Translations under genes and position numbers: made by a program
Part shown: positions 1 to 32,000 of the stretch, piece after piece
Layout: every line of letters begins with the position of its first letter
Position numbering within the stretch: position 1 is the stretch's first letter
DNA from: Wolbachia endosymbiont of Drosophila innubila
GTDB lineage: Bacteria > Pseudomonadota > Alphaproteobacteria > Rickettsiales > Anaplasmataceae
Direction of reading: 5' to 3'
Length of the DNA: 32,000 bases
NCBI RefSeq assembly: GCF_021378375.1
Contig: NZ_CP076228.1
Coordinates: 240,001-272,000 of the forward strand
Notes under the pieces: model-generated
Told to the model about the DNA's origin: nothing
The model's database searches: none
What the model saw: the letters and a program-made list of their open reading frames with translations, nothing else

Positions 1-660
1 GATTTTGCAAAGCAAGTTGCAGGAATTACTAACCTTCCATTTACTTCAGCAGGCAATAAATTTGAAGCGCTAGCAGCAAATGATGCTTTAGTTGAGCTCA
101 GTGGAACACTCAATACAGTAGCAGTCAGTTTAATGAAAATTGCAAATGATATAAGGTTGCTTGGTTCTGGTCCAAGATGCGGAATTGGGGAAATAATGTT
201 ACCGGAAAATGAGCCTGGTTCTTCAATTATGCCAGGTAAAGTGAATCCAACTCAGTGTGAAGCGGTGACTATGGTATGCACTCAAGTTATGGGAAATCAT
301 GTTGCTGTAACCATTAGTGGTTCAAACGGTCATTTTGAATTGAATGTGTTTAAGCCAGTGATAATTTACAATGTTTTGCAGTCTATAAGACTTTTAGCTG
401 ACGCAAGTTTAAATTTTACAGAAAAATGTGTAGTTGGTATTAAAGCAAATGAAGAGAGGATAAAAGATTTACTGAATCAGTCGTTGATGTTGGTCACTAT
501 ATTAAATACGCATATAGGGTACGACAATGCAGCAAAAATAGCGAAGCTTGCTTATAAAGAAAATATCACTCTAAAAGAAGCAGCAGCAAAACTTCAACTG
601 CTCACTGAGGAAGAGTTTGAAAGGATAGTGAAACCAGAAGAAATGGTAAATTATTTGTAA
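1..660 (+). CDS. fumC: Class II fumarate hydratase, C-terminal portion (5' end lies upstream of the window)
   Basis: Frame 1 is open from base 1. It contains the fumarate-lyase signature [16 protein letters not shown] and a typical FumC C-terminus. Stop at 658-660. Confidence 0.95.
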
Positions 661-854
661 CCGCTCACACTTAATTCTTCAATCTCACTAATAGAAAGGC
701 CAGTAAACTTGACAATAGTGTTAACATCAACATTATTATCTTGCTTTGTCTACCTTATTTTGCCGCTCCCCTGAACGGATACGGCTTAAGACATAAGATC
801 CTTTTTCATAGCTATACTACGTTATCCAGCGTCTGGGCACTGGTTTCTTGGTAC

Positions 855-1178
855 TTATTCCGCAATAATTTTTTTTTCCTTCAATAAACTTTGCAGTTCG
901 CCTTTTTCGTACATCTCGCGAGTGATGTCGCAACCACCAATAAACTCTTCCTTTATATATAATTGTGGAATTGTTGGCCAATCAGAAAACTTTTTTATAG
1001 ATTCACGTATTTCATCATTCTCCAACACGTTAATATACTTAAACTTCACGTTCAATTTTTTTAGGATTGACACGACGAGTCCAGAGAATCCGCATTGAGG
1101 AAAATCAGAAGTGCCTTTCATATATAATACCACATCATTTTCTGTTATATCTTTTTTTATTTGTTCAAAATTGCTCAT
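855..1178 (-). CDS. grxD: Grx4-family monothiol glutaredoxin
   Basis: 107 aa with the CGFS active site (PQCGFSG) and the WPTIPQLYI motif typical of monothiol glutaredoxins. Adjacent to bolA, its usual partner. Confidence 0.93.
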   Translation of the reverse strand: MSNFEQIKKDITENDVVLYMKGTSDFPQCGFSGLVVSILKKLNVKFKYINVLENDEIRESIKKFSDWPTIPQLYIKEEFIGGCDITREMYEKGELQSLLKEKKIIAE

Positions 1179-1193
1179 AAATTCACCTTATTT

Positions 1194-1412
1194 TTAAGTA
1201 TTAGTTTCCAGTTGCAAGGCGTGTATAGACTGACCTTCCAGAGCTTTATATACCATTTTATGCTGTTCTATTTTTGTCTTTCCAAGAAAACACTTGGAGT
1301 TTATTTTTAAATGATAATGGTCATCATCTCCAGCAAGATCATGAATCTTTATATCAGCGTCGGGGAACGATTGTTTGATGATCCTCTCTAATTCGTGAAT
1401 TGCAATAGTCAT
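1194..1412 (-). CDS. bolA: BolA-family protein
   Basis: 72 aa. The HYHLKI...F.GK..IEQHKMVY..L....IHALQL pattern matches the BolA fold. Sits 15 bp upstream of grxD on the same strand. Confidence 0.85.
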   Translation of the reverse strand: MTIAIHELERIIKQSFPDADIKIHDLAGDDDHYHLKINSKCFLGKTKIEQHKMVYKALEGQSIHALQLETNT

Positions 1413-1523
1413 TGATTTGCTTTAAATTACAATACTTTCATTATAAATCTAAAACGATTGAGCGCAATAAAAAGTTGCTATCATAAAAAATAGAAGCATA
1501 CTATAATAATGGAATGACAAATT

Positions 1524-2450
1524 ATGCAGGGAGGCTTTGTGGTGGGCGAAAGATTTAAATTCACATATCTATTGGTTTTGCTAACTTTTTCATTTAGGTG
1601 CTTATCTTACGATGATAAAATAAATAACTTAGAGAATGTTTACATCAAAGCTAACTATTTTGGAGCATTCTTCAATGCAATAGGTTCTCTAGAAGGAAAA
1701 GAAGATGCAGGTGACAATATAACAGAGGGGGTTTTTAGTTTTAATAAGAAGGAGCGAATTGAAGCTGGATACAGTCCTAAATATGTTCCAGAGTTTGCCG
1801 GTAGTGCTGCAATAGGGTATTTATTCAAAAATATGAGAGTTGAGTTTGAAGGCTTATATTCTCAGACTAACTTATATGATGAAGATTATTCAGATAAGAA
1901 AAAAGCAAGATATATTGAACTTCGTCGTCACAATGATGCGTCTACTGGAGCGGAATGCAATTCACCTTGGAGAAGTGGAAAGGTTGATATTCACATTCAA
2001 GAAAATTGTAGTGTTGAAGCAGAGTTCAGAGCTGCATTTAAGATGAAAAATGAAGGTTTTAATAACTTAGCTGGAATGGTCAATGTATATCGTGATTTTA
2101 ATATAGCAAAAATGCCATTCACCCCATATGTTGGTATTGGTGCAGGTGTAACTAGGGTTAAATTTCTAGGAAAAACCAGATATGCCTTGGCTTACCAAGC
2201 AAAACTTGGTATCAATCACCAACTTACAGCACAAACTCAAGCATTTGCTGGTTTACGCTATTTTGGTATCCTTGATAACCAATTTAAAGATATTGTACCA
2301 GGAATAAAGATACTAGCTGGTGAAGGATATATTCCTGCCGGTGGAGGAAGTAAAGTTGATGAAACTGCACGTGTTGAATCAACAACTGCAACCATTACCA
2401 ATAGGTTTGGCATATATGGCTTAGAGTTTGGGTTGGTTTATCACTTTTAA
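1524..2450 (+). CDS. Outer-membrane beta-barrel surface antigen (Wsp / Surface_Ag_2 family paralog)
   Basis: N-terminal hydrophobic signal, alternating beta-strand pattern, aromatic C-terminal residue (..GLVYHF), and motifs such as PYVGIGAG and AGLRYFG typical of Anaplasmataceae Wsp/Msp-type OMPs. A GGAGG at 1529-1533 suggests the true start may be GTG at 1539/1542. Confidence 0.75.
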   Translation: MQGGFVVGERFKFTYLLVLLTFSFRCLSYDDKINNLENVYIKANYFGAFFNAIGSLEGKEDAGDNITEGVFSFNKKERIEAGYSPKYVPEFAGSAAIGYLFKNMRVEFEGLYSQTNLYDEDYSDKKKARYIELRRHNDASTGAECNSPWRSGKVDIHIQENCSVEAEFRAAFKMKNEGFNNLAGMVNVYRDFNIAKMPFTPYVGIGAGVTRVKFLGKTRYALAYQAKLGINHQLTAQTQAFAGLRYFGILDNQFKDIVPGIKILAGEGYIPAGGGSKVDETARVESTTATITNRFGIYGLEFGLVYHF

Positions 2451-2464
2451 CTTTATCCAATAAA

Positions 2465-3790
2465 TTACATATGTGAAGATAGTAAATTCAGCATGCTGAG
2501 AACATTAGAAAGACGAGATTTTAATTGATTTTCATATTTACTCCAATCTTGTATTGCCTTTCTTGCAACACCTGAATCAACTGCGGCTTTTGCAACAGCA
2601 GGAGCTACTATAGAAATTAATCTTGGGTCAAATGGAGTAGGTATTATATATTCACGTCCATAGCCCATTTTACGACCGCCATAGACTGCAGATATCTCAC
2701 CTGGTACTGGCTCACGGGCAAGCTTTGCTATTGCATCTGCAGCTGCAATTTTCATTTCATCATTTATTGTTGTTGCATGTACATCAAGTGCCCCTCTAAA
2801 TATATAAGGAAAACCCATTACGTTGTTGACTTGGTTGTTGTAATCTGACCTACCAGTTGCAATTATTGCATCTGGCCTCACAGATTTTGCAAACTCAGGC
2901 CTTACTTCTGGATCGGGATTGGCAAGAGCAAAAATAATCGGGTCTTTGCCCATACTCTTTAACATCTCTTCATTTAACACATCTTTTGCAGATAGTCCGA
3001 TGAATACATCAGCGCCTTTTATTGTATCAAGTAGAGAACGTTCGGAAGTATCAATTGCATACTTTTCCTTCCACTCATTCATATCCTCGTTTCTACCTTT
3101 GTATATTACTCCTTGCTTATCACACAGCACTATATTTTTAGCGCCCATGGACTTTAGTATTTCTAAACATGCAATACCGGCTGCTCCAGCACCATTCATA
3201 ATGATCTTAACGTCCTCTAATTTCTTTTCAACAATATCAAGAGCATTTTCTATGCCAGCTGCAACAACCACCGCAGTTCCATGCTGGTCATCATGGAACA
3301 CTGGAATATCCATCAGTTCATTCAGGCGTTTCTCTATTATAAAACAATCGGGAGATCTTATATCTTCTAAATTTATCCCCCCCCAACTTGGCCCAAGATA
3401 CCTTACTGCATTGATGAAATCTTCTATATTTTCTGTACCAACTTCTATATCAACTGCATCAATATCAGCAAAACGCTTAAATAAAACAGCTTTGCCTTCC
3501 ATGACAGGTTTTGCAGCAAGAGGACCGATATTACCAAGTCCAAGCACTGCAGTGCCATTTGAAATGACAGCAACACAGTTGCTTTTTGCTGTATAATCAT
3601 AAACAACCTCAGGATTTTTAGCTATTTCAAGGCACGGAGCTGCAACACCAGGGGAATAAGCAAGTGACAAATCATACTGGGTAGATAAAGGTTTTGTTGG
3701 CATGATTGAAATTTTACCAGGGTTACCACCTCTGCTGTGATACTTAAGCGCTTCTTGTTTTGTGGTACTATCTAAATCATCGTTCATCAT
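2465..3790 (-). CDS. NAD(P)-dependent malic enzyme (malic-enzyme domain only)
   Basis: Strong family match (GKISIMPTKPL, DLSLAYSPGVA, NGTAVLGLGNIGP, FHDDQHGTA, NGAGAAG Rossmann motif). The ORF is open to 3850, but the internal Met at 3790 (MMNDDLD..) fits homolog N-termini better. Confidence 0.9.
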   Translation of the reverse strand: MMNDDLDSTTKQEALKYHSRGGNPGKISIMPTKPLSTQYDLSLAYSPGVAAPCLEIAKNPEVVYDYTAKSNCVAVISNGTAVLGLGNIGPLAAKPVMEGKAVLFKRFADIDAVDIEVGTENIEDFINAVRYLGPSWGGINLEDIRSPDCFIIEKRLNELMDIPVFHDDQHGTAVVVAAGIENALDIVEKKLEDVKIIMNGAGAAGIACLEILKSMGAKNIVLCDKQGVIYKGRNEDMNEWKEKYAIDTSERSLLDTIKGADVFIGLSAKDVLNEEMLKSMGKDPIIFALANPDPEVRPEFAKSVRPDAIIATGRSDYNNQVNNVMGFPYIFRGALDVHATTINDEMKIAAADAIAKLAREPVPGEISAVYGGRKMGYGREYIIPTPFDPRLISIVAPAVAKAAVDSGVARKAIQDWSKYENQLKSRLSNVLSMLNLLSSHM

Positions 3791-3921
3791 TACATCCTTA
3801 TATTTTAAGCTTGTATTTTTTAAGTATATGGAGTTTTTATAAATGTTCAATTGTAAACTATTAACTTGTGAACTCTGTTGTACTTCTGTATAAGTTTACC
3901 TATTACGTAAGATGATATTAC

Positions 3922-4455
3922 ATGCTTAAAAAAAACGTGCCTAATTTGCTTACAATTTCTCGTGCACTTGCAATACCAGCAATAATATTAAGTTTTTATA
4001 TAGAAAATAAATATGCAGGCCTGATAACAATATCAATCTTTGTGTTTGCGTGCATTACGGATTTTTTTGATGGTTACCTGGCGCGTGCGTGGAAAGTCCA
4101 ATCAAAGTTTGGCAAGCTATTTGATCCAATTGCTGACAAATTAATAGTGGTTTCAACGATAATTATGCTAGTTTATAAGCATAAGATAAATGATTTTACA
4201 ATAGTACCATCGATTATCATCATCTGTCGGGAGATATTAGTCTCGGGTTTACGGGAGTTTCTGATAGCTACAAATGTTAGTCTACCTGTAAGCAAAGCTG
4301 GAAAAATTAAAACATTTTTGCAGATGGTTGCTGTAGTAGCGCTAATAATGAACGATTATTATATGATTCAATATACAGGTGCGATTTGTTTATGGGTTGC
4401 AGCTATTATAACTATGTGGTCAGGCTATAATTATATCCTAGCCGGCATCAAATAG
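3922..4455 (+). CDS. pgsA: CDP-diacylglycerol--glycerol-3-phosphate 3-phosphatidyltransferase
   Basis: 177-aa polytopic membrane protein with the CDP-alcohol phosphatidyltransferase motif DFFDGYLAR...G...DPIADK. Confidence 0.9.
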   Translation: MLKKNVPNLLTISRALAIPAIILSFYIENKYAGLITISIFVFACITDFFDGYLARAWKVQSKFGKLFDPIADKLIVVSTIIMLVYKHKINDFTIVPSIIIICREILVSGLREFLIATNVSLPVSKAGKIKTFLQMVAVVALIMNDYYMIQYTGAICLWVAAIITMWSGYNYILAGIK

Positions 4456-4575
4456 ATTGATTAAATCTCCTAGGAAATAGTTAATAGACAAGAGTAGTTA
4501 ATATCTTAGTGATATTGACTCAGAAAGCAAAAAGGTGTATAATTGTATTAACTTACTACTAATTAGGTTAATATT

Positions 4576-4803
4576 ATGAAAATACCTAGTGGCAAATTTT
4601 CTTCTACTAAAAAGGTTCCAGGAAAGAATAAGAAAAAAAGAGATTTTGAACCATTAGAAGAGTTTTTTTGGGATTTTTGGCCAACAGTTGATAAAGAAGT
4701 CAAAAGAGAAAGGCTAGAACAAGAACTATTAGCACTAAAAAAAAGAGAGCTATATAGAGAAAATGTGCATCATTGGCAACAATGGTCCCATTTACATTGC
4801 TGA
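4576..4803 (+). CDS. Hypothetical lysine-rich small protein (possibly the 5' part of a split gene with the next ORF)
   Basis: 75-aa ORF, basic and charged, with no recognisable domain. Overlaps the following ORF by about 22-30 nt in another frame. Confidence 0.4.
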   Translation: MKIPSGKFSSTKKVPGKNKKKRDFEPLEEFFWDFWPTVDKEVKRERLEQELLALKKRELYRENVHHWQQWSHLHC

Positions 4804-5519
4804 TGGCGATTGAACTGGAAAAAACATATAGCGATCAGGTATTACTTGGCGTGATAAGTGGCGCGCTAAGCCACACTATATTACCTTTTACAGTCTTATC
4901 TCTTATTTGTACGCTATATTTAATTTACAATAATAGGAAGATAGCACAAAAAGAACGAGAGTTGGATATTATTGAAAATGGAGAGGAAGTAAAGGAAAAA
5001 GAGCACAATATTTCTGATATAGGTCAGTGTTTGATCTATATTGAGGCTATAACAACTGCACTGGTTATTGTAGGTATGATAATGGGTGAAACATCTTCAC
5101 TTGAAGCAGCAGAGGATGCAATTTTATTTCTTGCCAATGCAATTGCTTTTCTTGCAACTCTTGTTTCTTATATTGATAAGCATGAAAAAAATAAGAAAAA
5201 GGAAACAGAAAAGTCTGATCTTGATGAGAAATCTAGCAAGAAAACTAGCAATATATCTGTAGCCGGATTGGCGCTTGCTGGTTCTTCTGTATTTTCAATA
5301 AGAAGGATAATGTTAATAGCATTAGCATCGTCCTTAAATCCTGCTGTTGGACCTACTTTAGGCTTGGTAGGTATTGCAATTTTTATGGCTGTACAGGTCT
5401 TAACTATACATTCCTACAGTAAGACGCTGAAAGATCCAAAAGTGGAAGGACGAGGTGAATCAAGAAATACAGGTAGTTCTGACCGTAGTTATAAAGAAGA
5501 AGGACCGGCTATTGCCTAA
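4782..5519 (+). CDS. Hypothetical multi-pass membrane protein
   Basis: ORF is open from TTG 4773, with the first ATG at 4782. Several hydrophobic helices are separated by K/E-rich linkers. No family recognised. Confidence 0.55.
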   Translation: MVPFTLLMAIELEKTYSDQVLLGVISGALSHTILPFTVLSLICTLYLIYNNRKIAQKERELDIIENGEEVKEKEHNISDIGQCLIYIEAITTALVIVGMIMGETSSLEAAEDAILFLANAIAFLATLVSYIDKHEKNKKKETEKSDLDEKSSKKTSNISVAGLALAGSSVFSIRRIMLIALASSLNPAVGPTLGLVGIAIFMAVQVLTIHSYSKTLKDPKVEGRGESRNTGSSDRSYKEEGPAIA

Positions 5520-5579
5520 GAAATTTATTTATTTAAGTAATATTTAGGTCTATACTTTATTTTGATCGAAAAAAATCTT

Positions 5580-6293
5580 ATGTATAAGACTTTAATCACG
5601 TGCTTTATTTTCCTAATTTGCTCCTTTACACAATCGTATGCGGATGATCTTGAAAAAACTGAAACTGAAACTGAACTATATGAAGAAGCAGTTGAACTTT
5701 TTGATCAGAAAAAATATAAACAAGCTATTAGGGCATTTCATAAGATAGAGGATTTGTATCCTTTTTCTTATTGGGCAATGAAAGCAAAATTATTATCTGG
5801 GGTCTCTCACTATAATATGGGTAACTATAGCAGTGCTGCAAGTGATATGGCTGATTATATATATGTTTATTCAAATGGTGAAGATTTACCATATGTATAC
5901 TACTTAAGAGTATTATCTTATTACATGCAAATTAATAAAGTGCAACTTGGACAGCAAACTGCATATAAAACTTTAGAGCTAGCCACTGAGTACATTAATC
6001 TCTTTCCAGGCAGCGAATATGTAGACGAGATAAAGGAAAGAGCAAAATTAATCACAGAACATATATCAACAAAAGAGTATTCTATCGGTAAATTTTACCT
6101 GAGGCGTGGTGAATATTTAGCAGCAATTAAGCGTTTCCAGAATATGGCAAGCTATAAGGATTCTAAATATTTTTCTAAGTCTATTAACCATTTAATAGCA
6201 GCCCATTCAGCTCTTGGCCTTGACTTAGAAGCTGAGCAGTATGAAAGTATGTTATTAGCAGAAAACCTGCAAGATGCCAAGCCAGAGGCTTGA
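5580..6293 (+). CDS. bamD: Outer membrane protein assembly factor BamD (TPR lipoprotein, YfiO family)
   Basis: N-terminal signal peptide followed by TPR-like repeats (YEEAVELFDQKKYKQAIRAF.., FYLRRGEYLAAIKRFQ). ORF is open from TTG 5562, with the first ATG at 5580. Confidence 0.8.
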   Translation: MYKTLITCFIFLICSFTQSYADDLEKTETETELYEEAVELFDQKKYKQAIRAFHKIEDLYPFSYWAMKAKLLSGVSHYNMGNYSSAASDMADYIYVYSNGEDLPYVYYLRVLSYYMQINKVQLGQQTAYKTLELATEYINLFPGSEYVDEIKERAKLITEHISTKEYSIGKFYLRRGEYLAAIKRFQNMASYKDSKYFSKSINHLIAAHSALGLDLEAEQYESMLLAENLQDAKPEA

Positions 6294-6352
6294 AAATTTG
6301 CTTTAGCTTTTTCTATGCTTTGATATATAATTAGGTTTTTAACTATTTGAAT

Positions 6353-7093
6353 ATGGCTGGTCATTCACAATTTTCAAATATAAAACATCGGAAAGGCGCT
6401 CAGGATGCAAAGCGCTCTCAAAAATTTACGAAGCTGATCAGAGAAATAACAGTTGCTGCAAAGCAAGGGCTGCCCGATCCCGAACTCAACCCGCGCCTTC
6501 GCTCTGCTATATTTGCTGCACGCAAGGAAAATCTACCAAAAGATAAAATAGAAACAGCAATAAAAAATGCAACTGGTAACGTTGCTGGAGAAAATTACGA
6601 GGAAATCCAATATGAAGGTCATGGGCCTTCTGGCACTGCACTCATTGTCCATGTTTTGACTAATAATCGCAACCGAACTGCTTCTGAGGTACGTTATATA
6701 TTTTCTCGCAAGGGTGGAAACTTGGGAGAAACAGGAAGTGTTAGTTACCTTTTCGATCATGTAGGCTTAATCGTCTATAAAGCAGAGGGTGTGAATTTTG
6801 ATGATTTATTCAGTCATGGAATCGAATTAGAAGTATTGAATGTTGAGGAAAATGACAAAGAAGGATTACACGTTATAACTTGTGAAATAAAAGATTTTGG
6901 TAAAGTACGCGATGCCTTTTATGCAAAATTCGGAGAACCAGAACTTGCTCGTCTTTCATGGCAGCCAAAAGATCTGATTGAAATTAGCGATAAAGAGTTG
7001 ATTGATAAATTATCTGCATTGGTTGAAGAATTAGAAGATAATGATGATGTACAGTATGTGGAAGGTAATTTTACTTTTGTTGATGCTGTTTAA
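6353..7093 (+). CDS. yebC: YebC/PmpR-family DNA-binding transcriptional regulator
   Basis: Canonical N-terminus MAGHSQFSNIKHRKGAQDAKR and full-length family match. ATG at 6353 (the ORF track starts at upstream TTG 6347). Confidence 0.93.
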   Translation: MAGHSQFSNIKHRKGAQDAKRSQKFTKLIREITVAAKQGLPDPELNPRLRSAIFAARKENLPKDKIETAIKNATGNVAGENYEEIQYEGHGPSGTALIVHVLTNNRNRTASEVRYIFSRKGGNLGETGSVSYLFDHVGLIVYKAEGVNFDDLFSHGIELEVLNVEENDKEGLHVITCEIKDFGKVRDAFYAKFGEPELARLSWQPKDLIEISDKELIDKLSALVEELEDNDDVQYVEGNFTFVDAV

Positions 7094-8035
7094 ATGATGA
7101 AGCTGATTGTATTTATGCTGCTCTTTATCTTACCGTTATATACCGCTGAAACATCAACAGATCTTGCACAGCCATTCCAGCATGGAATCAGAAAAAAAAA
7201 AGCTACTTTGACGACAGAAAGTGATAGAAAGTTGTTATTCATATCCAGTACCATAAAATCTTCCTTTTTTGCCACGGAAGGGTTGGCGCCAAATACAGCG
7301 GTGAAATTGATCAACATATATAAAGATTTCGGTGTTGATTTTAAAAAAGACATTGTGCCGAAGAGTAAATTGGAGGTTCTTTTTGAGAGATTGCCTAATA
7401 ATCAGAAGACTGAAGAAAAAATTTTATATGCTTCACTGATAATAAACAAGAAAGCTATTAGTTTATATCATTATAAATCGCAAGACGGCAAAGAAAGGTA
7501 TTTTAATAAAGAAGGAATAAGCTTAAAAAATGGCGAAATTTTTGCAAATCCTTTAAATGGAGATTATCGCATATCCTCAAAATTTGGCAATAGAAAGCAT
7601 CCTGTTCGCGGTAAAATTGCTTTTCACAAAGGAGTGGATTATGCAGCTAAACTTGGCACTCCCATATACGCTGCTGCAGAGGGTGTGATAGAATATATAG
7701 GAAAGAATGGTGGCTATGGAAATTACATCAAAATAAAACACAAAAATGAATATTCAACCTGTTACGCGCATATAAGTAGATTTAGTGGCGATATAAAGTT
7801 AGGCTCTAAAGTAAAGCAGGGGCAGGTCATCGCCTATGTTGGTAGCACTGGTGTTGCAACAGGCCCTCATTTACATTACGAAGTTATATATAACGGCAAA
7901 CACATCGATCCGCTTACGATAGCACATAAAACTGAAGTAAAATTGCCTGATCATGAATTAAGAGAGTTTAAACTATTTGTAAATAAGATAAATAAAACGA
8001 TCAACAGAGAGAGTTCAAGTGAAAAAGAAGTTTAA
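7094..8035 (+). CDS. M23-family metallopeptidase (LytM/NlpD-like)
   Basis: Signal peptide plus the M23 catalytic motifs HKGVDYAA ... GSTGVATGPHLHYEV. Start ATG abuts the yebC stop (TAAATG). Confidence 0.9.
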   Translation: MMKLIVFMLLFILPLYTAETSTDLAQPFQHGIRKKKATLTTESDRKLLFISSTIKSSFFATEGLAPNTAVKLINIYKDFGVDFKKDIVPKSKLEVLFERLPNNQKTEEKILYASLIINKKAISLYHYKSQDGKERYFNKEGISLKNGEIFANPLNGDYRISSKFGNRKHPVRGKIAFHKGVDYAAKLGTPIYAAAEGVIEYIGKNGGYGNYIKIKHKNEYSTCYAHISRFSGDIKLGSKVKQGQVIAYVGSTGVATGPHLHYEVIYNGKHIDPLTIAHKTEVKLPDHELREFKLFVNKINKTINRESSSEKEV

Positions 8036-8071
8036 AGACAATATGGATAAGAATACGATAAACGATAGAAT

Positions 8072-8887
8072 TTGAGTCAAATTCGGGCTTTTCCTGTACT
8101 AATAGCGCTAGGATTAATTTTATCGCTGCTTTTTTTGGCATATGACAGCACAATTGCACTTGGAGTTGCTGCCGTTTCAATTTTGACTTTTCTTCAAGGA
8201 TTTTTTATTAATGACCCTAATGAAGCAAGAGTGATAGAATTTTTTGGTCATTATATTGGAACTTATTTTAAGTCTGGAATATGTGTAACGCTTCCCTTTT
8301 CAAGCAAATATATAGTTTCCCTAAAATTTCAGAATATTAACACAGAAAAAATAAAAGTTAATGATGCAAATGGAAGTCCAATAGAGATTTCTGCAGTAAT
8401 TGTTTGGAGAGTGAGCAGTCCTGCAAAGGCGTATTATAATGTTAACAACTATCACGAATTTGTTTTTGTACAAAGTGACTCGGTAATTAGAGAATTGGCG
8501 AGCAATTATCCGTATGACAGCGAGAGCAATGAGGAATCTTTACGTAAAAATTCTGATAAAATTTCAGATGAATTGCGGTCAATGTTACAACAAAGATTAG
8601 ATATTGCAGGAATTGAGATTACAGAAGCAAGAATATCGCATTTGGCGTATTCGTCCGAGATTGCACAAGCAATGTTAAGGCGTCAACAAGCACATGCTAT
8701 CACTTCGGCAAGAAGGCATATAGTGCAAAATGCAATAGGAATTGTCGAGGAAGTAATAGCTCATTTTGAAAAAAACAAAAGCTTACAATTAGATGGCAAG
8801 CAAAAGGTTCAATTGATAAATAATTTGTTGGTTGCCCTAATCTCTGAGCAAGATGCACAACCGACGATTAGTTTAGATAATAATTAG
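8072..8887 (+). CDS. SPFH/band-7 domain membrane protein
   Basis: N-terminal TM helices followed by an SPFH-like core (VIVWRV..P..AYYNV, ..LRR.A...., AEIAQAMLRRQQA). TTG start, with no in-frame ATG nearby. Confidence 0.82.
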   Translation: MSQIRAFPVLIALGLILSLLFLAYDSTIALGVAAVSILTFLQGFFINDPNEARVIEFFGHYIGTYFKSGICVTLPFSSKYIVSLKFQNINTEKIKVNDANGSPIEISAVIVWRVSSPAKAYYNVNNYHEFVFVQSDSVIRELASNYPYDSESNEESLRKNSDKISDELRSMLQQRLDIAGIEITEARISHLAYSSEIAQAMLRRQQAHAITSARRHIVQNAIGIVEEVIAHFEKNKSLQLDGKQKVQLINNLLVALISEQDAQPTISLDNN

Positions 8888-8964
8888 CATAGAAGCCGAT
8901 TGGGTTTCATAAATGCAAGTCACTATTAATTTCTTGATTAATAGACTAAATGATGTTATAAATT

Positions 8965-9054
8965 ACACGCATTAGGGGTGCTCTAGAAAAGCTGAGAGTA
9001 CATAAAGTACAACCCTTTGAACCTGATATTGTTAAAGCAAGCGTAGGAAAATGT
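8965..9054 (+). promoter_or_regulatory. TPP (thiamine pyrophosphate) riboswitch / THI-box
   Basis: All conserved THI-box blocks are present in order: GGGGTGC (8975-8981), CTGAGA (8992-8997), ACCCTTTGAACCTGAT (9012-9026) and GCGTAGG (9041-9047). A putative P1 pairs 8965-8973 with 9050-9058 (8 of 9 pairs including one G-U), covering the AGGAAAA SD-like stretch and the ATG at 9055. Confidence 0.87.
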
Positions 9055-9330
9055 ATGTATATAAATATTGAAGAATGCTTCGGCTTCATTGCGTTAATTG
9101 CATCTCTAATTGGATTATCACCTCAAGTATATAAAGCATATATCACTAAAGTTACTCGTGATGTATCGATGTTAATGTTAGTAAACTATCTTATTTGTTC
9201 ATTGTCTTGGATTGGCTATGGTCTTTACCAGAGCTCAATTTTTGTGGTGCTTAGCAATATTGCTGGATTAGTGATTAGCATAATATCAATTATTCAAAAA
9301 TGTTACTACGATGCAAAACCTGCACCATGA
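9055..9330 (+). CDS. PQ-loop / semiSWEET-like 3-TM mini-transporter (candidate thiamine importer)
   Basis: 91 aa with three predicted TM helices and a PQ motif in TM1 (LSPQVYKAY). This size and topology fit bacterial semiSWEETs. The start codon lies inside the riboswitch expression platform. Confidence 0.78.
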   Translation: MYINIEECFGFIALIASLIGLSPQVYKAYITKVTRDVSMLMLVNYLICSLSWIGYGLYQSSIFVVLSNIAGLVISIISIIQKCYYDAKPAP

Positions 9331-10003
9331 TCATGTGCTGCACTGCAGTACACAACAACAATATCGTTCTATTGTAGTGCTAAATGGAAAAATACCGAGC
9401 TCATCGTTTTTTAAACGAGATATACCTATTATTGCTGTAGATGGAGGAGCAAACAAGCTTCTATCAATTGGCGTAAAACCTGATCTTGTAGTAGGAGATT
9501 TGGATAGCGTAAATCTGGATTTACGTGCTAATTTGAATACGATATATCTACCTGATCAAGATTATTGCGACTTTTCTAAAGCAATGGCTCACTTAAAAAC
9601 AGTAAAGTTATTGCCATCAATAGTAACGGGTATTACTGGAGGAGCAATTGATCACATACTACAGAATATTAACATTTTTCTAAGTACGGGCAGTATCTTT
9701 TACACACCTTCACCTCCCATGGTAGGTTACACTTTACAAAAAGGTATTACCCATTTTTTTTCTTTGCCAAAAAATACTAAAATATCTTTACTTGGTATAC
9801 CGAGAGCTCAAATATCAACTAAAGGATTAAAATGGGAACTGCACCTTAGTAATCTTGCTTTTCCGGGAAAAAATTCTTGCTTTAATCGAAGTTTAGGCAA
9901 TAAGGTATCCGTAGAAGTACACAGTGGTATATGTCTAGCAATGATTTATTTAGAGACAGTAGATGATGCTGCAAGACATCATGTGCGTCAAGTTAAGAAG
10001 TAA
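9311..10003 (+). CDS. thiN: Thiamine pyrophosphokinase
   Basis: TPK catalytic-domain motifs IIAVDGGANKL ... VVGDLDS, followed by a thiamine-binding-type C-terminal domain. Overlaps the upstream transporter ORF by 20 nt, consistent with an operon. Confidence 0.85.
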   Translation: MQNLHHDHVLHCSTQQQYRSIVVLNGKIPSSSFFKRDIPIIAVDGGANKLLSIGVKPDLVVGDLDSVNLDLRANLNTIYLPDQDYCDFSKAMAHLKTVKLLPSIVTGITGGAIDHILQNINIFLSTGSIFYTPSPPMVGYTLQKGITHFFSLPKNTKISLLGIPRAQISTKGLKWELHLSNLAFPGKNSCFNRSLGNKVSVEVHSGICLAMIYLETVDDAARHHVRQVKK

Positions 10004-10811
10004 ATAGACTTCTTGCATAACCCAAACTAAGTAGAAAAAGGTATCATCCAAGTAGCTGACACTGGTTCCTTTATGACGTGTCATTCCAATTCCAGCTACT
10101 TGAATGACAGCAGTCCTACGTCATACCGCCGCGGTATCTCTTAGCCGCTAACAAGCAGCGGGATGACGAATTACTTAACCATCATTACACCGTCATACCG
10201 CGATTCATTCGCGGTATCTCTTAACATAGATCCCCTACTATACCTTAACATAGATCCCGCTAACACGTAGCGGGATGACGATTGTCGTTTAGCTATAAAC
10301 ATTAAGAAATTTACCAAATGAAAAAAAAGGCAAAAGAAGCCCTGGGGTTATTATCTGCTTTAAAATATTGGCGTTTTTTATGTTTTAAACGCTTGACAAG
10401 CAAGATTAAGCTGCTTTTAATTGCAACTAACTTACGCTGCAAATGTTTAAGAAGTTTACTAAGCAGAAAAAAAGACAAAGAATCCCCGAGTTAGCTAGTC
10501 TTTTACTATCTCTGTCGAGTATTGGCATTTTTTGATGTCTTGTAACGCTTTATAAGCGCGTTCAGCTTATTTAGATAAAAATCTAGATGTAGATGAAGTT
10601 TTGTAAAGACATACAGTATCTATATACTGCAAAAAATTGAACATGAGACGCCGATACATTAAGTAATCCTTACCTTTTAATCTGCAGATTGGCGAAAGCA
10701 AATACAATAGCTTCAATTTTATGATAAGGGGGCTGGCGGAGTTTGTCAAGCAAGTTTTTTCGTTTCTACTGAATGACAGTTGTGGCTTGGGAGGTAGTGC
10801 AAGAAGTCTAT
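10004..10811. repeat. Composite 808-bp non-coding repeat element (copy A), bounded by 14-bp perfect terminal inverted repeats and packed with nested palindromic elements
   Basis: ATAGACTTCTTGCA at 10004-10017 and its exact reverse complement at 10798-10811. Interior carries 'cgtcat..atgacg' double-hairpin units (10119-10168, 10191-10280), a 'ccagctact/agtagctg' unit (10044-10110) and an internal partial duplication (about 10325-10400 vs about 10470-10570). Large parts recur inverted at 14291-14740. Confidence 0.85.
10721..10749 (-). promoter_or_regulatory. Repeat-borne sigma70-type promoter (TTGACA-17 nt-TATCAT), firing leftward
   Basis: On the minus strand: TTGACA (10749-10744), a 17-nt spacer, then TATCAT (10726-10721). 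The identical module is in copy B. Confidence 0.55.
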
Positions 10812-10935
10812 TGTATTACTGAATTATTAATAATCTAGTAATAGTGCCTGCTATGTAGCTAAAATTTTCCTTTAACTTAAGCTATATGTAGCTAAAATAA
10901 CTTGGGTTTACCGACGATTTGACAAACGACAAATT

Positions 10936-10986
10936 CGTCATCCCGCTACTTGTTAGCGGGATCTAGAGATATCGCAGCGGTATGAC
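10936..10986 (+). repeat. Double-hairpin palindromic element (Wolbachia/Rickettsia palindromic-element-like)
   Basis: cgtcatcccgctacttgttagcgggatctagagatatcgcagcggtatgac. Two stem-loops (atcccgcta/tagcgggat and atatcgc/gcggtat) are enclosed by cgtcat/atgac. Lies 38 bp upstream of the mcd ATG. Confidence 0.85.
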
Positions 10987-11023
10987 CCTGACTTGCATTA
11001 GCTATGTATAATAAAGGGAATCT

Positions 11024-12418
11024 ATGACAAAAGAATCATTGGTAAAAACTGATATAGTGAAAATTGAAGACAAAAAGGCGGTAAGAAGCTTTTTTAAAAT
11101 ACTAGGTGGAGTGGCAGATGCTGTAAGATCGTGGATTGGTAACATCAGTCCTGATTTAAGCAACAGTCGCGATATCGATAGTTTAGTCTTGAAGATGAAC
11201 GAGTGCTTAAATCCAAAGGGAGGGGAGGTTTCAGCACGTAAAAACGCTGTATCTCTTGGTAACTTGTACTTAAGCTTATCAGAGAAAGGTAAAATAAAAT
11301 TTCTACAAACCCTGGCAGAAAAATTTAATCCGAATAAAGCGGAAATAGATGAGAAAATTAGAGAGTATAAGAAAAACCAAGATCCCGAGTTAAACTATAA
11401 ATTTGAACAGGATTTAATAAAAATTCTTGAATCACCGCGTTCTAAAATATTGAAGCAATTTATTTCTTTACCAGAAGGCCTTAAGTTTATTGTTGATATG
11501 CGTTCTGACGTGCTTAAGCTAAAGAACCAATATAGAAGCTTGAATCCACTAGAAAGCGAATTAAAAAATATACTCTATACTTGGGTTGATGTTGATCTAC
11601 TTGATCTTCGTCAAATCACCTGGGATTCACCTGCATCATTGCTAGAAAAACTTATAAAATATGAAGCTGTGCATAAAATTTCCTCTTGGGATGACTTAAA
11701 AAACAGGCTGGGTCTCTGTTTTGCTTTTTTTCATTACAAGATACCAAACGAACCTCTAATTTTTGTAGAGGTTGCATTGGTGGATAAGATTGCAGATAGT
11801 ATTCAACACCTTTTAGATGAGTCAGTACCTTCAAATGATCCGAGTAATGCAAGCACTGCTATATTCTATTCAATATCAAACACTCAAGCAGGGTTATCTG
11901 GAATCAGCCTTGGTAATTTTTTGATCAAAAGGGTTGTAGAAAAGCTATCACAGGAGTTTAAAAGTATAAAAACATATGCAACTCTTTCTCCAATACCTGG
12001 CTTTACGAAATGGCTAAAAAACAATCTAAACCAAGATGTCACTTTATTGGGCAAACTAAATATAAAACAATCTAGTACAGAAATTTTAGAAAGTGCAGAG
12101 CAATTAAAAATTAACGTTGAATGTATAAATGAAACTAAACAATGCATGCTTAAACTATGTGCATATTATTTACTAAAAGTGAATAATAGTAATGGGAATG
12201 CTTATGATCCGGTGGCGCATTTTCATTTAAGCAATGGTGCATCGATAAAACAATTAAACTGGATGGCGGATACTTCTGAAAAAGGTATTGGTCAGTCGGC
12301 TGGAATGATGGTAAATTATCTGTATGAGTTGCCTAAAATAGATAATAATCATGAAAACTATATGGTTAATAAAGTGATTTCCTGCTCGAAAAAAGTGTCG
12401 TCTATGTTGAAGGAGTAA
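11024..12418 (+). CDS. Malonyl-CoA decarboxylase family protein
   Basis: 464 aa. The C-terminal catalytic region has conserved MCD blocks (FFHYKIPNEPLIFVEVAL, IFYSISNTQAGLSGISLGNFLIKRVV, ATLSPIPGF..WL, HF.L.NGA). Confidence 0.85.
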   Translation: MTKESLVKTDIVKIEDKKAVRSFFKILGGVADAVRSWIGNISPDLSNSRDIDSLVLKMNECLNPKGGEVSARKNAVSLGNLYLSLSEKGKIKFLQTLAEKFNPNKAEIDEKIREYKKNQDPELNYKFEQDLIKILESPRSKILKQFISLPEGLKFIVDMRSDVLKLKNQYRSLNPLESELKNILYTWVDVDLLDLRQITWDSPASLLEKLIKYEAVHKISSWDDLKNRLGLCFAFFHYKIPNEPLIFVEVALVDKIADSIQHLLDESVPSNDPSNASTAIFYSISNTQAGLSGISLGNFLIKRVVEKLSQEFKSIKTYATLSPIPGFTKWLKNNLNQDVTLLGKLNIKQSSTEILESAEQLKINVECINETKQCMLKLCAYYLLKVNNSNGNAYDPVAHFHLSNGASIKQLNWMADTSEKGIGQSAGMMVNYLYELPKIDNNHENYMVNKVISCSKKVSSMLKE

Positions 12419-12493
12419 ATAGTCTCTTAATAAAGGATTGCCCTCACAACACTTAAAATGTAAAATGGTTCTACTTAAGTAAAATAGCCATAA

Positions 12494-14290
12494 ATGAACA
12501 ACATAAGAAATTTTGCAATAATAGCGCATATAGACCACGGTAAGTCAACGCTTGCTGACCGTTTAATAGAGGAATGTAACGGCCTTGAAGCAAGAGAAAT
12601 GATCAATCAAATACTCGATTCAATGGATATAGAACGCGAACGTGGGATTACAATTAAGGCACAGACGGTAAAACTCAATTATACGGCAAACGACGGTAAT
12701 CAATATTGCCTAAATCTCATGGACACCCCAGGTCACGTTGACTTTTCTTACGAGGTAAGCCGAAGCTTAGCCGCATGTGAAGGTTCACTTTTAGTGGTAG
12801 ATAGTAGCCAGGGCGTTGAAGCACAAACCCTTGCAAATGTATATAAAGCTATTGACAACAACCATGAAATAATAGTTGTGCTCAATAAAGTTGATCTTCC
12901 TGCTGCAGATCCAGAAAAGGTAAAACTCCAGGTTGAGGAAGTAATTGGCATTGACGCAAGTGAGTCAGTTTTAATATCAGCAAAAACTGGACTTGGAATA
13001 AAAGATGTACTGGAAGCAATAGTAGCAAAACTTCCAGCTCCTCAAGGTGATGTAAATGCTCCACTGCAAGCAATTTTGGTTGATAGTTGGTATGACACTT
13101 ACTTAGGAGTAGTAATTTTAGTGCGAGTTAAAAATGGAGTGCTAAAAAAAGGCATGAGAATTGTTATGATGTCTAATAATGCTACATATCAGATAGATAA
13201 TATCGGTATTTTCACCCCTAAAAAAGTGATGACGGGTGAACTTTCAGCGGGTGAAGTTGGTTTTATAACTGCTTCAATGAAGGAAGTAGCAGACTGCAAG
13301 GTAGGAGACACTATCACTGAGGAAAAGAGACCTTGTAGTGAAGCACTTCCTGGATTTAAAGAAGTGCATCCTGTGGTATTTTGTAGCATTTTCCCTCACA
13401 AAACGGATGATTTTAAATATCTAAGGGAAGCTCTAGAGAAGTTACATTTAAATGATGCAAGTTTTACCTTCGAAGCTGAAACTTCAAATGCACTAGGCTA
13501 TGGATTTCGTTGTGGTTTTTTGGGAATGTTGCATCTTGAAGTTATTCAAGAAAGACTCGAGAGAGAGTTTGATTTAGATCTAACAGCAACTGCACCGAGT
13601 GTTATATATAGGGTTACAACACGAAGTGGTGAAGTTTTGAATATTCATAACCCAAGTGATATGCCAGATCCAACGAAAATTGAAATTGTGGAAGAACCGT
13701 GGATTACCGCAACCATAATGGTTCCTGATCAATACTTAGGTGATATTCTATCTCTATGTGAAGAAAGGAGGGGAGAACAGGAGGATTTATCTTACATTGG
13801 TAACACAACAACAGCATTGTTAAGATATAAATTACCACTGTCTGAAGTTGTTTTTGACTTTTATGATCGATTAAAATCAATTTCCAAAGGATATGCAAGT
13901 TTGGATTGGGAAATTTCCAGCTATCTGGTAAGCCAAATAGATAAATTAAGCTTTTTAATTAATGGAGAGCCCGTAGATGCACTGGCTTGTATCGTTCACA
14001 AAAGTAGGGTAGAAAAAAGGGGGCGTGAAATATGTGCACGCTTGAAGGATTTAATACCACGTCAGCAATATAAAATCGCGATTCAAGCGGCAGTGGGCGG
14101 AAAAATTATTGCCAGAGAAACGATTAACCCATACAGAAAAGATGTAACAGCTAAACTCTATGGTGGAGATGTAACGCGAAGAATGAAACTACTTGAAAAG
14201 CAAAAGAAGGGTAAAAAAAGGTTACATTCTATAGGGAACGTAAATATTCCACAGAATGCTTTTATTCAAGCCTTGAAGATAAGTGATTGA
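12494..14290 (+). CDS. lepA: Elongation factor 4 (translational GTPase LepA)
   Basis: 598 aa, full-length match: [34 protein letters not shown], and the LepA-specific C-terminal domain. Confidence 0.97.
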
Positions 14291-14740
14291 TCTTAAAAGA
14301 CTTCTTGTATAGTTTTTGGCAACAACCGTTAGAAACGAAAAAACTTACTTGACAAACTCCGCCAGCCCCCTTATCATGAAACTGAAGCTATTTATTTATC
14401 TTCTCTGTACAGATTAAATGACAAAAAAACTCACGTATCTGGCGTCTCATGTTTAATTTTTTGCACTATGTGCACCTTATGTCTTTATAAAACTTCTACC
14501 TACATAAGCTGAAACGCGCTTATAAAGCGTTTAAAACATAAAAAAACGCCAACTTAAAAAATGGATAGTGAATAACTAGCTACCCTAGGGTTTCTTTTGC
14601 CTTTTTTTTATTTGGTAAATTTCTTAATGTTTATGGCTAAACGACAACCGTCATCCCGCTACTTGTTAGCGGCTGAGATACCGCGGCGGTATGACGTAGG
14701 ACTGCTGTCATCCCAGTGCTTGACACTGGGATCCAGTTGA
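14291..14740. repeat. Composite repeat element (copy B), inverted relative to copy A
   Basis: The reverse complement of 14331-14390, 14480-14560 and 14590-14734 aligns with 10709-10770, 10540-10660 and 10100-10330 of copy A. It includes the double-hairpin unit 14649-14696 and the palindrome gtcatcccagtgcttgacactgggatcc (14707-14734). Confidence 0.85.
14349..14377 (+). promoter_or_regulatory. Repeat-borne sigma70-type promoter (TTGACA-17 nt-TATCAT), firing rightward
   Basis: TTGACA at 14349-14354, a 17-nt spacer, TATCAT at 14372-14377. Same module as in copy A, in the opposite orientation. Confidence 0.55.
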
Positions 14741-14988
14741 GCTATTTCAACAAAAATACTGCATTTGAGATGAACGTTCCAGACTTATTTATAAATATAA
14801 CAATTAAAGTCTGGATTCCAGCGTCAAGCACTGGAATAATATCGTTTACTATGTCTATATTACAATATTTGTGCAGTTGTGTGTCAACTACTTTTGTGGC
14901 ACCGTTTGTTATTCAATCTTTATGCTAGTTTTACTAAAAATTATAGTATTTTAGGTATAATTGCAATATCTAAATTTAAGGTATAGAG

Positions 14989-15363
14989 ATGAACCCTAGG
15001 AAAGTTTTTAATATTCTTTTTATAGTATTATTTATTTCTTTTTCTCATGTTGGGAGTGCTGCCGCTGACACTAATACTGATACAACTGCTCAAGTAATAT
15101 GTAACATTATTGGCTACGTTTGGGGAATAGGCGGACCGCTTATGACCGTAGTGATAATAGGTGCAGCTTTGCTTGCGATATTTGGTAGAATGCCATGGCC
15201 AGCTCTTTTTGCACTCGGTATATTTTGTGCTGTATTTTTCGGTGCTAAAACTATCGTCATAAAAGTAATGGGTGGTATAGGCGGCACTGGAAATACTTCT
15301 TTGATGGACCAATGCGGAACAGGAGACACAAAAAAGAACTATTTTTTTCTAAAACAGACCTGA
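14989..15363 (+). CDS. virB2: TrbC/VirB2-family type IV secretion pilin-like protein
   Basis: 124 aa: signal peptide (..SHVGSAAAD) followed by two hydrophobic helices separated by a short loop ([38 protein letters not shown]). This is the Rickettsiales VirB2 paralog pattern. No other vir genes are adjacent. Confidence 0.72.
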
Positions 15364-16337
15364 TGCACGGCTTCAACTATATCTTCCACTTGCGGTAATG
15401 CTTTTTTTTCTAGATTTGCAGCGTAAGGTAAGGGGATGTCCTTGCCAGTTACACGTACAACTGGAGCATCAAGGTAGTCAAATCCTTGTTCCATAACAAC
15501 GGCTGACAGCTCTGCTCCTATTCCTGCAAATGGCCATCCTTCTTCTACACTAACTAACCTATTAGTCTTCTGAATAGAGTTAATAACAGTTTGAGTGTCA
15601 AGTGGTCTTAAGGTTCTGAGGTCAATAACTTCAGCTTCTATACCTTTACTCGAAAGTAAATCTGCTGCATTTAAGGCATCCATTAATTTTAATGAAAAAG
15701 CAGTGATAGTTACATCCTTTCCTTCCCGTATAACAGCAGCTTTGCCTATCTCAAGTAGATAATCTTTGTTTGATAGCTCAGAGTCAGAAACTTCATGCTC
15801 ATGTCCATAAGCTATTTCGTTTTCTAGAAATATTACCGGATTAGGGTCACGAATTGCAGCTTTAAGCAGACCTCTGCAATCTGAGGCAAAATAGGGTGCT
15901 ATTACTTTTAACCCCGGTATATGCGAATACCAAGCTGCAAAGCATTGAGAATGTTGTGCAGCAACTCTTGCTGCAGCGCCATTTGGTCCACGAAATACTA
16001 TAGGGCATCCAAGTTGTCCGCCTGACATATAATTTGTTTTTGCTGCGGAATTCACAATTTGGTCAATAGCTTGCATAGAAAAATTAAAAGTCATAAACTC
16101 GACTATTGGCTTTAATCCAGCAAATGCCGCTCCAACAGCAAGGCCAGCAAATCCATGTTCGGTAATAGGCGTATCAACTACTCTGTTTTCTCCAAACTCT
16201 TTCAGTAATCCTTTCGTTACTTTATAAGCACCATCATACTCTGCAACTTCTTCACCCATGATAAGCACATCAGAGTCGTTTTGCATTTCTTCTCTAATTG
16301 CTGTGCATAAAGCTTCTCTTACACTTAAGGTTGCCAT
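15339..16337 (-). CDS. pdhB: Pyruvate dehydrogenase E1 component, beta subunit
   Basis: 332 aa, full-length match (REAL..A..EEM..D..V...GEEV..Y.GAYKVT.GL...FG..RV.DTPI.E.GF.G...GAA..GL+P). Confidence 0.96.
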
Positions 16338-16884
16338 TTATAAACTTTTATAGACTTTAACTAAAGTAACTATATCAGAATTACTGGGGGTAAGTAAAGT
16401 GTACAAATTAAGTTTTACAAACATCATGACCAACTCATTCCAAAAAAAAATCTTCTCACGCTTGCTGGTTTTGGTTGCTAAAAATGATTGTATTGCTTGT
16501 GTTTTTAATAATATATACTGCTAAGTTAATAATAATTCACTTGGGAATAACAGAAAAATACATGATAATTTTATATTTCAAATAGAATAAAATCCTTTTT
16601 ATTGATACTGTCTTTTTTTGTAAAAAACATTCCTAACTTTTCCACCACTTTTTCTGGCTAAGGTCAGTATAACTTTTGCTTGAAATAACTGTTTATATGG
16701 TGCAATTTACAGCTTTTAGTTGCTAAAATTATAACTCTTAATTTAATAATTTTAATCCAATAAGCTTTCAGGTTAATAAAATTAAATTATTTGAGTAAAT
16801 GCAATACCATGTCTTTATTTGTGGGTAATAATAAGAATAACGAAGGTTGGCTCAGCTACACTTCTATAATTTCAATTTTTATGT

Positions 16885-17985
16885 TTACCGTGTAAAAGAA
16901 GTTTCTTCTATCTGTGTCTTCGCGTTTGAAACTAACTTTATTCTATCTCTTTCTTGTTCTGGACTTAACCTGTGAAGCGCGTAACTGAAATCTTCCTCAC
17001 TCACTATAAGCCGTCTTTGCGCACCAGCGCTAATTTTTGCTTCATTCACTAATTGCTCTAACTCAGCCCCAGAATAGCCTTCAGTCTTGTCTGCAATGTC
17101 TTGGAGGCTTAGCTTTTCATCAGTTTTTGTACCTCGCATATAAAGTGCCAATATCTTTTGTCTCACCTCTATGTTTGGATTAGGGACATAAACCTTCTGA
17201 CCTAAACGTCCAGGTCTAATAAGTGCTGGATCTATACCACCGATAAGGTTAGTTGCACCAATTACTATTATATCTTTTCTGCTCTTAAATCCATCTATTT
17301 CAGTTAACAACTGTGTTAAACTCTCTCGACAATGGTAAGCTGAGTTATTAGCGGTACTTCTTTTTTGTGCAACTGCATCTATTTCATCTATAAAGACTAT
17401 ACAAGGAGAATATTTTTTTGCTATTTTAAAAAGCTCGCGTACAGCATGTGCACCATGACCAATATATACTCCAATAAGTTCAGGACCTGAGATGCTTATG
17501 AAATTCATATTTGATTCACCTGCAATTGCACGAGCGATAAGTGTTTTACCATTTCCAGGAGGGCCATATAATATGTAACCTCTTAGTGAATTAATACTTT
17601 TATTTCCAAACAGCTTGCGCATTTCTTCTGTCATTTGGTCACAGCAAATCATCTGCAACCGTTGTTTTAAGGAGTCATCAATTATAGCATCAGCAAATGT
17701 TATTCTTTTATCATCTGAATTAGCTAATTCTATCGATATAGGCAGCTCTACTTCCTTTAGTTTGCTGAATACTTGATCATATACAAACCAAACAATAAAA
17801 AGGAGAACGACAAGTAACACACAAGGCATAGCTTCACTAGCATAATGTGCAGCTAACTCATACCCTTTACTAAGCAACATTGTATGCATATAGGCAAACA
17901 AAAAAACGATAGAGACAATAGTTGCCACGCATAGTAAACAGATTGAAATTCTTTTTAGTAATTCTGAAATTTCAATTTTTTTCAT
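16885..17985 (-). CDS. Membrane-anchored classical-clade AAA+ ATPase (no protease domain)
   Basis: Two N-terminal TM helices, then an AAA module: Walker A GPPGNGKT, Walker B CIVFIDEIDAV, sensor-1 GATN, second region of homology ALIRPGRLG. Only 366 aa, so there is no FtsH M41 domain. Confidence 0.85.
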   Translation of the reverse strand: MKKIEISELLKRISICLLCVATIVSIVFLFAYMHTMLLSKGYELAAHYASEAMPCVLLVVLLFIVWFVYDQVFSKLKEVELPISIELANSDDKRITFADAIIDDSLKQRLQMICCDQMTEEMRKLFGNKSINSLRGYILYGPPGNGKTLIARAIAGESNMNFISISGPELIGVYIGHGAHAVRELFKIAKKYSPCIVFIDEIDAVAQKRSTANNSAYHCRESLTQLLTEIDGFKSRKDIIVIGATNLIGGIDPALIRPGRLGQKVYVPNPNIEVRQKILALYMRGTKTDEKLSLQDIADKTEGYSGAELEQLVNEAKISAGAQRRLIVSEEDFSYALHRLSPEQERDRIKLVSNAKTQIEETSFTR

Positions 17986-18173
17986 CTTAATACCTTATAC
18001 CAACTTTAAACTAAGAATAATTTTATCTAGCTTACCTATTTTAGCTTGATTAGAGCGTTCAGAAAAATTATCAAGTACGTACTTTATTAAATACTAAAAA
18101 CAATATATCACCATATTGTCACACACATCTTTAAAGTTTACCAAATTCATTTTCAAAAAACAAGATTTTATTA

Positions 18174-18337
18174 TTAACCCGAATTCTGGATTAGATTTTA
18201 GGTAAATTATTGAAAGTCTTGAATTTTACTAAATTAGTAACTAGTCTTAAAATGCTTACTGCTTTATCGTAAATGCTAAAACAATAAGCTATTGATATTC
18301 TTGTTTTTTTTAATCTCCAATCCAGAATTCGGGTTAA
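18174..18337. repeat. 164-bp MITE-like / long-hairpin element
   Basis: ttaacccgaattctggatt at 18174-18192 and its perfect reverse complement at 18319-18337 (19 bp, extended imperfectly by 5-7 nt) enclose about 120 bp of AT-rich sequence in a 645-bp intergenic region. Confidence 0.5.
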
Positions 18338-18629
18338 AAACGCTAACTTGTATCTTCAAGAAGCAAGACATAATAGCTCTAAAATGTCTTGCAAGGAAAG
18401 GTAAAGCTGAACGCTAACTTATGCCAGAAAAATACCGTCTTGTTTGCCTTTTTGAGTAGTATCATCTTATTTTTCCTGTAAATTTTGTTTATAACGCCTA
18501 AGATTTACGATATTTTAATCCCGGTAGAATATCTTATAAAATCAGATTATATGTTATACCTATGGAAATAGATAACTTTCAGCAATATTACAACCAAGAA
18601 GAAATGAAGACAGTAACATTAGCTCAAAT

Positions 18630-19016
18630 TTATAAAGACTTGGTAATAAAGATATTCGATATAGCCACAAGCAAAATGTAAGCTACTATTAATGGTATTA
18701 TGGAAATAGCACCAACGATACCACCTACTATACCTACTACCAGAGGTGACGGAGTAGTAAGGCTTAATATAATAAGTGGGAGAGATATAATTGATAGTAT
18801 TATAGAAATTACACCTACTGTTTTCAGAAGAGATAGAAATCCTTTTGAATCTAAGTGTTCTTTAATTCCCTTAAATAATATAAAGAAAATGCTTATACAC
18901 ATTATAGCACAAAGTATTACTGCTGCTATTTTTATTATAGCTGCTGCTATAAGTGCTGCTAAATAAGCTATATTCATTGCAATTATCACACACCATAATA
19001 AAAAAGTCAACTCCAT
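18630..19016 (-). CDS. Hypothetical small polytopic membrane protein
   Basis: ORF is open to 19130, but the Met at 19016 (MELTFLLWCVII..) avoids overlap with the MFS gene. About 4 very hydrophobic I/L/A-rich helices. No family recognised. Confidence 0.45.
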   Translation of the reverse strand: MELTFLLWCVIIAMNIAYLAALIAAAIIKIAAVILCAIMCISIFFILFKGIKEHLDSKGFLSLLKTVGVISIILSIISLPLIILSLTTPSPLVVGIVGGIVGAISIIPLIVAYILLVAISNIFITKSL

Positions 19017-19075
19017 ATGTTTAGGTTGTAAAATCCCAAAAAGCAGCCAGAATAGAATAAGCAAACATTTACGAA

Positions 19076-20347
19076 TTGAATTTAGTGCAAACAAGGGTGT
19101 TGATATCAACCATACTCTGCAGAATCGCAATATGGTATGACTACATGCTTTTTATTGATTTGATTAACATAATCAGCAGAGAGTTTTGTTTTGCAAAAGA
19201 TGTCTACAGTAACATACTGCAATTATTTGGAATTGTAGGGCTAGGTGCAATTGTAAGGCCACTTGGTGCATTCATATTTGGTCACGTTGGTGACAGGTAT
19301 GGAAGGAGGATAGCATTAATAATTACTATCTTGCTAATATCGATACCATCAAGTCTCATTGCATTTATTCCAAGTCACAATCAAGTAGGTATAATTTCTA
19401 CTATATTGCTTCTTGCAATCCATATAACACAAGGAATTGCACTTGGTGGTGAACAAGGAAGTTCTGTTTATCTTATAGAGCATTTATCCAGTAGGAAAGA
19501 GAACTTAGGGATGTATTTTGGAATGATGGGTTTTGGTCGCTCCATTGGCGTCTTGCTTTCTGCGGTGATAGTGATTATCTGCAAAAAAACTACTGATTTT
19601 TGTACCTGGGGTTGGAGATTGCCATTTATTTTCTCAGCTATTTTAGGATTAATTAGCGCGTATAGCATATACACATTGGGAGAAACTCCAGCATATGAAA
19701 AAAATCGAAAACAAAGAAATTTACCTGATTTGCCAATAATAGAGCTTATAAAACGCCACAAGAGAGCTCTTATACTTGCTATTTTAATATCTGTACCTGT
19801 TAATGTTGCTGTTGGATTTACCATATTTCTTCGAACTCTCGCAAAGGAAATAGCATCAGTGGATGTTTATGTAACAACATATATCAACGAAATTGTATTG
19901 ATTATAACCAGTGTATTAATGCCGATATCTTCAATAGCGTTTGGAATGTTGGCTGATAAAGTTGGAAAAGAGCGCACTGCAATCTTATTTATAGCAATTA
20001 CAATGGCACTGTGTTGTCCTGCGTTATCTATTGCATATTACTATAAAAATTATCTTGTGATTGCGTTGAGCGTAATGGTTCTCTCTATAATAGAAAGGGG
20101 TATAGTTCCCATAGGAATAGTTGCATCTGAACTCTTTCCTACCAATGTTAGATTTAGTGGTGTGAGCTTATCACGCAATATCTCTTATGCGTTACATGGA
20201 GGATTTACTCCTATGGTTTGTATTTGGTTGACTGTAACATTTCCTCAAACAAACCTTGCTGCTGGGCTTTATATAGTCTTCTGCTTGTTGATCAGTGTGG
20301 TAGCAATATTGCAAATAAAACCGCAAGATAAAAATTTTGATTTGTGA
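19076..20347 (+). CDS. MFS transporter (ProP/metabolite:H+ symporter-like)
   Basis: 12-TM-like profile with the W/EWYDY motif near TM1 (IAIWYDYMLF) and the MFS loop motif GHVGDRYGRR between TM2 and TM3. Non-ATG start (TTG 19076, or GTG 19085). Confidence 0.85.
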   Translation: MNLVQTRVLISTILCRIAIWYDYMLFIDLINIISREFCFAKDVYSNILQLFGIVGLGAIVRPLGAFIFGHVGDRYGRRIALIITILLISIPSSLIAFIPSHNQVGIISTILLLAIHITQGIALGGEQGSSVYLIEHLSSRKENLGMYFGMMGFGRSIGVLLSAVIVIICKKTTDFCTWGWRLPFIFSAILGLISAYSIYTLGETPAYEKNRKQRNLPDLPIIELIKRHKRALILAILISVPVNVAVGFTIFLRTLAKEIASVDVYVTTYINEIVLIITSVLMPISSIAFGMLADKVGKERTAILFIAITMALCCPALSIAYYYKNYLVIALSVMVLSIIERGIVPIGIVASELFPTNVRFSGVSLSRNISYALHGGFTPMVCIWLTVTFPQTNLAAGLYIVFCLLISVVAILQIKPQDKNFDL

Positions 20348-20387
20348 AAGTTCTCAGTTTTCTCTTAGATTTATACCGTAACCTAAA

Positions 20388-20795
20388 TTAGGTCCTTAGT
20401 TTCTCAAAAAAATCCTTTAACAAAAAAGAGCATTCTATTTCTAATATCCCACCATAAACTTCAGGTATATGGCTGCAAAATTGAAATATCTTAGCACCAT
20501 TTTCAATTCCTCCACCTTTTGGATTATAAGCTCCAAAGTACAATCGTTTAATTCTGGCAAAGGAAATAGCTTGAGCACACATCGGACATGGTTCTAATGT
20601 TACGTACATATCAGCATCACAAAGCGTGGGAGTTGAAAATGCTTGTCTGATCGCTAACATCTCTGCATGTGCAGTTGGATCGCTGGATATATTGTGTGCA
20701 GAAGAAATGATATTGTCTCCACTCACTATTACAGCACCTATGGGCACCTCATCATTTTTTTGAGCGAGTTTGGCTTGCTCTATGGCAAGCTCCAT
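20388..20795 (-). CDS. tadA: tRNA-specific adenosine deaminase
   Basis: CMP/dCMP deaminase zinc motifs HAEMLAI and PCPMCAQA. The Met at 20795 (MELAIEQAK..) matches TadA N-termini. The upstream part of the ORF (to 20915) overlaps pyrG and is not expected to be coding. Confidence 0.9.
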   Translation of the reverse strand: MELAIEQAKLAQKNDEVPIGAVIVSGDNIISSAHNISSDPTAHAEMLAIRQAFSTPTLCDADMYVTLEPCPMCAQAISFARIKRLYFGAYNPKGGGIENGAKIFQFCSHIPEVYGGILEIECSFLLKDFFEKLRT

Positions 20796-20820
20796 ATATT
20801 GATACTTAAACACTAGGCAC

Positions 20821-22745
<1,925 letters not shown>

Positions 22746-22889
22746 TATAGATAGGGCTGAAAATAAAAATCTTAGCAGTACAAAGCACGTAAGTCAAGAA
22801 CATCTGTCACCCAAATAACTTGAAATCTAAGTATGTATTTACTGCTTACCTTATTTTGATTAACATATGCATAAGACTTTGGGCTTAAT

Positions 22890-23405
22890 ATGTATCACAT
22901 TTTAAAATATAAAGATTATGAACCAAAAATAGACGAAAGTGCTTTCATCGCAGGTGGTTCGCATATCATAGGTAAGGTTGAAATAGGAAGAGATGCAAGC
23001 ATCTGGTTTAATTGTGTAATCAGAGGGGACGTTGGATCAATAAAAATAGGTAATGGAACAAATATTCAAGATGGAACGGTAATTCATGTGGATAGAAACC
23101 CAGGTGGTGACACAATTATTGGCAGCATGGTAACAGTGGGACATTTTTGTGTGTTGCACGCATGCACGGTGCATGATAAGGCGTTTATTGGTATGGGCTC
23201 TACCGTGATGGACCATGCAGTTGTGGAGCCTGAAGCTATGGTAGCTGCTGGCTCACTGGTAACACACGGAAAAGTGATAAAAAGTGGGGAAATATGGGCT
23301 GGCAGGCCAGCAAAATTCTTCAAAAAAATGTCGAATGAAGAAATTAAACATATTACACAATCAGCACAAAATTATATTATGCTAATGAAGGAATATAAAA
23401 ACTGA
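22890..23405 (+). CDS. Gamma-carbonic-anhydrase-like / hexapeptide-repeat (LbH) protein, YrdA/PaaY type
   Basis: 171 aa. Left-handed beta-helix hexapeptide repeats with the conserved IWFNCVIRGD, IQDG.V.H and GH..VLH blocks. Confidence 0.88.
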   Translation: MYHILKYKDYEPKIDESAFIAGGSHIIGKVEIGRDASIWFNCVIRGDVGSIKIGNGTNIQDGTVIHVDRNPGGDTIIGSMVTVGHFCVLHACTVHDKAFIGMGSTVMDHAVVEPEAMVAAGSLVTHGKVIKSGEIWAGRPAKFFKKMSNEEIKHITQSAQNYIMLMKEYKN

Positions 23406-23411
23406 AGTTCG

Positions 23412-23434
23412 CGTCAAGTGTTTTACTTGACACG
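23412..23434. terminator. Hairpin between convergent genes (possible bidirectional terminator)
   Basis: gtcaagt (23413-23419) pairs with acttgac (23425-23431) around the loop gtttt. It lies in the 50-bp gap between convergent stops. There is no strong U-tract, so this is weak. Confidence 0.3.
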
Positions 23435-23455
23435 TACATTTCGGCTTAACCCTTG

Positions 23456-24193
23456 TTACTTCTTTTTCCCATTCTCATTTACTTCTTGTGCTTTTGCCCC
23501 ATCTACTTGAGTACTAAGTAATACTGCATATGTAATACCACCGGCTACGAGTGCAGATGCTACTGCTATACCAATCATTACTAACATCTCTAACTTAACT
23601 GTACGTTTAAGTGCAGTAAATGCTATCAGTCCAGCAGCAAGACCCATACCAACAGTAGCAGTGTACCGTGCTCCATTGCCTTGTTTTGGTTGCTCAGTTG
23701 TTTTGCTTTTATCTTCTAGTTTTCTATTTTTCTCCTCAGCTTCAGTCAATCGATTTTGTAAGTCTTTTATTTCATCCTTTTTGGCTTTTAACTGCTCTTT
23801 TGCAGCTTTCAATTCTGTTATTTTAACATTTTTCTCTTCTAACAATTGTACTGTGGGATGGCAAGATAGGGTTTTTACCATAATCTCCTTTTCCTCATCG
23901 TTAAGGTGTAACAGACTTTTCATTTTTTTGTGGTTAGTAAAATATTCGTTACCCTTTACCCCAACGGATTTTACATTTATGGTTACATTATCTCCTCCTA
24001 GTCCTTCTTGAGGATAAAAACCAGTAATATATAGTTGTTGATCATTTAGCGTACAATAAAACTTGTCATCAATTATAGTACCATCCCTATCTACGTCTTT
24101 ATACTTTTTGAATTCTTTATGATCATCTTTTCCTATAACAAGCACTATTTTACTTCTGTTAACCTTTATTGTACCACCCTTTAAGCTTAGCAT
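23456..24193 (-). CDS. Hypothetical tail-anchored coiled-coil protein
   Basis: ATG at 24193 (the ORF track starts at TTG 24205). Globular N-domain, then a K/E-rich heptad region (ELKAAKEQLKAKKDEIKDLQNRLTEAEEKNRKLE), two C-terminal TM helices and a basic tail. No family recognised. Confidence 0.6.
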   Translation of the reverse strand: MLSLKGGTIKVNRSKIVLVIGKDDHKEFKKYKDVDRDGTIIDDKFYCTLNDQQLYITGFYPQEGLGGDNVTINVKSVGVKGNEYFTNHKKMKSLLHLNDEEKEIMVKTLSCHPTVQLLEEKNVKITELKAAKEQLKAKKDEIKDLQNRLTEAEEKNRKLEDKSKTTEQPKQGNGARYTATVGMGLAAGLIAFTALKRTVKLEMLVMIGIAVASALVAGGITYAVLLSTQVDGAKAQEVNENGKKK

Positions 24194-24355
24194 AACGAAC
24201 CTCAATTATAATTTAACATTATATAATACCCTTAGAACCTAAGGTTAAGTAATACCTTTATCATAGCATAGAAATTTATGTTTATAAACAAAAAATTTTG
24301 GCGTAAAATTGCCGTAATTGTGCTATAGCTAAAGTAATTTAGGTTTACTGACCAT

Positions 24356-24407
24356 CGTCATTCCGCTGCTTGTTAGCGGGATCTAGAGATACCGCGGCGG
24401 TATGACG
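24356..24407 (+). repeat. Double-hairpin palindromic element, same family and orientation as 10936-10986
   Basis: cgtcattccgctgcttgttagcgggatctagagataccgcggcggtatgacg, located 35 bp upstream of the valS ATG. The flanking 'gctatagctaaagtaatttaggtttac' also resembles 10874-10910. Confidence 0.85.
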
Positions 24408-24441
24408 TTGCTAGCTTAAAGTTTAAAATTGAGAAATATTT

Positions 24442-27036
24442 ATGTTAAAAGAAAAATACGGCTTTAAAGAAGTTGAAGACAAATGCAACATATTGTGGGA
24501 AGGCAGTAAAGTTTACAGGTGGAATGGTGAAAAGGATAACACTTTCACTATAGACACACCTCCACCGACAATATCGGGTAAATTGCATATTGGCCATATA
24601 TTTAGCTATTGCCACACGGACTTTATTGCAAGGTTTCAGCGCATGCTGGGAAAAGATGTGTTTTACCCAATTGGGTTTGATGATAATGGGCTTCCCACTG
24701 AAAGATTGGTTGAGCAAACCTATAAAACCCGCGCAAAAGAAGTTGGCAGGGAAAAATTTATAGAGATGTGCCATGAGGTTATTGAAAAATCAAAGCAAGA
24801 ATTCAAGGAATTATTTAAATCGGTCGGCATTAGTTATGACTGGGATTTGGAATATCACACGATCAGCAAGGAAACTGTGACGCTTTCACAGATGTCGTTT
24901 ATTGATCTATATAATAAAGGGTATGCATATAGAAAAATGCAGCCCATCCTTTGGGACCCGGTTGATAAAACAGCAATTGCGCAAGCAGAAATAGAAGATA
25001 AAGTTTTTGAGTCATCCTTAAATACGATAGTTTTCTCTACTGAAGAAAATGAGCAGATCAACATTGCAACTACGCGACCTGAGTTACTTCCAGCATGTGT
25101 TGCAGTTTTTTGTCATCCAGAGGATGCGCGCTACACCCATCTGATCGGAAAAACAGCCGTGGTGCCGATCACAGAGACAAAAGTTCCAATAATAGCTGAT
25201 GATAAGGTTAAAATAGATAAAGGCACTGGGCTTGTTATGTGCTGTACGTTTGGTGATGAACTCGACATATATTGGCAGCAAAAGCATAATCTACCGATGA
25301 AAATTATCATCGATCAGGATGGGAGGATGAGCCTTCATTCAGTACATGGTCAGAAGGAAGAAATATGGATCCCAGTGTCTAGGCACTGGGATGACACCAT
25401 AGGGGCTACTGGGATGACAGGAGAAAGGGCTACTCAGATGACAAAGGAAGGTGGGTGTGATCAGAAAGAAGAATGGATCCCAGTGTCAGCTACTCGGATG
25501 ACAGACGATATACTAAATGAAATAAATGGATTGAAAGTTACAGCAGCAAGAAAGCGGATAATCGAAATCCTAACTGAAAAAGGACTTTTGGTAGAAAGCA
25601 CTAACATTTCTCATTCTGTTAAGTGTGCAGAAAGATCTGGTGCACCACTTGAGATATTGCCTACTTATCAATGGTTTATCAAGACCTTAGAGCAAAAAGC
25701 TCAAGTATTAGATAAAGTAAAAGAATGCAATTGGCACCCAAGCAATATGCGTAAACGCATGGAAGTGTGGATAGAAGGGCTAAATTGGGACTGGTGCATC
25801 TCAAGGCAGCGCTATTTTGGTGTGCCATTTCCAGCGTGGTATTCCAAGCGTAAAGGAGAAGAGGGCAAAATCATCCTAGCTGAAATAAAGGCCCTACCTA
25901 TAGATCCATCGAAAGATTTACCAAAAGGGTATAGCAAAGAAGAGATTATCCCAGATCAAGATGTAATGGATACTTGGGCCACAAGTTCAATTACTCCTCA
26001 ACTAAGTGCACTGGCAGTAAACAGTGAGTTTAGCTTACCAAATCATCGCTATGATACGATATTTCCTGCAGATCTGCGCAGCCAGAGCCATGAGATAATA
26101 AGAACTTGGGCTTTTTATACTATTTTAAAGGCACATTATCATGCAAATTCTTTACCTTGGAAAAACATTATGATCAGCGGTTGGTGTTTAGCAGATGATA
26201 AGAAAAAGATGAGTAAATCAAAGGGTAACATCATCACTCCTCATGTAATACTTGAAATTTATGGAGCTGATGTAGTGCGCTATTGGGCAGCGAACTCAAG
26301 GCTTGGAGTTGATACAGTCTACTCTGAAAATACATTCAAAATTGGCAAGCGCCTCGTTACAAAACTTTGGAACGCTAGCAAGTTCGTTTCCATGTTCATG
26401 GAAAAGCATCAAGTGATGAGCATAAATTCTGCTCACGAGACAATGGATAAGTGGATATTGTCTAAGTTATACAAAGTTATAGAAAGAGCAACAAATAACC
26501 TATTACAGTTTGAATACTGCGAAGCTTTGGGCGCAATAGAGGAATTTTTTTGGAAGGATTTTTGTGATAGTTACTTGGAGTTAGTAAAAAAACGTGCGTA
26601 CGGAAGCAGTGAAGCAACCTTAAGTGCAAAACAAAGCTTGGCGTATGTGTTAAATGTTATTTTGCGGTTATTTGCACCTTTCTTGCCATACATTACAGAA
26701 GAGATATACCACCAGTTGTATAGTTATAATTCTGTACACAATCAAAGTAATTGGCCAAGCAAAGAAGAACTTATCTACGATAAATATTCAGAGGAAATGG
26801 GAGATAATGTTATTCAGATATTAAACATTATCAGAAAGATAAAGGCAGATAATAATGTATCAGTTAAGCATCTGATAAAAAAGTTGATGATAAAAGCAGA
26901 TCTACGAGAGGATAAGTTGGATCAATCCGCACAGAATGATTTGCAGGCAGTTTGCAATGCGGAAACGATAGAGTGGATGCAGTCTGAGCTTGAAACTGAA
27001 GACGAGAAATACATAGTGAATATAGATTTATATTGA
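24442..27036 (+). CDS. valS: Valine--tRNA ligase (Rickettsiales/archaeal-type), carrying an in-frame repeat insertion
   Basis: Class I aaRS HIGH motif (GKLHIGHIFSY) and KMSKS (KMSKSKGN). Editing-domain and anticodon-binding blocks are typical of ValRS. 864 aa. Confidence 0.94.
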   Translation: MLKEKYGFKEVEDKCNILWEGSKVYRWNGEKDNTFTIDTPPPTISGKLHIGHIFSYCHTDFIARFQRMLGKDVFYPIGFDDNGLPTERLVEQTYKTRAKEVGREKFIEMCHEVIEKSKQEFKELFKSVGISYDWDLEYHTISKETVTLSQMSFIDLYNKGYAYRKMQPILWDPVDKTAIAQAEIEDKVFESSLNTIVFSTEENEQINIATTRPELLPACVAVFCHPEDARYTHLIGKTAVVPITETKVPIIADDKVKIDKGTGLVMCCTFGDELDIYWQQKHNLPMKIIIDQDGRMSLHSVHGQKEEIWIPVSRHWDDTIGATGMTGERATQMTKEGGCDQKEEWIPVSATRMTDDILNEINGLKVTAARKRIIEILTEKGLLVESTNISHSVKCAERSGAPLEILPTYQWFIKTLEQKAQVLDKVKECNWHPSNMRKRMEVWIEGLNWDWCISRQRYFGVPFPAWYSKRKGEEGKIILAEIKALPIDPSKDLPKGYSKEEIIPDQDVMDTWATSSITPQLSALAVNSEFSLPNHRYDTIFPADLRSQSHEIIRTWAFYTILKAHYHANSLPWKNIMISGWCLADDKKKMSKSKGNIITPHVILEIYGADVVRYWAANSRLGVDTVYSENTFKIGKRLVTKLWNASKFVSMFMEKHQVMSINSAHETMDKWILSKLYKVIERATNNLLQFEYCEALGAIEEFFWKDFCDSYLELVKKRAYGSSEATLSAKQSLAYVLNVILRLFAPFLPYITEEIYHQLYSYNSVHNQSNWPSKEELIYDKYSEEMGDNVIQILNIIRKIKADNNVSVKHLIKKLMIKADLREDKLDQSAQNDLQAVCNAETIEWMQSELETEDEKYIVNIDLY
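25367..25503 (+). repeat. Palindromic-element-derived repeat array embedded in the valS reading frame
   Basis: ggatcccagtgtctaggcactgggatgaca (25367-25396) differs at only 2 of 28 positions (an adjacent dinucleotide) from the reverse complement of the intergenic palindrome 14707-14734. ggatcccagtgtc recurs at 25474. Units of the form (c)tact(g/c)(g/a)gatgaca occur 4 times. The array is translated as ..WIPVSRHWDDTIGATGMTGERATQMT..EEWIPVSATRMTDD.. Confidence 0.85.
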
Positions 27037-27102
27037 TTTTTATAGCTTTACTTCCTTTAATATCCATGCTATTGTAATCATTATTAGTATGAGGGAATAA
27101 TA

Positions 27103-27260
27103 ATGGGGGATTTATATAATAAAGCCAATGCACCGTATCTTATAGCTGGTGCTCTTGCTACTTTGGTATTGCTTGCGTCTGGGACACTTGCCGTTGCCCC
27201 TTATGTTGAGTTCTTGTCTTCAGTTGCAGCCTTTAATGTAGCTCTTCCTGTTGCTTTGAG
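27103..27260 (+). pseudogene. 5' fragment of an IS-disrupted membrane-anchored coiled-coil (-AAA) gene
   Basis: N-terminus MGDLYNKANAPYLIAGALATLVLLAS.. is paralogous to the N-terminus of the 30222-31544 protein (MSNLLSEANTFYFIASSLATLTLLTS..). The reading frame runs into the IS end at 27261. Confidence 0.8.
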
Positions 27261-28688
27261 CATACGCGTCAAGTTAAGAGATTGTAAGTAAATTCAGGGA
27301 AGTTAAGGTAGATACTCTAGTTTTTCTGTACTTGTCTTTTAATGAAAATCGAGACCAAGTTATGGTAAGCTTTTTAAGAAAAACTTTCAAACTATTAACT
27401 TTATTCTTTAGTGCTAAAAATAACTCTATAACCCGCCTTTTTAGCTCAATAAATGCCTTTGTTAAGCTAAGTTCTGTATTCTTTTTCACTTCTGTGCAAC
27501 CAACTATGCCGTGAAATATAAGAATTGCGCACAATTTAGCATATAGTTCACATAATACTCTGCATGGCTTTCCTTTTAGCTTATCAAGTCTGATATGGCT
27601 TTTATACAATTTAAATAATAACTCAATTTGCCACCTTACTCTGTAAATCGTTAATACTTGCTCAGCACTAATTTTATTTTCTGGAACATTAGTTATAAAT
27701 ATTGACCAGTTCAACAATTTTTGATTTCTTTTAGAGGATGTATATCCCTGCGATCTTGCTAATCTATTAGCTTTCCTTCTTCTGGCCATAGACTGTTCTT
27801 CAGTTAGTTTCTGACATATAATTCTTACTCTAATTTTTGCTTCTTTTCCTAACAATACCTCGTTTTCTAAAAATAACTTATCCTCTAAACATTCTAATAA
27901 CTCCATTTTTGATTTGTTTCTACATCATATATGTTGGTATCGGATTTATAACGACTTATGAAATAAGCTCCTATTTCATTGATTTGTTTAAAAGAACTTG
28001 GCACAAAATAACCGAGATCAGATATTAGCAAATCATTGCTTAATATATTACTTAAATGTTTCCTATATCCCTGGTCTGATCTTACTCCCTCCGTTAAATT
28101 AAGTTGGTCTATTATCTGATTCATGTAGTCGAAAACTAATTGTAACTTTATTCCAGATTTAGTATTGCTTTCATAGCCACTGTAGCTAGTACCATAACCT
28201 TTATACATCTCTTCCATACTGTTAGGTAGAGTAATATAGCTACTGTCCAATAATTTAACACTATTAAATTGCTGTAAGATTTTGCAATCAACTTGCAAGA
28301 TATTTTTGAAGAGAAGCACAGATTCATTATACATCCTTTTCATAAATTCCACTGCTTCTTCAGTAAATCTAAAATCCAAACCTTGTTTTGTTATATCTAT
28401 CGAGTCCTCGTTTAGTAATTGACACATTGTTTCTACGCTACAATTATCAACCCCTATATTACCCAAGACCATGGCTTTTACGAACGATGAACCTTTTAGC
28501 TTTCTTTTTTTTATAAACCTTGTTGTAATTGAGATTTTGTCTGCTTTTTTCATTAAAAATTCTTTGAGCTTTTTGATAAGCTAGTTATTTTATTCATTGG
28601 TTCTCTCACTAAAAGTATTTCTGGGAGAACTTATACCTTATTATTCTATCTCTTTCATACCTTTATTTCCTTAACTTGACGCGTATGG
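27261..28688 (-). mobile_element. IS4-family insertion sequence, 1428 bp
   Basis: 18-bp perfect terminal inverted repeats: CATACGCGTCAAGTTAAG at 27261-27278 and its reverse complement at 28671-28688. Flanked by the 11-bp direct repeat GTTGCTTTGAG (27250-27260 and 28689-28699). Encodes a DDE transposase. Confidence 0.92.
27274..28553 (-). pseudogene. IS4-family DDE transposase, split into two ORFs by a 1-nt frameshift
   Basis: N-terminal ORF 27894-28553 (..LLDSSYITLP.., LLISDLGYF) and C-terminal ORF 27274-27906 (YRVRWQIELLFKLYKS, the Y-2-R-3-E-6-K signature) overlap by 13 nt at an A5 run (minus strand caaaaatgg, 27906-27910). One extra A would fuse them. Confidence 0.85.

Positions 28689-32000: not shown

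Follow-up and report, generated by a model that had tools for sequence, protein, structure and literature searches.

A conserved TPP riboswitch, SemiSWEET and thiamine pyrophosphokinase locus in Wolbachia and other bacteria: a candidate module for thiamine import and trapping

The window analyzed here, a stretch of 32,000 nucleotides from the Wolbachia endosymbiont of Drosophila innubila, contains a short locus in which a gene for a 91-residue membrane protein lies between a TPP riboswitch and a gene for thiamine pyrophosphokinase (TPK). This small protein belongs to the SemiSWEETs, a family well characterized in structure, whereas next to nothing has been established about what its bacterial members do in the cell (Jia et al. 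2018, Front Genet 9:180, PMC5972207). The locus raises the question of what such a protein carries in the company of two elements dedicated to thiamine. The elements of the locus, all on the forward strand, are the following.

8934 to 8962, + strand: possible sigma-70 promoter (TTGATT at 8934-8939, 17-nt spacer, extended -10 TGtTATAAA at 8954-8962)
8964 to 9066, + strand: TPP riboswitch aptamer (THI element), full length, matched by RF00059
8969 to 8973, + strand: 5' strand of helix P1, GCAUU (Rfam structure line, MFE fold)
9045 to 9048, + strand: SD-like AGGA, whose AGG is the 3' strand of helix P4 and pairs with CCU at 9024-9026
9050 to 9059, + strand: 3' strand of helix P1, AAUGU at 9050-9054, with the extension at 9056-9059 (Rfam structure line, MFE fold)
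9055 to 9330, + strand: SemiSWEET/PQ-loop membrane protein, 91 aa, three TM helices (Pfam, PDB phmmer, AF2/Foldseek)
9311 to 9330, + strand: overlap of the SemiSWEET 3' end and the TPK 5' end, 20 nt, in different frames
9311 to 10003, + strand: thiamine pyrophosphokinase (TPK/ThiN type), 230 aa (TIGR01378, PF04263, PF04265)

The RF00059 covariance model matched the leader over its whole length (model positions 1-105 of 105), scoring 74.1 bits where the gathering threshold is 54.3, with an E value of 4.8e-13. The initial annotation had read a complete THI-box in this leader, and all of its motifs (GGGGTGC, CTGAGA, ACCCTTTGAACCTGAT and GCGTAGG) were indeed found, even though the last of them ends at 9047, that is, 7 nt before the ATG rather than the 5 nt first given. 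Both the pyrimidine-sensor arm with CUGAGA and the pyrophosphate-sensor arm with ACCUGAU and CG.AGG are present; 13 orthologous aptamers show little or no variation in the ligand-contacting motifs CUGAGA and AACCUGAU, and none in CG.AGG. The folding energy of the leader could not be distinguished from that of shuffled sequence (z = -1.4), and, since the stability of an AT-rich leader is uninformative by itself, we used covariation as the structural evidence. Across 36 orthologous aptamers, 93.6% of the cells are paired, compared to 33-54% in slid controls, and compensatory changes altering both sides occur in 13 of the 22 aptamer pairs; this alignment was fitted to the model and thus favours the structure, but the same aptamer fold was obtained when RNAalifold was applied to a MAFFT alignment made independently. 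The score of the window aptamer equals the highest of our survey and reaches 108.5 bits with a custom covariance model (R1). Model score, motifs and covariation thus confirm 8964-9066 as a TPP riboswitch, for which the binding of TPP itself is predicted.

The arrangement of this aptamer with respect to the gene that it precedes suggests how it could act. The core P1 of the Rfam structure pairs 8969-8973 (GCAUU) with 9050-9054 (AAUGU) over 5 bp and ends 1 nt before the SemiSWEET start codon (AUG, 9055-9057); a possible extension, in which 8964-8967 pairs with 9056-9059 beyond a C8968·A9055 mismatch, makes the helix span that codon. Compensatory changes occur in all seven P1 pairs (7/7) across orthologs. 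Of 35 orthologous loci, 33 have a start codon overlapped by the 3' strand of P1 and the other two have one at most 3 nt away from it, so that the aptamer would double as the expression platform. As for the SD-like sequence, the CCU/AGG pairs of P4 are invariant in 13 of 13 sequences and kept in 35-36 of 36 orthologs, and in 35 loci the end of the AGG lies 2-9 nt ahead of the inferred start codon, a position from which it may serve as the SD. The longer P1 first proposed (8965-8973 with 9050-9058), which was to bury both the SD-like AGGAAAA and the start codon, forms in the MFE fold with the single C8968·A9055 mismatch and covers the AUG; a minor correction is that the AGG of AGGAAAA is itself a strand of P4.

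Upstream of the aptamer, positions 8934-8962 are a plausible promoter, from which transcription is predicted to start near 8969; the promoter-like sequence is the same in the related locus L003 and nearly the same in L006. A strict consensus promoter scan did not report 8934-8962, the -10 hexamer of which lacks a T at position 6. A transcript beginning near 8969 would contain the core P1 alone and could not form the extended helix over the AUG. A search of the window for an intrinsic terminator between the aptamer and the SemiSWEET ORF found none, on which ground transcription attenuation was rejected for this locus. Because the SD-like AGG lies inside P4 and P1 overlaps or abuts the start codon, folding of the aptamer is instead expected to block the initiation of SemiSWEET translation, so that control of the SemiSWEET-TPK pair would be translational rather than transcriptional. 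In the SAM-II, SAM-III/SMK box and preQ1-II riboswitches, the aptamer directly contains the ribosome-binding site. The leader examined here resembles them in that no separate platform would intervene and the folding of the aptamer itself would hide the SD or the start codon; different from them, it belongs to the ordinary TPP class, in which here P4 would provide the SD-like AGG and P1, through its 3' strand, would mask the start codon.

The 91-aa product had been described as a protein with a three-TM SemiSWEET fold, a description that the Pfam, PDB and structure searches support. The Pfam models PF04193 (PQ-loop) and PF03083 (MtN3_slv) matched it with 33 bits (cutoff, 22) and 32.6 bits (cutoff, 23.7), respectively, and phmmer against the PDB matched solved SemiSWEET chains at about 1e-8. 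The AF2 model (pLDDT 91.7) contains helices at residues 5-31, 39-59 and 62-87, and its best Foldseek match in the PDB is 4rng_A (TM scores 0.85/0.94, rmsd 1.0 Å), the top 14 PDB matches being SemiSWEET chains without exception. Like the solved SemiSWEETs (4QNC/5UHS, 4RNG, 4X5M/4X5N, 4QND and 9KAX), with which it shares 24-34% identity, the protein is a single triple-helix bundle that keeps the PQ hinge motif and the Trp/Asn pocket pair. In the clade alignment, P23-Q24 (the hinge, in TM1) and W52 are invariant and N68 is conserved in at least 90% of the sequences; W52 and N68 fall at the positions of the Trp and Asn conserved in the solved chains 4qnc, 4rng and 4x5m. A relationship to the Pnu family was seen neither in the Pfam scan, where NMN_transporter gave no match at E values up to 1, nor among the top 50 Foldseek PDB matches of the model, which include no Pnu structure. 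Moreover, the Pfam and NCBIfam scans matched the protein to SemiSWEET-type models only and gave no homology to ThiT, PnuT, ThiBPQ, ThiXYZ, YkoCDEF, CytX, ThiU, ThiW or omp_thi.

Within the family, the protein stands apart. It scores below the cutoffs of all three curated NCBIfam SemiSWEET subfamilies (NF037967-9), namely, 41.6 against 80 for SemiSWEET_2, 24.1 against 100 for SemiSWEET_3 and 16.5 against 200 for SemiSWEET_1, which places its clade outside these subfamilies as judged by the profile scores. Furthermore, the clade has polar residues of its own (N44, Y45, S49 and S67) at positions where three solved sugar SemiSWEETs have hydrophobic residues or Ala, and N44, Y45 and S49, in TM2, share a helical face with the pocket residue Trp52; these changes are a weak, suggestive hint of altered specificity. 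The named database relatives are all called "SemiSWEET family sugar transporter," PQ-loop or MtN3, names that are derived from homology. Taken together with the conserved W/N pair, such names would fit an ordinary sugar facilitator that stands beside the riboswitch and TPK incidentally, and, since W52 and N68 are kept, the sequence of the protein alone would be compatible with a sugar substrate. The protein might also serve merely as a membrane anchor or regulator of TPK, with no transport, but a pure anchor would have no need for an invariant PQ hinge and conserved pocket residues. The genomic context of the clade, to which we turn below, speaks against incidental linkage, and we hold both versions to be very improbable.

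The identity of the downstream gene as a TPK, also proposed at the outset, is borne out by the TIGR01378 equivalog model for thiamine diphosphokinase (167.1 bits; cutoff, 76.4), by PF04263 (catalytic, 66.8 bits) and PF04265 (B1-binding, 23.2 bits), both above their cutoffs, and by the VDGGAN and VGDLDS motifs. The 20-nt overlap with the SemiSWEET gene (9311-9330) was correctly given, provided that TPK starts at ATG 9311; the alternative start, GTG 9335, would leave a gap of 4 nt after the SemiSWEET stop codon. Of 69 related loci, 62 have overlapping SemiSWEET and TPK frames, and translational coupling is probable. Because the TPK frame overlaps the end of the SemiSWEET gene, TPK would be regulated together with it.

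To see how far this arrangement extends, we surveyed 82 related loci, which fell into 70 non-redundant groups, 65 of them at least 40% identical to the 91-aa protein; the metagenome locus scan was run with an alignment of intermediate diversity (A4). Among these 65 groups, TPK lies directly downstream in 61 of the 64 that could be assessed; 36 have an RF00059 match at or above the gathering score immediately upstream, and another 7 have a weaker or decayed copy. Some 20 of the 65 have TPK and no detectable riboswitch, and regulation by TPP is therefore not universal in the clade. Next to the SemiSWEETs of the five groups below 40% identity, neither TPK nor an aptamer was found. With the custom covariance model, 55 of 55 matches in 343 kb were on the coding strand immediately upstream of a SemiSWEET gene. 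The order riboswitch-SemiSWEET-TPK occurs in Wolbachia, Rickettsia/Tisiphia, other Rickettsiales, Legionella/Fluoribacter, Gammaproteobacteria MAGs and many metagenomic lineages, with flanking genes that differ between lineages, from which it follows that the module is kept as a unit. In all, it was found in dozens of bacterial lineages, mostly host associated, and the carriers of this SemiSWEET clade are mostly intracellular or host-associated bacteria (Wolbachia, Rickettsia/Tisiphia, Holosporales, Legionellales and others). The expectation of synteny in relatives thus held well beyond Wolbachia, but in Anaplasmataceae other than Wolbachia the survey saw no copy of the module. With the significant RF00059 match and the confident SemiSWEET model, all three of the refuting conditions set out in the initial annotation that computation can address came out in favour of its reading.

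In one lineage, the two proteins are joined. The 319-aa protein P0044 consists of a PQ-loop/MtN3 domain followed by the catalytic and B1-binding domains of TPK; the kinase is attached at the C terminus of the SemiSWEET part, which is cytoplasmic in the known SemiSWEET topology. An assembly artefact as its origin was rejected, given that the identical 319-aa ORF is encoded on contigs from independent ENA and JGI samples. Incidental linkage to a sugar facilitator can explain neither this fusion, nor the confinement of TPK and aptamer to one clade, nor the occurrence of the trio across Alpha- and Gammaproteobacteria and many metagenomic lineages with unrelated flanks. The recurrence of the trio in these genomes suggests that this branch of a "sugar" family imports thiamine, and the suggestion is strengthened by the fusion, by the frequent ORF overlap and by the absence of TPK and riboswitch beside the five distant SemiSWEET groups.

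A different cargo or direction must also be weighed, since the cargo could be a precursor, namely, the thiazole HET or the pyrimidine HMP, or else an analogue of thiamine, or thiamine monophosphate following processing in the periplasm, and since the protein could instead act as an exporter. The solved SemiSWEETs are uniporter-type facilitators, the direction of which is not intrinsic, a property compatible with export as well as import. TPP riboswitches, for their part, also control the precursor transporters CytX, ThiW and ThiU (Sun et al. 2013, PMC3766115). On the other hand, the invariant partner is a TPK of the TIGR01378 type, which acts on thiamine itself; ThiD, ThiM and ThiE, needed for precursor salvage, are not beside the pair in the loci with listed neighbours; the fusion to TPK makes sense only if the cargo is the substrate of the kinase; and repression by TPP is to be expected of an importer rather than of an exporter. 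We consider these alternatives unlikely and retain thiamine as the probable substrate and import as the probable direction.

The state of the module within Wolbachia bears on whether it is still functional there. The aptamer is degenerate in the Wolbachia loci L002 (32.6 bits) and L007 (28.7 bits), SemiSWEET is truncated in L006, L007 and several database entries of 51-83 aa, TPK is a remnant in L008, and both genes are remnants in L018. This decay argues against the module being indispensable for the genus; since it has decayed in several Wolbachia strains and none was seen in other Anaplasmataceae, the module is not a universal necessity of endosymbionts. Such degenerate aptamers and truncated or deleted genes, along with the relaxed selection common in endosymbiont genomes, could mean that in the present Wolbachia, too, the aptamer is a relic, the genes are constitutive or barely expressed and the module is heading for loss. 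For the window locus, we regard this as quite unlikely: its aptamer scores as high as any surveyed and has lost none of the conserved ligand-contact motifs, the two ORFs are complete and uninterrupted, and the cluster of 98%-identical proteins (P0002) has 49 member sequences.

In the PnuC/NadR paradigm, phosphorylation of the substrate drives its uptake. The closest known parallel to the locus is the pnuT–tnr3 operon of Bacteroides/Bacteroidetes, in which a TPP riboswitch controls a transporter and a TPK (Costliow & Degnan 2017, PMC5613172; Sun et al. 2013). In both systems, a TPP aptamer is followed by a small inner-membrane facilitator that is not driven by ATP, with TPK immediately downstream, and the kinase reaction presumably powers uptake. 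The differences are that the transporter here is a three-TM SemiSWEET of 91 aa and not a Pnu protein (PnuT has about 190 aa and seven TM helices), that the SemiSWEET-TPK pair has no outer-membrane TonB-dependent partner, that its genes overlap and are fused in one lineage, and that the aptamer itself contains the ribosome-binding region. Different from the solved sugar SemiSWEETs, furthermore, the genomic context of the 91-aa protein, with its TPP riboswitch and TPK, is thiamine specific and not carbohydrate related.

In the literature searched, the same gene pair appears once, in a remark on the neighbourhood in a single genome: Jia et al. (2018) reported a TPK gene beside a SemiSWEET in Legionella cherrii, with no riboswitch, fusion, survey, clade definition or proposal of thiamine transport. 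Our survey has the pair also in L. wadsworthii, Fluoribacter gormanii and Legionella sp. PATHC038; the TPP riboswitch described in Legionella controls the biosynthetic thi operon and not this pair (Sahr et al. 2017). Full-text literature searches gave no account of a SemiSWEET, PQ-loop or MtN3 protein with a thiamine riboswitch; for SemiSWEET and thiamine, Jia et al. (2018) alone was relevant, and for a Wolbachia TPP riboswitch nothing relevant was found. The wMel and wBm genome papers do not mention thiamine, and no thiamine transporter was found in classical Rickettsia (Driscoll et al. 2017). The view of the initial annotation that the classical riboswitch-linked thiamine transporters include no PQ-loop or SemiSWEET protein agrees with these searches and with the list of 19 orthologs of Sun et al. 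(2013), which has no MtN3, SWEET or PQ-loop entry. Its phrase "new transporter class" was nevertheless an overstatement, as the family is known and only the assignment of the substrate is new.

On these grounds, we propose that the locus is likely a two-gene thiamine salvage operon in which a facilitator and a kinase "import and trap" the vitamin under direct feedback by TPP. The SemiSWEET-family protein, probably as a homodimer by analogy with the solved SemiSWEETs, would pass thiamine over the inner membrane, and the co-translated cytoplasmic TPK would convert it to TPP in one step; this phosphorylation would both supply the cofactor and trap the substrate, pulling further uptake. When abundant, TPP would bind the aptamer in the 5' leader and shut off translation as described above, with neither a separate expression platform nor a terminator in the SemiSWEET leader. 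We also hold it somewhat probable, with less assurance, that the whole clade is a distinct branch of SemiSWEETs for which a vitamin, and not a sugar, is the physiological substrate, and which forms with TPK, sometimes fused to it, a minimal import-and-trap machine.

Three independent kinds of genomic evidence, namely, the ligand-specific riboswitch, the conserved overlapping operon with TPK and the natural fusion, point to thiamine. If this reading is true, it would give a bacterial SemiSWEET its first physiological function and its first non-sugar substrate, extending the substrate range of the smallest known transporter fold to a cationic vitamin, and hundreds of database annotations would be wrong. 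The protein would be a half-size functional counterpart of the SWEET-like thiamine transporter PnuT and, as such, a functional bridge in the evolutionary relationship between the SemiSWEET/SWEET and Pnu vitamin transporters. The leader would represent a platform-less TPP riboswitch, in which conserved aptamer nucleotides double as ribosome-binding site and start-codon mask. For the organisms themselves, the module would be a candidate route by which some Rickettsiales acquire their TPP and, more broadly, a concrete candidate for a step in the metabolism of obligate intracellular bacteria. It could also be of use, as a target or as a marker, to vector control based on Wolbachia and to anti-filarial work.

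The three elements of the module were located in the window as follows.

8964-9066, + strand: TPP riboswitch, RF00059 (Rfam, full model length; 74.1 bits; gathering score, 54.3; E 4.8e-13)
9055-9330, + strand: SemiSWEET ORF, 91 aa (ORF listing, Pfam, PDB sequence match, AlphaFold2)
9311-10003, + strand: thiamine pyrophosphokinase (TPK) ORF, 230 aa (TIGR01378 equivalog and both TPK Pfam domains)

The initial annotation had recognized a riboswitch, a PQ-loop/SemiSWEET protein and a TPK here, and all three identities were confirmed. The riboswitch exceeds its gathering score over the full model, and the TPK ORF scores 167 bits with TIGR01378 (cutoff, 76). On the 91-aa ORF, both PQ-loop (33 bits) and MtN3_slv (32.6 bits) score above their Pfam thresholds, and solved SemiSWEET chains match it at about 1e-8 in a sequence search of PDB chains; none of the three NCBIfam SemiSWEET subfamily models reaches its curated cutoff. 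The confident AlphaFold2 model of the protein (pLDDT 91.7), obtained from a 51-sequence alignment, shows three transmembrane helices, and its best structural matches in the PDB are SemiSWEET structures throughout, headed by 4rng_A (TM 0.85/0.94, rmsd 1.0 Å). The closest proteins belong to Wolbachia hosted by Drosophila and other insects and, with the sRNA match given below, mark the window as Wolbachia-like.

The neighbors of the module in the window, namely, an M23 peptidase and an SPFH protein upstream and, beyond a repeat-rich spacer downstream of TPK, malonyl-CoA decarboxylase, have no relation to thiamine. The spacer (10003-10990) contains dense nested inverted repeats, with arms of 31 nt at 10251-10281 and 10935-10965 (97% complementary) and other pairs of arms at 10145-10172/10932-10959, 10120-10141/10965-10986 and 10003-10022/10793-10812. 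A GC-rich palindrome (CCGCTAAC...GCGGGATGACGA) also recurs there in short direct repeats, and the spacer resembles a MITE or a cluster of Wolbachia palindromic elements. Wolbachia sRNA 46 (WsnRNA46, RF02625) matches at 14686-14859 (68.6 bits; gathering score, 65.3) and also near the SemiSWEET locus of other Wolbachia (L003, 4391-4534, 80.3 bits; L008, 1042-1181, 43 bits, below threshold).

Related loci were collected by a pattern-plus-tblastn scan of one genome per species (19 loci), exact look-ups of diverse homologs (10) and a metagenome scan (53), and duplicate removal left 70 groups, 65 with a SemiSWEET at least 40% identical to the window protein and 5 below that value. The synteny that the initial annotation had named as a check was found: TPK lies directly downstream of SemiSWEET in 61 of the 64 assessable groups at or above 40% identity, and in 36 groups an RF00059 match at or above the gathering score directly precedes SemiSWEET. 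In 7 further groups the aptamer is visibly decayed or scores below threshold, and about 20 groups of the clade have TPK and no riboswitch. L019 and L079 to L082, the five groups of lower identity, served as a negative control and feature neither TPK nor aptamer. As a specificity check, a custom covariance model built from 13 aptamers of the surveyed loci returned 55 matches in 343 kb, all on the coding strand just upstream of a SemiSWEET gene. The SemiSWEET and TPK reading frames overlap in 62 of 69 loci. The taxa covered are Wolbachia, Rickettsia, Tisiphia, other Rickettsiales, Holosporales, a Puniceicoccales MAG, Legionella, Fluoribacter, Gammaproteobacteria MAGs and many metagenomic lineages; among the named hits of these non-exhaustive searches, the module was not found in other Anaplasmataceae. 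Since the flanking genes vary by lineage, the conserved unit is the three-part module itself.

Between the window and the Rickettsia/Tisiphia loci L004, L005 and L012, SemiSWEET identity is 78 to 80% and that of the adjacent TPK 47 to 60%, a gap suggesting that the membrane protein is under strong constraint or that horizontal transfer left a mosaic history. About 200 nt downstream of TPK, locus L041 carries a TwoAYGGAY RNA (RF01731, 2588-2729, 55.1 bits) and L078 the beginning of a 16S rRNA gene (2567-3228). In two riboswitch-less loci, L011 (Holosporales MAG, 2868-2956) and L016 (Puniceicoccales MAG, 411-497), a tRNA gene lies immediately upstream of the SemiSWEET-TPK pair and accounts for a spurious "Plastid-psbl-rps4" match, below threshold and on the opposite strand.

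Decay of the module is frequent in Wolbachia, with strains at different stages. The aptamers of L002 (2919-3012) and L007 (2920-3012) are degenerate, with CUGAGA replaced by CCGAUA and a partial deletion of the ACCCUUUG segment. A premature stop truncates the SemiSWEET gene of L007 (3001-3156), and that of L006 (3001-3597) breaks off after residue 76 and runs on into transposase-like sequence. In L008, SemiSWEET is intact but only 19 residues of TPK are left (3257-3304); both genes are remnants in L018 (3001-3433), and several SemiSWEET database entries are fragments of 51 to 83 aa.

The canonical TPP fold was recovered by RNAalifold on an independent MAFFT alignment. Across 36 orthologs, aligned by fitting to the covariance model, a procedure that favors the structure, standard pairs fill 93.6% of pair cells, compared to 33 to 54% when the partners are slid by 1 to 3 columns, and 13 of 22 pairs, including all seven of P1, covary with changes on both sides. 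The ligand-contacting motifs are conserved as well, and from their sequences the surveyed aptamers look functional. In loci L009 (1523-1715), L031 and L073, the aptamer carries an insertion of about 90 nt within the variable P3 region, with the Rfam match in L009 reaching 193 nt (59.1 bits).

In the window leader, Rfam pairs 8969-8973 with 9050-9054 as P1, and the minimum-free-energy structure extends this helix past one C·A mismatch (8964-8967 with 9056-9059), an extension that would take in the start codon AUG (9055-9057). Within the Shine-Dalgarno (SD)-like AGGA (9045-9048), AGG forms the 3' strand of aptamer helix P4. Between the aptamer and the SemiSWEET ORF, no terminator-like hairpin was found, and in so compact a leader the aptamer must double as expression platform; in the TPP-folded state, the SD-like element and the start codon would both lie in or against helices. 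Across 35 loci, with start codons chosen heuristically, the inferred start overlaps the P1 3' strand in 33 and begins within 3 nt of that strand in the other 2, and the P4 AGG lies 2 to 9 nt upstream of it. It follows that the platform-less design is conserved for this combination of riboswitch and gene and is no accident of the window. A plausible promoter, read by eye and kept in the Wolbachia locus L003 and nearly so in L006, abuts the aptamer (8934-8962; TTGATT, 17 nt, TGtTATAAA); if used, transcription would start near 8969, giving an RNA with core P1 only, which ends 1 nt before the AUG. The initial proposal that P1 buries the start codon agrees with the extended helix of the predicted fold but is less certain in this strain under such a start; the mechanism is unaffected by which P1, core or extended, exists in the RNA. 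The P1 3' strand also contains a tandem 4-nt duplication (ATGTATGT, 9051-9058), whose first ATG (9051) opens an out-of-frame 6-codon mini-ORF, MYVYKY (stop, 9069-9071), and whose second (9055) is the SemiSWEET start. The Rickettsia endosymbiont locus L004 has no duplication, its first ATG being the SemiSWEET start, and the duplication may be what moved the start codon 4 nt beyond core P1.

In one lineage, the two proteins are fused into a single one of 319 aa, with SemiSWEET at the N terminus followed by the TPK catalytic and B1-binding domains, identical on contigs of independent ENA and JGI samples. The fusion ORF (3001-3960 in L028 and L029) has no riboswitch and overlaps an upstream yceG-like gene by 4 nt; its ankyrin-repeat-rich bearer is probably intracellular. 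The homolog P0104 (267 aa) looks like a second, N-terminally truncated example. The SemiSWEET C terminus is cytoplasmic in the known topology, which would place the TPK joined to it on the cytoplasmic side. The positively charged segments of the window protein are loop 1 (KAYITKVTRD) and the C terminus, which would fit the positive-inside rule.

The best-supported reading of the module is a thiamine salvage operon acting by facilitated entry and metabolic trapping. The data establish what the parts are, their linkage and the covariation of the aptamer; from these we infer the substrate and its direction of movement, the oligomeric state and how the operon is regulated. Solved SemiSWEETs are homodimers; presumably likewise dimeric, the SemiSWEET would let thiamine across the membrane, TPK would convert it to TPP in one step, and TPP would feed back on the leader to block translation initiation, with the overlapping TPK frame co-regulated through coupling. 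Counting against this reading, the window protein keeps the Trp/Asn pocket pair of sugar SemiSWEETs, about 20 clade groups have no riboswitch, and the module often decays in Wolbachia. The clade-specific N44, Y45, S49 and S67, at positions that are hydrophobic or Ala in solved proteins, give the only sequence-level hint of altered specificity.

PnuC/NadR is the paradigm for such transport and trapping, and the module follows the same logic. So do the TPP-riboswitch-controlled pnuT-tnr3 operons of Bacteroides (PMC5613172, PMC3766115). The 19 TPP-regulated transporter orthologs of Sun et al. 2013 (PMC3766115) include no SemiSWEET, MtN3 or PQ-loop entry, in agreement with the initial annotation, although its "new transporter class" goes too far: each component family is known, as is the riboswitch-transporter-TPK operon logic, and what appears new is the transporter family in a thiamine role, together with the substrate assignment. 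Driscoll et al. 2017 found no thiamine transporter in classical Rickettsia. The full-text literature searched, with most subscription journals and curated resources like TCDB outside it, yielded no description tying SemiSWEET, PQ-loop or MtN3 to thiamine or a riboswitch, the sole precedent found being a one-sentence mention of a TPK gene adjoining a Legionella cherrii SemiSWEET (Jia et al. 2018, PMC5972207). Named database members are all called sugar transporters or generic PQ-loop proteins. The finding brings no new principle; if true, thiamine would be the first physiological and the first non-sugar substrate for bacterial SemiSWEETs.

Follow-up and report, generated by a model that had tools for sequence, protein, structure and literature searches.

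Palindromic repeat units of a Wolbachia-restricted DNA family lie in-frame within the valine--tRNA ligase gene of the Wolbachia endosymbiont of Drosophila innubila

Rickettsia palindromic elements (RPE), reportedly described by Ogata et al. in 2000 and 2002, are said to be palindromic repeats that occur both between and within genes, where they lie in-frame in essential genes, are translated and fall in loops of the protein. Wolbachia is said to have palindromic elements of its own (WPE), an account attributed to Ogata, Suhre and Claverie in 2005. The beta chain of Rickettsia phenylalanyl-tRNA synthetase carries RPE-type inserts (PMC1779305, PMC3767692), and in-frame 'WPE-like' palindromes have been described in the Wolbachia genes addA, addB and priA (PMC4224334). 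Repeats of the CGTC-4 REP class have been reported in wMel, wRi and R. conorii; they are defined by a CGTC end (with TGTC and CCTC variants), a 9-bp stem with A-T at the first and second positions, a 5-nt loop and a CCA tail, and those of wMel and wRi bear no relation to the WPE that were defined in wBm (Di Nocera et al. 2013, PMC3733652). Copies within open reading frames encode VIPVLDTGI in wRi ComEC and WIPWSNHGMT in R. conorii (PMC3733652). The literature describes CGTC repeats as having no dedicated transposase and names murD among the essential genes carrying repeat units. In-frame palindromes are already known in both Wolbachia and Rickettsia, and the insert in valS described here reveals no new kind of element. 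As a host, valS is absent from the CGTC-4 host genes listed in PMC3733652, and no report of it was found in the literature accessible.

We analyzed a window of 32,000 nt from the Wolbachia endosymbiont of D. innubila, in which valS, encoding valine--tRNA ligase (ValRS), occupies positions 24442 to 27036 of the plus strand. The gene is intact according to the list of open reading frames and the Pfam domains, with a complete ORF of 864 aa containing tRNA-synt_1 (3.8e-81) and Anticodon_1 (2.5e-37). The protein is an exact match to WP_190321256.1 from Wolbachia of D. innubila; wMel ValRS is also 864 aa long, and the wMel allele of the insert contains a WIPVSGHWDDTIGATGMTGER stretch. An AlphaFold model of the ValRS (mean pLDDT 86) compares with Thermus ValRS (1GAX_A) at a TM score of 0.81. 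No variation, or almost none, is seen at HIGH, KMSKS or residues T210, T211, R212, D272 and D275 of the editing site and, as judged from the sequence, the catalytic and editing motifs are intact despite the insert.

Residues 298 to 359 (25333-25518, plus strand) form a lineage-specific segment without counterpart in Thermus ValRS. Alignment by phmmer pairs query residues 6 to 297 with 1GAX residues 7 to 301 and query residues 360 to 804 with 1GAX residues 308 to 736, and a loop of about six residues in 1GAX (302-307) corresponds to query residues 298 to 359. The core of the insert, residues 302 to 352 (nt 25345-25497), has no secondary structure in the AlphaFold model and is the only ValRS segment with pLDDT <50, its flanks being modeled with confidence. 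A surface loop, put up for testing in the initial annotation, agrees with this model, in which residues 302 to 352 take the place of the six-residue 1GAX loop: the insert is predicted to be disordered and, from its low pLDDT rather than from coordinates, to lie on the ValRS surface away from the catalytic residues. It sits in the CP1/editing insertion, 3' of the conserved editing motifs, which bears out a placement in or near that region. The frame had been described as open with 45 to 55 residues added; the 864-aa ORF is indeed intact, and the insert adds 51 residues if measured as the AlphaFold low-confidence segment and about 56 to 57 if measured against Thermus ValRS or basal Wolbachia. 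The GC content is 0.49 in the insert segment versus 0.38 in the remainder of valS. From the intact, conserved ORF, the insert is assumed to be translated as part of ValRS. Elements of this type are sometimes said to be free of stops in every frame, but the insert is not: its six frames hold 15 stops, against an average of 17.5 for windows elsewhere in valS.

The insert is made up of one intact unit (unit A), two solo half-units and one decayed unit (unit B). Units were scored with a covariance model, R1, which was trained on 17 intergenic units from other Wolbachia genomes and included no valS or window copy. Unit A is an intact palindromic REP unit on the minus strand at 25366-25396 (TGTC, ATCCCAGTG, CCTAGA, CACTGGGAT, CCA; R1 47.4 bits, E ~9e-10), and its plus-strand translation is WIPVSRHWDD. 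The arms ATCCCAGTG and CACTGGGAT pair at 9 of 9 positions, with an RNA hairpin of -17.8 kcal/mol (z -3.85). Within the unit, 25369-25392 is a palindrome with 12-nt arms that are 92% complementary, and its extended form, TGGATCCCAGTGTCTAGGCACTGGGATGACA, spans the whole of 25366-25396. This form had been noted as near-identical to the reverse complement of an intergenic copy, and the likeness stands: it is 93.5% over 31 nt against the reverse complement of 14706-14735 (blastn-short E=1.7e-5), and R1 recognizes both units of the insert. A degenerate consensus of 25366-25396 and 14706-14735 gave no other match, and 0 in 100 shuffles.

The solo half-units follow on the plus strand: GCTACTGGGATGACA, a head with one arm, lies at 25405-25419 and reads ATGMT, and GCTACTCAGATGACA lies 24 nt after it at 25429-25443 and reads ATQMT. 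The half-unit at 25405-25419 is in a different frame from the same motif within unit A (HWDD), and ACTGGGATGACA is read as both HWDD and TGMT within the window. A plus-strand spacer, AAGGAAGGTGGGTGTGATCAGAAAGAAGAA (25444-25473), reads KEGGCDQKEE; the purine-rich leader ahead of unit A (25355-25365) recurs in the 3' part of this spacer, and TGTGATCAG within it appears to resemble a decayed unit arm of other strains (IPACDQK; L003, L006 and L007). Unit B, on the minus strand at 25474-25503 (TGTC, ATCCGAGTA, GCTGA, CACTGGGAT, CCA; R1 27.1 bits, E ~9e-5), translates on the plus strand as WIPVSATRMT. Its stem is paired at 7 of 9 positions, its hairpin is no better than those of shuffles (-6.2 kcal/mol, z +0.47), and over 22 nt it shares 95% identity with the intergenic copy at 10044-10065. 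In units A and B alike, the CCA tail supplies a Trp codon on the coding strand.

Repetition within the insert is evident at several scales. The direct repeat 25355-25379/25463-25487 is 88% identical, and a second copy of AGRAAGAAnnATGGATCCCAGTGTC lies 108 nt downstream of the first; a second GGATCCCAG, annotated at 25474, actually starts at 25475. ACTSRGATGACA occurs four times (25385, 25408, 25432 and 25492), and CTGGGATGACA with at most one mismatch gives 4 matches versus 0.26 expected. Of the four ctact(g/c)(g/a)gatgaca units initially listed, all are present, the first reading gcACTGGGATGACA rather than ctact. Tandem Repeats Finder reported no repeat in 25250-25600, even at a score of 30, and with just two copies of the 24-nt half-unit, themselves too diverged, a tandem array cannot be claimed for the window. 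When the segment is folded as RNA, a check called for in the initial annotation, a significant hairpin persists for unit A alone, and not for unit B or for the whole 171-nt segment, whose fold is no better than those of shuffles (z -0.81).

By the published definition (PMC3733652), the insert units fit the CGTC-4 REP class, which includes Rickettsia RPE-4 and goes by the name 'WPE-like' in work on Wolbachia, so that the parallel first drawn with in-frame palindromes of Rickettsia would be refined into more than an analogy. Both valS units carry the TGTC head on the minus strand, the intergenic copies having CGTC or TGTC, and both end in CCA; the 9-bp stem is complete in unit A and decayed in unit B. 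The loop is 5 nt long in unit B and most copies and 6 nt in unit A (CCTAGA), and 6-nt loops of this subtype, as CCCAGA or CCCTGA, also occur between genes in L001, L004, L006 and L007. CGTC-4 units occur in clusters and dimers, as here, but the valS array also has solo half-units and decayed units that fall outside the 30-nt definition. At the peptide level, the VIPVLDTGI of wRi ComEC is the exact peptide of valS in other strains, and the WIPWSNHGMT of R. conorii resembles valS WIPVSRTGMT and WIPVSRHWDD. The link to RPE-4 comes from the PMC3733652 classification and from peptide likeness (WIPWSNHGMT versus WIPVSRTGMT). Like RPE, the valS array is inserted in-frame and leaves the ORF intact (864 aa with the full domain set), but RPEs belong to another genus and are described as 100 to 150 bp, whereas the recognizable valS module measures 30 nt alone and 54 nt together with the half-unit. 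The WPE-like regions (PMC4224334) are from the same organism, leave the ORF unbroken and are hard to align between strains, as in valS.

R1 gave 52 matches with E<=0.01 in 1.31 Mb, all in Wolbachia loci, and no match in 41 non-Wolbachia loci (762 kb). A rule-based scan likewise recovered 34 units from the Wolbachia loci (550 kb), whereas the other loci (762 kb) held 0 and resampled sequence 0 to 1. Pairing holds for 96.7% of cells across the 17 intergenic units, and 5 of the 9 stem pairs carry changes on both sides, although the set was chosen for pairing and the percentage is partly circular. Within the window, the reference copy lies at 14706-14735 on the plus strand (TGTC, ATCCCAGTG, CTTGA, CACTGGGAT, CCA; R1 51.5 bits), with a copy in the opposite orientation at 14812-14841 (minus strand, R1 32.2 bits). 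A further plus-strand copy at 24356-24385 (R1 32.0 bits) is situated 57 to 86 nt upstream of the valS start codon and is followed by a small second palindrome, ATACCGCGGCGGTAT. An intergenic cluster of family units and variants at 10040-10290 holds a minus-strand unit (10251-10280) and a CAAGTAGCTGACACTGG variant (10044-10065), and another plus-strand copy is found at 10936-10965 (CGTC, ATCCCGCTA, CTTGT, TAGCGGGAT, CTA; R1 40.3 bits). The valS units are members of a DNA family restricted to Wolbachia, whose other copies in this window are intergenic. A search of the 54-aa insert peptide against a set of 5.8 billion proteins returned a single ValRS fragment.

Length polymorphism between strains, anticipated in the initial annotation, is extensive: 97 Wolbachia ValRS show 71 distinct versions of the segment, from 4 to 89 aa long; at one extreme the insert is lacking altogether, and at the other it adds about 85 residues. 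The ORF is open through the insert in every strain examined. The repeat motifs were found in 0 of 18 ValRS from other relatives, and the insert peptide was not found in ValRS of Ehrlichia, Anaplasma, other Rickettsiales, basal Wolbachia or Thermus. With the peptide absent from distant ValRS and the nucleotide likeness surviving formal tests, neither of the two grounds initially given for abandoning an insertion applies. In the forward orientation the motif reads WIPVSRHWDD (window), WIPVSRTGMT (L007) or RSQCQGTGMT (L008 and L009), and in reverse orientation VIPVLDTGIQ (L002) or VIPARDAGI (L001, L003, L005, L014 and L018). Because strains differ as to which of three frames or orientations they read one DNA motif in, its origin lies at the level of DNA, not protein. 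The alleles of supergroup A look like mosaics of modules. This variability makes the insert site a potential high-resolution strain-typing marker, and a pitfall for pipelines that align valS, build phylogenies from it or compute its dN/dS.

We consider it very probable that the insert is an in-frame, translated array of small non-autonomous REP-type palindromic units (CGTC-4) residing as a passenger in the variable CP1/editing loop. At least one unit would have entered the ValRS loop before the main Wolbachia supergroups diverged, and the array may then have grown, shrunk and been reshuffled as further insertions landed in existing units, units recombined or underwent gene conversion with one another, and the 24-nt half-unit slipped. 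As an extension of a solvent-exposed loop that leaves the frame undisturbed, the array would have been tolerated as a passenger. In the long-isolated filarial lineages, the palindromes would have decayed by point mutation and the loop length stayed fixed. The local expansion suggested at first is consistent with the copy number of the 24-nt ATRMTGER unit, which is two in the window and three in L001, but does not extend to the layout of full unit, 9-nt spacer and half-unit: the same composite is intergenic in another genome (L001, 6525-6625), which indicates that this layout came in with the element. Read in this way, valS would be a clean case of selfish palindromic DNA translated within an essential translation enzyme, with a natural series across Wolbachia that runs from no insert in basal strains, through intact hairpins in supergroups A and B, to decayed, length-conserved loops in filarial strains.

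The oppositely oriented intergenic copies at 14706-14735 and 14812-14841 raise the question of a role as RNA. Rfam detects WsnRNA46 (RF02625), a small RNA reportedly described by Mayoral et al. in 2014, at 14686-14859 (68.6 bits versus a gathering score of 65.3), and the 5' and 3' arms of its hairpin are these two units of the valS repeat family. We speculated that in-frame units could make valS, with other essential genes (ispDF-like, murD), part of a repeat-based small-RNA network, although we regard this as unlikely. If it were true, WsnRNA-46 reads and effects would reflect a repeat-derived RNA family acting on every mRNA with a translated copy, and strains would bring valS under small-RNA control, or release it, as their hypervariable loop gained or lost units. 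The more specific proposal, that valS mRNA pairs with repeat-derived small RNAs such as WsnRNA-46 and that the insert is kept as a regulatory target, seems to us improbable. The WsnRNA46 5' arm is a near-perfect antisense match to valS 25366-25396, its predicted duplex with unit A being -60 kcal/mol as against -28 to -33 with ten other ORFs and -32 with insert-free valS, and unit B is identical to the Rfam consensus 3' arm at about 27 of 29 positions (~93%, by hand count on the alignment). However, such complementarity is automatic from common repeat ancestry, the self-folding of unit A (-17.8 kcal/mol) competes with pairing to another RNA, and units decay freely in filarial lineages. The WsnRNA46 model gave no match in 25250-25600 even at E<=10, where Rfam returned only chance-level matches; what the two loci share is the repeat module, and not the spacer or the overall hairpin. 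Nor did the model give a gathering-level match in six other Wolbachia loci with unit dimers, which indicates that this Rfam family is locus-specific and not a generic repeat model. Caution is warranted in interpreting WsnRNA-46, an sRNA locus built from the same repeat and complementary to coding sequences that carry it.

Another hypothesis is that the insert peptide gained a function at the protein level, in editing, tRNA handling or host interaction, and has been kept by selection; we judge this highly improbable. In the filarial lineages the insert is 45 to 80% identical versus 79 to 91% for the rest of the protein, a sign of relaxed constraint that favors the passenger reading. The length of the loop is fixed at 40 aa across C and J despite an identity of 45 to 70%, and together with the open ORF in all strains examined this fixed length would fit selection on the peptide. 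The loop in these lineages, fixed at 40 aa and long retained, could have acquired a role. Against a general function stand the hypervariability of the segment, the reading of the same DNA in differing frames between strains, its predicted disorder, and the fact that basal Wolbachia and all outgroups function without the insert.

Two further explanations carry negligible weight. Removal of the segment before the mature enzyme is formed, as an intein or self-splicing intron, is suggested only by the insertion in a conserved gene and is effectively refuted by the Pfam and Rfam searches, with no intein or homing-endonuclease domain in Pfam and no Rfam intron match in the window at the gathering threshold or in 25250-25600 at E<=10; inteins are also much larger than a segment of 51 to 57 aa. 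An old insertion specific to ValRS, or a protein-level tandem repeat, coincidentally like the intergenic palindromes, would fit the natural variability of the same loop in other Rickettsiales ValRS (4 to 25 aa) but is refuted by the formal nucleotide-level R1 matches to intergenic units and the reading of one DNA motif in three frames, the absence of the insert from outgroups also counting against it.

Outside valS, murD is absent from the window, and an ispDF-like gene in L008 and L014 also carries repeat units.

valS (24442-27036, plus strand) is an intact ORF encoding an 864-residue valine--tRNA ligase (ValRS), in which Pfam detects the class I synthetase core and the anticodon-binding domain. 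The product is identical to a protein of Wolbachia of Drosophila innubila and equal in length to wMel ValRS. The sequence at 25340-25505 agrees with the initial annotation, confirming its observation of palindromic repeats inserted in-frame; at 49%, the GC content of this repeat-built insert exceeds that of the remainder of valS (38%) and of the window as a whole (35%). It holds a near-perfect palindrome (25369-25392), four copies of the motif ACTSRGATGACA (at 25385, 25408, 25432 and 25492) and two copies, 108 nt apart, of a 25-nt leader plus left arm, AGRAAGAAnnATGGATCCCAGTGTC. The second GGATCCCAG, previously placed at 25474, starts at 25475, and the four units described as ctact are all present, the first reading gcact.

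Unit A of the insert (25366-25396) is 93.5% identical over 31 nt to the reverse complement of intergenic 14706-14735 (E=1.7e-5), and a second part (25480-25501) is 95% identical over 22 nt to intergenic 10044-10065; these matches are not explicable by chance. A unit was defined by a head [CT]GTC, a stem of 9 nt that starts with AT, a loop of 3-7 nt, the complementary stem and a 3-nt tail. Allowing ≤2 stem mismatches, seven units of the window satisfy this rule (two in valS and five intergenic); allowing ≤1, there are 34 in the Wolbachia loci around valS (550 kb), none in non-Wolbachia loci (762 kb) and 0-1 in resampled sequence. A covariance model was built from 17 aligned intergenic units, all from other Wolbachia genomes to guard against circularity. 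Searching the window with filters off, it returned unit A on the minus strand as the second-best match overall (47.4 bits, E about 9e-10) and also matched unit B (27.1 bits, E about 9e-5), so the claimed nucleotide likeness to intergenic palindromes survives formal alignment. Over 71 loci (1.31 Mb), 52/52 matches at E≤0.01 fell in Wolbachia loci, 14 of which carry matches inside valS. Other family units lie with related small palindromes in two clusters (10040-10290 and 10930-10990), separated by ∼640 nt (10300-10930) that contain no ORF ≥80 aa and may represent either a decayed gene or a transcript without coding function. A further unit, CGTC-ATTCCGCTG-CTTGT-TAGCGGGAT-CTA, is found with a second small palindrome, ATACCGCGGCGGTAT, at 24356-24407, 35-86 nt upstream of the valS start codon and likely in the promoter or 5' UTR.

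CGTC-tagged REPs were defined by Di Nocera et al. 2013 (PMC3733652) by a CGTC, often TGTC, head, a 5-nt loop and a CCA tail, families 3 and 4 having a 9-bp stem starting AT; the same authors state that these repeats have no dedicated transposase. CGTC-4 was reported in wMel and wRi "in large clusters", and the R. conorii CGTC-4 was equated with RPE-4. Their table of intragenic copies, from which valS is absent, includes wRi ComEC with VIPVLDTGI and R. conorii RC0283 with WIPWSNHGMT, which we equate with peptides at the valS site. Palindromes termed "WPE-like" lie in-frame, with the ORF kept open, in Wolbachia addA, addB and priA (PMC4224334), and the biotin ligase gene carries WPEs (PMC3767692). 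In-frame palindromic repeats in coding genes are thus of a known kind, and valS is, as far as we checked, an undescribed host, the host list of the founding WPE paper (Ogata, Suhre and Claverie 2005) lying outside this comparison. Judged by sequence, a second essential enzyme may host the same family: an IspD/IspF-like bifunctional ORF, so named by sequence, carries one in-frame unit in one Wolbachia locus (L014 1589-2971) and four, within ∼48-aa repeated blocks, in another (L008 350-2026), for example EEWIPVSRTGMTEGV and MDPSSHATWMTEGV.

Read on the minus strand, the array comprises unit B (25474-25503; TGTC-ATCCGAGTA-GCTGA-CACTGGGAT-CCA, 7/9 stem pairs), a 30-nt spacer, two solo half-units of head and one arm (TGTCATCTGAGTAGC and TGTCATCCCAGTAGC, 24 nt apart) and unit A (TGTC-ATCCCAGTG-CCTAGA-CACTGGGAT-CCA, 9/9 stem pairs), with all heads in one common direction. 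Unit A forms a predicted RNA hairpin (-17.8 kcal/mol, z -3.85) equal to that of the intergenic copy (-17.7 kcal/mol, z -3.78) and alone in the array retains a strong one; shuffled sequences fold as well as unit B, the half-unit zone and the whole insert segment (z -0.81 for the last). A full unit followed by a 9-nt spacer and a half-unit also occurs between genes in another supergroup-A genome (L001 6525-6625), ∼54 nt of the two aligning at ∼90% by manual count, so some of the apparent reiteration arrived together with the element. The 24-nt ATRMTGER units number two in the window and three in L001, and some local copy-number change is therefore real. Local expansion, as initially proposed, holds for this 24-nt unit but not for the unit/spacer/half-unit reiteration, which came with the element.

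The variable stretch, delimited by DQDGR. and (E)INGLK, spans 4-89 residues in 71 distinct versions among 97 Wolbachia ValRS, bearing out the predicted length polymorphism. The repeat-derived motifs WIPVS, IPVLDTGI, IPARDAG and xMTx are common in Wolbachia ValRS and occur in 0/18 parsed non-Wolbachia relatives. The insert is lacking in basal lineages (Wolbachia of Tyrophagus, Pentalonia, Pentidionis and Fragariocoptes, as well as wPpe and wTex). Supergroup-A alleles resemble mosaics assembled from a small number of left, central and right modules, a pattern suggestive of recombination at the repeats. Units in opposite orientation sit at differing loop positions in differing lineages, reflecting either several insertions into a hot spot or turnover following a single insertion.

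One palindrome is translated in at least three ways, depending on the strain. The window has WIPVSRHWDD (tail-first), its loop being 1 nt longer than in the Laodelphax striatellus Wolbachia (L007), so that the right arm leaves the TGMT frame kept by WIPVSRTGMT in the latter; L008 and L009 have RSQCQGTGMT (tail-first, second frame), and the reverse orientation gives VIPVLDTGIQ in L002 and VIPARDAGI in L001, L003, L005, L014 and L018. Within the window, ACTGGGATGACA encodes HWDD at one place and (A)TGMT at two. These sequences indicate that the insert arose at the DNA level, not the protein level; neither a repeat at the protein level nor an old domain of ValRS can yield the observed frame diversity and GC pattern. 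Two entries labelled Drosophila ananassae 'valine--tRNA ligase isoform X1/X2' (P0031, P0036) share 87-88% identity with the window ValRS and contain the loop PHPGVMKVADTG, derived from the repeat; their probable source is Wolbachia DNA, laterally transferred or contaminating, that was taken for host genes in annotation.

In an alignment with Thermus thermophilus ValRS (1GAX), residues 6-297 correspond to 7-301 and 360-804 to 308-736, so query residues 298-359 stand in for about six Thermus residues. The insert lies, as first proposed, in the CP1/editing insertion, about 25 residues past the last conserved editing motif. An AlphaFold model from a 79-sequence alignment (mean pLDDT 86, pTM 0.84, TM 0.81 to 1GAX) has residues 302-352 (nt 25345-25497) as its sole segment with pLDDT <50, devoid of secondary structure, and the inserted peptide is predicted to be disordered. 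The catalytic motifs are intact: HIGH, KMSKS, T210, T211, R212, D272 and D275 vary little or not at all across the alignment, the last five being what we take, from the Thermus ValRS structure, to be editing-pocket residues.

We consider it very probable that a REP-type element entered this loop, had its array reshaped and persists as a harmless passenger. The initial interpretation is upheld with refinements. A non-autonomous element would have entered a tolerant, solvent-exposed loop in-frame, in one or more insertions; further insertion, recombination or gene conversion between units, and slippage would then have altered the array, which, presumably translated, would persist because it is harmless to the enzyme.

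A rival is an RNA-level regulatory role. The predicted duplex between the 5' arm of WsnRNA46 and unit A has an energy of -60 kcal/mol, compared with about -30 kcal/mol for other ORFs or valS minus the insert, and the 3' arm of the Rfam consensus is ∼27/29 identical (manual count) to unit B, sense strand. This complementarity is an automatic outcome of shared repeat ancestry and may be meaningless; a repeat-based sRNA network including valS appears improbable. WsnRNA46 itself (Rfam RF02625; 14686-14859, plus strand; 68.6 bits, gathering score 65.3) has a long hairpin that is an inverted tail-to-tail dimer of family units 14706-14735 and 14812-14841, pointing to a possible repeat origin of this published cross-kingdom sRNA locus. 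We found no explicit link between WsnRNA46 and the repeat in the literature examined, and caution that WsnRNA-46 reads and targets may be repeat-driven.

An acquired protein function of the insert is a further rival. In filarial strains, whose supergroup labels we assume, the palindromes of the valS copies have decayed through substitution (L019 has the same decayed version), yet the loop is a constant 40 aa in L013, L017, L025 and L027, where loop identity between more distant pairs is 45-70%, against 79-86% in the remainder of the protein. An intein or intron is effectively excluded by the Pfam and Rfam searches, and an old insertion with coincidental repeat likeness by the covariance matches and frame diversity.

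Just downstream of valS, two overlapping minus-strand ORFs of 210 and 219 aa (27274-28553), the first containing part of a DDE_Tnp_1 transposase domain, resemble an IS element that has been split or frameshifted, of a type other than the tyrosine transposases linked to REPs. Upstream, a 249-aa ORF (23456-24205, minus strand) with a K/E-rich, coiled-coil-like centre and a hydrophobic C-terminus has no Pfam match. In L007, group II intron RNA domains (Rfam RF01999, RF00029; 18920-20717, minus strand) occur downstream of valS at a distance of roughly 6-8 kb. A TPP riboswitch (Rfam RF00059, 74.1 bits; 8964-9066, plus strand) is directly followed by a 91-aa hydrophobic ORF (9055-9330) that overlaps the ORF at 9311-10003.
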